Below, piece after piece: positions 1 through 64,000 of a stretch of DNA of 64,000 bases. Each line of letters opens with the position of its first letter. The stretch's first letter is position 1. The notes under the pieces are model-generated. The model worked only from the letters and a program-made list of their open reading frames with translations. It was not told where the DNA came from and did no database searches. The stretch comes from Nitrososphaerota archaeon. GTDB lineage: Archaea; Thermoproteota; Nitrososphaeria_A; Caldarchaeales; Calditenuaceae. The translations under genes and the position numbers were made by a program. The stretch spans positions 1,216,001-1,280,000 of the forward strand of contig JBEPYO010000001.1 in NCBI GenBank assembly GCA_041641295.1, written 5' to 3'.

Positions 1-1
1 G

Positions 2-838
2 CCTATCATCTACTCCCCCACATATGATGTCGGCGGCGCAGTTGATATTGGTGAGTCTGAACTCCTGAGAGGGTCGCGTAGTTTTGCCGTAAGGGCTGTG
101 AGGCTTGGAAGCGTTGACTGTGATAGAGTTGCCATAGAGAGGTGGCTTGGGGGCGTGGTGCTGTCGAGCTACCCCAACCTCAAGGTGGACTTATCCTCGC
201 CTGACATCGTTATTCAAGCATACATCACGGAGAGCGGCATCTACGCGGGGCCTCTCCTCTCACGTCTAAAATACAGCAAATTAGAAGCTAGGCGCCCTAA
301 GATGAGGCCTTTCCGCCACCCCTCAGCACTTATGCCGAGACTTGCAAGATGCATGGTCAACCTCACTAGGGTTAGGCCGCCTGGATGGATAGTCGACCCC
401 TTCGCAGGTACTGGCTCAATTCCTATGGAGGCGGCTGATATGGGGTATAGGGTCCTTGCGATTGAGCTGAAAAGATGGATTGCGCGCGGATGCCTCGCGA
501 ACTTGAAGTGGAGTGGATATGCCGAGAGGGTTGAGCTGATATGCGGTGATGCTACAGCCCCTCCGCTGAGGGGGAGGTTCCAAGGAGTCGCAACCGACCC
601 ACCCTATGGCCGCTCGACACAATTAAGCGACAGAAACATTGAGAGGTTGTATCTCAGTGCATTCTCATCGATTGCAGAACTGCTTGAGCCTGGATGCAGA
701 ATTGTCACTGCGATTCCGCAGCAGCGGGTTAATCCATCATTGCTCGAGGAGATTGGTTTCCGCCTCCTAGAGCAGCACCCCATCAGGATTCATTCGAGCC
801 TGACAAGGGTGGTTTGTGTCTATGCGCTGGGGTCTTGA
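2..838 (+). CDS. tRNA (guanine-N2)-methyltransferase Trm11/TrmG10 family, THUMP + SAM MTase (5'-truncated by window edge)
   Basis: Frame is open from position 2 (THUMP-like SFAVRA). Motifs RPFRHPSALMPRLAR, DPFAGTGS and ATDPPYGRS. Confidence 0.85.
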   Translation, partial: PIIYSPTYDVGGAVDIGESELLRGSRSFAVRAVRLGSVDCDRVAIERWLGGVVLSSYPNLKVDLSSPDIVIQAYITESGIYAGPLLSRLKYSKLEARRPKMRPFRHPSALMPRLARCMVNLTRVRPPGWIVDPFAGTGSIPMEAADMGYRVLAIELKRWIARGCLANLKWSGYAERVELICGDATAPPLRGRFQGVATDPPYGRSTQLSDRNIERLYLSAFSSIAELLEPGCRIVTAIPQQRVNPSLLEEIGFRLLEQHPIRIHSSLTRVVCVYALGS

Positions 839-1010
839 ATTGTTCGTCGTCATTTAGCTAATCTAATGCCATGGCAAACATACGTAGTGGTTAAAAGTCG
901 TTCGTCAGAATTACACCAATTTGCCAAGTTAGATGTTAATATAACGTTTACGCGGCTCAAATCATGTAAGAATGCTTATTAATGAGAGTTCACATTCTAA
1001 TAGGTAACTT

Positions 1011-2012
1011 ATGGAGACCGAAGTCAGTGTAGAACTTCAGAGACTCGCAGAGATCCTGCGGCAGAGTTGGAAAATGGTGAGGACGCCGCGGATGAGGGCC
1101 ATACTCAAGGTCCAAGATGTCGCGTGTGACGCCATGCGCAGTTTCTTGAAGTCTGAGGGCTTCATCGAGCTACTCCCACCCATAATCGGCCCAGTCACAG
1201 ACCCGGGTATCAGGGGTGCGAAGCAGGCGACTATCGACTATTATGGCAGGGAGTACAAAGTGATGAGCAGTGCGATCCTGTATAAGCAGGCGGCGATGAG
1301 CGGCCTTGGCAAGATCTTCTTTATGTCACCCAACGTGAGGCTGGAGCCTATTGACTCAGCCCTCACAGGAAGGCATCTGGTGGAGTTTGTGCAGCTCGAC
1401 CTAGAGATGGCGGAGGCAAGCTACTTTGATGCCATGGCCGTGGCTGAGCGTCTCCTATCCGAGGCAGTCAACACTGTGCGTGATACTTGCCAAAAGGAGT
1501 TGGAGCTGCTGGGCCGGCAGCTACCGGCAATTAAGCCACCCTTCAAGAAGCTCACATACGACGAGACCCTAGAATATCTGAGGGTTAGGGGAATTAAGGT
1601 ACGGTATGGTGTTGAGATTCCGTGGGATGCGGAGCAGCTCATATCAAAAATGATTGGTGAGCCCTTTTTCATAATAGATTATCCGAGAGGTGCTCGCGGC
1701 TTCTATGATATGGAGGATGAGAGGCGACCTGGGATACTCCGGGACTTCGACCTGATATATCCTGAAGGGTATGGCGAATGCGCCTCTGGCGCCGAGAGGG
1801 AGTATCGATACGAGAAGGTGTTGGCGAGGATGAAGGAGACCGGTGAGGACCCGAGGAAGTATGCGTGGTATCTTGAAATGCTTAAGGAGGGTATTCCTCC
1901 CAGTGCCGGGTTCGGTATAGGCGTGGAGAGGCTTACGCGCTATCTGTGTGGGCTGGACGCTGTTTGGGAGGCGAGGCTCTGCCCAAAGCTAGCCGGAATA
2001 TATTCTCCATAG
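1011..2012 (+). CDS. asnA: Archaeal asparagine synthetase A (AsnRS catalytic-domain paralog without anticodon domain)
   Basis: Class II aaRS motifs (SPNVRLE, RHLVEFVQLDLE, SAGFGIGVERL). 333 aa with no N-terminal OB fold. Confidence 0.85.
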   Translation: METEVSVELQRLAEILRQSWKMVRTPRMRAILKVQDVACDAMRSFLKSEGFIELLPPIIGPVTDPGIRGAKQATIDYYGREYKVMSSAILYKQAAMSGLGKIFFMSPNVRLEPIDSALTGRHLVEFVQLDLEMAEASYFDAMAVAERLLSEAVNTVRDTCQKELELLGRQLPAIKPPFKKLTYDETLEYLRVRGIKVRYGVEIPWDAEQLISKMIGEPFFIIDYPRGARGFYDMEDERRPGILRDFDLIYPEGYGECASGAEREYRYEKVLARMKETGEDPRKYAWYLEMLKEGIPPSAGFGIGVERLTRYLCGLDAVWEARLCPKLAGIYSP

Positions 2013-2038
2013 TGTGAAGCAGGGCGGTACGCCTCAAC

Positions 2039-3412
2039 GTGAGCCTCTCAAAACCCTTCCTGAACATCTTCCTCGCCCTTCACAGGTTCTACTCGCTATT
2101 CACAGATCTCGCTGAAATATGGGGGAGTTATCCATTCAGAGAGATTATTGAGCGCGCCCGTAAAGGCGTTGATGCAATATATCCTGCAGACGTCTTAAAG
2201 CCCTCGATAATGCTACTCAAAGGCGCCAACATATACAAGCAACCAACACGCTATGCCACTCTCGATGAACTACTTCTACTCCCACCAGCATTTACTCCCC
2301 TAAGGCTCAAAAAAATGTCCGAGCTTTTGCGTGAACCTATCTTCAGTGATGTGGATTTGAGGCATAACTTGGGCGGCTTCAATGTAAACATGCCTGTGAT
2401 GGTGGCGTCTATGGGCTCCGTACAGGTTGCGAATAAGATATCCCTAGAGGTTGCGCGTGGTGCTGCGCGTATGGGTATCCCGATGGGGATAGGTGAGAAT
2501 GTGGCAACCATGTGGGGGTATTCGAGGAGGATTAGAAGTGGCCAGCCGTGCTTTAAGGAGAGGGTTATGACGTATCTCGAGAACTTGGACGGTAATGTTG
2601 GTGGATTAACCATTCAGCAGAGCGTAGAAGACGCCTACAACGAGCTGTGGAACAAGGTCTACTCAGACCCCGACATCGAGCCATTCATCGAGAAAGGACT
2701 TATCGGGTTTGAGATTAAGATAGGCCAGGGCTCTAAGCCCGGGCTCGGAGGCGAGGTGAGGCTCTCGAGGGAGGAGGCTGAGCGCCTCAGGGACAAGTAC
2801 CATCTATCAGAGGATCCACAGAATACTCTTAGAGACAGCATTGAGAGACACTCGGCGCCAGGGACGTTCGTGCCCGAGATACTTCGGGGCATGATCCGGA
2901 TGATGAGGAACAACTACCCCAGGTGTAGGGTCTGGGTGAAGCTGGGCCCATTCAGGGACTTGCCCGAGGTTCTTGATGTCTTGACTTCAGAGGGTGTGGA
3001 CGCTGTATGGATCGACGGAAGGGAGGGTGGGACTGGTATGAGCCCCTACGCCTCTATGAGGCATCTCGGCCTACCCCTCATTGCAGCATTATGCAGCATA
3101 TCGAGACAGCTCGAGTCGAGGACCGGCTCGACTTCGTTTATTGTCTCGGGGAGACTCTACGACGGTGGCCATCTCGTAAAGTGCCTATGCCTCGGCCTCG
3201 ATGGTGTTGCCTTTGGTCGTCCGATCGCAGTTTCAGCATGGGTTGCGGGTGCCCGAGGCGTAGAAAACTATCTCAGAACCGTGGAGCTGGAGGCCAAGAT
3301 GCTTATCTCCGCATTAGGAAAATACCGCGTGCAGGACTTGTCTCGCGAGGATCTGGGGTGTCTGGATAGGGATATTGCTGAAAGGCTTGGTGTGAGATAC
3401 GTTTACGCGTGA
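2039..3412 (+). CDS. FMN-binding glutamate synthase-family protein (GltB domain 2-like, no Fe-S cysteine loop)
   Basis: EIKIGQGSKPGLGG, IDGREGGTG, SGRLYDGGHLVKCLCLG; begins 26 nt after asnA. Confidence 0.8.
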   Translation: MSLSKPFLNIFLALHRFYSLFTDLAEIWGSYPFREIIERARKGVDAIYPADVLKPSIMLLKGANIYKQPTRYATLDELLLLPPAFTPLRLKKMSELLREPIFSDVDLRHNLGGFNVNMPVMVASMGSVQVANKISLEVARGAARMGIPMGIGENVATMWGYSRRIRSGQPCFKERVMTYLENLDGNVGGLTIQQSVEDAYNELWNKVYSDPDIEPFIEKGLIGFEIKIGQGSKPGLGGEVRLSREEAERLRDKYHLSEDPQNTLRDSIERHSAPGTFVPEILRGMIRMMRNNYPRCRVWVKLGPFRDLPEVLDVLTSEGVDAVWIDGREGGTGMSPYASMRHLGLPLIAALCSISRQLESRTGSTSFIVSGRLYDGGHLVKCLCLGLDGVAFGRPIAVSAWVAGARGVENYLRTVELEAKMLISALGKYRVQDLSREDLGCLDRDIAERLGVRYVYA

Positions 3413-3466
3413 GCCTAGGTGAGGGCTATAACCTCCCACCCGGGAGGCTAGTCTTGTGGCTCGGCG

Positions 3467-4387
3467 ATGACTCAGATGCTAGTATGCTTCTTGGGTACCA
3501 GCGGTGGCATGCCCACGCCACACAGGGCTCTACCAAGCGTGGCTGTGAGGTTTGCCGGCTCTCTTCTGGTCTTTGACTGCGGAGAATCGACACAGAGGCA
3601 GCTCCTCGCCTCAGGCCTAGGGCTGCCAAGGGAGCTCAGGATTTTCATTACGCACAGACACGCCGACCACCTCCTAGGGGTGCCAGGCGTCCTATACACA
3701 CTCAGCATGATGGGGCGGGAAGACCCAGTGGCCATCTTCGGGCCCAAATCCGCCTGCGAAGTCGTTAGAAACCTGTTAGAAGCCCTCGAGACAGAGGTCG
3801 GATTCGATGTGGAAATCAATGCCGTAGGGCCAGGCCTCGTATACCAGGGGAGAGGGTTTAAGGTTGAGGCCATCGAGGCGGTTCACTCAGCCGAGGCGAT
3901 ATGCTACAGACTTCTGGAGGACGACCGACCTGGAAGGATGAGGGTCGAGTATCTGGAGAGTCTCGGCCTACCTAGGGGGCCGCTCTGGGGTAGGCTCCAG
4001 AGAGGGGAGCCTGTAGAGTATCAGGGAAGGGTGATTAGGCCGGAGGAAGCGGTAGACCCGCCGAGAAGGGGGAGAAAAATTGTATACACAGGAGACACAA
4101 GATACTCGGAGAAGATTGTAGAGTTCGCACAGCGGGCTGACCTACTTATACACGACGCCACCTTCGACCAGAGTCTCTCAGACCGCGCCGTGGAGGAGGG
4201 TCACAGCACCGCCTCCGAGGCCGCTACCGCCGCCCTACACGCACAAGCCCGCACACTAGCCCTATTCCACATAAGCCCCAGATACCACGGCAAGGAGGAG
4301 ATACTCTTGAACGAGGCGAGGAAAATCTTTCCAAACACAATCCTACCAAGCGACTTAGAGAAGGTGGAGATCCATTACCCGGAGTGA
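3467..4387 (+). CDS. rnz: Ribonuclease Z
   Basis: FLGTSGGMPT, DCGE, THRHADH, GP exosite (GLPRGPLWGRLQRG), YTGDT, HDATF, HISPRY. Confidence 0.95.
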   Translation: MTQMLVCFLGTSGGMPTPHRALPSVAVRFAGSLLVFDCGESTQRQLLASGLGLPRELRIFITHRHADHLLGVPGVLYTLSMMGREDPVAIFGPKSACEVVRNLLEALETEVGFDVEINAVGPGLVYQGRGFKVEAIEAVHSAEAICYRLLEDDRPGRMRVEYLESLGLPRGPLWGRLQRGEPVEYQGRVIRPEEAVDPPRRGRKIVYTGDTRYSEKIVEFAQRADLLIHDATFDQSLSDRAVEEGHSTASEAATAALHAQARTLALFHISPRYHGKEEILLNEARKIFPNTILPSDLEKVEIHYPE

Positions 4388-4839
4388 TGCCGCAGCGTGT
4401 ATACCTGTGGAGGCCACTCGGACAGGTCTATCCACCCCGTCAAGACATCATCCAGCGGTAAACTCTTAACCGCTTCAGGCTCCTTCCCATCAATCTTCCG
4501 GCGAAGCCTGTAGTCGCTGCCGACGATAAACTCGTCCTCACCGGGGTGTGGTGTCTCGACCCTAACCTCGTCTCCGGGCTTCACAGCGACAGCCGTTACA
4601 TCTGGGGGTATGGCCCCAGACCCCCTCCAGAATACGACAACCCATCTAGCGTCGCCGGGCTCTAGAAGCTCTAGGAGACCTTCTGTTGATGTCAATGTCC
4701 CAGGCCCCCTGAGCCCAACCTTCGTCGCCCCGCACCTTCTACACCTCCACGCCTCCACAATCTTCACCACCTCCTCACCCTGCGTAACAGTCAAAGCCCC
4801 CGCGTACTTCAGGTCGTGGATGCATCCGCTGGCTGACAC
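4375..4839 (-). CDS. Hypothetical protein with putative Zn site (CxH...CxxC)
   Basis: 154 aa ORF co-oriented 12 nt downstream of the MBL hydrolase; CIH and CRRC motifs. Confidence 0.65.
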   Translation of the reverse strand: MSASGCIHDLKYAGALTVTQGEEVVKIVEAWRCRRCGATKVGLRGPGTLTSTEGLLELLEPGDARWVVVFWRGSGAIPPDVTAVAVKPGDEVRVETPHPGEDEFIVGSDYRLRRKIDGKEPEAVKSLPLDDVLTGWIDLSEWPPQVYTLRHHSG

Positions 4840-4851
4840 TTATAGACCACC

Positions 4852-5520
4852 CTACTCTTCGGGTTCCAGTATCTCGACCCTGCACTTAGCCATTTTCTTA
4901 AACTCTTCTGCCTCCCTTCGCGAGCCTACTATCGCGCCGTAATGCATTGGGATTGCGACCTCAGGCATTATGGTGTTTGCAGCCTCTGCGGCCTCTGCGG
5001 CCGTCATGACATAAACCCCGCTCACGGGCAGAAAGGCTACATCAATCTTCCCCAACCCCTTCATCTCGGGGATAAAGTCGGTGTCGCCCGGGTGGTAAAC
5101 CCTGACACCAGCAATCTCGACAACGTATCCCACACCACCATACTCCTTCGGATGATAAACGACGCCAGGCGACCTGAACTTGTTCACATTATAGGCTGGG
5201 ACAACCATGTATCTGAGGTCTCCAACCTCTCCTCGGTCTCCTGCCGTAACAAACACTTTAGATTTGCATTGGACGTTCCCAAGCCCAGCCATACAGTTTT
5301 TCGCAGCCACGACAGTTGTTTTTTCAGGAGACGCGACTTTTGCAAGATCGTTGGCTGAGAGGTGGTCGAAATGCTCGTGCGAAATGAATACAACATCAGC
5401 CGCCCTCTTGGTCTTGGTCTTGAGCTGGTAGGGGTCGAATACTACCTCAAATCCGCCCCGGCGGATGCTGAAGCCCGCGTGGCCAAGCCATCTTATCTCA
5501 AGCCCCTTGTATGCCAGCAT
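4852..5520 (-). CDS. MBL-fold metallo-hydrolase (UlaG/UPF0173-like)
   Basis: WLGHA, DPY, SHEHFDH, YHPGDT, IPMHYG. Confidence 0.9.
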   Translation of the reverse strand: MLAYKGLEIRWLGHAGFSIRRGGFEVVFDPYQLKTKTKRAADVVFISHEHFDHLSANDLAKVASPEKTTVVAAKNCMAGLGNVQCKSKVFVTAGDRGEVGDLRYMVVPAYNVNKFRSPGVVYHPKEYGGVGYVVEIAGVRVYHPGDTDFIPEMKGLGKIDVAFLPVSGVYVMTAAEAAEAANTIMPEVAIPMHYGAIVGSRREAEEFKKMAKCRVEILEPEE

Positions 5521-5641
5521 CGAGATAACTAGCCGTGCATTCCCATATATATCAATAGCCCAGCAGCCGCTCGAGCGTTAAATCTAGGAGACCAAGCCCA
5601 GACTCAACTTAAGGCAAACCTAATGAATAGGTACGAGGCCC

Positions 5642-6631
5642 TTGAGAGATGGATTGGCTCTGCAGGAGACCATACCGTGGATTGAGAAGTATCGCCCCCG
5701 GAGCCTCTCCGAGATAATCAACCAGGAAGCAATCGTGAACAGTCTCAAGACAATACTATCCACACACTCTGTTCCGCATATGCTGTTTACTGGGCCACCT
5801 GGTGTAGGAAAGACGGCGACAGCCCACGCATTTGCCAGCGACCTCTACGGCAGCAGATACATTGAAGACGGCCACTTCCTAGAGATTAATGCAAGCGATG
5901 AGAGGGGCATAGACGTCATTAGAGAGAAGGTTAAGGGGTTCGCCAGAACCATTCCTATAGGCGGTATAGGATTCAAGATTCTTCTACTCGATGAGGCGGA
6001 CCAGCTCACATCCGACGCGCAACACGCCTTTAGAAGGGTCATGGAGCAGTTCTCAGCAACCTGCAGGTTCATCCTCGCAGCAAACTACGCCAACAGGATA
6101 ATAGAGCCCATACAGTCAAGATGCGCAGTATTCAGGTTCAAGCCAATAGAGCTTGAGCATATGAGGAAGGCGGTGGAGAGGATAGCCTCCAAAGAGGGCC
6201 TAGAAGTAACTAGTAGGGCGGTTGAGGCCCTCTACGAAGTCACGGAAGGCGATCTGAGAAGATGCATCAACCTACTCCAGACAGCTTCAACCTACAGCAA
6301 GAAGATAGACGAGAACCTTGTCTTCCAGGTTGCGGGGCTTGCGTGGGGTGGTGAGGTCCGGCGGCTCTTGGAGCTGGCCGCGGCCGGCAAGATAGAGGAT
6401 GCCAGAAAACAGCTGAGACTCATACTCTATGTCAACGGAGCCTCAGAGAGGGATCTAATCGGCCAGATATATCGCGACCTATTCTATCTCTCAATCCCGG
6501 AGAAGAAGAAGCTGGAGCTGATATCACTGCTAGGTGAGGTTGACTTCCGGGTTTCACAGGGAGCTAACCCCGAGCTACAGCTCATGATGTTCTTGGCAAA
6601 CCTATACTCTGCATCCCAGGCGGGTAAGTAG
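5642..6631 (+). CDS. rfcS: Replication factor C small subunit
   Basis: PWIEKYRP, GPPGVGKT, INASDERG, LDEAD, IQSRC; no intein. Confidence 0.95.
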   Translation: MRDGLALQETIPWIEKYRPRSLSEIINQEAIVNSLKTILSTHSVPHMLFTGPPGVGKTATAHAFASDLYGSRYIEDGHFLEINASDERGIDVIREKVKGFARTIPIGGIGFKILLLDEADQLTSDAQHAFRRVMEQFSATCRFILAANYANRIIEPIQSRCAVFRFKPIELEHMRKAVERIASKEGLEVTSRAVEALYEVTEGDLRRCINLLQTASTYSKKIDENLVFQVAGLAWGGEVRRLLELAAAGKIEDARKQLRLILYVNGASERDLIGQIYRDLFYLSIPEKKKLELISLLGEVDFRVSQGANPELQLMMFLANLYSASQAGK

Positions 6632-6635
6632 TCCT

Positions 6636-7949
6636 TTGAGCCTGCCTTGGACCGAGAAGTATAGGCCGAGGCGCGTGGCCGAGGTTGTAGGCAACGAGGA
6701 GGCTAAGAAGCAGTTTGAGGAGTGGATGAGGAGCTGGGAGAAGGGTAATCCATCGACCAAGGCAGCCCTGCTGGTCGGCCCCCCAGGCACCGGCAAAACA
6801 TCTCTCGTATTAGCCTACGCGTCTGAGCATGGCTACGACGTTGTGGAGGTAAACGCGAGTGATGAGAGGAGCTCTGAGAAGCTGAAGGCGATTGTGGGAG
6901 AGTCTGCGCGTCAGACCACGCTGGGTGGGACTAGGAAGAGGATAATTCTGCTGGATGAGGTTGATGGGATTGCGGGTAGGGAGGCGGCCGGCGGCATAGC
7001 CACCCTAGCCTCGATAATAAAGTCGACGCGAACCCCCATTGTAATGGTTGCCAACGATCCTTGGAGCCCCCGGCTGGCTCCGCTGAGGGAGAGTGCCCTA
7101 ATGATAAAGTTCAACAAGCTCAGGCAGCGGGAAATAGTCTCTCACCTCAAGAGGATACTGGAGTCGGAGGGAGTCCGCATTGACGAGGGGATTGTGGCCG
7201 AGATAGCGAGGCGCAGCGAAGGGGATATGAGAAGCGCAATAAATGATGCCCAAATCCTCGTCTCGACAGGTGGTGCAGCTGAGTCACTACTAGCCACTCT
7301 TGGGCTTAGAGATAGGCAGAAGACCTCCTTCGAGGTCTTGGCAGAGATCTTCGGCTCAACTTCGGCCGCGTCGGGTAGAGCCTCGGTTCAGGGCTCAGAC
7401 ATGGAGATAGAGGACATCATTACTTGGGTGTACGACAATATCTTAAACCAGATACATAATCCGCAGGCCATTGCCGACGTCTTTAAACTGCTGGCTGATG
7501 CAGACCTGCACTACTCTAGGGTTAAAAGGCTTCAGAGGTGGGAGCTTCTACGCTACGTTGCCCCCCTGCTAGGAGCAGGCCCCGGCGTTGTGAAGCACAT
7601 GTATGGCGAGAAGGGTGTGAAGTTCGAGTTCCCCTCAACAATCAGATTCATGCAGCAGACTAGGGAACAGAGGGCCCTAATCCAGTCTGCACTAACAAAG
7701 ATAGCCGCGAAGACTAAGATGTCAAGAACTAAGGCGGCTAGCGAGATGCTGCCGTTCCTAGCGGAGATGCTCAGGAAGGGCGAGAAGGGTGTTGCGCGTT
7801 ACTTTGAGTTGTCAGACGAGGAGGTCAAGGCCTTAATCGGGCTCGGCGGCAGACAATTATCTGAGGGCGCCCCCGCTGCAAGGGCTGCACCTACAGAGGG
7901 GAGGACTACTCGCCCTCGGCAGACTCGAGGAGCGCGGAGATCTCCCTAA
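6636..7949 (+). CDS. rfcL: Replication factor C large subunit
   Basis: PWTEKYRP, GPPGTGKT, NASDER, LDEVDG, GDMRSAIND; directly follows rfcS. Confidence 0.93.
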   Translation: MSLPWTEKYRPRRVAEVVGNEEAKKQFEEWMRSWEKGNPSTKAALLVGPPGTGKTSLVLAYASEHGYDVVEVNASDERSSEKLKAIVGESARQTTLGGTRKRIILLDEVDGIAGREAAGGIATLASIIKSTRTPIVMVANDPWSPRLAPLRESALMIKFNKLRQREIVSHLKRILESEGVRIDEGIVAEIARRSEGDMRSAINDAQILVSTGGAAESLLATLGLRDRQKTSFEVLAEIFGSTSAASGRASVQGSDMEIEDIITWVYDNILNQIHNPQAIADVFKLLADADLHYSRVKRLQRWELLRYVAPLLGAGPGVVKHMYGEKGVKFEFPSTIRFMQQTREQRALIQSALTKIAAKTKMSRTKAASEMLPFLAEMLRKGEKGVARYFELSDEEVKALIGLGGRQLSEGAPAARAAPTEGRTTRPRQTRGARRSP

Positions 7950-9057
7950 CCATAATCGATGCAGGGATCCCGGGGAGTGTTATGAAGCTCTTTCGCCCAT
8001 GAGACTCTCCCTTACCTATCTTAATCCTGATCAGGCCTAGGTCCTCTAGGCGCTGCATGTGCTCCCAAAACCTCGTATAGGCTCTTGCCGGGGCCTTAAA
8101 CTCCTCACAGACGACCTTGTATGCTTGATAGAGCTCGGTAGAGGAGATGTGTGACTTGCCGCTACTTAGCAGGAGCCGGGCCGCTGCTAGGAGGAGGAAC
8201 TTCTCATGCCTGGAGACGTATGTGAGAACCTCCCTCTTGATTGATGGATATATGCTCGCAGCCGCCTTCCTGACGTGCTCGGGAACCACTCTTGTCGTAC
8301 CCTCATTCTCCGCGTATTTACCAGCCCTCCAGAGGAGTTCGACGGCATATCTGGCATCACCCCTCTCCGACGCCATTTCAACTATGAGGTTCTTGGCCTC
8401 CTCAGTCATGACACCGGGATAGAAGGCCTCCGAGCACCTATACTCCACAATATCTGATAGCTGGCGGTGGTTGTACTCCTCCAAATAAATGACGCCGGCT
8501 TGAAATACCCCCCTCACACTCTCATCCATCTCCTCGAGAATCTCGGCATTCCTGCTGATCGCTATGACCGAGATTCTAGCCTCCTTGTCAGCCTCCTCTC
8601 CCAGACGAAGGAGGGTGTAGACTCCCCGCGGGTCAGAGTGTAGAAAGCCATCAAACTCGTCCAGCCCTACGACTGCAACCATTCTCTTCCTCTCCAGAAG
8701 ATCCACCAGCTTGGCTCCAAGCTCCTCCGCGGCGAGTCCGCGCGAAGGGATCGGCGCCCCAAGCGTCTCGACTACCTTCTTGAGGATGGAGCTGAGTGTT
8801 GTGTGTATTCTGCAGTTTATGTGGATGTATCTTGCTAGATTGCTGGACTCCTCGAGCTTGCGGCCGAAGAGCTTGCTCAATGCAGTCTTTCCCGTACCCA
8901 CAGCACCTACTATCAAGACCCTAACCGAGACTGCTGGGCGCCCAGACATGTAGCTGGAGAAAAATGTCTCGAGAAGGCTGAGCTCCTTCTCCCTGTGGGG
9001 GAGTCTCGGAGGCACATACTCGGGCGATAGCTTCTCTTCACTCTTAAAAATCCTCAA
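7906..9057 (-). CDS. cdc6: Orc1/Cdc6 replication initiation protein
   Basis: LSPEYVPPRLPHRE, GAVGTGKT, INCR, LDEFD, GDARYA, C-terminal winged helix. Confidence 0.93.
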   Translation of the reverse strand: MRIFKSEEKLSPEYVPPRLPHREKELSLLETFFSSYMSGRPAVSVRVLIVGAVGTGKTALSKLFGRKLEESSNLARYIHINCRIHTTLSSILKKVVETLGAPIPSRGLAAEELGAKLVDLLERKRMVAVVGLDEFDGFLHSDPRGVYTLLRLGEEADKEARISVIAISRNAEILEEMDESVRGVFQAGVIYLEEYNHRQLSDIVEYRCSEAFYPGVMTEEAKNLIVEMASERGDARYAVELLWRAGKYAENEGTTRVVPEHVRKAAASIYPSIKREVLTYVSRHEKFLLLAAARLLLSSGKSHISSTELYQAYKVVCEEFKAPARAYTRFWEHMQRLEDLGLIRIKIGKGESHGRKSFITLPGIPASIMVREISALLESAEGE

Positions 9058-9132
9058 TCTCCAGCCAACAAGCCCATCTCAACGGAGAATATTAAAGTGT
9101 TTAAAGAGAAATAGGCTTGGTACTGGACGTAG

Positions 9133-9423
9133 CTATTTTCTTAGAGGCTTCGAGGGAAGCTTCAGAAGGCTGCCCTGACCGAGGCCCGGCGGCAACCCCG
9201 ATGAGCCCTGCTCTCCGAAGACTACCACGAGCACGTCGCCTGCGCTATCGACTATCCTCCCTCTCCATGGATTGCCATTATAATCCTCATAGACAACCTC
9301 CTCGCCGATAAAAGCAGTGAGCTGGGATGGCTCTATAGGGGAGGTGGGCGAGGCTAGTATCCTCTCCTCCTCGTCAAACCCGACCACTATTGCGTCGATC
9401 CACTCAAACTCTTCATCAGACAT
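9133..9423 (-). CDS. Small acidic hypothetical protein, L35Ae-like beta-barrel pattern
   Basis: 96 aa with a TATA-like TTTAAA upstream; FIGEEVVYED.NG..WRGRIV...G...VVVF....LP pattern. Confidence 0.65.
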   Translation of the reverse strand: MSDEEFEWIDAIVVGFDEEERILASPTSPIEPSQLTAFIGEEVVYEDYNGNPWRGRIVDSAGDVLVVVFGEQGSSGLPPGLGQGSLLKLPSKPLRK

Positions 9424-9514
9424 GCGTGGGAAAAGCTTGCCTCCCCCATTTTTAAATCTGTCCTAAACCACCACCCCCAGATACTGCTATATTCCTCTAA
9501 CAGGGTTTCTCTGG

Positions 9515-10981
9515 GTGTGTGCAAAGTATTCCCTGGGCTCTGAGTTTAAGTTTGGTTTCTCTACGGTCGGTGTACAGCACGAGATGGGTGTCGCTGGCTC
9601 GGAGTTCAGCTCTGACTGGGTTGCCTGGCTTCATGATCCGGAGAACATTCTGGCTGGGATTGTGAGCGGTGACATGCCGGAGGATGGGCCGGGTTACTGG
9701 GGGCTCTTCAGGGAGGATCATGAGAGGGCGCGGCGGATTGGCATGGACGCGGCTTGGATAACGATTGAGTGGGCGAGAATATTCCCAAGGCCGACCTTTG
9801 ATGTGAAGGTCCCCGTAGAGAGAAGTGGTGGAGTCATAACCCGGGCCCTAGTTGAGAGGAGGCATCTGGAGGAGCTCGAGAAGCTGGCTGACATGCAGGC
9901 GCTAAACCACTACAGGGAGATACTCTCCGACTGGAGGAGTAGAGGCGGCCTCGCGGTCGCAAACCTCTTCCACTGGTCGCTGCCGCTCTGGCTCCACGAC
10001 CCCCTCAAAGTGAGGAAGCTTGGACCTGACCGGGCGCCGTCAGGCTGGGCTGATGAGAGGTGCGTAATAGAGTTCGCCAAGCTCTCAGCATTCCTAGCCC
10101 ACCACCTAGACGACGTAGTAGACATGTGGTATACGATGAACGAGCCGCTTGTCATCGCAAACGCGGGCTACCTACAAGTAAACTCTGGATTCCCGCCCGG
10201 ATACCTCGACCTCCAGACCTACATGACTGTCATCAAAAACCTCGAGATGGCTCATACAGTCGCCTATGATGCTGTAAAGAGCTACTCTAGGAAGCCTGTC
10301 GGAGTGGTGGAGTCGGTGGCCCACTGGACGCCCCTTACAAGGGAAGACCAGGCCGCGGCGGATAGAGGCTTCGAGTTTAACGTTGCGATATATGATGCCG
10401 CTGTGAAGGGGCTTGTGGGTGGGGAGGTTGTTGACGAGGCTCGAAATAGGCTTGACTGGATAGGTCTCAACTACTACTCGAGAATGGTTGTTAAGGCTGA
10501 GAGTGCGCTGCCAAGCGGGTTTAGGGTTGTTGGCGGCTATGGCTACGGCTGCCAGCCTAGAGCCTACTCGCTGGATGGGAGGCCGACTAGTGATTTCGGC
10601 TGGGAGGTCTACCCGGAGGGCCTCTACCACGTGGCCAAAAGGCTCTACGACCGGTATCGATTGCCAATCTACGTGACAGAGAATGGGTGTGCAGACTCCG
10701 AAGACCGTCTAAGACCAAGGTTCATTGTCTCACACCTATATCAGATATACCTCGCCAAGAAAGAGGGCGTGGATATACGGGGTTACTTTCACTGGAACCT
10801 CACTGACAACTTGGAGTGGGCGAAAGGGTACAGCATGAGGTTCGGCCTCTTCGAGGTCGACATGTCTTCGAAGAAGAGATTCGCTAGGCCTAGCGCCTTG
10901 GTCTTCAGGGAAGTTGCCACGTCTAAGGCTATACCTGAAGAGTTTGAGAACATGGCTCAGCCCCCCATCGAGAAGAAATAG
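9515..10981 (+). CDS. Glycoside hydrolase family 1 beta-glycosidase (LacS/BgaS type)
   Basis: IEWARIFP, HWSLPLW, TMNEP (acid/base), VTENG (nucleophile), DNLEWAKG. Confidence 0.95.
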   Translation: MCAKYSLGSEFKFGFSTVGVQHEMGVAGSEFSSDWVAWLHDPENILAGIVSGDMPEDGPGYWGLFREDHERARRIGMDAAWITIEWARIFPRPTFDVKVPVERSGGVITRALVERRHLEELEKLADMQALNHYREILSDWRSRGGLAVANLFHWSLPLWLHDPLKVRKLGPDRAPSGWADERCVIEFAKLSAFLAHHLDDVVDMWYTMNEPLVIANAGYLQVNSGFPPGYLDLQTYMTVIKNLEMAHTVAYDAVKSYSRKPVGVVESVAHWTPLTREDQAAADRGFEFNVAIYDAAVKGLVGGEVVDEARNRLDWIGLNYYSRMVVKAESALPSGFRVVGGYGYGCQPRAYSLDGRPTSDFGWEVYPEGLYHVAKRLYDRYRLPIYVTENGCADSEDRLRPRFIVSHLYQIYLAKKEGVDIRGYFHWNLTDNLEWAKGYSMRFGLFEVDMSSKKRFARPSALVFREVATSKAIPEEFENMAQPPIEKK

Positions 10982-11016
10982 ACGCATCACCCGGTCATTG
11001 CTTGTTAGACTTTTAT

Positions 11017-11343
11017 CTAGGGCTGTTCGCTGGTCCACTCACTCATCAGCCTGTCGTACCAAGAGTCTTCTTCCTCGATCTCCTCGTATAGCTTCTCTCT
11101 CCGCGCGATCTCTAGGGCGTCTAGGTGGTAGCACCTAGGCTTCTGCTTGTGTAGGACCCTGAAATAGAAGTCATCACAGCTGCAGTATGGTGCCTCTGGG
11201 AGGAGGAGATAGTCCCTCTCCCTCCCGACCACCACCCACCTAACCCTCCCGCTAGGCTTGAAGACGTACCGCTTGACCCTCCCACTCTCAGCCAATACGC
11301 GCGGAGCCTCTATGCTACTACCAGAGCTCTCCCGATCTGACAT
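11017..11343 (-). CDS. SWIM zinc-finger protein
   Basis: YCSCDDFYFR...PRCYH; ATG at 11343 preferred over the upstream start at 11376. Confidence 0.8.
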   Translation of the reverse strand: MSDRESSGSSIEAPRVLAESGRVKRYVFKPSGRVRWVVVGRERDYLLLPEAPYCSCDDFYFRVLHKQKPRCYHLDALEIARREKLYEEIEEEDSWYDRLMSEWTSEQP

Positions 11344-12127
11344 ACCAATCGACACTCCCGAGCCTCGCCCCATCAAGTGTCAGGACGCTCGCATCGTTAA
11401 GACTGAATATCTCACTTCTAAGCAGGGGACTAACACCCCTACCACCCCTTAGGAGCTGGGAGAGCTCCACACCTTGTAGAGCATTGTTAAAGTGAGGCAT
11501 GACAAGGAGGATAACCTGCCCTCTTCGCCTCGCTGTGGAGACCCCACCCATTTTACTAGCAATCGTCTTGAAGACCCTGCTCCTCGGCGCTTTCATCATC
11601 AGGAACACCTTCCGCCTCGAGCCCGGGCCCCTCGCCAAACTAATCACAGGATGTGTATGCCCTATTATTATGATCTTAGCATCGGCCGCTTGGGGCGGTG
11701 GCCAGCAGTGGCCGTGAAGCATCCACGCATCGCCGATCCTCACCCCGCGCCCCGAGACCACCTTAGCCATCCCTCCCGCAAGGCTCATTATGCCTGCATC
11801 ATGGTTTCCAGGCGTGATTATGACCTCCTCTACCCGCTCCTTAACGGCCTGTAATAGGTCCACCACCTGTCTAGACTCTCTCCAGCTCACTCCTGCCACC
11901 CTGTGCTTCACGTCTCCCAGAAGTATCAAGGTGTCAGGGCTATGGCTCTCCAAAAGTCTCAGAAGACGCTCCAGGATGTTGGGGAGCTGGTTGGGGAAGT
12001 GTATGCCATCACGCGCAAGCTCCACCTCATATCCGAGGTGAAGGTCAGAGACAATCAGATATTTACCTCCACCGCTCTCTAAAACTAGCGCCGCGTCATC
12101 TCCAGCGAAGTCCAGCCTCACCGCCAA
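11318..12127 (-). CDS. Calcineurin-like metallophosphoesterase (COG1407-like)
   Basis: SDLHLGYE, LGDVKH, PGNHD, LHGH, GHTHP. Confidence 0.9.
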   Translation of the reverse strand: MAVRLDFAGDDAALVLESGGGKYLIVSDLHLGYEVELARDGIHFPNQLPNILERLLRLLESHSPDTLILLGDVKHRVAGVSWRESRQVVDLLQAVKERVEEVIITPGNHDAGIMSLAGGMAKVVSGRGVRIGDAWMLHGHCWPPPQAADAKIIIIGHTHPVISLARGPGSRRKVFLMMKAPRSRVFKTIASKMGGVSTARRRGQVILLVMPHFNNALQGVELSQLLRGGRGVSPLLRSEIFSLNDASVLTLDGARLGSVDWYVRSGELW

Positions 12128-12157
12128 ATAGTTTGATACGCTGGGGATGGTTTATTT

Positions 12158-13288
12158 CTAGCGTTTCTGAAGCTCTGCAAGCCTCTCGGGCAGGAAGTCC
12201 TTCACTATGAACTCCAGCCCATATCTAGAGAAGGCCTCCAGCTCGGCCTTACGCTTAATCTTTCCGAAGAACTGGACCTCACGCCTCCACGGGTCCACAG
12301 TATACCGCGGGTCCTGCTCAAGCTCCTTGAGCCTCTTAAGGTCCTGCTCCGTCAGCCTCATCGCAGGCAGCCTATACTTCGTGATGTCTGTAGCATACAC
12401 TCCCGCCCAAATGGCGTCTGGGACGTTTATCTGCCTAATGTGTGCAGAAAGGGCTGACCCGTGGATGAGTACGCTGGCTATGTGGACACCGTAAGGGTCT
12501 GCGTCTGTAAATATGTATACTGGCAGATTCAGCTCCTCTCTGAGTCGTCTTATGAGTTTTCTACAGTTCCTGGGCGACTGTCCCGCCGTATGTATGAGGA
12601 GCGCCTTGAACTTCTTATCAGCCCTCTCCTCGACAAACCTGCTGAACACTGCGCCCTTCTCTATCACGAAGACCTGCTCCGCTCCGCATTTCACAAACTC
12701 GGCCGTCGTCAGTGCAGGTCCAATCGCGTAGCCGTCGGGGTGGGTGGAAAGGTCGACCCTCTGACCCCTAAACCCTGGTATCGTATACTCAATCACTAGG
12801 TCGCCGTATATTGAGGCCCTCTCTTCTGGGAAGATGTTCATGTCCTCTCTTGGATGGTTGATGAGGCTCTCCACCTCCATGATTATCTCGTCGCTCTCGT
12901 CTTGGGACTCGAAGTCTATCCCCTCACCTATCGCGACATAGTAGGTGTCTCTGAGGGTTGATGTCTTACCGCTTGTTAAGAGCTGTTTGGCGAATTTGGA
13001 CACCCAGATGAGCTGGGCGAATGGTCTCAGATGCCTGATGTTTGCCAAAGTCCTCTCAGCCTTCTTCGAGCCTAGGATGTATTGGCGGAGGCTGGGGTCG
13101 TAGACTATGTTCTTGGTGCTTCTCACAGGGAGGTAGAGGGTTGGCCAATCACCTCTGTTGAGGGTTTCCACGACCTCCTCTCCTATCTTCTTCAGCTTGG
13201 CTAAGACCGCTTTTTTCACTTCGTCCGACTTGTAGTGTTGCTCCACCCTCGCCCCAGTCTCAGCAGCCTCGCCACGCTTCTTGGGCAC
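12158..13288 (-). CDS. top6A: DNA topoisomerase VI subunit A (Spo11-like)
   Basis: STLRDTYY catalytic Tyr region, QDESD, IEKG, TOPRIM FTDADPYG, KAELEA. Confidence 0.95.
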   Translation of the reverse strand: MPKKRGEAAETGARVEQHYKSDEVKKAVLAKLKKIGEEVVETLNRGDWPTLYLPVRSTKNIVYDPSLRQYILGSKKAERTLANIRHLRPFAQLIWVSKFAKQLLTSGKTSTLRDTYYVAIGEGIDFESQDESDEIIMEVESLINHPREDMNIFPEERASIYGDLVIEYTIPGFRGQRVDLSTHPDGYAIGPALTTAEFVKCGAEQVFVIEKGAVFSRFVEERADKKFKALLIHTAGQSPRNCRKLIRRLREELNLPVYIFTDADPYGVHIASVLIHGSALSAHIRQINVPDAIWAGVYATDITKYRLPAMRLTEQDLKRLKELEQDPRYTVDPWRREVQFFGKIKRKAELEAFSRYGLEFIVKDFLPERLAELQKR

Positions 13289-13348
13289 GAGTATCTAATG
13301 TATGGGGCTCCTAATTAACAAAATTCAAGGAATAGCCATCCCATACTC

Positions 13349-14824
13349 TTATCTCAGATATGCGGCTAGCTGGAAAACGATCGAGAGGAAAGGCGAGGCA
13401 TAGACACCTATCAGGACGCATAGAGCAGCTAGGACTAGGAGGGGGGCAAGCATAGATGGCCCGGCCTCGTGTCCGGCTGAGGACTTCGGGGTCTCAGGCT
13501 TTAGGAAGAGTGTCTGGACAACCCTTAGATGGTACATTGCCCCTATGATGACGTTTATCAGCATTATCGCGCCTGGCACAAAGTGGCCTGCCGAGAAGGC
13601 GGCCAAAATAATGGCATACTCGCTTACGAAGGAGTTCAGCCCGGGGATGCCTGCGAGGCTGAAGGCCCCTATAGAATATGTTGCGGCTGAGAGTGGCATC
13701 TTTCTACCAACCCCAGATAGCTCGTCCAAGTTCCTCGTACCTGTCGACTCTATGAGGCAGCCGGCAGAGAGGAAGAGCAGGGCCTTAGCGAGCGCGTGAT
13801 TCAGCACATGCAGGAGTGCTCCAGCCAACGCCAGAGGAGTATTAATGCTAAGCGCAAGAACAATATAGCCTATGTTCGCTATGCTGCTGAAGGCTAGAAG
13901 CCGCTTAATATCGCTCTGCAGAGCGGCCATAAGATTGCCAATACTCATGGTTAACAGTGCCAGAGCCATAAGGCCGCTCCCCCACCCATACATCTCAGAG
14001 GGATACAGGAGAGTAAAAACGCGAACCATTGCGAAGACACCTGTCTTAATCACAACCCCTGACAGCATGGCGCTAATCGGGCTGGGTGCCGCCGGATGCG
14101 CGTCTGGAAGCCAGTAATGGAATGGAGACATGGCTATGTTGACTCCCAGCCCACCCACAATCAGGACAAGCGCCGCAATGTTCCAGAGCTCGGATCTCAC
14201 ACTCTGACTTGCCAAGATGCTTGACAGGCCGCTGAAGGTAAGCGTCCCAGTCAAACCGTATAGAAGGGAGAGGCCAAAGAGGATGGCCGCCGAACCCGTC
14301 GAACTCATTATCAAGTATTTCAGCGACGCCTCGACCGCCTCCCACTCTCTATAGTTGAAGGCTACTAGAAGGTATGAGGAGATGCTCATGACCTCCCAGA
14401 AGATGAAGAAGGTGACAAAGTCGCCTGAAAAGAAGACGCCAACCATGCCTAAAACCATGATCAGGAGAAGGGTGTAGAACTCCGCTATCCTCTGCTTGAC
14501 ATATCCGAGGGAGTATATCGCCGATAAGAGCCCAATGCCAAGGATTATCGACGTGAAATAGTACGTGAGGCCGTCCGCCATAATAATCGAACCCTGCATC
14601 TGGTTGAGCCCTGTCGCCAGTGTTCCGGAGCGTACTGCCCTGTTGAGGCTATCCCAGAGCGTGTAGGCCAAGACCAGTGATACGTATACACCTATTATCC
14701 GTGGGGCCTTCAACACCCTCGCCAACACCATCAATACTGGCGAGATCAGCACAGCAGCTAGCAACAGACTCAGGATAGGGATACTCACAATCCCCGGGAT
14801 CAGTTCAGCCATGCTTGACACCAC
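13349..14824 (-). CDS. Proton-conducting membrane transporter (MrpD/MbhH/NuoN family)
   Basis: Many TM segments; FIFWEVMS, EASLKY, PFHYWLPDAHPAAPSPISAMLSG, DIKRLLAFSS, NHALAKA. Confidence 0.9.
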   Translation of the reverse strand: MVSSMAELIPGIVSIPILSLLLAAVLISPVLMVLARVLKAPRIIGVYVSLVLAYTLWDSLNRAVRSGTLATGLNQMQGSIIMADGLTYYFTSIILGIGLLSAIYSLGYVKQRIAEFYTLLLIMVLGMVGVFFSGDFVTFFIFWEVMSISSYLLVAFNYREWEAVEASLKYLIMSSTGSAAILFGLSLLYGLTGTLTFSGLSSILASQSVRSELWNIAALVLIVGGLGVNIAMSPFHYWLPDAHPAAPSPISAMLSGVVIKTGVFAMVRVFTLLYPSEMYGWGSGLMALALLTMSIGNLMAALQSDIKRLLAFSSIANIGYIVLALSINTPLALAGALLHVLNHALAKALLFLSAGCLIESTGTRNLDELSGVGRKMPLSAATYSIGAFSLAGIPGLNSFVSEYAIILAAFSAGHFVPGAIMLINVIIGAMYHLRVVQTLFLKPETPKSSAGHEAGPSMLAPLLVLAALCVLIGVYASPFLSIVFQLAAYLR

Positions 14825-14859
14825 TCATTTAGAACTGAAATTTATGGTTACCATACCTC

Positions 14860-15660
14860 TTAGGCCGACCTAGAGAAGAAGTCCATTCTACCTCCATCCA
14901 CCGAAATTACTTGGCCGGTGATGAATCCCGCCCTGTCAGAGGCCAAGAAGGCGACTACCTCGGCTATATCTTCGGGCTCACCTACCCTCCTCAAAGAGGT
15001 TATCGATTCCAGGTGCCTGATGGCAGCCTGCAGCTCTTCTGCAGGCCTATTCATCGTCATATCGGTCTTCGTGAAGCCTGGCGCTACGGCGTTCACCGTT
15101 ATCCCATACTCCCCAAGCTCGAATGCAAGCCTCTTGGTCAGAGTTATTATCGCCCCCTTAGTCATGGCGTAGTAGGTCGTGTTCCGCGAAGTTGTTCCCA
15201 AGGCCGATATCGAGGCTATATTGATGATTCTGCCATACCGCTGCCTCATCATGTGCTTGAGGCTCGCGGCTATACAATAGATGACCCCTTTGACATTTAC
15301 TTCGATCATCCTGTCAAGTATGCTAATGTCATCAAGCACTCCGCCTCGGATGAGGATTCCGGCGTTATTGACGAGTATGTCCAGCCTCCCGAAGGTCTCA
15401 ATAGTCTTCTCGACCATCGCCTCAACCTCCTCTTTCGACGAGACATCCGCCTTAACCGCTATCGCCTCTCCCCCACTCTCCACAATCCTAGAAACAACTC
15501 TATTTGCTGCTTCCACGCTCCTGCTATAGTTACAGACAACCTTAGCACCGCTAAGGCCAAGTTTAGTCGCAATCGCGGCACCTATCCCCCGCGAAGCACC
15601 AGTCACAAGGGCCACACGACCCTTCAGAGAATCGGAGGTCATCAGAACACCCGTAAACAC
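14860..15660 (-). CDS. Short-chain dehydrogenase/reductase (FabG-like)
   Basis: TGASRGIG, NNAG, YAMTK, VNAVAPG, VDGG. Confidence 0.92.
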   Translation of the reverse strand: MFTGVLMTSDSLKGRVALVTGASRGIGAAIATKLGLSGAKVVCNYSRSVEAANRVVSRIVESGGEAIAVKADVSSKEEVEAMVEKTIETFGRLDILVNNAGILIRGGVLDDISILDRMIEVNVKGVIYCIAASLKHMMRQRYGRIINIASISALGTTSRNTTYYAMTKGAIITLTKRLAFELGEYGITVNAVAPGFTKTDMTMNRPAEELQAAIRHLESITSLRRVGEPEDIAEVVAFLASDRAGFITGQVISVDGGRMDFFSRSA

Positions 15661-15712
15661 TCCACGATTTATGTAATACGTATTTGTCTAAGCCCTCCAT
15701 CTATTTTATCAT

Positions 15713-16261
15713 ATGCGGTTCGGAATAGTGACTGCTATCATAACGCTCTCTGCCTATGCTGTGCTGGGTTTGGCACTCGCTCCTACCGGAGGTAGGGAGG
15801 GGTTTGCCTTAGTCCCGAGGGATGTGGCTTTATCCTTCCCCCACATCATAGCCGTAATCAATCTGGCTACGGTGGTTCTTCTCCAGCTGGGATATCGAAG
15901 CATCCGGGGTAGGAGGATATACAGGCACGCAGCCTTCATGGGCGCCTCCTTCACACTTATCGTCGCCTTCCTAGTCCTATACGTCTTGAAGGTCGCCACT
16001 CTTGGCCCCGAGGCCTACAAGGGCCCAGACATTCTACGAAACCTAGTATACCTACCCGCCCTAACAATACATCTAGCACTCTCCATGGTCTCTGTCCCAC
16101 TCGTAGTCTACAACGCCCTGACTGGACTCTGGCTCAGGACGCGGGCCGGGGTTTCGTATCACCGGCGTATAGGGCGAATAGCCTACCCTGCATGGACAGT
16201 CAGCCTAGCCCTCGGCCTACTCGTCTATGCTATGCTTCGGCTCCCAATTGCTGGGGGCTAG
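15713..16261 (+). CDS. DUF420 (YozB/CtaM-like) membrane protein
   Basis: H...M motif (RHAAFM), FLVLY, YKGP, IHLALS, HRRIGR, W..SL.LG..VY.ML. Confidence 0.8.
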   Translation: MRFGIVTAIITLSAYAVLGLALAPTGGREGFALVPRDVALSFPHIIAVINLATVVLLQLGYRSIRGRRIYRHAAFMGASFTLIVAFLVLYVLKVATLGPEAYKGPDILRNLVYLPALTIHLALSMVSVPLVVYNALTGLWLRTRAGVSYHRRIGRIAYPAWTVSLALGLLVYAMLRLPIAGG

Positions 16262-17259
16262 GTTACGGATATGTCTCCACGCATTATCTCGGTGGCCCTG
16301 TGACAGGCTACAAAGTGCCCCGGCATATACTCGATTAGCGCAGGTTTCTCAGTTCTGCACCTCTCAATAGCCACTGGGCATCGTGTGTGGAATTTGCAGC
16401 CGCTGGGCGGGTTCAAGGGGCTGGGCGGCTCGCCCTTAATTACCGGCCTCTTTCTCCGCCTGTTGGCCGGGTCAGGCTCAGGTACACTGTTCAGGAGCAG
16501 GATGGTGTAGGGGTGGATGGGCGTCTTCAGGACGCTCGTAGTCAAGCCTGTCTCAGCTATCTCACCGAGATACATGACGGCAATCCTCTCGGAGACATAC
16601 CTAGCTGTAGCGATGTCGTGTGTGATGTAAAGTACGCCCATCTCCCTTTTGTCCCTTATACTCTTCAAGAGTAGGAGAATCTCAGCCCTGCTGGATGCGT
16701 CAATCATCGAGACCGGCTCGTCTGCGACGATATACTCTGGGCCGAGGACAAGGGCCCTAGCTATGTTGACTCGCTGCCTCTGCCCGCCGCTAAGCTCGTG
16801 TGGATACCTGTTAACAAATTCCTCAGGCGGGACCAGCTTAACATCCTCCAGAGCCCTATAGACCGCCTCCCTAATCTCCTCCCTACGATACCCATGTATC
16901 TCCAGCGGCTCCGAGACTATATCGCCGATCCTCATAAACGGATTGAGGCTGGAGTATGGGTCCTGAAAGATTATCTGCATCTTCTTCCTAAAACTCTTCT
17001 CCCGAAGCTCCTCCTCCGTCATTCTCGAGATGTCTTGGCCCTTGAAGAACACCCTACCATCCGTCACGTCCAAAAGCCGGAGAGAGACCCTCCCGAGCGT
17101 AGATTTTCCACACCCCGACTCCCCCACAACCGCCACTGTCTCCTTCTTCCTAATTGAGAGTGTCACACCATCCAAGGCCTTTAGAATCTTTGAGCCAATA
17201 AGGCCCGACCTAACCTCGTAGTATTTTTTGACACCCTCGAGACGTATTACCTCCTCCAC
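16258..17259 (-). CDS. oppF: Oligopeptide/dipeptide ABC transporter ATPase (OppF/DppF)
   Basis: GESGCGKS, FQDPYSSLNP, LSGGQRQR, DEP, C-terminal GCKFHTRCP. Confidence 0.92.
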   Translation of the reverse strand: MEEVIRLEGVKKYYEVRSGLIGSKILKALDGVTLSIRKKETVAVVGESGCGKSTLGRVSLRLLDVTDGRVFFKGQDISRMTEEELREKSFRKKMQIIFQDPYSSLNPFMRIGDIVSEPLEIHGYRREEIREAVYRALEDVKLVPPEEFVNRYPHELSGGQRQRVNIARALVLGPEYIVADEPVSMIDASSRAEILLLLKSIRDKREMGVLYITHDIATARYVSERIAVMYLGEIAETGLTTSVLKTPIHPYTILLLNSVPEPDPANRRRKRPVIKGEPPSPLNPPSGCKFHTRCPVAIERCRTEKPALIEYMPGHFVACHRATEIMRGDISVT

Positions 17260-17262
17260 TCC

Positions 17263-18225
17263 TCACTCACCGTGAAGCCAACACCTAGCCACGTGCCCCT
17301 CACCTACCTTAAAGAGCGGCGGCTCCTCCCTCCTACACCTGTCGAATACATAGGGACAGCGGGGATGGAACCTGCATCCGGGAGGCGGGGAAGTAAGGTC
17401 GGGTGGGCGGCCCGGAATGAACTCTGGTATTGTCTCGCCCCTGAGCCTCGGTATGCTCGCCAGCAGCTTCTCCGTGTAAGGGTGCTTGGGCGCCTCACCC
17501 AGCACTCTTTCAGCCGATCCCAGCTCAACAATCTGACCACCATACATAACCATGATCCTATCCGCAATGTCGCTAGCCAATGCAAGGTCGTGAGTGATGA
17601 ATATCACGCTTAGGCTGAATCTCTCGATAAGGTCTTTGACCAGATTTAATATCTGAGCTTGAATAGTCACGTCAAGTGCCGAAGTTGGCTCGTCAAGTAT
17701 AAGGATCCTAGGGTTCATGACAAGCGACATAGCGATGACAATTCTCTGCCTCATCCCACCACTCAGCTCATGTGGATACCTGTAGTAGAACTCGCGCGGA
17801 AGCCCCACAAGCTCAATCATCTCCATAGCCCTTCTCCGAGCCTCTTCCCTCGAGACTCCACCATTATATATCAGGGGCTCAGCAATCTGGTCACCTACTT
17901 TGAGGACAGGGTTCAGAGAGTTCATCGCCCCCTGGAAAACCATCGATATAACCCTCCAGCTATACCTCCTCCTGAAATCGGATAGGCTCAGGGACAGGGT
18001 CTCCTCACCGTTAATGTAGACTCGGCCTGAGACCACTGAGGCGTTTGCTGGAAGGGCCCTTATCAGCGTCAAGCCCAAGGTAGATTTACCGCTGCCCGAC
18101 TCACCCACAATAGCGAGACTCTCACCCCGCGCCAAGCTAAAAGACACGCCGTCCACAGCCCGTACAGCCCCCTTCTCCGTACGATAATAGACCTTCAGCT
18201 CCTCAACCACAAGTGCCTCACTCAT
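17263..18225 (-). CDS. oppD: Oligopeptide/dipeptide ABC transporter ATPase (OppD/DppD)
   Basis: [43 protein letters not shown]. Confidence 0.92.
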
Positions 18226-18338
18226 CTATGCCCTGATCCTCCCCCTCACTCTCGGGTTAGTCACTGGCTCAAGCCCCGGCGAAATCATCACAAATGTAAG
18301 CAAAGCAATTATTAATCAATATCCTAGGCCGCAGTATT
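18226..18338 (-). pseudogene. Decayed 3' end of an OppC-type permease
   Basis: The minus strand reads ILRPRILI, then after a frameshift IIALLTFVMISPGLEPVTNPRVRGRIRA*. This matches the OppC C-terminal pattern ILPPG.LI....F..I..GLE...NPR, and its stop abuts the oppD ATG. Confidence 0.7.
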
Positions 18339-18339
18339 G

Positions 18340-18360
18340 TTGAAGACGGATAGTCTTCAA
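18340..18360. repeat. Perfect 8-bp inverted repeat TTGAAGAC-N5-GTCTTCAA
   Basis: Read directly; located where the oppC remnant breaks off. Confidence 0.75.
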
Positions 18361-18608
18361 ATAGTGTCAAGCGATTCGATTGGGCTCCAACTTTTTTATA
18401 AGAAATTTTTACGAAATGTCAACTCTCTTCTATAATTTTTGAGGGTTAGTATCGGATAACGCCTTAAATAGCCTTAGCCCCGAGCTATGCATCGTAGGGA
18501 TGGAAAGAGTTCATCCAATGTGTTCTCATCCGGAATCCAGACATTTTCAAGAGGTGTGAGAAAAACATTATAAAGGTGTGTTCGGGTGTATATGTCTCGA
18601 GAAGGGAA

Positions 18609-21290
18609 ATGAGGTCGCGGAATAGTTTTGCCGTAATCCTTATTACAGCCGCCTTGTTGATACCAGCCCTAATCTTAAGCGCATCCGCGCAGGCCGAGCT
18701 AAAGGGCCCGTGGGTCGATGAAGTGGTCTTCTTCATCGAGCAGGACCAAGCCAAAGCCATCGATATGCTGTTGAAGAACGAGATACAGGCTTACTTTAGG
18801 GATCTGAGAGACCCTGAACTTTTCAAACGCGTGCGTGAATCGCCAGAGCTTACATACGCTATGTCCTATGGCCTCTACTATGAGCTGACTTTCAACCCTG
18901 TCGGGCCAGAATTCCCAGCCACAGGTAAGCTAAACCCATTCTCAGTTCCGCGGATAAGAGAGGCCATGAACTATCTGGTTGACAGAAACTACATTGCGAA
19001 TGAGATAATGGGCGGTTTAGCTGTCCCGAGATATACAGCACTATCTCCTTCATTCCCCGATTATGCACGCTACGCCGATATCTTAAGAAGAATTGAGAGA
19101 GAATATTCCTACGACTTTGACAAGGCAAGATCTATTATAGGTGAAGAAATGCTCAAGTTAGGTGCTGAATTACGAGAAGGGAAGTGGTATTACAAAGGTG
19201 AACCCGTAACCCTGATCTTCTTGATTAGGGTTGAGGACCAGCGAAGGCAGATAGGAGACTATATTGCGTCACAGCTTGAGAAGCTTGGATTCACTGTAGA
19301 TAGACAGTATAAGACAAGTAGGGAGGCCTCGCCAATCTGGTTGAGGGGAAATCCAGCCGATGGGCAATGGCATATATACACCGGCGGGTGGAGAACAACA
19401 TCTGTCTCTAGAGATGAAGGAGATAACTTCGGCTTCTTCTATACGCCGCGGGGACAACCGGTTCCCCTATGGCAAGCATACAAGCCCGACCCTGAATTCG
19501 ATCAAGCCGCAGCTAAGTTATGGAACAGAGAGTTCAAGAGCATTGAAGAGAGAAACATGTTAATGGAAAAGGCTATTGTATTGTCAATGAAGGACTCTGT
19601 GAGAGTTTGGTTGGTGCACCAGACAGCTCCTTGGGCAGCTAGAAAAGATATCGCACTGACATATGATCTTGCAGCAGGCTACTCTGGGGCCAGACTGTGG
19701 CCTTATACAATTAAGTATGTCGACCGTACTGGTGGAAGCGTAAAAATAGCTTCCTCCGACCTTCTCGTTGAACCTATAAACCCTGTCGCAGGAAGCAACT
19801 GGGTGTACGACGCAATGTTCTACAGGGCGACCAGCGACCCAGCTGTTATGCCAGACCCCTATACAGGATTATACCTACCTAACAGAATAACTAAAGCAGA
19901 GGTTTATGCGATTGAAGGCACACCTATGACCTCAACCCTCGATTACGTTACGTTAAGATTTGTTCCAGAGATTAAGGTGCCAGAAGATGCTTGGTACGGT
20001 TGGGATGCTGAAAAGCAAGAAATAATCACCGCACCGCCTGGAACTACCGCGAAAACTAGGACAGTGGTATATTTCGAGCCAGGTTTGTTCGAAACGAAGT
20101 TCCACGATGGAAGTACACTCTCATTAGCCGACATCATTTTCAGCTACATTCTAACATTTGATAGGGCTGATGAGAATAGCCCTGTCTTCGACGAGTCATA
20201 CGTACCAGTCTTCGAAGAGTTCAGGGCGACATTCAAGGGGTTCAAAATAATCAGTGTCGATCCATTAGTTATAGAGTACTACTCCGATGCAACCTATCTT
20301 GATGCTGAGTGGCAAGTAAATGCGGCAGCTTCGGCCTTCTTCCCAGACTACGCGTACGGCCCCGGTCCATGGCACACAATTGCTGTAGCATGGCTTGCAG
20401 AAGCCAACGGTGAGCTTGCATTCTCAGCAGATAAAGCTGAATCACAGAAGGTTGAATGGACCAGCTTTGTAGCAGGCCCATCAATCGACATACTCAAGAA
20501 ATATTTAGACATGGCAATCGAGCAAAACTTCATACCATACGACAAGGTACTTAGCCAGTACTTATCACCCCAAGAAGTGGCACAAAGATACAACAACCTA
20601 AAAAGATGGGTAGAGAGTAAGGGGCACTTCCTTGTCGGCAATGGGCCGTTCTACCTAGACAAGGTGGACCCAACCGCGAAGATAGTTGTCCTGAAGGCTT
20701 TCCGGGAATTTCCAGACCCACCGACGAAATGGGCTATCTTCACTGAACCTTTAATACCCGAGGTCAAGGTTCTAACTACACCCACAATCGAGACAGGCTT
20801 CCCAGCTGAGGTCACTTTCTCGATCACTTTCAAAGGACAGCCATACCGTGACGAAGATATAGCATTTGTAAAATACGTCCTCACAAGCTCTGTAGGGACC
20901 TCGATTGGATTCGCTGAGCCAATAGGAGGAGGAAATTGGAGGGTTGTGCTCAAGCCTGAGGAGACTTATAAACTACCAACAGGTGCAGTTCAGCTCGAGT
21001 TAATCACAGTGTCAAAGCGTGTAGGAATACCAGTTAGCACATCTACAACTCTTAACGTCCTAAGCTTTAAAGAGGGCATATTAAGCGAGCTGGCGAAGGC
21101 GCGGGCCGATCTCGAGGCTCGGATAGCTAGGCTAGACTCCCAAATGAATACACTCAGCAGCAGTGTCAACAAGGTGACTTCAGGTGTCGAAAGTTTACAA
21201 GGAACGCTTAACATTGCGATAGGCCTAGCGGTGGCTGCCATAGCCATATCGTTGGTAGGTATATCAATAGGTCTAATGAGGAGAAAGTAG
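18609..21290 (+). CDS. oppA: ABC transporter family-5 substrate-binding protein with C-terminal coiled coil and membrane anchor
   Basis: Signal peptide, NPFSVPRIREAMNYLVDR, FHDG, GNGPFYL, C-terminal TM followed by RRK. TTATAAA about 40 nt upstream favours ATG 18609. Confidence 0.9.
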   Translation: MRSRNSFAVILITAALLIPALILSASAQAELKGPWVDEVVFFIEQDQAKAIDMLLKNEIQAYFRDLRDPELFKRVRESPELTYAMSYGLYYELTFNPVGPEFPATGKLNPFSVPRIREAMNYLVDRNYIANEIMGGLAVPRYTALSPSFPDYARYADILRRIEREYSYDFDKARSIIGEEMLKLGAELREGKWYYKGEPVTLIFLIRVEDQRRQIGDYIASQLEKLGFTVDRQYKTSREASPIWLRGNPADGQWHIYTGGWRTTSVSRDEGDNFGFFYTPRGQPVPLWQAYKPDPEFDQAAAKLWNREFKSIEERNMLMEKAIVLSMKDSVRVWLVHQTAPWAARKDIALTYDLAAGYSGARLWPYTIKYVDRTGGSVKIASSDLLVEPINPVAGSNWVYDAMFYRATSDPAVMPDPYTGLYLPNRITKAEVYAIEGTPMTSTLDYVTLRFVPEIKVPEDAWYGWDAEKQEIITAPPGTTAKTRTVVYFEPGLFETKFHDGSTLSLADIIFSYILTFDRADENSPVFDESYVPVFEEFRATFKGFKIISVDPLVIEYYSDATYLDAEWQVNAAASAFFPDYAYGPGPWHTIAVAWLAEANGELAFSADKAESQKVEWTSFVAGPSIDILKKYLDMAIEQNFIPYDKVLSQYLSPQEVAQRYNNLKRWVESKGHFLVGNGPFYLDKVDPTAKIVVLKAFREFPDPPTKWAIFTEPLIPEVKVLTTPTIETGFPAEVTFSITFKGQPYRDEDIAFVKYVLTSSVGTSIGFAEPIGGGNWRVVLKPEETYKLPTGAVQLELITVSKRVGIPVSTSTTLNVLSFKEGILSELAKARADLEARIARLDSQMNTLSSSVNKVTSGVESLQGTLNIAIGLAVAAIAISLVGISIGLMRRK

Positions 21291-21333
21291 TCAAAAACAT
21301 CTTTATATATTTTTTAACCCCCAATATGGTTGG

Positions 21334-22404
21334 ATGAAAATCCCGCCTGTGACACTGCTTTTGCTGAAGCGTGCAGTTACCATAATGATAACAGTAGTGC
21401 TGGCTGTCTACATCACCATATACGTGGCTAACATGGGCGGCTATGTTGACGAGATTGTTAAGGGTGAAGCACTGCTCAGGGTCTCACAGGCAGTGAGGGC
21501 AAACCCGGCTTATAGGAGTTTAAATGAGACGCAGATCAGGAATCTTATAGATCGATTATACCAAAACGAGCTAGAAAGGCTTGGATTTGATCAACCCTTT
21601 ATTGTCAGGAGCATTAACTATTTACGTGATGCCTTAACGCTTGACCTTGGTAGGTCTCTGTTCATAAGCAGCGATAGTGGCTCGAGAAGTGTGAGAATAA
21701 TTATTGCGGAAAGACTTCCAAACACCGTTCTACTTTTCACAACTGTACAACTGTTACTTTTCTTCCTAGGACTTTTTACTGGGCTCCTCCTGAGCCGTAA
21801 ATACGGCAGTAAGCTAGACAGATTGGTTGCACTATTAACGCCAATGTCTTCCCTGCCAGGCTGGTTTTATGGGCTATTCCTCATACTGATATTCGCATCT
21901 ATACTCCGCATACTACCTTACGGAGGAATGGTTGACATACCTCCACCAACTGATAGGCTTCAATACGCATTAAGTGTTGCGCGGCACATGATACTTCCAA
22001 TTATGTCGTGGCTAACGGCGTATTTCTTTATAAGTGCATACACGCGTAGAACCTTCTTTCTGATATTTTCAAGTGAAGACTACGTCGAAGTGGCTAGGGC
22101 TAGAGGAATACCTGAATCAGTCGTGAGAAGAAGATACATACTTAGGCCAACACTACCCCCAATCATAACAGATCTGTCTCTAACACTTATTGCGTCGTGG
22201 ACAGGTGCAATTATAACCGAGACAGTGTTCAACTGGCCAGGTGTGGGAAGCCTTTTCTATGTCGCCTCGGTCTTCTTCGACACACCCGTACTGGTAGGTC
22301 TCGTAGTTATATACGCCTATCTGCTTGCTACAACGGTGTTTGTCTTGGAATTTGTCTATGCCATCTTAGATCCGAGAGTTAGGGCAGGTGTGTTGGCTAG
22401 ATGA
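21334..22404 (+). CDS. oppB: Oligopeptide ABC permease
   Basis: LDLGRS, ERLPNT, DYVEVARARG, ETVFNWPGVG, LDPRVR. Confidence 0.92.
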   Translation: MKIPPVTLLLLKRAVTIMITVVLAVYITIYVANMGGYVDEIVKGEALLRVSQAVRANPAYRSLNETQIRNLIDRLYQNELERLGFDQPFIVRSINYLRDALTLDLGRSLFISSDSGSRSVRIIIAERLPNTVLLFTTVQLLLFFLGLFTGLLLSRKYGSKLDRLVALLTPMSSLPGWFYGLFLILIFASILRILPYGGMVDIPPPTDRLQYALSVARHMILPIMSWLTAYFFISAYTRRTFFLIFSSEDYVEVARARGIPESVVRRRYILRPTLPPIITDLSLTLIASWTGAIITETVFNWPGVGSLFYVASVFFDTPVLVGLVVIYAYLLATTVFVLEFVYAILDPRVRAGVLAR

Positions 22405-23792
22405 TGAGTCTCAGGCCCATATTACGCTATAGATCATTGTTGATAGGGGCAGCGATATTGTGTGTGTTTATAATCGTATCAATATTCACCATCATTACAA
22501 TCCCTTACGAGGAGGCAGCTAGATTGTGGAGGGCCGGCGAGCAAACTTGGCTTGAAAATCCCCGAAACGCCGTGCCAAGCTGGGTCAATTTGTTCAGCCC
22601 CATTAAGCTTCCCGAAACAATAGTGCTAGACACCGAGTCGAATAGCTTGAATGTTATCAAGATATCTGCGCCAGCCGGCGAGAATATAAAGATAATACGT
22701 GTAGAGATGAGGTTTGATTATGAATATGACACTCCCCCGAGCGAAATAAACCTCTTTTTCAAATCTACATACAATTCTTCACCGCCACAGCTGACAATAT
22801 CTTGGATAAGACCGGATGGTGTACAATTTGATTTAAAGAAAATGACAATATCTAGAGATGATAAGTTCTATATTTCGGCCGATACCGAACTTAATGCAGC
22901 GCTCAACCGCATCATAGAAGATAAACTCGGTGCAAAACCACCATACAGTATTTCAACCACCTCTGTATTATTCGGAGTAATAAACGAATCTATTCTAACC
23001 TCAGAATCGGTTGAAACATTAAAAGGTGGGTATAGATTACTAATCGAAGGGCTTTTATTCGAGCCTACTGCTGACTTTGATGCAAAACTGGTCGTTTATG
23101 GGAAAGTTTACGGGTGGGCAGGAACGGATCATTTGCGGCGTGATATAGGTATAGCACTTCTGTGGGGAACTCCGATCGCATTGTTATTCGGAGTTTCCGC
23201 GGCTGTCTCTATTGCGTTGATACAGATGAGTATAGGGGCGGTGAGTGCGTGGTTCAGAGGTGCTGTAGACACATTCATGCAGAGAATTACGGAAATATTC
23301 CTCGTCCTTCCATTCCTACCAGTCCTTATTATGATCTCAACACTTTATGAGATTAACATCTGGACAATCCTGTTAGTAGTTATTTTATTAAGCTCTTTTG
23401 GACCCGGTGTTAAAAACTACCGCGCGCTGTTTATGCAGCTTAGGGAATCACCTTATGTAGAGGCTGCACGCGCCTACGGCGCTGGAGACTTTCGGATTCT
23501 AATCTTACACTTGATACCACGCGTGCTACCTACAATGATACCCTCTATCGTCTTGTCAGCTGCAGAGTTTGTATTTTTAGAAGCCGCGCTAGCGATACTT
23601 GGGATAGGCGATCCAATTGCCCCCACATGGGGGAAAGTCATACAAGACGCTTTCTACAACGGTGCATTGTTCAAGGGACAATACTACTGGGTGCTAATAC
23701 CATCCGCTCTCCTGGCATCGACTTCAATAAGTTTTGCTTTAATTGGCTTCACGCTGGACAAAATATTTAACCCCAAGTTGAAAGAGATATGA
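22401..23792 (+). CDS. oppC: Oligopeptide ABC permease with large extracellular insert
   Basis: GTDHLRRD, YVEAARAYGA, PTWG, YYWVLIP, FNPKLK. Confidence 0.92.
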   Translation: MMSLRPILRYRSLLIGAAILCVFIIVSIFTIITIPYEEAARLWRAGEQTWLENPRNAVPSWVNLFSPIKLPETIVLDTESNSLNVIKISAPAGENIKIIRVEMRFDYEYDTPPSEINLFFKSTYNSSPPQLTISWIRPDGVQFDLKKMTISRDDKFYISADTELNAALNRIIEDKLGAKPPYSISTTSVLFGVINESILTSESVETLKGGYRLLIEGLLFEPTADFDAKLVVYGKVYGWAGTDHLRRDIGIALLWGTPIALLFGVSAAVSIALIQMSIGAVSAWFRGAVDTFMQRITEIFLVLPFLPVLIMISTLYEINIWTILLVVILLSSFGPGVKNYRALFMQLRESPYVEAARAYGAGDFRILILHLIPRVLPTMIPSIVLSAAEFVFLEAALAILGIGDPIAPTWGKVIQDAFYNGALFKGQYYWVLIPSALLASTSISFALIGFTLDKIFNPKLKEI

Positions 23793-24040
23793 AAGCTTAT
23801 CACCTACTTCCTCAACTCTCTATAAAAGTGTTGAAGAAGGAGAGAGCCGCCTACGAGATCTTTGTTGGAGCTATATTACTCATAAGTGGCTTCGTAGCGT
23901 CATTCCTGATGGTGGTAGGTATATTAGAGAGAGATATAGCTCTAAGCCTGCTTGCTTATTCAATGTCCTTGGCAGGGTTGGTGGTTGGGCTACATGGGGT
24001 CTTGGGTTGGGTTGGACGTAAGGAGGGTCCAGAGGGGTGA
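23789..24040 (+). CDS. Small two-TM membrane protein within the opp operon
   Basis: ATGA overlap with oppC; two hydrophobic helices. Confidence 0.65.
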   Translation: MKAYHLLPQLSIKVLKKERAAYEIFVGAILLISGFVASFLMVVGILERDIALSLLAYSMSLAGLVVGLHGVLGWVGRKEGPEG

Positions 24041-24052
24041 AAGAAAGGGAAC

Positions 24053-25030
24053 ATGGAAGACAATGTAATTTTAGATGTGAAAGATCTGGTACTATACTAT
24101 TCTACCCTTAGGGGGACGGTCAAAGCCGTCGATGGTATAAGTTTTGAACTAAAACAGGGCGAAACTCTCGCTATAGTGGGTGAGAGCGGTTCGGGGAAAT
24201 CATCTACAGCTCAGGCTATAGTTAGAATCCTTCCAAGAAATGTGGCAAAGTATACTGGTTCAATTATTTTTAATGGCGCGGATATTATGAAACTTGACGA
24301 TGAAGAATTTAGGAAAAAGGTGCGGGTAGGGGGTATCTCCATGGTTTTTCAGGGGGCAATGAATTCCCTCAACCCGGTTATGCGGGTTGAAGACCAAGTC
24401 GCAGAACCATTGCTGATAAACATGAGTTATAGTAAGAAAGAGGCGTTGACTGAGAGCATTAAGGCTTTAAAACTTGTAGGTCTCAGTGAAATGGTCGGAA
24501 AAAGGTATCCGCACGAGCTTAGCGGCGGAATGAAGCAGCGAGTTTTAATAGCGATGTCATTAGTTACAAAACCGAAGGTAATAATCTTGGACGAACCCAC
24601 CTCTGCGCTAGATGTAATCTCCCAAGCAAACATAATGAATCTTCTTAAAAAACTGAAAGCCGAGATGAAATTTTCATATATCTTCATAACCCACGACTTA
24701 GGACTTGCATCCGAGATAGCCGACAGGGTAGCCGTCATGTATGCCGGAAAAATCATAGAGTTAGGGTCTTCCGAGTCTGTTTACCTCACACCTAAGCATC
24801 CTTACACACAACTACTTCTTAATAGCGTTCCAACCCTAAGGGAGAATAGGCCTCCTACATCCATACCCGGAGAGCCTCCGGACCTTGTAAATCCTCCGAA
24901 AGGGTGCAGCTTCCATCCTAGGTGTCCTTTCGCCATTAAAGGAAAATGCGATGTAGAGGAACCTGATATTATAGAAATTAGAGACGGCCATCAAGTCAAA
25001 TGCTGGCTTTTTGAGGGTGAGAAAGGATGA
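24053..25030 (+). CDS. oppD: Oligopeptide ABC ATPase
   Basis: [33 protein letters not shown]. Confidence 0.92.
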   Translation: MEDNVILDVKDLVLYYSTLRGTVKAVDGISFELKQGETLAIVGESGSGKSSTAQAIVRILPRNVAKYTGSIIFNGADIMKLDDEEFRKKVRVGGISMVFQGAMNSLNPVMRVEDQVAEPLLINMSYSKKEALTESIKALKLVGLSEMVGKRYPHELSGGMKQRVLIAMSLVTKPKVIILDEPTSALDVISQANIMNLLKKLKAEMKFSYIFITHDLGLASEIADRVAVMYAGKIIELGSSESVYLTPKHPYTQLLLNSVPTLRENRPPTSIPGEPPDLVNPPKGCSFHPRCPFAIKGKCDVEEPDIIEIRDGHQVKCWLFEGEKG

Positions 25031-26043
25031 GTAGTGGAGATAATATCGTTGTGTTGGAGAATGTTAAGGTGTATTTTCCAATAAGAAAAATCTTTTCTGT
25101 CGTGGGTTATGTCAGGGCTGTTGATGGTGTAAGTTTGACGATTAAAAAGGGGGAAGTACTTGCGTTGGTTGGTGAAAGCGGTTCAGGCAAAACTACACTT
25201 GGAAAGGCAATTATAGGCTTGGTCAGGCCTACTGATGGGAAAATCTTTTTTGATGGCGTCAACATTTGCGAATTATCTGAGAAAGAATTAAAGCAATTAA
25301 GACGTAGGGTAGGAGTTATCTTCCAAGATCCATTCTCCAGCCTCAATCCAGGGTTTACCATATTCAGGTCTGTTGAAGAACCGCTGGTAGTTAATAAGAT
25401 CGGTAATAAACAGGAGAGAAGAGAGAGGGTATTAAAGGCATTAAGTGATGTCAAGCTCAATCCCCCTGATTTTTTCGCCTCTAAATATCCACACATGCTT
25501 AGTGGTGGTCAGCGTCAGAGGGCGGCAATTGCGCGAGCGATAATCTCTAACCCAGACTTCATCGTGGCTGATGAACCTGTCACGATGCTCGACGCATCGA
25601 TAAGAGTTGAAATACTCCGTCTTTTGAGGGAAATTCAGCACAAATATGGGCTAACCATACTCTATATAACACATGACATGGCCACAGCCAAATATTTCGC
25701 AGACAGGATAGCCATCATGTATGCTGGTAAAATTGTTGAATTAGGTCCCAGTAGAAGCGTTTTAGAGAATCCGCATCATCCGTACACACAGTCACTTATT
25801 GAGGCTATACCTGATCCAGATCCTGCTAATCGTTTTAGGCTTAGAGAAGTGATTCTTGGTGAACCGCCGAGTCTGATAAATCCGCCACAGGGATGTAGAT
25901 TCTACCCGCGATGTCGATTCTTCATGAAGGGGAAGTGTGACGTTCTCGAGCCGCCACTTTATAGATCTGCTAATGAGAGGTTGGTTGCCTGCTACCTCTA
26001 TGAGACAGGGATGTCCGAAACAAACCGACCTAAGCATGAGTAA
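25027..26043 (+). CDS. oppF: Oligopeptide ABC ATPase
   Basis: GESGSGKT, LSGGQRQR, GCRFYPRC. Confidence 0.92.
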   Translation: MSSGDNIVVLENVKVYFPIRKIFSVVGYVRAVDGVSLTIKKGEVLALVGESGSGKTTLGKAIIGLVRPTDGKIFFDGVNICELSEKELKQLRRRVGVIFQDPFSSLNPGFTIFRSVEEPLVVNKIGNKQERRERVLKALSDVKLNPPDFFASKYPHMLSGGQRQRAAIARAIISNPDFIVADEPVTMLDASIRVEILRLLREIQHKYGLTILYITHDMATAKYFADRIAIMYAGKIVELGPSRSVLENPHHPYTQSLIEAIPDPDPANRFRLREVILGEPPSLINPPQGCRFYPRCRFFMKGKCDVLEPPLYRSANERLVACYLYETGMSETNRPKHE

Positions 26044-26147
26044 ATAGCCTCAATCTTTGATTAGATAGTACGTATTGTATGTCTTCTCATTAGGTCTGGT
26101 TATATGAATTAGGTTCTGGACTTGTCGCCGAGTATTGGTGTGTCGCA

Positions 26148-26277
26148 TTGACGAGGAATGTCCAAGCAGCGGCTCAGAGTTAGCTGACGGTAGCCCAAAT
26201 AGTCGTGGCTCTTGCAGTGGTGGCCGTCATTCTGTCGGTGATCTCGGTAGCTAGGTGGCCTAAGGCCTCCGGCATAG
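26148..26277 (+). pseudogene. Decayed C-terminal anchor of a second substrate-binding (OppA-like) protein
   Basis: Reads LTRNVQAAAQS*LTVAQIVVALAVVAVILSVISVARWPKAS with an in-frame TAG. It resembles the coiled-coil/TM tail of the intact oppA and is followed by a T-rich tract. Confidence 0.5.
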
Positions 26278-26464
26278 AACCCAGCCTCAACCCTTCTTTT
26301 TTAAGCACATTTTTAGCCCCACTTCCTGCAAACCGAATATCATTTTGATAAAAAAATTGCATATATTCAGACATTTTTTACAAATTGAGCCGGTTTTTGG
26401 AGAACATCTGACGGTACATTTATATTAACCTGCGGCGTCTCGGTTTACTTAAAGTGAGCTAGTC

Positions 26465-27685
26465 ATGGTGGATGCTGGTGATACCGCGTGGGTATTGGTC
26501 TCGGCTGCGCTGGTAATGTTGATGACTCCGGGTCTCGGCTTCTTCTACGCTGGTCTCTCGAGGAGGAAGAACGTCGTGGCTGTCCTGATGCAGTGCTTTA
26601 TAGCTGTGGCTACAATATCCGTTATCTGGGCGCTCTGGGGGTATAGCTTGGCTTTTGGCCCCAGCCGCGGAGGATTTATAGGGGGTCTCGAATGGTTTGG
26701 CCTTGCCGGAGTTGGCGGCGAGCCTAACCCTGACTACGCGGCCACTATTCCACACTCAACCTACATGCTGTTTCAAGCGATGTTCGCCATAATTACGCCA
26801 GCACTGATAGTGGGCGCATTTGCTGAGCGGGTAAGGTTCGGGCCGTTCCTACTGTTTCTTGTCCTATGGTCTACGCTTGTATACGCACCAATAGCCCATT
26901 GGGTCTGGGGCGTTGGGGGCTGGCTGAGAAGTTTAGGTGCCCTCGACTTCGCTGGCGGTACGGTCGTCCACATAAGCTCCGGAGTCTCGGCCCTTGTGGC
27001 GGCGATGGTGATTGGGAGGCGAATAGGTTATGGTAGCTTCGCGATGGAGCCAAGCAGCCCCACACTCGTCATACTGGGTGCGGGGCTCCTGTGGTTTGGC
27101 TGGTTCGGCTTCAACGGTGGCAGCGCATTGGCCTCAGGTGGTCTAGCCTCGAACGCTTTTATGGTCACACACCTAGCCGCCTCGGCAGCAGCTCTGGCTT
27201 GGATGGTGGCGGGCTGGATACACAAGGGCAAGCCCAGCAGTATTGGGGCTGCGAGCGGAGCTGTGGCAGGTCTAGTAGCCATAACGCCTGCCTCGGGCTT
27301 TGTCGGTCCTCAGGCGGCCCTGGTGATAGGCGGGTTAGCCGGAATCCTATGCTATGCGGGTGTCAATTTGAGGGCTTTGCTCGGTGTTGATGACTCGCTT
27401 GATGTCTGGGGTGTCCACGGTGTCGGTGGTACGTGGGGGGCGATAGCAACGGGAATATTCGCAGATGCCTCGATAAACCCGGCGGGAGCCAATGGCCTTC
27501 TTTTAGGCAATCCGTCATTACTGGGGGTGCAGCTTATAGGTGTGGCCGCAACTTGGGCCTACGCTGGCCTCATGACTTTCATCATAGTCAAGCTGGTGGA
27601 CAGGCTGGTAGGGCTGCGGGTTAAGCCAATGGAGGAAATGATAGGGCTGGATATAACGCAGCACGGTGAATACGTGGTTGTGTAG
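26465..27685 (+). CDS. amtB: Ammonium transporter
   Basis: DTAWVL, MTPGLGFFYAG, FQAMFA, DFAGGTVVH, LWFGWFGFNGGS, DDSLDVWGVHG. Confidence 0.97.
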   Translation: MVDAGDTAWVLVSAALVMLMTPGLGFFYAGLSRRKNVVAVLMQCFIAVATISVIWALWGYSLAFGPSRGGFIGGLEWFGLAGVGGEPNPDYAATIPHSTYMLFQAMFAIITPALIVGAFAERVRFGPFLLFLVLWSTLVYAPIAHWVWGVGGWLRSLGALDFAGGTVVHISSGVSALVAAMVIGRRIGYGSFAMEPSSPTLVILGAGLLWFGWFGFNGGSALASGGLASNAFMVTHLAASAAALAWMVAGWIHKGKPSSIGAASGAVAGLVAITPASGFVGPQAALVIGGLAGILCYAGVNLRALLGVDDSLDVWGVHGVGGTWGAIATGIFADASINPAGANGLLLGNPSLLGVQLIGVAATWAYAGLMTFIIVKLVDRLVGLRVKPMEEMIGLDITQHGEYVVV

Positions 27686-27699
27686 GGGGTGAGGGCTGG

Positions 27700-28041
27700 A
27701 TGAAGATGGTGCACGCAGTTATAAGGCCTGAACTCCTTGAGGAGGTAAAAAGGTCTCTTGAGAAGGAGGGATTCTACGGCCTCACGGTCTACGACGTGAG
27801 AGGACGTGGAAGGCAGGACAGCTTCTCTTGGAAGATAAGGGGCAACGTCTACAAGATAGACCTGCTGCCCAAGCTAAAGATAGAGATAGTGGTTGAAGAT
27901 GAGCAGGCTCATAGGGTCGCAGAGATTATACAGTCGGCTGCCTCGACTGGCGAGATAGGTGATGGAAAAATATTCATAACGCATGTTGAGGAGGCAATCC
28001 GGATAAGGACGGGTGAACGCGGGCCTGAGGCTGTAAAGTAG
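27700..28041 (+). CDS. glnK: P-II nitrogen regulatory protein
   Basis: AVIRP, GRGRQ, LLPKLKIE, TGEIGDGKIF, RIRTGERG; downstream of amt. Confidence 0.95.
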   Translation: MKMVHAVIRPELLEEVKRSLEKEGFYGLTVYDVRGRGRQDSFSWKIRGNVYKIDLLPKLKIEIVVEDEQAHRVAEIIQSAASTGEIGDGKIFITHVEEAIRIRTGERGPEAVK

Positions 28042-28044
28042 TGC

Positions 28045-29439
28045 CTAGCCTACGCTGCCACTCATCTCAAGCTCTATAAGCCTGTTAAACTCTATCGCAT
28101 ACTCCATAGGGAGTGTTTTTGTGAAGCTCTCTAGGAATCCGAGGACAATCATGTTTAGGGCTTCCTGCTCTGGAATCCCCCTGCTCATCAGGTAGAAGAT
28201 CTGGTCTTCACCTATCCTGCCAACAGTGGCCTCATGCGTAACGGTGGCGTCGTCCTCGTGGATCTCGTTGTACGGGTAGGTATCTGTCCTGGACCGGTCA
28301 TCCAGAATAAGTGCATCGCATCTAACACTTGACTTCACACGCTTAGCACCCCTTGCAACGTGAAGCAAGCCTCTATAGGATGTCCTGCCGCCATCCTTGC
28401 AGACGGACTTAGAGGTTATCCGGCTGGTGGTATCTGGTGCGAGGTGGATTGCCTTGGCGCCTGTGTCTTGGTGCTGGCCCCTTCCCGCAAAGGCGACTGA
28501 GAGGATCTCAGCCCGCGCTCCACGGCCCAGTAGATAGACACTCGGATACTTCATTGTCGCCTTACTCCCTATGTTAGCGTCAACCCACTCGACCACAGCG
28601 TCTTCGTATGCGAAGGCCCTCTTCGTTACGAGGTTGTAAACGTCCGTGCTCCAGTTCTGGAGGGTTGTATACCTTACGTATGCTCCCTTCATGGCAATAA
28701 TCTCTACAACGGCAGAGTGTAGGCTTTCGGAGCTATAGATAGGGGCAGTGCAGCCCTCGATGTAGTGGACCTTGCTTCCAGGCTCGGCTATAATCAACGT
28801 CCTTTCAAACTGGCCTACATTTGCAGCATTAATCCTGAAGTACGCCTGAAGCGGAAACTCGACATGCACGCCCTCTGGGACATAAACGAAGCTCCCCCCA
28901 CTCCAGACGGCAGTGTTTAGTGCCGCGAATTTATTATCATTCGGCGGGACAATTGTCCCGAAGTATCGCTTAACTATTGAGGGATACTCTCGCAGCGCGG
29001 TATCCATGTCGCAGAAAATTACTCCCTGCTTCTCAAGCTCCTTCCTCACATTGTGGTAAACGACCTCCGAGTCATACTGGGCTCCTACGCCTGCGAGAAA
29101 CTTCCTCTCTGCCTCTGGTATCCCTAGCCGGTCAAAGGTCCTCTTTATATATTCGGGAACCTCTTCCCAGCTCTTAAACTTCCTATCAGTTGGGCTTACA
29201 TAGTATCTGATCCTGTCGAAGTCTAGGCCGCTAAGGTCCACTCCCCAATTCGGCATACTCCTCTCAACGAAGTATCTGTAGGCCTTGAGCCGGAGTTCGG
29301 TCATCCAGCCGGGCTCGTCCTTAAGCCTAGAGATCTCTTCGACTACCCGCTCCGAGATTCCTGGTTGGAAGATGTGCTTGTATTCTACCTCGTCTCTGAA
29401 GTTGTATTTGCTGTAGTCAAAACTTATTTCTGCTGTCAT
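28045..29439 (-). CDS. sufB: Fe-S cluster assembly protein SufB
   Basis: [41 protein letters not shown]; no intein. Confidence 0.95.
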
Positions 29440-29449
29440 TAGATTCGAT

Positions 29450-29462
29450 ATAACAGTGTTAT
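29450..29462. promoter_or_regulatory. Palindrome ATAACA-G-TGTTAT between the sufB TATA box and start codon
   Basis: Read directly; minus-strand TATA-like CTTATATA at about 29468-29475. Confidence 0.35.
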
Positions 29463-29593
29463 TCCTCTATATAAGTTAGTGGCTACAACAACTGGTAGTC
29501 CACCTGCCCAAGTATTTACAACATATATACACACAACCCGTTAATACGACACATTTAAATCATTAAAACACATAGCATTGGTCGGTGATAGGA

Positions 29594-30079
29594 ATGCTAG
29601 CACTAGAGCAGGAAAAAGGTCTAACAACGGCGAGTAACAGGAAAATACTTGTGTATGTTGACGGGACAGGCAAGGATGTTAAGGTGCTGGAGGCCGCAGC
29701 TAAGATGGCCATAGAAGAGGGTGCAGAACTTGTCATAATGACGGTTCTGAAGAAGGTTAATAGGGTTCCCGACGAATTTATTAAGTTCGTCAACTCCGAG
29801 AGGTTTACCGACCCTCCACAATACCTCTACTACCAGTACCTTGGTAGGGCAGTACTAGAGCCCTATGTCGCAGTTCTAAGGAATATGAACGTACCCTACG
29901 AGGTTCAGATAGAGTTCGGGGACAAGAAGGAGAGGATCGAGGCCGTCGCTAAATCAATAAAGCCGTACAGGGTTGTCATGTCGGTGAATGGCGGGACACG
30001 GAGGCAGTTCTTTGGTCTCCCGCTCTTCAGGGCTGAGGGAGGCCTCAAGCTCGATTGCCCCATAACGCTGATACCGTAG
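29594..30079 (+). CDS. Universal stress protein (UspA) family
   Basis: KILVYVDG, AELVIMTV, FGD..E.I; GGTGA SD before the ATG. Confidence 0.8.
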   Translation: MLALEQEKGLTTASNRKILVYVDGTGKDVKVLEAAAKMAIEEGAELVIMTVLKKVNRVPDEFIKFVNSERFTDPPQYLYYQYLGRAVLEPYVAVLRNMNVPYEVQIEFGDKKERIEAVAKSIKPYRVVMSVNGGTRRQFFGLPLFRAEGGLKLDCPITLIP

Positions 30080-30126
30080 AAAGAGAATAGCCATCAGCTA
30101 CGATAGAACTCCACGCACCTTTTAGT

Positions 30127-30381
30127 TTAAGGTGTTTTTATTTTAAATTCTTTTCCCTCACAGTCCACAACGCCCTGCACACGCCTGATGAATGAGACGC
30201 AGTTGTAGCACATCAGGAATGCGACGGCCTGACCGGCTACCGGGCACTCCACGTACTCCTTCTTCATCTTCGCTATCATCTTGTTGCTCAGAGATTTCTT
30301 CAGGCTCTCCACAATGCTCTGGTCTACCTTAAGCGCCTTCTGAGCCGTCTTAACCTCTACACGGTATTGTGGCGACCTCAA
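30127..30381 (-). CDS. Small Cys-containing hypothetical protein
   Basis: VECPV...MCYNC...VDC. TATA-like TTTATTAT about 30 nt upstream of TTG 30381; alternative start 30420. Confidence 0.65.
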   Translation of the reverse strand: MRSPQYRVEVKTAQKALKVDQSIVESLKKSLSNKMIAKMKKEYVECPVAGQAVAFLMCYNCVSFIRRVQGVVDCEGKEFKIKTP

Positions 30382-30501
30382 ATCCTGCTGGCGTGATTGC
30401 TGAGCCGGATAATAAATCATCTGCTATACATCGCGCTTCCATGCGCTGTGTAGGGCTCAGACTGTGTTGCAATGTTAATGTTTATATATTGACCAATAGC
30501 T

Positions 30502-30627
30502 ATGTTCAGGCACAGGCGAAGGGTGGTAGTTATTGCTTGGGGCTCTGAACTAGCTCCGTACATCCCATGTGTCGCCGCCACTACTGAAATCTCTGCTCCC
30601 TCCCTTCGCATTCTCCTTCTCTGGTGA
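30502..30627 (+). promoter_or_regulatory. Putative leader peptide / attenuator of the leu-ilv operon (41 codons)
   Basis: MFRHRRRVVVIAWGSELAPYIPCVAATTEISAPSLRILLLW*. Alternative pairings of 30598-30609 with 30516-30526 or with the SD region 30626-30634. Confidence 0.5.
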
Positions 30628-30636
30628 GGGTGGGCT

Positions 30637-32172
30637 ATGAGCTGGAGAAGTTTCTTGGAGGGGGTATATGCTCTTCCGAGTCGTGTATTCTTCTTCGATA
30701 CTACGCTGAGGGATGGTGAGCAGACTCCGGGTGTTGCGTTGCGCGTGGAGGAGAAGGTGTTGATTGCTGAAGCACTCTCCGACTTGGGAGTTGATGTGAT
30801 AGAGGCGGGTTTCGCCGTAGTCTCGCGGGGCGAGTATGAGGCAGTCAAGAAGATATGTGGCTTGGGGCTGAGCTCAAAGATATGCTCCCTAAGCAGGTGC
30901 GAGAAGAGGGATGTTGACGCCGCTGTCGACGCGGGCTGCGACTGGGTCCACGTATTCATAGCGACCTCCGAACTCCACATGAAGTATAAGCTGAACATGA
31001 CGAGGGAGCAGGTAGTTGAGCGGGCTGTTGAAATGGTTGAATATGCGAAGAGCCGGGGTGTTGTAGTCCACTTCTCGGCTGAGGATGCGACGAGAAGCGA
31101 TCCGGAATTTCTGATGGAGGTATACCGGCGCGTAAGGGATGCGGGGGCTGATAGTTTAGACATTCCTGACACCGTCGGTGTCGCTGTTCCACACGTTATG
31201 AGGTCGCTTGCCAGTAGGGCGAAGCGTGAGACTGGCCTGCCTATCGCAGTCCACTGTCACGACGATATGGGCCTAGCCACGGCTAATACTTTAGCCGGCG
31301 TAGAGGGTGGCGCGGAGATAGTGCACGTCACAGTGAATGGGATTGGTGAGCGGGCTGGAAACACGAGTCTGGAGGAGGTCGCAGTCGCCCTCAAATTCCT
31401 CTACGGAGTCGAGACTGGGATAAGGTATGAAAATATTGCGAAGGTCTCGAGGCTCGTAGCCCGGTTGACAGGAATACCAGTCCCCAAAAACAAGGCCGTC
31501 GTCGGGGAGCACGCCTTCTCCCACGAGAGCGGCATCCATGTACACGGGGTGATCAATAACCCCGCCACATATGAGCCAATCATGCCTGAGCAGGTGGGTA
31601 TGAGCAGGCGGATCATCATCGGTAAGCACTCGGGGGCACACTCGGTCAACATGATTCTAAGACAGTATGGCTTCGTCTTAGAGACTGGCGAGGTCAGGGC
31701 TGTACTAGAGAGGGTGAAGAATGTTGCCGACTCTGGTCATAAGCTGAGCGATCAAGAACTGCTGCAGATTGTAAACGAGGTCGTCGGGTCGAGGGCCGTG
31801 AGGCCTGTAGCTTTAAGGGGCTTCCAGCAGATTACAACCGAGTATGGCGACAGGTGTGTGGCCGAGTTTGAAGTTAACGGCGAGACGCTACGCGTCGAGG
31901 GGGTTGGTGACACACCTCTTAAGTCTGCGATAGACGCTTCGCTGAAGGCGTTTACCAACATTTTAGGAGATATTAAAATCGTTGACTACTCTCTCTTTGC
32001 ATCACCATACGAGGATAGACACCCCTACGAGGCCGAGGTCATCATAAAAGTTAATGGAAACACTGTTGTCGGGAGGGGGATTGGCAAGACGAGTGGACAC
32101 ACAATACTAAACGCGGTATCTAATGCAGTTAATCAATACTTGCTAACCCAGTCGCGGGGGGTGGGGAGATGA
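30637..32172 (+). CDS. leuA: 2-isopropylmalate / citramalate synthase (DRE-TIM)
   Basis: DTTLRDGEQTPG, EAGF, PDTVG, HCHDDMG, GERAGN, HESGIH, C-terminal regulatory domain. Cannot separate leuA from cimA by eye. Confidence 0.85.
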   Translation: MSWRSFLEGVYALPSRVFFFDTTLRDGEQTPGVALRVEEKVLIAEALSDLGVDVIEAGFAVVSRGEYEAVKKICGLGLSSKICSLSRCEKRDVDAAVDAGCDWVHVFIATSELHMKYKLNMTREQVVERAVEMVEYAKSRGVVVHFSAEDATRSDPEFLMEVYRRVRDAGADSLDIPDTVGVAVPHVMRSLASRAKRETGLPIAVHCHDDMGLATANTLAGVEGGAEIVHVTVNGIGERAGNTSLEEVAVALKFLYGVETGIRYENIAKVSRLVARLTGIPVPKNKAVVGEHAFSHESGIHVHGVINNPATYEPIMPEQVGMSRRIIIGKHSGAHSVNMILRQYGFVLETGEVRAVLERVKNVADSGHKLSDQELLQIVNEVVGSRAVRPVALRGFQQITTEYGDRCVAEFEVNGETLRVEGVGDTPLKSAIDASLKAFTNILGDIKIVDYSLFASPYEDRHPYEAEVIIKVNGNTVVGRGIGKTSGHTILNAVSNAVNQYLLTQSRGVGR

Positions 32173-33902
32173 AGGCCAGCGACGCCTTAGTCAAGAAGAT
32201 GGAGGAGCTGGGCGTTGAGATAGTCTTCGGCATCCCGGGCGGCGCTAACCTGCCACTATACGACTCCCTTTACGACTCAGATATCAGGAGCGTGCTCGTG
32301 AAGCATGAGCAGCAAGCCGCCCATGCCGCTGAGGGTTATGCCCGCGTCAAAAAGAGGCCCGGAATAGCCCTAGCCACCTCCGGCCCAGGGGCGACGAACT
32401 TGATAACAGGCATCGTGAACGCCTCGATGGATAGCGCACCCCTAGTAGCCATCACGGGCCAGGTAGTCAGGTCCTTTATGGGTACAGACGCCTTCCAAGA
32501 GGCAGACATAGTCGGCATGGTACTCCCCCACGTAAAATACGCCACAGTTGTCGTCGATTCGTCGAGGCTCGTGAAAGAATTTGTCAATGCCTACCGGTGC
32601 GCCATAAGTGGGCGGCCTGGGCCAGCTCTGATAGATATTCCCAGGGATGTTCAACAAGAGGACGTGGGAGATTACGAGCAGCTCGACGACTCTGTCGAGG
32701 AGAGATTCATCAAACCTGCCCCACAGCCCGATGACGGCCAGTTTAGGAGAGCTGCTGAGCTCTTGGCAGCCGCTCAGCGTGTATGCATATTGCTGGGTGG
32801 TGGGACGTACTTCAGTGATGCCACAAGAGAGGCTCTGAAACTCTCTGAGCTTCTCAACGCCGCCGTGATCGCCACCACACCGGGGAAAACAGCCCTCATC
32901 GAAGACCATCCAAACGTCCTAGGGGTGGTTGGAATGCATGGACGCTTCGAGTCTAATCTCGCTGTCATAGACGCTGACGTCATATTGTGTGTCGGTACTA
33001 GGCTCTCAGACAGGGCCATCGGCCCGCCAACAGAATTCAGGAAGGGCAGAAAAATCATCCACATAGACATTGACGGCAGCGAGATTGGGAAGAATGTTGT
33101 CCCCGACGTAGGTATTGTCTGCGACGCCAAAGTAGCCCTAATGAAGATACTGGAAAACCTCTCAGCGCAAGACATCAAGCCTAAGGATCCGGGATGGGTC
33201 TTGGGCCTCAAGGAGATTGGCCGCAGTTTTGACGATTACATGTTTAACCAAGCTGATGGGAGCAGGCTATCGTCTTGGAAGGTTGTCAAGACTATTAGAG
33301 ACGAGCTGCCTAGGAATGCCATAGTGACTACAGGGGTGGGGCAGCATCAGATGTGGTCACAGCTCTTCTTCAAAGTTTTAGAGCCCGGTACCTTCATCAC
33401 GAGCGCGGGATTGGGTACCATGGGCTTCGGCCTTCCAGCAGCTATGGGTGCCAAGGCTGCAGCCCCAGACAGGATAGTCCTCAACATGGATGGGGATGGT
33501 AGCTTCCTGATGACTTGCCAGACTCTCGGAACCATCGTCGAATACGACCTCCCCGTTATCACGGTGATCTTCGACAACCGCTCGCTAGGCATGGTGAGGC
33601 AGTGGCAGGACCTCTTCTACAAGAAGAGGTTCAAGGATGTTGACATCGAGGATAGGACAAACCTAGTCAAGCTCTCTGAGGCCTTCGGGGTTGAGGGTGT
33701 CTTCGTTGAGAGCTATGAGGAGTTGAGGACCGCGCTTAGGAGGGCCATCAGAAACAATGAGGCCCTAGTCATAGACGTGCCTATCGACAAGGACGAGAAA
33801 GTATTCCCAATGGTGCCGCCCGGAAAGTGGCTTGCGGACGTCATCCTCCCACCGGGGTTCAGCTCCTATGTCGAGGAGAAAACTACTAGTCCGGCTAAAT
33901 AA
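32169..33902 (+). CDS. ilvB: Acetolactate synthase large subunit
   Basis: FGIPGG, HEQ, TSGPGATN, AFQE, GMHG, GLGTMGFG, GDGSF, GMVRQWQ. Confidence 0.95.
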   Translation: MKASDALVKKMEELGVEIVFGIPGGANLPLYDSLYDSDIRSVLVKHEQQAAHAAEGYARVKKRPGIALATSGPGATNLITGIVNASMDSAPLVAITGQVVRSFMGTDAFQEADIVGMVLPHVKYATVVVDSSRLVKEFVNAYRCAISGRPGPALIDIPRDVQQEDVGDYEQLDDSVEERFIKPAPQPDDGQFRRAAELLAAAQRVCILLGGGTYFSDATREALKLSELLNAAVIATTPGKTALIEDHPNVLGVVGMHGRFESNLAVIDADVILCVGTRLSDRAIGPPTEFRKGRKIIHIDIDGSEIGKNVVPDVGIVCDAKVALMKILENLSAQDIKPKDPGWVLGLKEIGRSFDDYMFNQADGSRLSSWKVVKTIRDELPRNAIVTTGVGQHQMWSQLFFKVLEPGTFITSAGLGTMGFGLPAAMGAKAAAPDRIVLNMDGDGSFLMTCQTLGTIVEYDLPVITVIFDNRSLGMVRQWQDLFYKKRFKDVDIEDRTNLVKLSEAFGVEGVFVESYEELRTALRRAIRNNEALVIDVPIDKDEKVFPMVPPGKWLADVILPPGFSSYVEEKTTSPAK

Positions 33903-34098
33903 CTCCTACGAGGCTGTCCTGAAGCTCTTGCTCTTCGCAAAGCAAGGGCGGCTAGTGTTAAGCGAGTTTCATCTAAAATCTGACGACGGCGAACTATCGG
34001 CCGAGCTGGTTGTGGAGGGGCCGCCAGAGAAGATCGACTGGTTCGCGAAAAAGGCCAGCGGCTCACCCCTAGTCATAGAGTGTAAAAGTCTCGAGTAG
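33868..34098 (+). CDS. Stand-alone ACT-like protein (candidate AHAS regulatory subunit)
   Basis: 76 aa from ATG 33868; beta-alpha-beta-beta-alpha-beta pattern; overlaps the end of ilvB. Confidence 0.6.
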   Translation: MSRRKLLVRLNNSYEAVLKLLLFAKQGRLVLSEFHLKSDDGELSAELVVEGPPEKIDWFAKKASGSPLVIECKSLE

Positions 34099-34106
34099 CA
34101 GGCGGT

Positions 34107-34379
34107 ATGTCTGGAGGGCTTGTTGTTAGGCTCTTATTCAAAGGGTTGGGGAACGCGATTTCTGCTGCGCGGCTAGTCGGAGAGTTGGAGGGCGTGGAGG
34201 TTAGAGCTATATACATCGGGCGTGAAAGTGTTGAAGAAATGTACGAGGTGGTGTTAGAATTGTCAGCGAGCTCGCAAGTGGTCAACGAATTCTTAAGAAC
34301 CGTGTCATCGAGTAACGGCTTCATAGAGGCTTGTGTTGAGGACTTGGACGCCCGGATCATATGGGAGGGGATCAGGTGA
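34107..34379 (+). CDS. Second stand-alone ACT-like protein
   Basis: 90 aa between ilvB and ilvC with ACT-like hydrophobic periodicity. Confidence 0.6.
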   Translation: MSGGLVVRLLFKGLGNAISAARLVGELEGVEVRAIYIGRESVEEMYEVVLELSASSQVVNEFLRTVSSSNGFIEACVEDLDARIIWEGIR

Positions 34380-34385
34380 AGAGTC

Positions 34386-35366
34386 ATGGCTAGGGTCTAC
34401 TACGACTCCGACGCCTCTCTCAACCCTCTCAGTGGAAAGCGGGTTGCAGTGATCGGTTATGGAAGCCAAGGCAGGGCTCAAGCCCTAAACATCAGGGACT
34501 CCGGGATAGAGACTGTTATCGGACTGAGAGGGGAGGGCAAGTCGTATGAGGCGGCGGTCAAGGATGGGTTCACTCCTATTCCGATAGAAGAGGCTGTCCG
34601 GATATCCGATGTTATCTTGATGCTAATCCCCGACGTGCCCATGCCCGAGACATATAAGAATTATGTCGAAAACAGCCTGACACCCGGCAAGACACTTGTC
34701 TTCGCCCACGGATACAATATACACTATAAGAGAATCATTCCTCCGCCCTACGTAAACGTGGTCCTTGTAGCACCTAAGGGCCCCGGCCCGCTCGTGCGGC
34801 AGAAATACCTCGAGGGGCGCGGAGTCCCCAGCCTCATAGCAGTCCACCAAAACCCCACAGGCAACGCGAAGGAGATCGCCCTAGCGATTGCCAAGGCGAT
34901 TGGCGCAACTAGGGCAGGGGTCATAGAAACGACATTCCAGGAGGAGACCGAGACTGACCTTCTCGGGGAGCAGGCAGTTCTGGTCGGCGGAGTCATGGAA
35001 CTCATCAAGAAGGGGTTTGAATTCTTGGTCGAGAACGGATATCAGCCCGAACTCGCCTACTATGAAGTCTGCAACGAGCTAAAACTCATAGTGGACCTGA
35101 TATACTCGGGAGGTCTGATGCACATGCTCCGCTCCGTCTCCGACACTGCCAAGTTTGGCGGCCTAACAATCGGCCCCCAGATAATCGACGAGACCGTGAA
35201 ACAGAAGATGCAGGAGGCTTTGAGGAGGATAAAGTCTGGCGAGTTCGAGAAGATGTGGACCGGAAACCCCAACGCATACAAGATCCTGGAAGAATTGATG
35301 AGGAAGACGGAGCAGCACCCGCTCGAGGTCGTGGGAAAGAGACTCAGGGAAATGGCACTAATATAG
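34386..35366 (+). CDS. ilvC: Ketol-acid reductoisomerase
   Basis: IGYGSQG, FAHG, APKGPG, ETETDLLGEQ, SVSDTAKFG. Confidence 0.97.
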   Translation: MARVYYDSDASLNPLSGKRVAVIGYGSQGRAQALNIRDSGIETVIGLRGEGKSYEAAVKDGFTPIPIEEAVRISDVILMLIPDVPMPETYKNYVENSLTPGKTLVFAHGYNIHYKRIIPPPYVNVVLVAPKGPGPLVRQKYLEGRGVPSLIAVHQNPTGNAKEIALAIAKAIGATRAGVIETTFQEETETDLLGEQAVLVGGVMELIKKGFEFLVENGYQPELAYYEVCNELKLIVDLIYSGGLMHMLRSVSDTAKFGGLTIGPQIIDETVKQKMQEALRRIKSGEFEKMWTGNPNAYKILEELMRKTEQHPLEVVGKRLREMALI

Positions 35367-35399
35367 CAACTACACAAGTGCATCGCAGTGTTAAGAAGC

Positions 35400-35519
35400 G
35401 CCGCCAATTCAACCCTCCCAGCATTTCTGCGACATCGTTTGAAGTGAAGGTGTTTGGTCCGAAGATCCTGTATAGTCTAGCGTATAGTCTTCCGAGTTTC
35501 TCGGGAGCCGCTCGGTCAC
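35400..35519 (-). pseudogene. Fragment of a wHTH DNA-binding protein (AbiEi-antitoxin-like N-terminus)
   Basis: GTG-TERL(P), then a one-base shift into EKLGRLYARLYRIFGPNTFTSNDVAEMLG; the sequence degenerates afterwards. Confidence 0.35.
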
Positions 35520-35552
35520 TCGTTACAAATATTGTGACGCCTGTATAGGGAT

Positions 35553-35759
35553 CTATTCTAGGACCTTCTCCACTCTGCCCAGAATCTTTGCCTTACCACC
35601 TGTAGGCAGGGCTAATGGCTCCCCACACACGTTGCAGACAACCCTGATCTTTGCCGTATCGGGGAAGATCTGCTTGTTGCCGCACTGGAGGCATGTGACT
35701 AGGAGGAAGCGGCTCCTAGGCCTCGGGATTAGGCGCTCAATGATCTGCTCTCTCGACAA
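35553..35759 (-). CDS. rps27e: 30S ribosomal protein S27e
   Basis: PRSRFLLVTCLQCGNKQ...CNVCG.PLALPTGGKA. Confidence 0.95.
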   Translation of the reverse strand: MSREQIIERLIPRPRSRFLLVTCLQCGNKQIFPDTAKIRVVCNVCGEPLALPTGGKAKILGRVEKVLE

Positions 35760-35769
35760 GCCTGATCAG

Positions 35770-36048
35770 TCACCTCACTATCTCGAGTTTTCTCAGCCTT
35801 ACTCCTTCCCTCATAGACTTTCTACCACACTTGGAGCACGTCAAGACTAGGGTCTTCTTATCCGTCGTCTTGGCCTTATTCCTCTGAATCGGATACTTCT
35901 GGCCACCATATCCTCTCAGCTCCCTCTCATGCCTCCTCGCACCTATGGCTAGGCCCCTCTCCTTACCCTTCTTATAGAGGGCTACTTGGTGCTCGGTATG
36001 CTGGTTGCATTTGGGGCAGTAGCTGTTAAGCTTCGGCGGAACCTTCAT
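35770..36048 (-). CDS. rpl44e: 50S ribosomal protein L44e
   Basis: YCPKCNQHTEH, GYGGQ, KAKTT, CSKCG. Confidence 0.96.
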   Translation of the reverse strand: MKVPPKLNSYCPKCNQHTEHQVALYKKGKERGLAIGARRHERELRGYGGQKYPIQRNKAKTTDKKTLVLTCSKCGRKSMREGVRLRKLEIVR

Positions 36049-36204
36049 GCTAAAAGAGATGTGGAGGGGGCTGGTTTTTTAATATTATGCGGGTGGAGCG
36101 ACGGGGGTCTGGTTTTCCCCCGATCAAGGTTCTACGGATTGTTTCTACTACACGTTTTAACGCTTTTAAGTACGGTGGGGTTCTAGGCATGTAGTGGCGG
36201 CTGG

Positions 36205-37308
36205 TTGAGGAGGGTCGGGAGGACGGAGCTGCTGCTGGTTGAGGGCGGCGTCCCCCACTACCGGGAGATGGTAGTGCTGGGGAGGGAGATCTCCCGGCTC
36301 ATCGTGGAGGAGTATGGCCCAGATTTCTTGGTGGAGAGGCTCTCAGACCCTTTTTGGCTCAGCTGCCTCTCCTGCGTCCTCGGCTTCGAATGGAATACGT
36401 CTGGCCAGACTACCGTCACACTCAGGGCTTTAAAGGATGCCCTCAGAGAAGGTGAGCTGGGGGTCGTCGTGGTTGGCGGTAAAGGTGGGGCGATGAGGGA
36501 GACGCCCCACGAGCTTAGTGAATACCTGAAGCGAATTGGGAGAGAGGATCTTGTCCCCCAGCTGGTGAAGGCGTCGATGATGAGCTGTAAAGTCGACAAC
36601 AACGCTATCCAAGACACCTACAATATTTATTTCCACTCTATAGCGGTCTCGGACTCCGGCTCCTCAGCCATAATCAATCAAGGAATGAACATTGAAGCAC
36701 AGACGGCTAGGAGGTATCAGTGGCTAGGCTCGAGCATTAGGGTCGAGGAGCCCCACACCTCCATTTCCTCCGAAGTGGTGGAAGAGGTTGTCCTAGACCT
36801 GACAAGTAGGGAGTCGAGAGAGTGTAGGGATTGTATCCTCGACGTTTTGAGGGACTCCCCAATCGGGACGATACAATCAGACTTCGCAAGGGTGAGGAGC
36901 ATCCTAGCCGGGCAGGCTACGCTTGATGAGCGGCCTTCTAGTGATGCTTGGTCTAAGAACGCCCACTTAAAGCCTCCCAAAAAGCTGGACGAAGCAATCC
37001 TGCGTAAGGCTAAAGAGAATGCTGAAAGCTTCGAATCTCTCCTACTCTGCGAAGGGGTAGGACCGGCGACGCTCCGAGGGTTAGCCTATATCTCGGAGCT
37101 GGTTTATGGTGCTCGGGCTTCTTGGAAAGACCCTGCAAGATATGCCTACGCCTTCGGGACTAAATCGGGCCGACCATACCCCGTTGATAAACGCGCCATG
37201 GTCAAGGCGGCAGAGACCATAAGACAGGCCCTAGAATCCAAGGACTCAAGCGCCTCGCGGATCATGTTAAGGCGGCTCGGCACACTGCTTGGTAGATTGG
37301 AGGTGTAG
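36205..37308 (+). CDS. DUF763 family protein
   Basis: RLSDPFW, LGFEWNTSGQTT, KVDNNAIQD, QGMN, ARRYQW, GVGPATLR, YAFGTKSGRPYPVD. Confidence 0.85.
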   Translation: MRRVGRTELLLVEGGVPHYREMVVLGREISRLIVEEYGPDFLVERLSDPFWLSCLSCVLGFEWNTSGQTTVTLRALKDALREGELGVVVVGGKGGAMRETPHELSEYLKRIGREDLVPQLVKASMMSCKVDNNAIQDTYNIYFHSIAVSDSGSSAIINQGMNIEAQTARRYQWLGSSIRVEEPHTSISSEVVEEVVLDLTSRESRECRDCILDVLRDSPIGTIQSDFARVRSILAGQATLDERPSSDAWSKNAHLKPPKKLDEAILRKAKENAESFESLLLCEGVGPATLRGLAYISELVYGARASWKDPARYAYAFGTKSGRPYPVDKRAMVKAAETIRQALESKDSSASRIMLRRLGTLLGRLEV

Positions 37309-37314
37309 TTTGGA

Positions 37315-37890
37315 TTGTCTGGGAAGACAATATATGATGAGGTTGTTGAGATCTGGAGTCTTGAGAGGACTTCGAAGAGTCTGGTCAAGATCTCTGAGGA
37401 TTGGATAAAGAGGCTTAAAGAGTATGCAGAGGAGCTCAAGGTCCGTCTGAGGCTGGCGGTAGACCGCGATAGCATACATTCAAGACTCTGCGAGAGGGAG
37501 TTGGAAGTGCTCTCAACACTTGTCTCAGATATCTTTAATGTTCGGCTGGAGAAGATCGTGAGGGCCGCCATAAGAGGGGAGGCTGTTGAAAATCTCCTCC
37601 CCGCCGAGAGCAGGCTCTATGAAAGCCTCCTCAAATCCCTAACAGTCTACAGGGAATATATCGAGTACTGTTCCGAGACACTTGACCTCACGAGGGAGCT
37701 TACAGAGGCCGTCGACAAGGTTGTGGTAGAGTTTTTGAAGGATGCGCCAGCAATAGTCGACGCTGATGGGGTTACGAGGGGCCCGTTCCGTGAGGGTTCC
37801 ATCGCGTCGCTGGATCACCGAACCGCAGACCTCCTAGAGAGGGGCGGCTATGTTAGACGACTCCCACTCATTAGGGGCGCGTCTCCCTAG
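37315..37890 (+). CDS. GINS complex subunit (Gins15/Gins51 type)
   Basis: Helical A-domain (RLEKIV, NLLPAE) followed by a beta B-domain (VEFLKDAPAIVDADG..RGPF). Confidence 0.85.
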   Translation: MSGKTIYDEVVEIWSLERTSKSLVKISEDWIKRLKEYAEELKVRLRLAVDRDSIHSRLCERELEVLSTLVSDIFNVRLEKIVRAAIRGEAVENLLPAESRLYESLLKSLTVYREYIEYCSETLDLTRELTEAVDKVVVEFLKDAPAIVDADGVTRGPFREGSIASLDHRTADLLERGGYVRRLPLIRGASP

Positions 37891-37948
37891 GCATGGGCGG
37901 AATCACGTATTTGTATTAGGGTCAGTTAGGCATTCTTAGGACCAGGAA

Positions 37949-39040
37949 ATGCAGGGAGACGTGGATCGGGAAGTTCGGCTGATCGAGGAGTTCGGCCTAA
38001 GAAGTATAACTGGACAGGAGTTAGGGATTGATCACTATTTTGCAAGGAGGGGCATTATCTTCGCGTGCAGAGGATATGAGGAGTTGATGGAGGCGCTCAA
38101 GAGCGGCGACTTCTACACGCTTACTGGGATCATGCCCTCCTCGGAGCGGATACATCTAGGCACAATGGCTGTGGTGGAGGCGGTGAAGTGCTTCTCCGAC
38201 AGGGCAAAGCAAACCATCCTGCTGGTCGCAGATCTGGAGTCCCTAGCCACTAGGGAGGTGAGCTTAGAAGAGGCTAGAAGGATAGCCTTTGAATTCCACA
38301 TACCCACCTATTTGGCTTTAGGGATAGATCCCGGGAAGTGCGTCTTCTACTTCCAGTCAGAGAACAAGGACATCCACAAGATAGCTGCCGACGCCTCGAG
38401 AGAGATTACACTCCAAGAATTCAGGGCCGTTTATGGCGTGCTAGAACCCTCCCGCATAATATCGTCCCTCTACCAGATAGGTGACATCCTATTCCCCCAA
38501 CTAGTAAGGCCTATGATAGGCATAATCCCGGTAGGACTGGACCAGGACCCACACATCAGACTCTGCCGAGACTATGTTAGACGCTCAAAGTTCTTCCAGT
38601 TTAAGCAGGCCGTCGGCGTATACATCAGGGATGTTCCCAGCCTGAAGGGTGAGGGGAAAATGAGTAAGAGTGAGCCCCACGCCGCAATCTTCCTCCCAGA
38701 AGACGACTACAAGGAATTGAAAAGAAAGGTCTACAAGGCCTTCTCAGGCGGAGCCAACACGCTTGAGGAGCAGAGAAAATATGGTGCAGACCTAGAGAAG
38801 GACGTACCATACAAAATCCTGCAATTCATCCTAAAGGATGACTCTGAACTCCGACGCATAGCTGAGAGCTACTCAACCGGCAAAATGATAAGCGGCGAAA
38901 TCAAGGAGTACCTATACGAAAGGCTCGTCGAACTGATGCAGGACCTCAAAGCCAAAATCGAGCAACACAGGGAGACGATTAGACGGAGAGAGATTAGAAT
39001 AATAAGCTCGGCTAAAGAGCTTGCGGAATACCTCGCATAG
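37949..39040 (+). CDS. trpS: Tryptophan--tRNA ligase
   Basis: TGIMPS, IHLG, PVGLDQDPHIRL, KMSKS, AFSGG, SGEIK. Confidence 0.93.
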   Translation: MQGDVDREVRLIEEFGLRSITGQELGIDHYFARRGIIFACRGYEELMEALKSGDFYTLTGIMPSSERIHLGTMAVVEAVKCFSDRAKQTILLVADLESLATREVSLEEARRIAFEFHIPTYLALGIDPGKCVFYFQSENKDIHKIAADASREITLQEFRAVYGVLEPSRIISSLYQIGDILFPQLVRPMIGIIPVGLDQDPHIRLCRDYVRRSKFFQFKQAVGVYIRDVPSLKGEGKMSKSEPHAAIFLPEDDYKELKRKVYKAFSGGANTLEEQRKYGADLEKDVPYKILQFILKDDSELRRIAESYSTGKMISGEIKEYLYERLVELMQDLKAKIEQHRETIRRREIRIISSAKELAEYLA

Positions 39041-39104
39041 GCAGGAAGGAATACGTTTTCGGTCAGAAAGCCTTTAATTCCCAGCCGGGCAACTATGTTT
39101 TTTC

Positions 39105-39427
39105 GGGGTGGCGGGTAGGGCCGGGGGGCTAGCCCTCCCCTACAACCTGAAACGGGCTTACGCAGGGGCCAGTAACCGGCTGGAAGGGGTGTCCGGTCCT
39201 CTGCTCGGCCTAGACGAGGAGGCATGAAGCCGCGTCCCACCGGAGAACGGTAGGGTGCGGCGCCACGCGTAGGCGTGGCCTCCCACACCCGCATGCACCG
39301 AACCGCGTCAGGCCCGGGAGGGAGCAGCGCTAAGGTGCAGCCGGGCTGCTGGTGGGGGTGCGTGGCTAACTGAATCGTCTAGGAGCGGCAGAGGCATCGG
39401 CCCTCGACCAGCTGGAGCCGCCACCCC
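39105..39427 (+). ncRNA. ffs: Archaeal signal recognition particle (7S) RNA
   Basis: Complementary ends GGGGTGGCGG/CCGCCACCCC; helix-8 motif GTCAGGCCC-GGGA-GGGAGCAGC; about 323 nt and GC-rich; TTTAAT about 30 nt upstream. Confidence 0.93.
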
Positions 39428-39476
39428 TCTCTAATGTAGAGTTTTAATATCGAGCACACTAATTCGTGGGATAGAC

Positions 39477-39944
39477 ATGTCTAGTGAGGGGGGTGGCTCT
39501 TTAGAGGAGGAGTTGAAGCGGCTTAGGGAGGAGAACCTTTACCTCAAGGCCGAGATCGAGAACCTCAAGAAGCTGATGGCTAAGGAAGTGGAGACCGCCA
39601 GCCGCGCAGTGGCCGAGAGACTCCTATTGAACATGATCCTGATATACGAGGAAGTCGAGAGAGTGTTTACAAGCCTCCTCAACAACTCGGACATGAAACA
39701 AGTCGCGGAGGGAATCGGCATTCTCTTGAAAGAGATAAGGAAGCTATTGGCCGAGCAAGGTGTCAATCCGTTAGAGACTATAGGGAAGAAGTTTGACCCA
39801 TTCATCCACGAGGCGGTCGGCTTCGTCGAGAGAGATGACGTCGAGGACGAAACGATAGTCGCGGAGATTAGCAGGGGGTATGAATATGTGGGTAAGATTC
39901 TGAAACCCCCCAGAGTAATAGTGGCTAGAAGGAGCCAGTCCTAA
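39477..39944 (+). CDS. grpE: Nucleotide exchange factor GrpE
   Basis: YLKAEIEN, EGI, GKKFDPFIHEAV, RGY...ILKPPRVIV. Confidence 0.9.
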   Translation: MSSEGGGSLEEELKRLREENLYLKAEIENLKKLMAKEVETASRAVAERLLLNMILIYEEVERVFTSLLNNSDMKQVAEGIGILLKEIRKLLAEQGVNPLETIGKKFDPFIHEAVGFVERDDVEDETIVAEISRGYEYVGKILKPPRVIVARRSQS

Positions 39945-39995
39945 TGCCCAGACCATGGGTATATGCATAGGTTTAATCCGCACCCCCTCTTAACT

Positions 39996-40661
39996 ATGAA
40001 CGGAGAGGGAGTGACGCGGGAGAGGTGGCTCGCGGAGAGGCGTGCCGATCCTTGGATCAGGATGGCTAAGAAGGAGGGATACCCCTCTAGGGCGGCATAT
40101 AAGCTCAAACACATCCAGAGACTATACTCAATCATAAGCCCTGGAGATGTTGTAGTCGAGCTTGGGGCTGCGCCGGGCGGCATGTTGAAGGTAGCTTCCG
40201 AGCTTGTGGGTGAGGATGGGCTGGCTGTGGGTGTTGACATTAAGCCGATACACTGCACTGGCGATAACATCCGGCATCTGAGAATCGACATCTACGATCC
40301 TTCAGCGCCGAAGGAGATATTGAAACTTTTAGGGCATGTTGGATGTGATGTGCTTATCTCCGACGCCTCCCCAAACCTGATTGGTATCGCCGAGATAGAT
40401 ACGATGAGGCAGCTTGACCTAGTTATAAGGTGCTGCGAGATTGCAGACGAGGTCCTGAAAGATAATGGAAACATCATGCTCAAGGCCTTCGAGTGTCCAG
40501 AACTTACGCGGGTCGACAGAGTTCTCCGCAGCTGCTTTAACAACTACAAGAGAGTTACGACGCCGCCAAGTCTGAGAAAGCACAGCTCGGAGGTCTATCT
40601 AGTCGGCATCGGTAGATGGAGGGCACCCATTGCTCCGCTGTTAAAGACAGCTCTTGGTTAA
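39996..40661 (+). CDS. rlmE: 23S rRNA Um2552 2'-O-methyltransferase (RlmE/FtsJ)
   Basis: GYPSRAAYKL, ELGAAPGG, SDASPN, SSEVY; start uncertain (39963, 39996 or 40011). Confidence 0.9.
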   Translation: MNGEGVTRERWLAERRADPWIRMAKKEGYPSRAAYKLKHIQRLYSIISPGDVVVELGAAPGGMLKVASELVGEDGLAVGVDIKPIHCTGDNIRHLRIDIYDPSAPKEILKLLGHVGCDVLISDASPNLIGIAEIDTMRQLDLVIRCCEIADEVLKDNGNIMLKAFECPELTRVDRVLRSCFNNYKRVTTPPSLRKHSSEVYLVGIGRWRAPIAPLLKTALG

Positions 40662-40668
40662 ATGTGCC

Positions 40669-42123
40669 TCATTGCGTAAGGGTCAGTAGGTGAACCGAAC
40701 AAGGCTCCAGATTCAATATTATCTCTCCATTCCGGCTCTCAATTCTTCCCCCATCTCTCGGAACGACTTTACCTGGCTCGTCGAACGTATTTCTGTCGTC
40801 AGGTGAGGGGCTAGTCAAGTATCGATGCTTCACACGCTTGAAGTCGAAGCCGGCAACGCGGATACTACATTCAACAGTCTCATCCTGCAACCCATTAACC
40901 ACGTGCAAATACATTTTATCACTATCAAAGCTGGCCACCGCATCCACTGCTGGGACCTGCTCTTCAGCCTCTTCAGAGTAGAGTGTAGGCCCGACGACAC
41001 CCGTCCAAGCAACTTGGCTCCCCGCGTTTGGTGCAAATAGCTCATAGACGTAGAATTGGGGGCTCAGGACCATCCCCCCATCATCCCTAGTCGAGATGAG
41101 TGGGAGGACATTCACGGTCTGCGCAAAGCAAGCTATCGGAACCATCTTAGACATCTTTTGGAGCTTAATCAATACAAGGCCTGTAAACACTGCGTCCCTC
41201 ATCGATGTAAACTGAACATGCATGGGAGGAACCGCCTCTTTATACCATACATTCCACTCATCAAAAGCTAGTCGAATCCTTTTTGGAATGCCAAACTTTC
41301 TGCAGGCAGTCTTTACGCTTTCGTATATTGAGGTTAGGTTACGCTCAATCTGTAGCGGGGCGGCGATAAGGTCTTCATGCTTTTTTGGACAGAAAATGTA
41401 GGTGTGTACCGAGAGATAATCGATGTAGTTGCCAGCGATCTTTATCATGTCTATGTTCCACTCTGGGTCATTATCGACTCCACAGCCCACGATCTCGATG
41501 CTTTTATCAACCCTTTTCATCAGGTTTACAAACTCTATTGTCCTCCGCGCGCACTCGGCTCCGTCGATGCAGAAGCCGACCTGCCAGCGGCCGTACAGCT
41601 CGTTCCCAACCCCCCAGAGCTTGACGTTGAAGGGTTCAGACCATCCATCCCTCTTCCTCAAGGACGCATAATACGTATCGCCTCTCGAGTTACAGTACTC
41701 CACCCATGCTGCCGCCTCCTCCGGCGTACCACTGCCAGCGTTGACGACGATAAATGGCTCGGTGCCCACAAGCCTACACCACTCGATAAACTCCACTGTC
41801 CCAAACTCGTTGGGCTCAACCCACTCCCAAGCCAGCTCAAACTTCCTTGGACGCGAGGCCCTCGGCCCAATCCCATCCATCCAGTGGTAGGCTGACGAGA
41901 AGTTTCCACCAGGCCATCTGGTAACTGGAGGTGCTATTCTTTTCACGGCCTCGAGGACGTCAGACCTGTAACCTCTCAGGTTGGGTATCTGCGAGTTCTC
42001 CCCCACCCAAATCCCACCGTATATGCAGCGTCCCAGATGCTCAATGAACTGGCCGAAAACCCTCTTGTCGAGAGGTCCAACCACAGAGCTGGCGTCCACC
42101 CAGATTTTAGCGTGCCGGCTCAC
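40669..42123 (-). CDS. Alpha-L-arabinofuranosidase, GH51
   Basis: FGQFIEHLGRCIYGG, RWPGGNF, GNE, FDEWNVW, AQTVNV; start set at GTG 42123 to avoid overlap with the upstream gene. Confidence 0.92.
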   Translation of the reverse strand: MSRHAKIWVDASSVVGPLDKRVFGQFIEHLGRCIYGGIWVGENSQIPNLRGYRSDVLEAVKRIAPPVTRWPGGNFSSAYHWMDGIGPRASRPRKFELAWEWVEPNEFGTVEFIEWCRLVGTEPFIVVNAGSGTPEEAAAWVEYCNSRGDTYYASLRKRDGWSEPFNVKLWGVGNELYGRWQVGFCIDGAECARRTIEFVNLMKRVDKSIEIVGCGVDNDPEWNIDMIKIAGNYIDYLSVHTYIFCPKKHEDLIAAPLQIERNLTSIYESVKTACRKFGIPKRIRLAFDEWNVWYKEAVPPMHVQFTSMRDAVFTGLVLIKLQKMSKMVPIACFAQTVNVLPLISTRDDGGMVLSPQFYVYELFAPNAGSQVAWTGVVGPTLYSEEAEEQVPAVDAVASFDSDKMYLHVVNGLQDETVECSIRVAGFDFKRVKHRYLTSPSPDDRNTFDEPGKVVPRDGGRIESRNGEIILNLEPCSVHLLTLTQ

Positions 42124-42158
42124 GTTTAGGCGGCAGTCACACCCCGATATATCCTTAA

Positions 42159-43181
42159 TTATGGCTTTTCCGCGGAGACCCTCTCCAGCGCGCCTAAGTT
42201 TAAGGTGACCTCGCAGATGTCGGAGCTGTATTCCGCGATTCGCCGTATGTCTTGGGCTAGCATGATGACCCCGACATCGGTCTCCCATTTCGCACCCTTT
42301 CTCCTCGTTATGTCCATGAGCAGGAGCTCAAACGCTTCAATCTTCCTCATTGCCTGGCGGGCTCTCGAGACGCTCCTCTCAAGTAACGCAGTTTTGGCCT
42401 CTGTGAAGAGGCTGCTGGCCTCGTAGCCGGCCCTTATTAGCTCGGGCGGTGGGGTCTTAGTCTGCCTCTCACCGACTAGGAAGTTGGCGATGGATGTTGC
42501 ATGGTCGGCCGCTCTCTCGATTGTTTTAGCAGCTATGATGTATGATAGGCATTCTTGCGGGTTCTTGAGGCCGAGCGCTGCTAGTCTTCGAGGGCTTGAG
42601 ATGCCTATGTTAAGTTGTCTAACGGCGAAGTGGTAGAACCTGTCCACGTCATAGTCCCTCTGGATGATGTCTTGGGCAAGTCCTTCATCATTATTCTCAA
42701 TTGCGTATAGGGCATCCCTCTGCATGCTTGCGGCGAGGTCCGCCATCCTCTCGATAACCTTGACCGGCTGTAGGCTGTCATGGGTAGGCAAGCACTGTGT
42801 GACTATCCCATGGAAGGTCTCACCAACGATCTCAACACCCACCAGCCACCTCCTCATCATCTCCTTCAACTCCTTCGTGTGCCTATAGCCAGTCTCCCCG
42901 AACTCAAGCCTAATGACGCTAAAACCTGCAATATACATTGAGAGGTAAAGCCGCAGCACATCCTCGGGGCCTGCATCAGCAGGAACCTTGACAACGGCCT
43001 CCTCTACGGCCTCCTGCCCATCGAGGGCGGTCGGCCATATTATAAGCCCCCCACCGGGCTCCTCCATCAAGTAGAGCTCGTCATGGGGCTTCAGTCCAAC
43101 CCTCCTAACCCACTCCTGTGGTAGCGAAACTATGAGGGTTGAGCCTCCTGTTTTCTGTACGCGGCGAGAGTAGACGGGCAT
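42159..43181 (-). CDS. Phosphate uptake regulator (AbrB + PhoU domains)
   Basis: RRVQKTGGSTLIVSLPQEW, DYDVDRFY, IERAADHA, IRRIAEY. Confidence 0.92.
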   Translation of the reverse strand: MPVYSRRVQKTGGSTLIVSLPQEWVRRVGLKPHDELYLMEEPGGGLIIWPTALDGQEAVEEAVVKVPADAGPEDVLRLYLSMYIAGFSVIRLEFGETGYRHTKELKEMMRRWLVGVEIVGETFHGIVTQCLPTHDSLQPVKVIERMADLAASMQRDALYAIENNDEGLAQDIIQRDYDVDRFYHFAVRQLNIGISSPRRLAALGLKNPQECLSYIIAAKTIERAADHATSIANFLVGERQTKTPPPELIRAGYEASSLFTEAKTALLERSVSRARQAMRKIEAFELLLMDITRRKGAKWETDVGVIMLAQDIRRIAEYSSDICEVTLNLGALERVSAEKP

Positions 43182-43211
43182 ACCGCTTCGAACTATTTAG
43201 TGGCGGTGTTT

Positions 43212-43303
43212 GAATATATAGGCTTTCCCGTCTTTTGACTCCTATATAGGAATGTGTAGATAAAATATTGAATATAGGTTTAGTTTAAATCGTCAATATA
43301 GCC
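43212..43303. promoter_or_regulatory. Repeated ATATAG-type boxes in the divergent regulator/pstS promoter
   Basis: GAATATATAGG, CCTATATAGG (palindrome), GAATATAGG, CAATATAGCC, spaced about 25-29 nt apart. Confidence 0.5.
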
Positions 43304-43316
43304 TGTTAAGGTCGAG

Positions 43317-44390
43317 ATGATGTCACAGCCAAAAACGATTGGGCTAATCCTGACATTCTTACTTGTAGGCGGCGTAATAGGATACGTGGGAGGATGGTTC
43401 TCATCTAGCCCCTCATCAATAGTAACCGTCACAGAGAAAATAACGGTTACATCTGGGGGACAGACTCAGACCACCGGACAGCTTGCGGGTGAGATCATCA
43501 TTGATGGTTCCAGCACAGTGTATCCTATAACTGAGGCGGCTGCGGAGGCCTTCATGAATCTCTACCCCAATGTGAAGATATCTGTTGGGATATCGGGGAC
43601 GGGGGGCGGGTTTAAGAGGTTTGTAGTAGGTGAGACGGACATCAACGACGCCTCTAGGCCCATTCTGAGGAGCGAGGCTGAGACCGCCCAGTCGAATGGC
43701 ATAGAGTGGATAGAGGTTCCTGTCGCGATAGATGGCTTAGTGGTTGTGGTGAACAGGCAGAATGACTGGGTGGACTGTTTAACAATCTCGGAGCTTAAGA
43801 AGATCTGGGAGCCCGATAGCAAGGTATCAAAGTGGAGTGACATAAGACCCGAGTGGCCCAATGCACCCATACTGCTCTACGGCCCTGGACCCGACTCAGG
43901 TACTTTCGACTACTTCACCGAGAGGGTTGTGGGGAAGCTTAAGGCAAGTAGGACAGACTACATCGCCTCTGAGGACGACAACGTCTTAGTAGCTGGTGTA
44001 GAGGGGGAGAAGAATGCGCTGGGATACTTCGGCTACGCATATTATCCCCACGCGGCAGATAGGATCAGGATAGTACCCATACGTGATGATTTGAAGGAGG
44101 GGTCAGAGTGCGTAGTACCTACAGATGAGACGGTGGGCTCGTTTGTATATCCACTTGCGAGACCAATATTCATATACGTCAACAAGAAGGCATGGAACGA
44201 GAAGCCTTGGCTGAGAGAGTTCGTTATATTCTACCTCGAGAATGGGGAGAAGTTTGCGAAACAGGTGAGCTATACACCGTTCACTTCGCAGTACTATAAG
44301 TCTGCTGCCGCCCTACTAAGAGCCGGCGTAACCGACGGGCTGTACTCATTAACGTCCATAGTCGTGTGGAGGAACGCGGGTCCCCACTAG
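43317..44390 (+). CDS. pstS: Phosphate ABC transporter substrate-binding protein
   Basis: DGSSTVYP, SGTGGGF, DASR, SGTFDYF, SEDDN, YPLARP. Confidence 0.95.
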   Translation: MMSQPKTIGLILTFLLVGGVIGYVGGWFSSSPSSIVTVTEKITVTSGGQTQTTGQLAGEIIIDGSSTVYPITEAAAEAFMNLYPNVKISVGISGTGGGFKRFVVGETDINDASRPILRSEAETAQSNGIEWIEVPVAIDGLVVVVNRQNDWVDCLTISELKKIWEPDSKVSKWSDIRPEWPNAPILLYGPGPDSGTFDYFTERVVGKLKASRTDYIASEDDNVLVAGVEGEKNALGYFGYAYYPHAADRIRIVPIRDDLKEGSECVVPTDETVGSFVYPLARPIFIYVNKKAWNEKPWLREFVIFYLENGEKFAKQVSYTPFTSQYYKSAAALLRAGVTDGLYSLTSIVVWRNAGPH

Positions 44391-44410
44391 TGTGAGAAGG
44401 TGGATGCTTA

Positions 44411-45337
44411 ATGGTAGCTGAAACAACTAGTGTGGAGAAATTAAAGAGATCAATAGATAGGCGGAGATATATGGACAGGATTTTTTACATCCTCTTTCTT
44501 TTATCAACCCTTGTCTCTACGGCTGCACTTATAATCATCTTCGCAACATTGGGGCTTGAATCCTTCGGGTTCTTCGCTCATGTCTCAATAGTCGAATTTC
44601 TGACGAGTACCAAGTGGACTGTACTTTTCGCAGAAAAGCATTTCGGTGTTCTTCCACTTCTGAACGCGACCATTCTTACCTCGCTGATAGCCATCGCGGT
44701 AGCCGCACCCCTAGGAGTCATGATAGCATTATTCCTTAGCGAGTACGCCTCAGCGAATACGCGGTCAGTAGTTAAGCCACTGGTCGAGACGCTTGCAGGC
44801 ATACCTACAGTCGTCTACGGATATTTCGCCCTCTACTTTGTAACACCTAATCTGCTGAAGCCCCTGTGGGAGGGATTGCAACTCCACAACGCTCTTGCGG
44901 TCGGGTTGATGATTGGCGTCTTGATAATCCCGATAGTGGCCTCCATCAGTGATGACGCCATGGCAGCTGTCCCCGCCGACCTCAGGCTAGCGGCATATGC
45001 TGTAGGCTCTAGGAAGTCTGACGTTGCGCTTAGAGTCGTTCTACCCGCAGCCCTCTCAGGCGTGTCAGCCTCGATAATACTTGCGTTTGCGAGGGCTATG
45101 GGTGAGACTATGATCGCCGCCATAGCTGGCGGGTTCAGGAGCATTTTAACCTTCAACATAGGCGAGAGCATGCAGACGATGACGGCATACATTGCACAGG
45201 TTGCAACCGGTGACGCCCCGCACGGAACAATAGAATACCAGTCATTGTTCGCCGTCGGGCTATTCCTCCTAGTGATAACGGCCGTGTTAAACTACATAGG
45301 TATCAGGGTGGTTAGGAGATGGGCCATCAAGTATTGA
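44411..45337 (+). CDS. pstC: Phosphate ABC permease
   Basis: LAGIPTVVYG, ARAMGETM, QTMTAYI. Confidence 0.95.
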   Translation: MVAETTSVEKLKRSIDRRRYMDRIFYILFLLSTLVSTAALIIIFATLGLESFGFFAHVSIVEFLTSTKWTVLFAEKHFGVLPLLNATILTSLIAIAVAAPLGVMIALFLSEYASANTRSVVKPLVETLAGIPTVVYGYFALYFVTPNLLKPLWEGLQLHNALAVGLMIGVLIIPIVASISDDAMAAVPADLRLAAYAVGSRKSDVALRVVLPAALSGVSASIILAFARAMGETMIAAIAGGFRSILTFNIGESMQTMTAYIAQVATGDAPHGTIEYQSLFAVGLFLLVITAVLNYIGIRVVRRWAIKY

Positions 45338-46215
45338 CTGGCGCAGAGCGCCGTCATGCGAGGCTTAGGAAGTTCATTGACCGGGTGCTGCCCATAATTC
45401 TCAGCGTGGCTGTTTTCATAGCGGTCGCCACCGTAGCCTCCCTACTCCTCACAGTGATTATTACCGGCGGCCACAGGCTGTCATGGAACCTGATCCTCAA
45501 CTATCCGTCAGCCAACCCTGAAGAGGCCGGTATGAGGTCTGCCATTCTGGGCAGCATATTCACTGTAGGCTTGTCTGCGCTTATATGCGTCCCCCTCAGC
45601 ATAGCAACCGCGATCTATCTCGTGGAGTATTCGAGGGGAGGTAGGCTCTCCTCCCTCCTTCGCTACAACATTGCAAATTTGGCGGGTGTCCCATCAGTGG
45701 TCTTTGGAGTCGTAGCACTGGGCTTCCTAGCCTACTGGTTGGGAATGGGGCGGACAGTAATCACCGGAGCCTTCACGCTCGCCATCTTGACGCTACCCCT
45801 AGTGACCGTGACTTGTGTCGAGGCATTGAAGGCTGTTCCCGACGATCTACGGTTGGGTGCATATGCTCTCGGAGCTACGACTCTTCAAGTCGTTAGGCGC
45901 ATCTCCCTCCCTAGGGCTCTACCCATGATGCTGACGGGCGGGATACTAGGCATAAGCAGAGCCCTAGGCGAGGCTGCTCCAATACTAGTTGTGAGTGGCA
46001 TACTCTTCATAAGAGAGGACCCAACCTCACTCTTCAGCAAATTTACAGTCATGCCGCTCCAGCTCTACAACTGGATAAGCAGGCCACAGCCAGCCTTCAT
46101 AGAACTCTCATCCGCCGGAATTATCATCCTGCTGCTGATACTATTAGCGCTCAACGGCGTCGCCATCGCTTTGAGACAGTATTTGATGAGGAGGATTGGG
46201 CAGACTTGGCGATAG
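45319..46215 (+). CDS. pstA: Phosphate ABC permease
   Basis: [20 protein letters not shown]. Confidence 0.95.
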
Positions 46216-46265
46216 AGTCATATAATCAGTTACTCAGGGACTATGTGGAGCTAGGTAAGGAGGAG

Positions 46266-47054
46266 ATGGCAGATATATCTGGCCCTGAGGTCGTGAGGGT
46301 GGAGAACCTTAGAGTAGACTATGGGGGCAAAACAGCCATTGACGGCATAAACATATCATTCAAACGTAACAACATCACAGCAATCATAGGGCCGTCGGGC
46401 TGCGGCAAATCAACCCTCCTAAGATCGATAAACCGTATGAACGACCTCATCCCAGGCGCCAAGGTAACCGGTAAAGTATACTTTAACGGAATTGATATTT
46501 ACTCACGAGATGTGGATCCAGTCTTTATACGTTCTAGGATTGGAATGGTCTTCCAGCGTCCGAACCCCTTCCCCTTCAGCATATTCGACAATGTTGCTTT
46601 TGGTCTGAGGGTTAATGGCTTCAAGCTCTCGAAGTCAGAGCTTTATGAGAAGGTGAAGGATGCGCTGGTCAAGGCGGCTCTGTGGGATGAGGTTAAGGAC
46701 AGGCTGGACAAGCACGCGTACAGCCTGTCGGGTGGGCAGCAGCAGAGGCTATGTATCGCGCGCGCATTGGCCGTAGACCCTGAGGTGTTGCTGCTCGACG
46801 AGCCCACAGTCTCGCTCGACCCCATCTCCACTGCGCGTATCGAGTCTCTGCTCCGCTCAATCAAGGACGAGTACACAATAATAATAGTCACACACAATAT
46901 GCTTCAGGCTGCGCGTGTCTCGGACTACACAGCCGTCATGATGCCCGATGAAAACATGGTGGGCCGGATAATCGAGTTCGGGGAGACTAGACAGATCTTC
47001 ACAAACCCTCGGGATAAGAGGACTGAGGACTACATCAGTGGGCGTATAGGGTGA
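46266..47054 (+). CDS. pstB: Phosphate ABC ATPase
   Basis: [35 protein letters not shown]; ATG 46266 has a GGAGG SD (ORF open from 46206). Confidence 0.95.
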
Positions 47055-47063
47055 GGAGAGGGT

Positions 47064-47699
47064 TTGAGCAGGATACTCGATATGGGGCTTCAGCTACTTA
47101 CTCGGCGTCTAGAGGAGATGTTCAACATCGGCATAAACTCTTTCTACAAGAGTATCGACGGGCTACTGCAGTACAGAGACGTTGAGAATGAGGTCTTTGA
47201 GTCTGCGAAGAGGCTAAGGGACCTGCACGAAGAGATTAGTGAAATTGCTACGGAGCTTATAGCTAGGTATCAGCCAGTCGCTAAAGATCTAAGATACATC
47301 CGCTCCTGCCTCAATATTTCGTACGACATTCTTAGGATGGGGCGATACGCCCTAGAGATAACTAGGAGCAGTCGGATGCTCGGCTCTCTCCTTGAATGCG
47401 ACCTTACACCAATCTCGGAGGCCAGCGAGGTTATTGGCCAGATGCTTAAGAACGCCCTCCAAGCACTCCAAGAGCTAAATGTGGATATGGCCAAGAAGGT
47501 TAAGGAGATGGATGAGAGGATAGACGAGATTTATCGGGAGAGGATTAAGGCAATAACACTCGAGAGAAACGGCTCGCGGGAGTGTGATGTAGCAATCGTC
47601 CTGACGCTCAGGAATCTCGAGAGGATTGCAGACCACGCCACCTACATTTGCGATGCTGTGGAGTATATCGTCACGGGCGCCCTGAGGCATCGCGAGTAG
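47064..47699 (+). CDS. phoU: Phosphate transport regulator PhoU
   Basis: IARYQPVAKDLR, MDERID, LERIADHATYI. Confidence 0.92.
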   Translation: MSRILDMGLQLLTRRLEEMFNIGINSFYKSIDGLLQYRDVENEVFESAKRLRDLHEEISEIATELIARYQPVAKDLRYIRSCLNISYDILRMGRYALEITRSSRMLGSLLECDLTPISEASEVIGQMLKNALQALQELNVDMAKKVKEMDERIDEIYRERIKAITLERNGSRECDVAIVLTLRNLERIADHATYICDAVEYIVTGALRHRE

Positions 47700-48654
47700 C
47701 CCTGACCTGCGAGAGCTTAGCTAAGAGAATGGAGGCTACAGCCGCGTCTTGTGCTGCTGTACCAACTGTCTTAAAGACGGTAACCTCATCATTGTTGACA
47801 CGGCCAGCCTTTCTTCCAGCTATTATCTCCCCAATCTCAGCATACACGTCCTCCCACCTCATCAGGCCCGACTTGACTGCCTGAATTATCTCCCCCGCCT
47901 CCTCCTTGGCCGCGGCTAGCGAGTCAACAACAACTTTGCTGGATGCCAGTAGCCGCGGGTCTATCTCGGCCATTTCAGGGGTGTAGGCCCCTATAGCCGA
48001 GATATGTGTTCCGGGTCTCACCCACTCCTTCAAGACTACGGGTGTCTTGCTCGTGGTGGCGGTTATAATGACGTCGCAGGACCTGACTAGGGTCTCGGCA
48101 GAGCCGCATATCTCCACCTCTACCCCGGTCTTCTCTCGCATCTCCTCGGCGAACCTCTCGGCCCTATCTCTATATACGTCGAAAGCGTAGACTCTTTCCG
48201 GCTTCATCACTCGGTGTGTTATGGAGAGCTGCCAGCGGGCTTGGTATCCGCAGCCTATGATTCCCAGGCTTGATGCATCGCTCCTAGCTAAGTATTTTAC
48301 GGAGAGGGCGGTGGCGGCCGCAGTCCTTAAGCCTGTTAGGGCCCGCGCCTCAGCGACCAGCTTGGGGATACCGTCCGCAGGATCAACTGCCACGACTACG
48401 GCGTTGGTGGTCGGTAAACCCTTCTCAATATTGCCCGGATATACTGAGACGACCTTGAGGGAGAAAACCTTCAGACTTGGAGCAAGACACGGCATTAAAA
48501 GTATGTCCCCTACTCCTTGAACACTAATCCTGTTCCGGGGCGGCATAACGACCTCGCCGAGGCTGAGTGCTTTAAACGCCTCGGCAACAGAGCTCAGCAG
48601 CTCCTCCACCGATACAAGAGCCTCAACATCGCTATCACTGAGTGTTGCGACCAT
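47671..48654 (-). CDS. Ornithine cyclodeaminase / archaeal alanine dehydrogenase family
   Basis: KVVSVYPGN, LTGLRTAA, IGCGYQA, TATTS, FKTVG.AAQD. Confidence 0.9.
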   Translation of the reverse strand: MVATLSDSDVEALVSVEELLSSVAEAFKALSLGEVVMPPRNRISVQGVGDILLMPCLAPSLKVFSLKVVSVYPGNIEKGLPTTNAVVVAVDPADGIPKLVAEARALTGLRTAAATALSVKYLARSDASSLGIIGCGYQARWQLSITHRVMKPERVYAFDVYRDRAERFAEEMREKTGVEVEICGSAETLVRSCDVIITATTSKTPVVLKEWVRPGTHISAIGAYTPEMAEIDPRLLASSKVVVDSLAAAKEEAGEIIQAVKSGLMRWEDVYAEIGEIIAGRKAGRVNNDEVTVFKTVGTAAQDAAVASILLAKLSQVRATRDASGRP

Positions 48655-48782
48655 ATACCCTCCAGCAGCGAGTCTCAGGCTAGGTATATAGAGTTTAAGA
48701 ACCCCATCAAGTATAATACTGATAATCGCTAAAATCTACCCTTCCTGCGCGAAACTTTAAAAGCAGAGTCCCAAGAGGTATA

Positions 48783-49049
48783 GTGGTATCCTTGTCCACG
48801 GATATATCGCTGAAGATGCTGGCAAGGTCGCTTGGAGGTACTGTGCTGGTTAAGCTGCGAAACGGCCGAGCAATACGAGGCCAGCTCAAAGGATACGACC
48901 AACACATGAACCTCGTCCTAGAGGGCGCAGAGGAGATAAGGGGCGAGAACAACTCGGTCAAGCTAGGACTCATAGTTGTGAGGGGGGACAACATAGTTAT
49001 GATCTCCCCCTCGCAGATAAAACAGGAAGAGGAGGTTAGCGGCGCATGA
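48783..49049 (+). CDS. Sm-like archaeal protein (Lsm)
   Basis: [22 protein letters not shown]. Confidence 0.93.
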
Positions 49050-49219
49050 AGGGAACACCCTCAATGGGTAAGTTTAAGACGCCGACGCATGGGCGCTGCA
49101 GGAGGTGTGGTAGACGCTCATTCAACTATAGGCGTGGTAGGTGTGGACACTGTGGGTTTGGAGCTACGAAGAAGTGGCGCAGCTATAGGTGGCTGAAAAG
49201 CCTTAAGGAGCGTCTCTGA
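49046..49219 (+). CDS. rpl37e: 50S ribosomal protein L37e (57 aa, below the ORF-track cutoff)
   Basis: Manual translation [39 protein letters not shown]...; canonical Lsm-L37e pair. Confidence 0.95.
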
Positions 49220-49227
49220 GAATAGAG

Positions 49228-51987
49228 CTAAGCGGCGGCCTTTTCGCTAAGAATCTTCCTTACAACGTAGGGGAGAATGCCTCCATGCTTATAGTACTCT
49301 ATCTCTATTGGTGTGTCGAGTCTGAGTATTGTCTCGAATGTAATGGAGGTCCCATCTCCCCGCCGCGCAGTAACTCTGACACGCTTCCTCGGCTGTAGCT
49401 GGCCTATCTCAATATCGTAGACCTCGGAGCCCGTGAGGCCAAGGCTCCTCCAGCTGACGCCGTCCAAGAATTGGAGAGGAAGCACCCCCATACCCACCAA
49501 GTTGCTCCTGTGAATCCTCTCGAAACTCTCAGCTATCACAGCCCTAACGCCGAGAAGCCTAACACCCTTTGCGGCCCAGTCCCTCGAACTCCCGGCCCCA
49601 TACTGCTTCCCCGCGATGATTATCAGCGGCACCCCCTCCTCCCTATACTTCATAGCCGCGTCGTAGACAGTCATCTTGGTCCCGTCGGGATAGTGTATTG
49701 TCCACCACCCCTCACCATCCGGTAGAAGGTAGTTTCTTAGACGGTGGTTTGCGAGGGTCCCACGAATCATGACCTCGTGATTCCCCCTCCTCGAGCCATA
49801 AGTGTTGAAGTCTGTGGGATCTACTCCTAGGCTCTTCAGGTAGAGTCCAGCGGGGCTGTTGGGGGGTATTGCACCGGCTGGTGAGATGTGGTCTGTCGTT
49901 ACGCGGTCTCCGAGGAGGACTAGTACGCGCGCGCCCCTTATGTCGCCTGGCGGGGTGGGCTCCCTCTGGAAGTTTTCGAAGTATGGGGGCTTCCTGATGT
50001 ATGTGGAGGTGGGGTCCCAGTTATAGGTGGGGCTCTGCGGCGCTTTCAGCTCCTCCCACTCGCCAACGCCGCTAAATATCTCGCCATACCTTTTCCTGAA
50101 CATCTCTGTCCTGATGCTCGACTCCATTATTCTTCTAATCTCATGCCTGTCCGGCCAAATATCCTTCAGGAAGACTGGCCTGCCGTCTCTGCCCACTCCG
50201 AGTGGCTCTGAGTAAAAGTCAACATCTATCCTACCGGCCAGCGCATACGCCACAACCAGTATGGGCGAGGTCAGGAAGCTTGCCTTGACAGAGGGGTGTA
50301 TCCTACCCTCAAAATTCCTGTTACCACTCAGTACTGCCACTGTGAAGAGGTCTCTCTTCTTTATCTCTGCCTCAACCTCCGGGAGTAGCGGTCCACTGTT
50401 TCCAATGCAGGTGGTGCATCCATAGCCCACAACCTCGAACCCGAGCTCGGCCAAATAGGGAAGGAGACCGGCCGCCTCGAGATAATCAGTAACGACTGCG
50501 GAGCCTGGTGCGAGGCTGGTCTTCACATAGGGCTTCCGTCTCAGCCCCTTCTGGACAGCGTTCCTAGCGAGTAGGCCCGCGCCTATCATGACCTCGGGGT
50601 TGGAGGTGTTTGTGCAGCTGGTTATCGCGGCTATCACTACCGCACCATCTGAGATCTCTATCTCTTCGCCACCAATCCTAACCCTCCCAGCCATACCACC
50701 AGATACGGGGTGGGTGCCACTCGACCCTCCCTCACTATGCCAGACCCCCAGCCGATTCTCAGAAGCAGCTATAACCGGTTTAGCCTTCCTCAAAATATCC
50801 AGCACAATCTTCTTCGCCTCCCTAAGCCTTATCCTGTCCTCCGGGTTTGCGGGCCCGGCTATGGAGGGCTCTATCGCGCTCAAATCAATCTCAACGACAT
50901 CGCTATACCTAGCCCCACGTTCGTAGTCCGTTGTGAAGAGGCCCTGAAGCTCAGTATAGCGTCTGACCAGTTGTATGTGTGCCTCATCCCTCCCAGTCAT
51001 CCTAAGGTAGCTGAGTGTTTGCTCGTCTATGGGGAAGAGGCCTACAGTTGCGCCGTACTCGGGGGCCATGTTTGAGACCGTGGCCCTGTCGGGGACGCTC
51101 AGCTTAGCCACTCCGGGGCCGAAAAACTCGACGAACTTGCCGACCACGCCTTTCCGCCTAAGTGTCTCCGTCACAGTCAGCACGAGATCTGTGGCTGTGG
51201 CTGGGGGCTGAAGCTCACCGACTAGCCGTACTCCAACGACCTCAGGGACGCTCATGTAGTAGGGCTGGCCAAGCATGACTGCCTCAGCCTCAATCCCTCC
51301 AACCCCCCAGCCCAAGACCCCGAGGCCATTTACCATGGGTGTGTGCGAGTCTGTTCCCAGAAGTGTGTCGGGGTAGGCCGCCAGCCCGTCGGCCTCCTTT
51401 CTAACCTCCACTACTCTAGCCAAGCTCTCAAGATTGACCTGATGGACAATCCCCCTCCCAGGAGGAACAACATAAAAGTTCTTGAACGCGTTTTGAGCCC
51501 ACTTCAGTAGCACATATCTCTCCCTGTTCCTCGCGAACTCTAGCGCGAGGTTCTTCCAGTAGGCATCCTTCACCCCGAAGTAGTCAACCTGGATTGAGTG
51601 GTCGACGACTAGGTGTGTCGGTATTGTTGGATTGACCCGTGAAGCGTCTCCGCCGAGACTGTGAACCACCTCCCGCATCGCGGCAAGATCGACGATTAGT
51701 GGGACTCCGGTGAAGTCTTGTAATAGGACGCGAGATGGCATAAACGGTATCTCCGAATCGCCCCCAGCCCTACCCTCACCTACAGCCTTCACGTCATCGA
51801 GAGAAGCTATCCCCGCGCCAGCACTCCTAGCAACATTCTCCAGAAGAATCTTCAGGCTCAACGGCATAGTGTCCAAGCTCTTAGCCAGACCAACTTCCTC
51901 GAGCATGGAAAGACTGTAATAGTAAGCCTCACCTAACGGCGTAGGTATACTCTTCCTAACCTCCCTGATCTCCTTCCTAGAACTCAT
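49228..51987 (-). CDS. acnA: Aconitate hydratase A
   Basis: QDFTGVP, DHS, HQVNLE, TDSHT, ITSCTNTS, GCTTCIGNS, TTDHISP, GSSRDWAAKG. Confidence 0.97.
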   Translation of the reverse strand: MSSRKEIREVRKSIPTPLGEAYYYSLSMLEEVGLAKSLDTMPLSLKILLENVARSAGAGIASLDDVKAVGEGRAGGDSEIPFMPSRVLLQDFTGVPLIVDLAAMREVVHSLGGDASRVNPTIPTHLVVDHSIQVDYFGVKDAYWKNLALEFARNRERYVLLKWAQNAFKNFYVVPPGRGIVHQVNLESLARVVEVRKEADGLAAYPDTLLGTDSHTPMVNGLGVLGWGVGGIEAEAVMLGQPYYMSVPEVVGVRLVGELQPPATATDLVLTVTETLRRKGVVGKFVEFFGPGVAKLSVPDRATVSNMAPEYGATVGLFPIDEQTLSYLRMTGRDEAHIQLVRRYTELQGLFTTDYERGARYSDVVEIDLSAIEPSIAGPANPEDRIRLREAKKIVLDILRKAKPVIAASENRLGVWHSEGGSSGTHPVSGGMAGRVRIGGEEIEISDGAVVIAAITSCTNTSNPEVMIGAGLLARNAVQKGLRRKPYVKTSLAPGSAVVTDYLEAAGLLPYLAELGFEVVGYGCTTCIGNSGPLLPEVEAEIKKRDLFTVAVLSGNRNFEGRIHPSVKASFLTSPILVVAYALAGRIDVDFYSEPLGVGRDGRPVFLKDIWPDRHEIRRIMESSIRTEMFRKRYGEIFSGVGEWEELKAPQSPTYNWDPTSTYIRKPPYFENFQREPTPPGDIRGARVLVLLGDRVTTDHISPAGAIPPNSPAGLYLKSLGVDPTDFNTYGSRRGNHEVMIRGTLANHRLRNYLLPDGEGWWTIHYPDGTKMTVYDAAMKYREEGVPLIIIAGKQYGAGSSRDWAAKGVRLLGVRAVIAESFERIHRSNLVGMGVLPLQFLDGVSWRSLGLTGSEVYDIEIGQLQPRKRVRVTARRGDGTSITFETILRLDTPIEIEYYKHGGILPYVVRKILSEKAAA

Positions 51988-52046
51988 GCTTCTGTCTCGT
52001 GCAGAGATTGACTAGCTGGGTTTTTAACCTTGGTTTTAAACCCGGC

Positions 52047-52568
52047 TTAAATGCGCGCTACATGCACCATGTGGGGCAGCTCCGGCCCTATCAGCTTGAG
52101 GGCCGTCTCCACCGCCTCGGGGGAGCCGGGCAGGGCGAGTATTATGGAGCCTGAGATAACGCCGGCGAGGCATCTCGAAAGCGCGGCGTGAAACCCTATC
52201 CTCTTATAGCTTTCAAGCCTGAAGATCTCTCCCACACCCTCAATCTCCTTCTCTAGGAGGGGTCTCACAGCCTCTACGCTAACGTCTCTCCTCGATATGC
52301 CCGTCCCGCCTATCACCGCCACTACATCGTAGCCCTCAGCCAATGCTTGGGCTAGCTTAGCCCTTATGCCTAGTATCTCGTCGCCAACAAGGCCTAGGTG
52401 CTCAACCTCATGGCCCAGCTCCTCCAAAACCCTTCGCGCCACCTCTGATGAATCATCCACGTACGGCTCACCCCTCACCATAGCCTGATAGCGAGAGGTG
52501 CTAGACCTTATGATCGCTATTCTAAGCCTCTTCGGTGCCGCTGATCTATGCGACTCCGCGGCAGACAC
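52047..52568 (-). CDS. moaB: Molybdenum cofactor biosynthesis protein MoaB/MogA
   Basis: GGTGISRRDVS, GEIFR, ALSR, LPGSP. Confidence 0.9.
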   Translation of the reverse strand: MSAAESHRSAAPKRLRIAIIRSSTSRYQAMVRGEPYVDDSSEVARRVLEELGHEVEHLGLVGDEILGIRAKLAQALAEGYDVVAVIGGTGISRRDVSVEAVRPLLEKEIEGVGEIFRLESYKRIGFHAALSRCLAGVISGSIILALPGSPEAVETALKLIGPELPHMVHVARI

Positions 52569-52691
52569 AAATGTATCACATCGAGGGCGAGTAATAAGAG
52601 TAGAGTGGTGCTGCTCTGCCGAACACCGGTTTGGATATTGTGTTGGATTATGGTTTATATCCTGCCTGGGTGGATTCTCGTCAGGTGATCT

Positions 52692-53921
52692 GTGCTATCC
52701 GAGGCAGAAGTATTCCTGAGATGTAGGGAGTGCGGAAAACCCTTCGGCCATATACTGGCACATGTGTGCGATGAATGCTTTGGAGCCCTCGAAGCAGCGT
52801 ACAGCCCGGACAGGCACTCGGTAAGCAGAGCTGTGATAGAGGCGCGGCCACCGTCTATGTGGAGGTACTGGGAGTTTCTACCCCTCCTCGACGCATCCAA
52901 GAAGGTCGACATAGGCGCCGGCTACACTCCACTTGTGAGGGCCGAGCGACTCGCAAAAAAGCTGGGTGTCACAAATCTCTACATAAAGAATGACACCCTA
53001 AACCCCACCTTCAGTTTTAAGGATAGGCCTTCGAGCTTGGCAGTCTCAAAGGCTAGGGAGTTTGGCATAGGCGCTGTTGGGTGTGCCTCCACTGGCAACC
53101 TAGCTGGGGCGACGGCCGCGCACGCAGCAGCCGCAGGGCTCCCATGCTATGTCTTCATGCCCAGCAGCGTTGAGAGGACCAAGATTAAACAGGCCGCACT
53201 CTATGGCGCTGAGATACTCCTAGTACAGGGGACCTATGACGACGCCAACAGGCTCGCAGCGCTCGCGGCTGACAGGCTTGGCATCGGCATCGTCAACGTG
53301 AATCTGAGGCCGTATTATGTGGAGGGCTCGAAGACGATGGGCTTGGAGATCGTTGAGCAGCTGGGCTGGCGGACGCCTGACAGGATTATAGTTCCGACGG
53401 CGAGCGGAGCCCTACTCTCCGCGATATTCAAGGGTATCGTTGAGGCGGAGCAGGCAGGCCTGATACGTGATAGCAGTGTAGCCATGACCTGTGCACAGCC
53501 GCTTGGATGTTCTCCGATTGTGAAAGCCTTCAGGGAGAGGAGCGACCGTATAGAGCCTGTCAGGCACCCCGACACTATCGTGCAGAGCCTCGCCATCGGC
53601 GACCCGGGAGACGGCTACCAGGCCCTAAAGGTGTTGAGGGAGAGCGGAGGGACCGCAGTCGCATTGACCGATGACGAGTGCCTAGAGGCTGTCCAGCTGC
53701 TTGCATCCACTGAAGGCATCTTTGCAGAGCCTGGCGGCGCCATATCAGTCGCAGCCCTCAAGAAACTCCTAGAGCTGGGAGAGATTGGGAGGGATGAGGA
53801 GGTAGTCTGCTGCGTAACAGGTACCGGACTAAAGACAGTTGAACTCCAGCCAGAGCCCAACCGTGTTAGAATCATACCTCCCACACTCGAAGGTGTTAAA
53901 AAGGCTCTAAACCTGCAGTAG
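52692..53921 (+). CDS. thrC: Threonine synthase-family PLP enzyme with N-terminal Zn ribbon
   Basis: CRECG...CDEC, NPTFSFKDR, ASTGN, EGSKT, TGTGLK. Confidence 0.88.
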   Translation: MLSEAEVFLRCRECGKPFGHILAHVCDECFGALEAAYSPDRHSVSRAVIEARPPSMWRYWEFLPLLDASKKVDIGAGYTPLVRAERLAKKLGVTNLYIKNDTLNPTFSFKDRPSSLAVSKAREFGIGAVGCASTGNLAGATAAHAAAAGLPCYVFMPSSVERTKIKQAALYGAEILLVQGTYDDANRLAALAADRLGIGIVNVNLRPYYVEGSKTMGLEIVEQLGWRTPDRIIVPTASGALLSAIFKGIVEAEQAGLIRDSSVAMTCAQPLGCSPIVKAFRERSDRIEPVRHPDTIVQSLAIGDPGDGYQALKVLRESGGTAVALTDDECLEAVQLLASTEGIFAEPGGAISVAALKKLLELGEIGRDEEVVCCVTGTGLKTVELQPEPNRVRIIPPTLEGVKKALNLQ

Positions 53922-53979
53922 GAGAAGACCAGAAAACCTGTACGGTTTATATCATCCCCTCGCCAGAAATCCTTTAAAG

Positions 53980-54261
53980 ATGTCCCCCAAAGTGAAGGTA
54001 ACGGTTACTGCAGTCCTCGCAAACTATCTCGGGGGTCAGAGGGATTTCATAATAGAGGCCGACTCTGTCAGAGCAGTGATAGAGGAGCTGGCAAAGAAGT
54101 ACGGGTCAGAGATTAGGAGGAGACTGCTTGACGACAAGGGCCGGCTCAGAAGATACATCAACATCTATGTGAATGATAGAGGGCTGAGCCACCAAGAGCT
54201 GGACACCAAGCTTCAGGAAGGCGACGAGGTCCTAATTCTTCCAGCCGTAAGTGGCGGATAG
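53980..54261 (+). CDS. MoaD/ThiS/SAMP ubiquitin-like sulfur carrier
   Basis: INIYVND, L.EGDEV.ILPAVSGG (C-terminal GG). Confidence 0.92.
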   Translation: MSPKVKVTVTAVLANYLGGQRDFIIEADSVRAVIEELAKKYGSEIRRRLLDDKGRLRRYINIYVNDRGLSHQELDTKLQEGDEVLILPAVSGG

Positions 54262-54263
54262 GC

Positions 54264-54665
54264 ATGAAACCCTTGAAGGCGCTACCCCCCCTACTAGCCA
54301 TTGGCCTACTCGTACAGATCGCGCTGGGGGAGATGGGGCTTGCAGCGAGGGCGCTAAGAGACTTGCATGCGGCCATCGGTTTAGCGGGTGTGGTGTTGAC
54401 AGCCTACGCGCTCCTCGCTGCGCGAGGAGTACGCGCATCCCTCTTGTATCTAACCGCACTTTTCATACTTGTCTTGATTCAATCGATACTTGGGCTAGTT
54501 CTCTTCGGAATATTTAGGGTTGATTTGGAGCTGTTCGAGCTCGTGGAGATGATTCACAGGTATAATGCATATTTGATGCTTGTGGTAGGGCTGGTCGGCG
54601 GGATGGCTGTTGCTGTGGTGAGGAGAAGGGTCAGCTCAGCTGATACTGTCGCGAAGAGCGGATAA
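54264..54665 (+). CDS. Four-TM membrane protein with His in TM2 and TM4
   Basis: Hydrophobic; QIALG...H and QSILG...EMIHR; starts 2 nt after MoaD. Confidence 0.7.
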   Translation: MKPLKALPPLLAIGLLVQIALGEMGLAARALRDLHAAIGLAGVVLTAYALLAARGVRASLLYLTALFILVLIQSILGLVLFGIFRVDLELFELVEMIHRYNAYLMLVVGLVGGMAVAVVRRRVSSADTVAKSG

Positions 54666-55379
54666 TTTAGAGGCTAGGCTGGTAAGCAGCTCGTCGATGA
54701 ACTGGTTCACAGCTTCCACGTACTGCTGGTAGCTGGGTGGAAGGGATAATAGCCACTGTACTATCTCCTCAGCCGAGGCATTCTCGCCCGGATATCTTTC
54801 TATCCAGTCATAATAGTCGAACAGGCCATTCACATTGTTTATCACCCGGTCCACAGACGGTGTAAGTGCGGGCTCGAATGATGCTACAAGCCCCTTTATG
54901 TCGAGCCAGTAGTTCATCGTGGCGTTCCTGTCCGGGCCCAGAGCCTCTACACCCCTCAGCTGGTTTAGGATCGGTATTGCCTGTGATACAGTTCTCACTT
55001 GTGTTTCTACACGCTGCATCCGTGCTTCAACACTGCTTAGCCTCCTTGACAGGTCTGAATTACTTCTTCTCAAATTCTCGAGTTCGCTTGAGAGTGTTGT
55101 TTGAAGTGCTGCTAGGCGCTCCTCGCTCTCTGAGAGCATTCTCTTTGTCTCGCTTAAAAGCGCCTCTAACCTGTCCACGTTGTTAAGGGCGGAGTTGAGT
55201 TCTGACTGTTTTGAGGCCAGCTCTGCCTCCAGCTGTCTGATCCTCTCCCGCTCACCTGCAAGAAGCTTCTCTGACTCGAGGGCTGTAGTGTATGTGCCGT
55301 AGCTCATGCCAGCCACAAAGCTCGAGATAGCGACAGCAGCCACGACGACGGCGACAACCAACGCTCTATACAATTGCAT
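54636..55379 (-). CDS. Membrane-anchored coiled-coil hypothetical protein
   Basis: N-terminal hydrophobic helix followed by a long heptad-rich segment. Confidence 0.75.
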   Translation of the reverse strand: MQLYRALVVAVVVAAVAISSFVAGMSYGTYTTALESEKLLAGERERIRQLEAELASKQSELNSALNNVDRLEALLSETKRMLSESEERLAALQTTLSSELENLRRSNSDLSRRLSSVEARMQRVETQVRTVSQAIPILNQLRGVEALGPDRNATMNYWLDIKGLVASFEPALTPSVDRVINNVNGLFDYYDWIERYPGENASAEEIVQWLLSLPPSYQQYVEAVNQFIDELLTSLASKLSALRDSIS

Positions 55380-55441
55380 GACACATAGAGCGCGCTGCTA
55401 ACTAATAAGTAATATCTAAATCTCCCAGATCGTTTTAACGG

Positions 55442-56407
55442 CTACCCTGTACCCCTCTCCTGCATCCGCAGCTCAAGCGTCTTCAGGTCAAGCCCAGCCA
55501 TAGCCTTGGTCTCATCGACCATCCTCTGAGCCTCCGCAACTATGTCAGGCCTGTCCCAGTAAGTGGTTGCCAGGACTATGGCTTCAGCCCTCGCCCTCGG
55601 GTCTGACGACTTGAATATGCCTGAGCCAACGAACACGCCGTCACACCCTAGACTCATCATTAGGGCGGCGTCGGCCGGTGTTGCTATCCCTCCGGCGGCG
55701 AAGTTCACCACGGGGAGCCTCTTAAGCCTTGCAGTCTCGAGGACCAGCTCGTATGATACGCGAAGCTCGCGGGCAGCCCTTATAAGCTCCTGCTCATCAC
55801 CCTCCTCATACAGAATTGCGATTTTTCTCAGCTCGTTGTTCAGAATCCTGACGTGCTTCACAGCTTCCGCAACGTTTCCAGTCCCAGGCTCACCTTTCGT
55901 CCTAATCATCGAAGCACCCTCCTCAATCCTGCGCAGAGCCTCTCCCAAGTCGCGGGCACCACAGACGAATGGTGTTGTGAAATCCCATTTCCATATGTGC
56001 CTCTCCTCGTCTGCCGGTGTTAAGACCTCCGACTCGTCGATCATGTCTACTCCCGCCTCCTCGAGGACCCTGGCCTCCCAGGTGTGTCCGATTCTGCACT
56101 TAGCCATGACAGGGATAGTAACGTGGTCCAACACCTCCTCGATCACTTTGAGGCTTGCAGTTCTCGCCACGCCCCCCGCTTTCCTCACATCGTATGGCAG
56201 CTTGTCCAGCACCATAACTCCGACTGCACCAGCGTCCTCCGCTATCTGAGCCTGCTCAACGTTTGTAACATCCATGACGACGCCGTGTTTAAGCATGTGG
56301 GCGAACCCTCTCTTCACTAGGGTGGAGCCCCGCTTGACGGATAATCCCTCGTAAACCTCTATCCGGAGCCCCGGAGCTTCCCTATGGCTGAGGGTGAGAG
56401 AGATCAA
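55442..56407 (-). CDS. pdxS: Pyridoxal 5'-phosphate synthase lyase subunit
   Basis: [53 protein letters not shown]. Confidence 0.96.
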
Positions 56408-56506
56408 GTCCGATGGTAGAACCGCTCCTACGATATATAAACCAATCGCGTCACTAGGAGTTTAGGGGGATAGATATTTCATAGAGGGGTATGCGGGATT
56501 GGGTGG

Positions 56507-58174
56507 ATGCGTTTAGGAAGGGTGAGGCTGTTAGCTCTGGTCTTCCTAGCTGGGGCTGCCGTGATGGTTATAGAGCTGGCTGGGAGCAGGCTTCTCACAC
56601 CTGTTTTCGGAAGCTCGGTATTCGTGTGGGGTAGCATCATCGGTGTTGTGCTATCCTCTCTCGCAGCTGGCTACTACTTGGGTGGAAGGATCTCCGACCT
56701 TCGGCCTGACCCCCGCCTCCTAGACACGATAGTCTTCACCGCAGGCCTCCTCGCAATCTCAATACCATTTTTCTCGCCTGTAAGTATCGAGGCGGTGTTA
56801 TCGGTTGGGCTGGAGGAGCGGTGGGGGGCGCTGCTCGCGAGCCTAGCCCTCTTGGCCCCATCCAACCTCCTGTTGGGGATGGTGTCGCCATTCGCCGTTA
56901 AGCTGGCTACAAGCGAGTTAAGGTTGCTTGGGAGCAGCGCAGGTTACCTATACGCCGTCTCGACGCTTGGAAGCATATTCGGGACATTTGGGACTGTTTT
57001 CCTCCTGATCCCCGCTTTAGACGTCCGCACGATCTTTCTCGGAGTTGGCTTAGCGTTGATGGCGGTCTCGATGGTGAGGCTCGGTATCTCATCGAAGGTT
57101 ACTTTCGCGGCGATTCTTCTATTCTTACTCTCTCCGCTGGGTCTTGTGGGTGTCCAAGTGGTAGCAGCTTCAGGCGAAGTGGTGGAGGCGAGAGAAACAC
57201 CATACAACAGTCTTGTGGTGGCTAGGAGCAATGACCTCCAAGTCCTATATCTTAATGGGCTCCCACACAGTGGCATGAGTCTTAAAAACCCGAATGAGCT
57301 GGTCTTCACCTACACTAAGTTCTTCGAGGCAGCTCTTGCGCTGAACAGCAGGGCTAATGATGTGCTATTCATAGGTGGAGGAGGGTTCTCTGGCCCAAAA
57401 TACTTCATCAGTAGATATCCCAATATTGCCGTTGAAGTGGTTGAGATAGACCCGGTCGTCGTCGAGGTAGCCAAAAAATACTTCCAAGTCCCCGACGATG
57501 AGCGGCTCATCATCCACGTAGATGATGGCAGGGTTTTTCTGCAGAAGATTGGTAAAAAGTTTGACGCTATCATCATAGACGCATACGCGAAGACCTATAT
57601 CCCATACCATCTGCTGACCCTTGAGTTCTTCAGGCTTGTGAGGGAGAGGTTGGAGAGCGGCGGCGTGGTGGTCAGCAACATCATAGCATCAGTCGCCGGC
57701 GACACTTCAGGGATTCTCTGGTCCACCTATAAGACCATGAGCCTAGTCTTCCCCAAGATCTATGTGGTGAAGGCCTCGGAACACGGAGCTCCACTCGTCC
57801 AGAACATCATACTCATCGCCTGCGCAGAGGAGGACTGCGACCTCCTTGACTCGCTATCCAAGTGGGGAAACAGGGAGCTTGAGACCCTAGTCGCCCGAGG
57901 GCTTTGGAGCAGGCTGCCTGACCTGAGCGAATACAAGATCTTGACTGACGACTACTCGCCCGTCGAGTCTCTGCTAAACCCTGTAACGGGGAAGCCCTAC
58001 TCAGTGGAGCTAGAGTCGGGCGAGTACAGTGTCCCAGCGATACTTATGGGTGGAAGCAACTCACTAGCCTTGGCCGTAGTCACGCTGGCTGCAACATACT
58101 GGTTGGCGTCGCTAGTCTTGGTCATGGCCCCGCGTCGCGAGGTTGGGCGGGGAGAGTATAACTTGGGGGGTTGA
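56507..58174 (+). CDS. Fused MFS-like membrane domain / spermidine synthase
   Basis: N-terminal TMs (E..GSRLL.P.FGSS, YAVSTLGS); LFIGGGG, VEIDP, DGR, IIDAY, LTDDYSPVE. Confidence 0.9.
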   Translation: MRLGRVRLLALVFLAGAAVMVIELAGSRLLTPVFGSSVFVWGSIIGVVLSSLAAGYYLGGRISDLRPDPRLLDTIVFTAGLLAISIPFFSPVSIEAVLSVGLEERWGALLASLALLAPSNLLLGMVSPFAVKLATSELRLLGSSAGYLYAVSTLGSIFGTFGTVFLLIPALDVRTIFLGVGLALMAVSMVRLGISSKVTFAAILLFLLSPLGLVGVQVVAASGEVVEARETPYNSLVVARSNDLQVLYLNGLPHSGMSLKNPNELVFTYTKFFEAALALNSRANDVLFIGGGGFSGPKYFISRYPNIAVEVVEIDPVVVEVAKKYFQVPDDERLIIHVDDGRVFLQKIGKKFDAIIIDAYAKTYIPYHLLTLEFFRLVRERLESGGVVVSNIIASVAGDTSGILWSTYKTMSLVFPKIYVVKASEHGAPLVQNIILIACAEEDCDLLDSLSKWGNRELETLVARGLWSRLPDLSEYKILTDDYSPVESLLNPVTGKPYSVELESGEYSVPAILMGGSNSLALAVVTLAATYWLASLVLVMAPRREVGRGEYNLGG

Positions 58175-58179
58175 GCTAG

Positions 58180-59106
58180 ATGGGTGGCTCGGAGGGAATG
58201 GTCTCGGAGCCAGGCCCAGAGGGGTTGGACCGGCTGAGGCAGGCGGGGTCCATTGCTGCCTCTGTCCTCAGGGAGGCTGTCCTAAGGGTTAGGCCGGGAG
58301 TGCGGTCTCTACAGATATGCGAATGGGTTGAAGCCAGGATTAGAGAACTTGGAGCCAGACCGGCTTTCCCCTGCAACATTGGGGTAGACTCCGTTGCAGC
58401 CCACTACACGCCGACCATCGGAGATGACATAGTAATCCCGATGGGCTCACTGGTTAAGCTGGACATAGGGGTGGAGCTTGACGGATATATAGTTGACACG
58501 GCCGTATCCGTAGACCTTAGGAGCCCTTACGGCTATTTGGTGGATGTTGCGCGGGAGGCCCTGAGGAATGCTCTCAGCGTTCTGAGGCATGGCGTCAGGG
58601 TAGGGGAGATTGGGAGCATAGTCTACGAGACGGCCACAAGATACAGGTGTAGACCGATCTCCAACCTCTCGGGACACGAGATTAAGAGATACAACCTACA
58701 CGCGGGGGTCTCGATTCCGAATATCCCGGCTGCTGAGTCGCAAAGGCTTGAGGCAGGCCACATATACGCTATCGAACCCTTCATAACCCTGCAGGATGCT
58801 CCAGGTCTAGTGGTAAACACTAAGACGGTAAATATTTTCTCGCTCAGAGAAGCCTCCGGTAGAGCTAAAGGCCTTAGCCAAGAGGAGCAGGAGGTGCTTA
58901 GAGAGATAAACACAGTCTCGCGGGGGCTTCCATACACTACTAGGTGGCTGAGCGAGAAGGCTGCATCGATTCATCCACGCCTCTACAAGCGAGGATTAGT
59001 CTTCGGCTATCCTGTACTGGTTGAGAAGAGTGGGGCACCGGTCTCACAGGCCGAGCACACGGTCATAATCTATGAGGATGGATGCGAGGTATTGACGTCA
59101 AGCTAG
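58180..59106 (+). CDS. map: Methionine aminopeptidase type II
   Basis: AFPCN, AAHYTP, KLDIG..LDGYIVDTA, LSGH, LHAG, AIEPF, QAEHT. Confidence 0.95.
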   Translation: MGGSEGMVSEPGPEGLDRLRQAGSIAASVLREAVLRVRPGVRSLQICEWVEARIRELGARPAFPCNIGVDSVAAHYTPTIGDDIVIPMGSLVKLDIGVELDGYIVDTAVSVDLRSPYGYLVDVAREALRNALSVLRHGVRVGEIGSIVYETATRYRCRPISNLSGHEIKRYNLHAGVSIPNIPAAESQRLEAGHIYAIEPFITLQDAPGLVVNTKTVNIFSLREASGRAKGLSQEEQEVLREINTVSRGLPYTTRWLSEKAASIHPRLYKRGLVFGYPVLVEKSGAPVSQAEHTVIIYEDGCEVLTSS

Positions 59107-60350
59107 GCCTTCTGGACTTGTAGTAGCTGGCTGTAAACCTCTAAAGTCTTCTCAGCCGCCCGCTGCCACGTAAACTCTTCAAGCACCCTCCTCCTACCGT
59201 TACGCCCCATCCGCCTAGCGCGGTCAGGGTCTCTCAAAACCTCCTTCACCCCCCAAGCAATGTCGAGCGGGTTTGAGCCATCTACATGCATTCCACACTG
59301 ATTCTCTCCCGATGGTATAACCTGCTCCCTGAACCCCACGACACCCCTCGCACCAACTACAACTGGTCTCTCCATGGCCATGGCCTCGAGGCTCACTATA
59401 CCGAAAGGCTCGTATAACGAGGGGAAGACACAGACATCCGCGGCGGCATAGTGCAGAATCCTCTCACGCTCCGACACAAACTCGGTCCTTAGGATAACCC
59501 GGTCACTCAATCCGAGGTCTCTGACTAGATTCTGGAGCACACCCTCCAACTCACCCTTACCCAATATGACTAGCTTAGTCTTGGGAAACTCGCTCAAAAT
59601 ATGAGGCATAGCTTGGACAAGCTCTTCAACGCCTTTGATATGCACTAGGCGTCCAACAAAGAGTATCATATTCTCATCACTGCCTATCCCATACCGCGCC
59701 CTGAGGCTCTCCCTATCCTGCTGGCTTATGGCCGATGGATCGTATACGTCAGGGTCGACACCGTTCCAGACGACCCTTATCTTGTCAGCAGGCCAGCTGT
59801 GTACCTGCAGATCATCCTTCATCGCGTAGCTCACCGTAATTATTATCGAGGCATACTCGGCTCCGAGCCTCTCAATCTCGGAGACAGTCCTAGAGCCCCT
59901 ACCCATCGCCCTCCCCCACTCCGTAGAGTGGACGTGATAGACTGTGGGAACCTTGCCCAGCCCTGATATGGAGATGCCTGAGAGGGCGCAAAGCCAGTCG
60001 TTGAAGGCAACAATGTCAAACCTGCCATCCAATACCTTAGAAACAAGCCTCGAGGAAGTGGCGGCGTTAAAGGCAACAACATTGCTGAAGAACTTAAGGC
60101 CATCACCCCACCCCCTCACCTCATCATTCATTATATGCTTCAACCCCGCCGAGAGGTCGGGGAGTTCAACCCAGTTCACCTCGACCTTCTCCATCCCTAT
60201 TACTGGGGGGTGGGAGCCGGCGGGAAGAGGGGCATAAACCTCCACCTCATGCCCCAGCTTGGACATCCACATAGTCATGTATTGGGAGTATGTTCCGAGA
60301 CCCCCTACGATTACGGGGGGATACTCCCAAGTAATGAACGCAATCCTCAT
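59103..60350 (-). CDS. GT4 glycosyltransferase (glycogen-synthase-like)
   Basis: WEYPP..VGGLG, HSTEWGR, WNGVD, FVGRL..IKG, YEPFGIVSLEAMA; ATG 60350. Confidence 0.9.
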   Translation of the reverse strand: MRIAFITWEYPPVIVGGLGTYSQYMTMWMSKLGHEVEVYAPLPAGSHPPVIGMEKVEVNWVELPDLSAGLKHIMNDEVRGWGDGLKFFSNVVAFNAATSSRLVSKVLDGRFDIVAFNDWLCALSGISISGLGKVPTVYHVHSTEWGRAMGRGSRTVSEIERLGAEYASIIITVSYAMKDDLQVHSWPADKIRVVWNGVDPDVYDPSAISQQDRESLRARYGIGSDENMILFVGRLVHIKGVEELVQAMPHILSEFPKTKLVILGKGELEGVLQNLVRDLGLSDRVILRTEFVSERERILHYAAADVCVFPSLYEPFGIVSLEAMAMERPVVVGARGVVGFREQVIPSGENQCGMHVDGSNPLDIAWGVKEVLRDPDRARRMGRNGRRRVLEEFTWQRAAEKTLEVYSQLLQVQKA

Positions 60351-60456
60351 CCAAGCTGTTATTCCGTTTTTGCTGTTTAAATAAGATATCACCCTGGGAT
60401 GGGTGTGGAGTTGCAATAATACTGTGCATATGCTTAAGTATTATCGCGGCGAATAG

Positions 60457-60720
60457 ATGGCGGTTGGCATGACCACCGAGAGGGACGAGTCGACCCTCTT
60501 ATTGACGTTCATGCACAATATGGGCTATGTAGACAAGATGAAGGCGGTGGAGGTTAGAGAACTCTCCGAGGCTCTGGCACTGGATAGGCAGCTGGTAGAG
60601 GAGACTTTGAGGAAGCTTGAATCCGACGGCTACGTGGCTAGTACTAGGCAGCGAGGGGGCGAAGCAAGCTTCTACCTCACGGGAAAAGGAGTGATAAGGG
60701 TCTGCTCAATATACACGTAG
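60457..60720 (+). CDS. Small winged-helix DNA-binding protein
   Basis: ELSEAL.LDRQLVEETLRKLESDGYV, YLTGKG. Confidence 0.8.
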   Translation: MAVGMTTERDESTLLLTFMHNMGYVDKMKAVEVRELSEALALDRQLVEETLRKLESDGYVASTRQRGGEASFYLTGKGVIRVCSIYT

Positions 60721-60729
60721 GGTCGCGGG

Positions 60730-61341
60730 TTGAGGGTCGTCTTTCTCTCATGGGAATATCCGCCCCGCATCGTTGGTGAACTGGCCTGGCAAGTCCAGTC
60801 TCAGATTGAGAGGCTTAGGAGAAAGGGGTTAAAAATCGACCTAGTGACGATCAGTGATGCGGGATATTATGTCGAGGAGCCCGCACCCAGTTTTAGGATA
60901 ACAAGGATAACCAGCCCAGTCTCTCACCACTCCACAATCATAACGTGGATGGTAAGCATAAACACCGAGGCTGCCAGAATAGTTGCCGACATCTATCACT
61001 CGGAATCGGATAGGATAATACTCCATACATACGACTGGCACTTCGCCCCAGCCTCCTCAGCCCTGAAAAAAGCCCTCAACATCCCATGGGTGGCCTCCCT
61101 CTACAGCCTCGAGCAGCACAGGTCCCTAAACCCCAACTCGCCGCTCAGCTCCTGCATTAGAACGATAGAATGGCACATGGTCCGCGAGTGCGACTTCCTA
61201 CTGGTCAGGGATGAGTGGATGCTAAGAGAGGTGAGGAACAACCTATCCATCGACAGGGAGGCCGTCGTAGTATCTAATCCCTCGGCCGCAGACTGGGAGG
61301 ACCAAGTCTTGCAGCTCTACGAGAAGCTGGTGAGCAGCTAA
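60730..61341 (+). CDS. GT4 N-terminal-domain-only protein
   Basis: SWEYPPRIVG, HTYDW, SLEQHR, terminal helix WEDQVLQLYEKLV; no C-terminal Rossmann domain. Confidence 0.8.
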   Translation: MRVVFLSWEYPPRIVGELAWQVQSQIERLRRKGLKIDLVTISDAGYYVEEPAPSFRITRITSPVSHHSTIITWMVSINTEAARIVADIYHSESDRIILHTYDWHFAPASSALKKALNIPWVASLYSLEQHRSLNPNSPLSSCIRTIEWHMVRECDFLLVRDEWMLREVRNNLSIDREAVVVSNPSAADWEDQVLQLYEKLVSS

Positions 61342-62546
61342 TGAGCCTGAGCGTTCTGATGCTTAGCTGGGAGTTTCCGCCCAGAATAGTTGGAGGGCTG
61401 GCCGCCCACGTCCACGACCTCTCAGTAGAGCTAAGCAGGAAAGGAGTCGAAGTGCATGTCCTCACCCTAGACTTTCCGGGCGCGGCGGAGAGGGAGAGGG
61501 TGAATGGCGTAAATGTATATCGCGTAGACTCCTACAAGTATCCGGCGCCAGATTTCGCATCCTGGATCGCCATGATGAACGTAAACCTTCTGAACTACGC
61601 CTGCGGACTGCTGAGGAGCGTGTTGCAGAGGCCCTCCATAATTCATGCACACGACTGGCTCGTAGCATATGCTGGAATAGCTCTCAAACACATCTTTAGA
61701 GTCCCGCTCGTAGCGACCATCCACTCGACGGAATATGGCAGGCGGGGAGGGATACACGACGACTATCAGAGAATGATTGCCTCTACGGAGGCATGGCTCT
61801 CTAGGGAGGCTTGGAGGGTGATATGTTGCAGCAGATACATGGCAGAAGAGGTTAACAGGGTCTTGGGCACGCCGCTGGACAAGATAGACGTGATACCGAA
61901 CGGCGTCTATATCGAGAACTTCCAGCCTCGAGACAACCGCGCCGAGTTGCGGTCAAGGTATGCACTCCCCCACGAGAAGCTTGTCCTCTACGTTGGCAGG
62001 CTCGTCCACGAGAAGGGAGTCCACCTGCTGGTCGAGGCAATCCCACGCATCCTCCATAGCGTAGACGCAAAATTCGTCATAGTTGGCGAAGGATATCTCA
62101 AGGAATGGGTCAAGAGACGGGCGGGAGAGCTAGGCGTCTCCCAGAAAGTATATGTTACCGGCTTCTTGGACGTAGAGACCCTCAGAAGGCTCTACACGAT
62201 CGCGGACGTCTTGGTTATGCCTTCGCTCTACGAGCCTTTCGGCATAGTCGCCCTAGAAGCTGCTGCTTCACGTCTTCCAATAGTCTCCACGTGCGTGGGT
62301 GGGATAGGCGAGATAGTGAGCCACATGGAGAGCTGTGTATGCGTTTATCCCAACCCGGACTCCATAGCGTGGGGGGTAGTCCAAGTGCTCACCAATCCAG
62401 GACTGGCGGAGCACATCAGGAACAACGCATACGAGAGGGTGAAAAGCGCCTACACCTGGGGAAGAATAGCTGACCAAACGCTGGGAGTCTACCACAGAGT
62501 ATTGAACGAATACAAGTCGATAGAGGGCTGGAAGCCCCGGCTATAA
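61341..62546 (+). CDS. GT4 glycosyltransferase
   Basis: WEFPPRIVGGLA, HAHDW, HSTEYGR, IPNGV, YVGRL..EKG, YEPFGIVALEA. Confidence 0.92.
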   Translation: MSLSVLMLSWEFPPRIVGGLAAHVHDLSVELSRKGVEVHVLTLDFPGAAERERVNGVNVYRVDSYKYPAPDFASWIAMMNVNLLNYACGLLRSVLQRPSIIHAHDWLVAYAGIALKHIFRVPLVATIHSTEYGRRGGIHDDYQRMIASTEAWLSREAWRVICCSRYMAEEVNRVLGTPLDKIDVIPNGVYIENFQPRDNRAELRSRYALPHEKLVLYVGRLVHEKGVHLLVEAIPRILHSVDAKFVIVGEGYLKEWVKRRAGELGVSQKVYVTGFLDVETLRRLYTIADVLVMPSLYEPFGIVALEAAASRLPIVSTCVGGIGEIVSHMESCVCVYPNPDSIAWGVVQVLTNPGLAEHIRNNAYERVKSAYTWGRIADQTLGVYHRVLNEYKSIEGWKPRL

Positions 62547-62611
62547 TTTCTAACACGCTAGGCATAACCTCCCGAGCCAAGTTTATATCCAATGGATGGA
62601 ATAGAACCCTT

Positions 62612-62980
62612 GTGGAGAAACGTAAACCAAGTCCAAGACAAGTATCGAGAGGGCGCGGAGCGAACATTTTTGAAACCGTCGAGAGGATAGATTTTGTAGA
62701 GGGATTCGGCGAAATTATACGCTCAGCCCGCGAGAGGCTCGGACTGACCCAAGAAGAGCTGGCTAACCTCGTCCACGAGAAGGTCTCCATAATAAAGAAG
62801 CTTGAGGCCGGCTCCTTCAGACCACCTATCGAGCTGGCGCGAAACATAGAGAAAGTCCTCAAGATACGGATCGTCAGGGAGCTAAGAGACGAGGACATAC
62901 ACATCACCCCGCCAAAGACACTACAGAGGGGCGTAACGCTGGGCGACCTTCTCTCCTCTAAGGACGAGAAGAAAGAGTAG
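62612..62980 (+). CDS. Archaeal multiprotein bridging factor 1 (HTH), lacking the Zn ribbon
   Basis: FGEIIRSARERLGLTQEELA..V.EKVSII.KLE.G..RP, VTLGD; adjacent to hflX. Confidence 0.85.
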   Translation: MEKRKPSPRQVSRGRGANIFETVERIDFVEGFGEIIRSARERLGLTQEELANLVHEKVSIIKKLEAGSFRPPIELARNIEKVLKIRIVRELRDEDIHITPPKTLQRGVTLGDLLSSKDEKKE

Positions 62981-63083
62981 TCGGGCATACTCTGTTGGTT
63001 TTGCGTACCTTTTTGGGTGACAGGTTAAATACTCTGATAGTGCATTATATAGTAGGGCTAGGAAAGGGTGGTGTGGCTCGCAG

Positions 63084-64000
63084 GTAGGCGCTAGAAGGGT
63101 CGCGATAGTCCACAGATACTTGGATGATGAGGAGCCCAACTTGGAGGAGCTTGCGGAGCTCTGTGAGACAGCTGGATACGAGGTGGTCTACGAGCTATCA
63201 CAGAGGCGGCACCCTCACAGCCAGTACAACATCGGGCCCAGCAAGGTGAAGGAGCTTGCAGAGGCGGTGAAAAGGCTGGGCATAGAGAAGGTCATATTCG
63301 AGAACGAGCTGAAGCCCATTCAGGAGTACAATCTGGCCAAGGCGCTGGGCGTCGAGGTAATCGACAGAATAAGGCTAATCTTGGAGATCTTCACACTCCA
63401 CGCCTCGAGCCTTGAGGCTAAACTCCAGATAAAGCTGGCGGAGCTCAAGTACGAGCTTCCAAGGGCCAAGGAGAAGGTCAGGCTAGCGAAGAGGGGCGAG
63501 CAACCAGGATTCCACGGGCTGGGCGCCTACGAGGCCGACGTATACTACGAGGAGATCAGTAGGAGGATACAGAAGCTACAGGAGAGGCTCGAGGAGATAA
63601 AGATGAAGAAGGCCATCTCCATCAGACGCAGTAGACTTGACGGCACACCCTCAATAGCGCTCGCCGGCTACACCAACTCCGGCAAATCAACACTCTTCAA
63701 GAGGCTCACAGGCTATCCCACCGCGATATCGAATAAACTCTTCACAACCCTCTCAACTAAGAAACGGGTCGCGAGGATCATGGGGAAGCCGGTGTATGTC
63801 TCGGACACTGTAGGTTTTATAAAGAATGTCCCAGCCATGCTCGTCTCAGCCTTCATGTCGACTTTGATGGAGGTTGTCGAGTCTGACCTCGTCTTACTCC
63901 TAGTTGATGGCTCCCTCCCTCTACCGGAGGTAAAGCTCCGCCTCAACGTCGCCCTCTCCACACTGAGGCAGATAGGCGTAGTCAACAAGCCGATCATTAT
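63084..64000 (+). CDS. hflX: GTPase HflX (3'-truncated by window edge; start uncertain)
   Basis: Manual translation LEELAELCETAGY, IDRIRLILEIF, EAKLQIKLAEL.YELPR, AGYTNSGKSTLF, LFTTL, DTVGFI. Confidence 0.92.

Follow-up and report, generated by a model that had tools for sequence, protein, structure and literature searches.

Does the leader of the leuA-ilvB-ilvC operon of this archaeon encode a peptide by whose translation ribosomes gauge the supply of branched-chain amino acids? A preliminary description of the window (the whole stretch of 64,000 nucleotides that was analysed) drew attention to a 41-codon ORF on the + strand at 30502..30627, with the translation MFRHRRRVVVIAWGSELAPYIPCVAATTEISAPSLRILLLW followed by a stop. 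When the sequence was re-read, its 13 Val, Ile or Leu codons, its frame, which is that of the leuA ATG at 30637, and its TGA within the leuA Shine-Dalgarno (SD) sequence GGTGA, 9 nt from leuA, were all found as described. The identities given to the operon genes are also confirmed, as leuA (NCBIfam NF002085, 552.5 bits), ilvB (TIGR00118, 629.5 bits) and ilvC (NF004017, 468.7 bits) all score above their curated cut-offs of 517, 538.35 and 336, respectively. Between ilvB and ilvC lie two small ORFs that had been labelled ACT, a label left unconfirmed by zero Pfam matches at E<=0.01. In the window alone the leader stands little above chance, and its fold is no better than those of shuffled sequences (z=+0.48); that the ORF is more than a chance occurrence follows from its conservation in relatives and not from the window sequence by itself. 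The features discussed below are collected in Table 1.

Table 1. Positions in the window of the leader features and of the operon that they may control.
Feature	Position	Strand	Details
TATA box TTTATATA	30481..30488	+	direct reading
Purine-rich segment A GCGAAGGGTGG	30516..30526	+	SD-like GGGTGG of leader ORF; 5' arm of long-range helix
Conserved leader ORF	30523..30627	+	GTG 30523 (34 codons) or AUU 30532 (31 codons); ends in SLRILLLW
ATTGCT hexamer	30532..30537	+	AUU 30532 in long frame; UUG 30533 in mini-ORF frame
7-codon mini-ORF	30533..30553	+	UUG CUU GGG GCU CUG AAC UAG (MLGALN, stop); overlaps leader ORF
7-bp hairpin UGGGGCU / AGCUCCG	30538..30558	+	mini-ORF stop in loop; predicted in all four folds
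Pyrimidine-rich tract	30598..30624	+	contains segment B (30598-30609) and control codons
Candidate control codons	CUU 30604, AUU 30610, CUC 30613, CUU 30616, CUC 30619	+	direct reading
leuA ribosome-binding site GGTGAGGGTGGG and ATG 30637	30623..30639	+	leader stop 30625-30627 inside
Candidate controlled operon	30637..35366	+	leuA 30637-32172, ilvB 32169-33902, ilvC 34386-35366
Two small ORFs, no family label	between ilvB and ilvC	+	in operon 30637..35366

Sixty leuA loci were collected from the host's class of hot-spring archaea, and exclusion of the six without the leader motif (genera g5 and g15) left 54 leaders (53 distinct) from 12 genera. The frame first read in the window, hereafter the long frame, is open for 23-46 codons past the motif in all 54 leaders; in 51 of them it runs without a stop to within 12 nt of leuA, the remaining three having their stop 14-16 nt before leuA. 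The two alternative frames are interrupted by one or more stops in 54/54 and 46/54 leaders, respectively. Multiplied together, the genus-mean shuffle probabilities for the open long frame come to 1e-7. Outside genus g7, the stop that abuts the SD sequence is in phase with the ATT of the motif in 40 of 41 leaders, and the ATT-to-stop lengths of 72-141 nt take 12 distinct values, every one a multiple of 3, unlike the ATT-to-leuA distances, which span all three phases. The final 10 codons of the long frame contain genus means of 3.7-9.7 Leu, Ile or Val codons in 10 of the 12 genera (counts of about 4-10), compared with 0-2.0 and 1.0-3.1 when the same terminal bases are read in the other two frames; the enrichment at the leader end is confined to the long frame. 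Leu codons in these terminal runs are mostly CTT (72) and CTC (64), against genome-wide shares of 14 and 32% among Leu codons, and the genome contains a gene for tRNA-Leu(GAG), which reads CUY codons. Variable sites are evenly spread over the three codon positions (4/4/6, 6/8/4, 23/19/24 and 29/24/29), and these counts reveal no purifying selection on the leader peptide, which fits a leader peptide whose amino acid sequence is unimportant. The exception is genus g7 (13 leaders), which has neither the Leu run nor the SD-adjacent stop, and the terminal runs are weak in genera g11 and g12. All leader features are retained in 21 of the 28 metagenome loci examined. The preliminary description had made its case depend on whether relatives keep the ORF, the codon runs or the pairings; because the frame, its stop at the leuA SD sequence and the terminal Leu/Ile/Val run are kept across the class, the core idea of a leader ORF whose branched-chain codons are placed for ribosomes to act on the leuA ribosome-binding site passes that test.

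The 5' end of the ORF differs from that originally drawn. A TATA-like octamer ends 35-43 nt upstream of the motif ATT in 52/54 leaders, and the transcript presumably starts near 30511, as predicted from the TATA box at 30481 by archaeal promoter geometry. The ATG at 30502, the first codon of the ORF as described, lies only 14 nt past the TATA box and hence is probably not transcribed; it is in frame in 3 of 8 genus members, with a TTG in a fourth. Not conserved and upstream of the predicted transcript start, it is abandoned here as the initiator. GTG 30523, which the preliminary description named as the alternative initiator, shares its candidacy with AUU 30532, and the leader likely starts at one of these two codons, as judged from its sequence. 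Segment A is conserved in its nucleotides within the genus, the GGTG-to-ATT distance has a mode of 6 nt, which is also the spacing at leuA starts, and the 16S 3' end reads GGATCACCTCC. The hexamer ATTGCT is invariant in 47/54 leaders; as ATT and GCT make up 21% of Ile and 22% of Ala codons in the genome, respectively, the constraint on it acts on nucleotides. The VVVI run, once taken for control codons, is instead this conserved region of SD sequence plus start, and the TT pair pointed out in the same peptide is not conserved in relatives. Among the 52 leaders listed, 10 contain no ATG, GTG or TTG anywhere in the long frame, so that AUU would have to initiate there; a review of archaeal initiation names AUG, GUG and UUG only as start codons. 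Genus g6 has AGT in place of ATT, and its long frame is still open. The GTG within GGTG was rejected as a universal start, since its frame relative to the motif varies among genera: g1 and, in part, g2 and g7 have it in the long frame, most f3/f4 genera in that of the mini-ORF, and leaders L009, L011 and L014 in the third frame. In its own genome, the full combination of SD sequence and TTATTGCTT was found at leuA alone, and the leuA paralogs are without the leader motif. A lone ATTATTGCTT about 20 nt past a TATA-like box (G000:C1:1179831), before a methyltransferase-like ORF, was judged to be a chance occurrence. When the whole genome was scanned for further small ORFs that carry amino acid runs before genes, 177 were returned, the leuA leader among them; they are mostly Gly/Arg-rich owing to the SD requirement and form too noisy a set to use.

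Both alternative pairings proposed for segment B are present in the sequence, with 10 of 11 pairs formed with segment A (-17.4 kcal/mol at 37 C) and 8 of 9 with the SD region at 30626-30634 (-12.2 kcal/mol), the latter in some folds. That the two helices form a mutually exclusive switch is not upheld by comparison of relatives. The duplex of segments A and B is equalled by 7.7% of shuffles, and its single double-sided change is not above shuffles; the helix with the SD region shows no covariation and is no better than slid controls (64% of cells paired vs. 50-61%). The pairing probability of the leuA SD sequence is not above that in shuffled leaders. In the 7-bp hairpin, 73% of cells are paired within the genus, and the changes are one-sided only. 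Termination in the pyrimidine-rich tract, another part of the initial proposal, is not borne out either: 0 terminator-like sites were found in 30300-30800 and no T-runs of three or more in 30590-30636, while at E<=10 the Rfam search of 30300-30800 returned three chance-level matches and no leader family. In genus g7, T4-T5 tracts are found 10-25 nt upstream of leuA.

The comparisons show a conserved frame, a stop kept in phase, codon runs, start signals and the absence of a terminator; leader translation, stalling, and both the direction and the level at which control would act are inferred. The leader is a real branched-chain amino acid leader that is probably translated, and we consider it rather likely that its ORF of about 31-34 codons in the leuA-ilvB-ilvC mRNA lets ribosomes gauge charged tRNA-Leu (and tRNA-Ile/Val), acting on leuA initiation. 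Ribosomes would initiate at the conserved site of SD sequence plus AUUG, at GTG 30523 or AUU 30532, and would translate a peptide whose sequence is free while its frame is kept, and which ends in Leu codons (Ile/Val in other genera) with its stop in the leuA SD sequence. A stall at the first control codons, from CUU 30604 onward, would hold the pyrimidine-rich tract, a stretch similar to the 16S anti-SD sequence, and would free the leuA SD sequence in single-stranded form; without a stall, the ribosome would finish on the leuA SD sequence, and the tract would re-pair. The level of control would be leuA initiation and not a bacterial-type terminator. A ribosome stalled further on, at the last of the Leu codons, would sit on the leuA SD sequence itself, which leaves either direction of control conceivable. 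We also considered that ribosomes might read through the TGA into leuA and rejected this, as the stop-to-leuA gap is 9, 10, 11, 14 or 16 nt among genera.

A different sensor could be the 7-codon mini-ORF, which has Leu at position 2 and which might be read primarily, the long frame being secondary or entered from it. This is compatible with our main reading, and we regard it as unlikely. Its UUG is an accepted archaeal start codon, and its frame is closed by a stop after 5-10 sense codons in all 54 leaders (all 12 genera), whereas the +1 frame of this genome's ORFs gives a baseline of 0.25. In g1 the mini-ORF reads MLG[AG][LVMI][NTD], with changes that are synonymous or conservative and with TAG or TAA retained; in g6, GTG replaces TTG, by which the mini-ORF start is kept while ATT is lost, and ilvB has a leader of its own with an SD sequence and an ATG mini-ORF, M-R-(R)-Q-(V/I)-(L/I/P)-stop, at 5/5 loci. 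In most f3/f4 genera, an in-frame GTG yields M-x-L-L-L. The Leu at position 2, however, comes of itself once GCT is invariant in the other frame, stalling at codon 2 would place the ribosome on the start site, and the phase-locked stop at the leuA SD sequence and the terminal Leu/Ile/Val runs are left unexplained. The comparison extends to Thermoproteia, where ATTGCT lies at the leuA start itself in 13/19 loci, two of the 19 leuA loci have no canonical start at all and the same +1-frame mini-ORF overlaps the gene start, although off-frame early stops are expected by chance in AT-rich Thermoproteia. One could speculate that A-UUG-CU is a dual-frame start, old within Thermoproteota, at which AUU (or codons just upstream) opens the long frame and UUG the Leu mini-ORF, with tRNA-Leu charging biasing the choice of frame and the Caldarchaeales leader peptide born from the original leuA 5' end; the long frame would then encode LeuA itself in Thermoproteia and the leader with its Leu run in Caldarchaeales. 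We hold this to be quite doubtful; if true, amino acid sensing would operate at the level of start-site or frame choice. A programmed -1 frameshift by which ribosomes would pass from the mini-ORF to the long frame is a possible reading that we did not adopt, as reading of the leader sequences gave no common slippery site.

The remaining explanations dispense with sensing by the leader ORF altogether or move control to transcription. Leader translation might constitutively open or load the leuA ribosome-binding site by termination-reinitiation, and a leader stop 9-16 nt before the start codon, inside or adjoining the SD sequence, is the usual layout of coupled genes according to a review (PMC12548453); such coupling without amino acid sensing seems improbable to us, because it does not explain why the operon's own amino acids are enriched in the last ten codons, in the long frame only, in 10/12 genera. 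Still less probable is that a regulatory protein or another factor uses GGTG...ATTGCT as its operator or RNA site, just past the transcript start, with the frames incidental. Such a site would suit a hexamer that is invariant even at third codon positions, lies at a fixed distance from the TATA box, is unique in the genome and is shared with leuA of Thermoproteia, yet it gives no account of the phase kept over an unalignable spacer of 72-141 nt, of the absence of stops or of the terminal runs, and GGTG...ATTGCT is not palindromic. Finally, we find it scarcely credible that transcription is attenuated in the classical bacterial way, by a choice between terminator and antiterminator within the pyrimidine-rich tract: the run of Leu codons, the existence of alternative pairings and the T4-T5 tracts of g7 speak for it, while the terminator, T-run and Rfam searches described above and a stop merely 9 nt from leuA speak against it.

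Attenuation in which the ribosome acts through a leader peptide is textbook knowledge for bacteria. For archaea, our searches of open full-text literature gave no account of a leader peptide that senses amino acids; in two Ribo-seq papers on archaea, small ORFs in 5'-UTRs are merely called "reminiscent" of such leaders. The class-wide comparison provides a concrete and testable archaeal case that does not need a bacterial terminator, its stop codon lying in the SD sequence of the first gene, and that has an unusual conserved start site. It opens to test how archaea link amino acid supply to expression without bacterial machinery, and it suggests a way in which the 5' end of a gene could itself give rise to a leader peptide.

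Among known systems, the enterobacterial leu, ilvGMEDA and ilvBN attenuators encode the leader peptides leuL, ilvL and ivbL. Like these, the leuA leader carries, ahead of a branched-chain operon, a short ORF in which codons for the end products form a run and the rest of the peptide is unconstrained, and we propose the ribosome as its sensor too. It has a ribosome-binding site of its own, the SD-like GGGTGG 6 nt before ATT, with GTG or AUU as the likely start codon, and its end-product codon run (ILLL in the window) is conserved in 10/12 genera. Unlike leuL and ilvL, it has no hairpin-plus-U terminator and no match to an Rfam leader family, its stop lies inside the SD sequence of the first gene, 9 nt from the ATG, its Leu codons are common (CUU/CUC) rather than rare, its start is GTG or near-cognate AUU, and its host and transcription machinery are archaeal. 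The actinobacterial leuA and ilvBNC leader elements, which are described as attenuating through alternative hairpins (PMC1262725; PMC11857589), resemble it in having a leader peptide with Leu/Ile/Val codons before leuA or ilvB and in their discovery by comparison; unlike in those leaders, no helix is backed by covariation here. In ermC-type translational attenuation (PMC10219788), a ribosome on the uORF likewise alters access to the SD sequence of the main gene, as it would here, but here the stalling signal would be amino acid supply instead of a drug, and pairing of the SD sequence is no higher than in shuffles. The closing likeness is to uORF coupling or occlusion of the ribosome-binding site, where the uORF ends at the main ribosome-binding site (PMC13285730); the leader ORF likewise stops in or adjoining that of leuA, at TGA 30625-30627 in the window and in 40/41 of the leaders outside g7.

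The preliminary description had proposed, from the window alone, a leader-peptide attenuator preceding leuA-ilvB-ACT-ACT-ilvC. Its leader ORF stands as claimed: 41 codons, 13 of them for Val, Ile or Leu, in the frame of leuA, with the terminal TGA inside GGTGA. Taken alone, none of the leader features in the window is beyond chance. Upstream regions were compared for all 60 leuA places (LeuA match at E<=1e-120) found in 57 of the 76 species genomes of the class, which comprises one order and four families; the closest named relatives are hot-spring MAGs. Six regions from genera g5 and g15, whose LeuA is 42-45% identical and lies in a different gene neighborhood, were left out, and ATTGCT was not found in their last 200 nt before leuA. 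The resulting set consists of 54 leaders (53 distinct sequences, 12 genera). The same leader features were found in 21 of 28 metagenome loci, which also included three exact duplicates and four loci without the motif (LeuA identity 48-49%).

Features of the leuA leader and neighboring ORFs in the window
Feature	Coordinates	Strand	Remarks
ORF, 164 codons	29585-30079	+	universal stress protein (Usp) domain, E=7e-7
ORF, 97 codons	30127-30420	-	diverges from leuA promoter region; no NCBIfam or Pfam family
TATA-like box	30481-30488		TTTATATA, read from sequence
Leader ORF (long frame)	30502-30627	+	translation MFRHRRRVVVIAWGSELAPYIPCVAATTEISAPSLRILLLW*
Segment A	30516-30526		SD-like GGGTGG
Motif ATT	30532		
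Mini-ORF	30533-30553		UUG CUU GGG GCU CUG AAC UAG; opens one base past ATT
Segment B	30598-30609		
Leader stop TGA	30625-30627		
Segment C	30626-30634		leuA SD region
leuA start codon	30637		ATG
ORF, 88 codons	33832-34098	+	between ilvB and ilvC
ORF, 90 codons	34107-34379	+	between ilvB and ilvC

Downstream of the leader, leuA, ilvB and ilvC all score above the curated NCBIfam cut-offs. Between ilvB and ilvC, where a small regulatory subunit would be expected, lie two small ORFs with no NCBIfam or Pfam match at E<=0.01; they are candidate ACT-domain proteins by an unconfirmed label only. The 97-codon ORF on the opposite strand could be a small regulator or no gene at all.

The long frame stays open for 23-46 further codons past the motif ATT in all 54 leaders, and the two other frames close early or irregularly. 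With the last 12 nt before leuA excluded, it contains no stop in 51 of 54 leaders (in L005, L046 and L047 it ends 14-16 nt before leuA), and stops interrupt the other two frames in 54/54 and 46/54 leaders, respectively. Under dinucleotide shuffling, the chance of an open frame is 0.06-0.72 per leader, and the product of the twelve genus-mean probabilities is 1e-7, the genera being not fully independent. Between genera, the middle part of the leader cannot be aligned. Phase was measured between two landmarks defined regardless of frame, the motif ATT and the stop triplet adjoining the leuA SD, which are in phase in 40 of the 41 leaders outside genus g7. Among these non-g7 leaders, the ATT-to-stop distance ranges from 72 to 141 nt and takes 12 different values, each divisible by three; all three phases are represented in the ATT-to-leuA distance.

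In 10 of the 12 genera, the mean count of Leu/Ile/Val in the last ten codons of the long frame is 3.7-9.7, versus 0-2.0 and 1.0-3.1 for the same bases in the other two frames. Terminal runs include LRILLLW, PPLLLL, SSLLLLN, SLLLLLVVL, ALLLL, ICILLL, LLLKLIIL, LVLLIIIIL and HLLLI. The caution that the Leu run may simply reflect CT-richness is not borne out, because Ile and Val codons occur in several genera. CTT (72) and CTC (64) make up most of the 168 Leu codons of these runs, compared with 14 and 32% of the Leu codons in the window's genome, where a tRNA-Leu(GAG) gene was found. Codon positions 1, 2 and 3 have similar shares of the variable leader sites; selection thus does not act on the peptide sequence, which fits a leader peptide. 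The run is weak in genera g11 and g12 and lost in L024. The 13 leaders of g7 keep the 5' motif without the Leu run or the SD-adjacent stop; their long frame extends 14 nt into leuA (22 nt in L034), and T4-T5 tracts occur 10-25 nt before leuA. The mechanism may be different in g7. A Bathyarchaeia-titled contig (L090) has a 13-codon ORF, MIEFYLSCRKIVL*, that ends right before GGAGG and the leuA ATG, and may represent the same stop-at-SD layout outside the class.

At the 5' end is a conserved site with a TATA-like box upstream, whose end lies 35-43 nt before the site in 52/54 leaders. The site consists of an SD-like GGTG and, after 5-8 nt, ATTGCTY in 47/54 leaders; the seven g6 leaders have the variant GGTGAGCAAAGTGARCCAACTC instead. 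The window's own genome has this combination nowhere but in the leuA leader. Outside the window, G000:C1:1179831 has ATTATTGCTT ~20 nt after a TATA-like GTTATATC and opens TTG CTT GCG ATT GCC TGG ... TAG ahead of a methyltransferase-like ORF; considered as a second leader start site, it was judged a chance look-alike.

The reservation already attached to ATG 30502 is upheld: it lies 14 nt past the TATA box, archaeal promoter geometry would put the transcript start near 30511, and of the eight genus members just three have the ATG in frame, while a fourth has TTG. All eight share an in-frame GTG 30523. Across genera, however, the GTG within GGTG falls in any of the three frames, so its conservation reflects the SD and not a start codon. 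VVVI, previously read as control codons, covers the SD and start site. In 10 of the 52 leaders listed, the whole frame is devoid of ATG, GTG and TTG, so ATT is the sole possible start; the nearest upstream in-frame stop is as close as 7 nt (L009). The motif ATT and GCT are invariant, though they represent just 21 and 22% of the genome's Ile and Ala codons, and the modal GGTG-to-ATT spacing, 6 nt, equals that at leuA starts. A review of archaeal initiation does not name AUU as a start codon, and an open-literature search for archaeal AUU starts returned nothing relevant.

ATTGCT is also found in frame right at the beginning of leuA in 13 of 19 Thermoproteia loci, within an M-x-I-A-P-T start encoded as ATG/GTG-NNN-ATTGCTCCAACTC; in the short-type loci (L103, L104, L141-L155) the hexamer lies ~60-90 nt before the TTLRDGEQ codons. 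ATTGTT replaces it in four loci, ATC occupies the position of the ATG/GTG start codon in three, and L104 and L141 have an open leuA frame without any ATG, GTG or TTG. This pattern suggests near-cognate initiation of these leuA genes and a common origin with the Caldarchaeales leader ORF start. Together, the invariance, the SD spacing and the Thermoproteia starts count in favor of AUU as a candidate start.

An overlapping mini-ORF is a rival candidate for the main sensor. Its stop comes after 5-10 sense codons in 54/54 leaders (baseline 0.25, from the +1 frame of the genome's long ORFs), and its changes within the window's genus look coding: GGG/GGA, GCT/GCC, L, V, M or I at codon 5, and TAG/TAA retained. 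In g6, GTG replaces TTG, which retains the mini-ORF start and destroys ATT, although the long frame stays open. The mini-ORF reads M-R-L-L-L or M-L-H in g7 leaders (L021, L023, L027, L029, L030, L034-L041, L044). Its Leu codon at position 2 is not independent evidence because it follows automatically from the GCT of the other frame, and no shared slippery site linking the two frames was found among the leader sequences. A second mini-ORF with branched-chain codons precedes g6 ilvB: in 5/5 loci (L022, L024, L025, L026, L028), the ~200-nt leuA-ilvB gap of these Terraquivivens-like genomes gives ilvB a promoter of its own with a TATA box, and the ilvB leader opens with an SD followed by ATG AGG CGC CAA GTC CTC TAA, a mini-ORF of the pattern M-R-(R)-Q-(V/I)-(L/I/P)-stop.

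Classical attenuation, in which the leader would govern termination in the pyrimidine-rich tract, had been raised together with a switch between two exclusive helices. No terminator-like site was found in the leader region (30300-30800), and an Rfam scan at E<=10 returned no leader family. Both pairings can form as described, B with A (10/11 pairs, -17.4 kcal/mol) or with C (8/9 pairs, -12.2 kcal/mol), and which of them the predicted fold adopts depends on temperature and 3' boundary. The leader shows no gain in folding over its shuffles (z=+0.48), 7.7% of which match the A:B duplex. Helix A:B has 85% of its cells paired in genus alignment A1 (slid controls, 47-62%) and one double-sided change, not above shuffles; for helix B:C the figure is 64% (50-61%), with no covariation. 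In single genera, RNAalifold often predicts a helix of the SD-like 5' segment with a C-rich segment immediately preceding the control codons. Against shuffled partners, the genus-mean z of duplex energy averages -0.88 and is negative in 9/12 genera (p=0.08); the signal is strong in L011, L022, L027, L031, L032, L046 and L047 and absent in g3, g11 and g13. The leuA SD is no more likely to be paired in the real leaders than in shuffled ones. The two-helix switch is possible but not supported.

At the level of sequence, the comparison demonstrates a frame that is conserved and phase-locked, carries end-product codons and ends in the leuA SD; it also shows conserved start signals and no terminator. 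We propose that ribosomes would translate the leader ORF, that scarce charged tRNAs would stall them at CUU, CUC and AUU codons, and that stalling would alter access to the leuA ribosome-binding site. Control at leuA initiation is favored because the stop lies 9 nt from leuA and a termination signal is missing. Stalling at the first control codons would keep a ribosome on the anti-SD-like tract and leave the leuA SD free, whereas stalling at the last Leu codons would cover it; therefore, as had been cautioned, the sign of the response is not deducible. Plain translational coupling, in which the stop inside the SD would suffice, shares this layout and has the Leu/Ile/Val-rich run to account for. 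A protein operator at ATTGCT would fit a site unique to the leuA leader in its genome and shared with leuA of Thermoproteia, and has the phase-locked stop and the terminal codon runs to account for.

No archaeal amino-acid leader peptide was found in searches of the open full-text literature, and two archaeal Ribo-seq papers go no further than calling 5'-UTR small ORFs "reminiscent" of amino-acid leaders. The sensing logic of the element resembles that of the bacterial leuL/ilvL leaders, but we do not file it with them because their defining terminator and an Rfam family match are missing; its layout is nearer to translational attenuation or uORF coupling.
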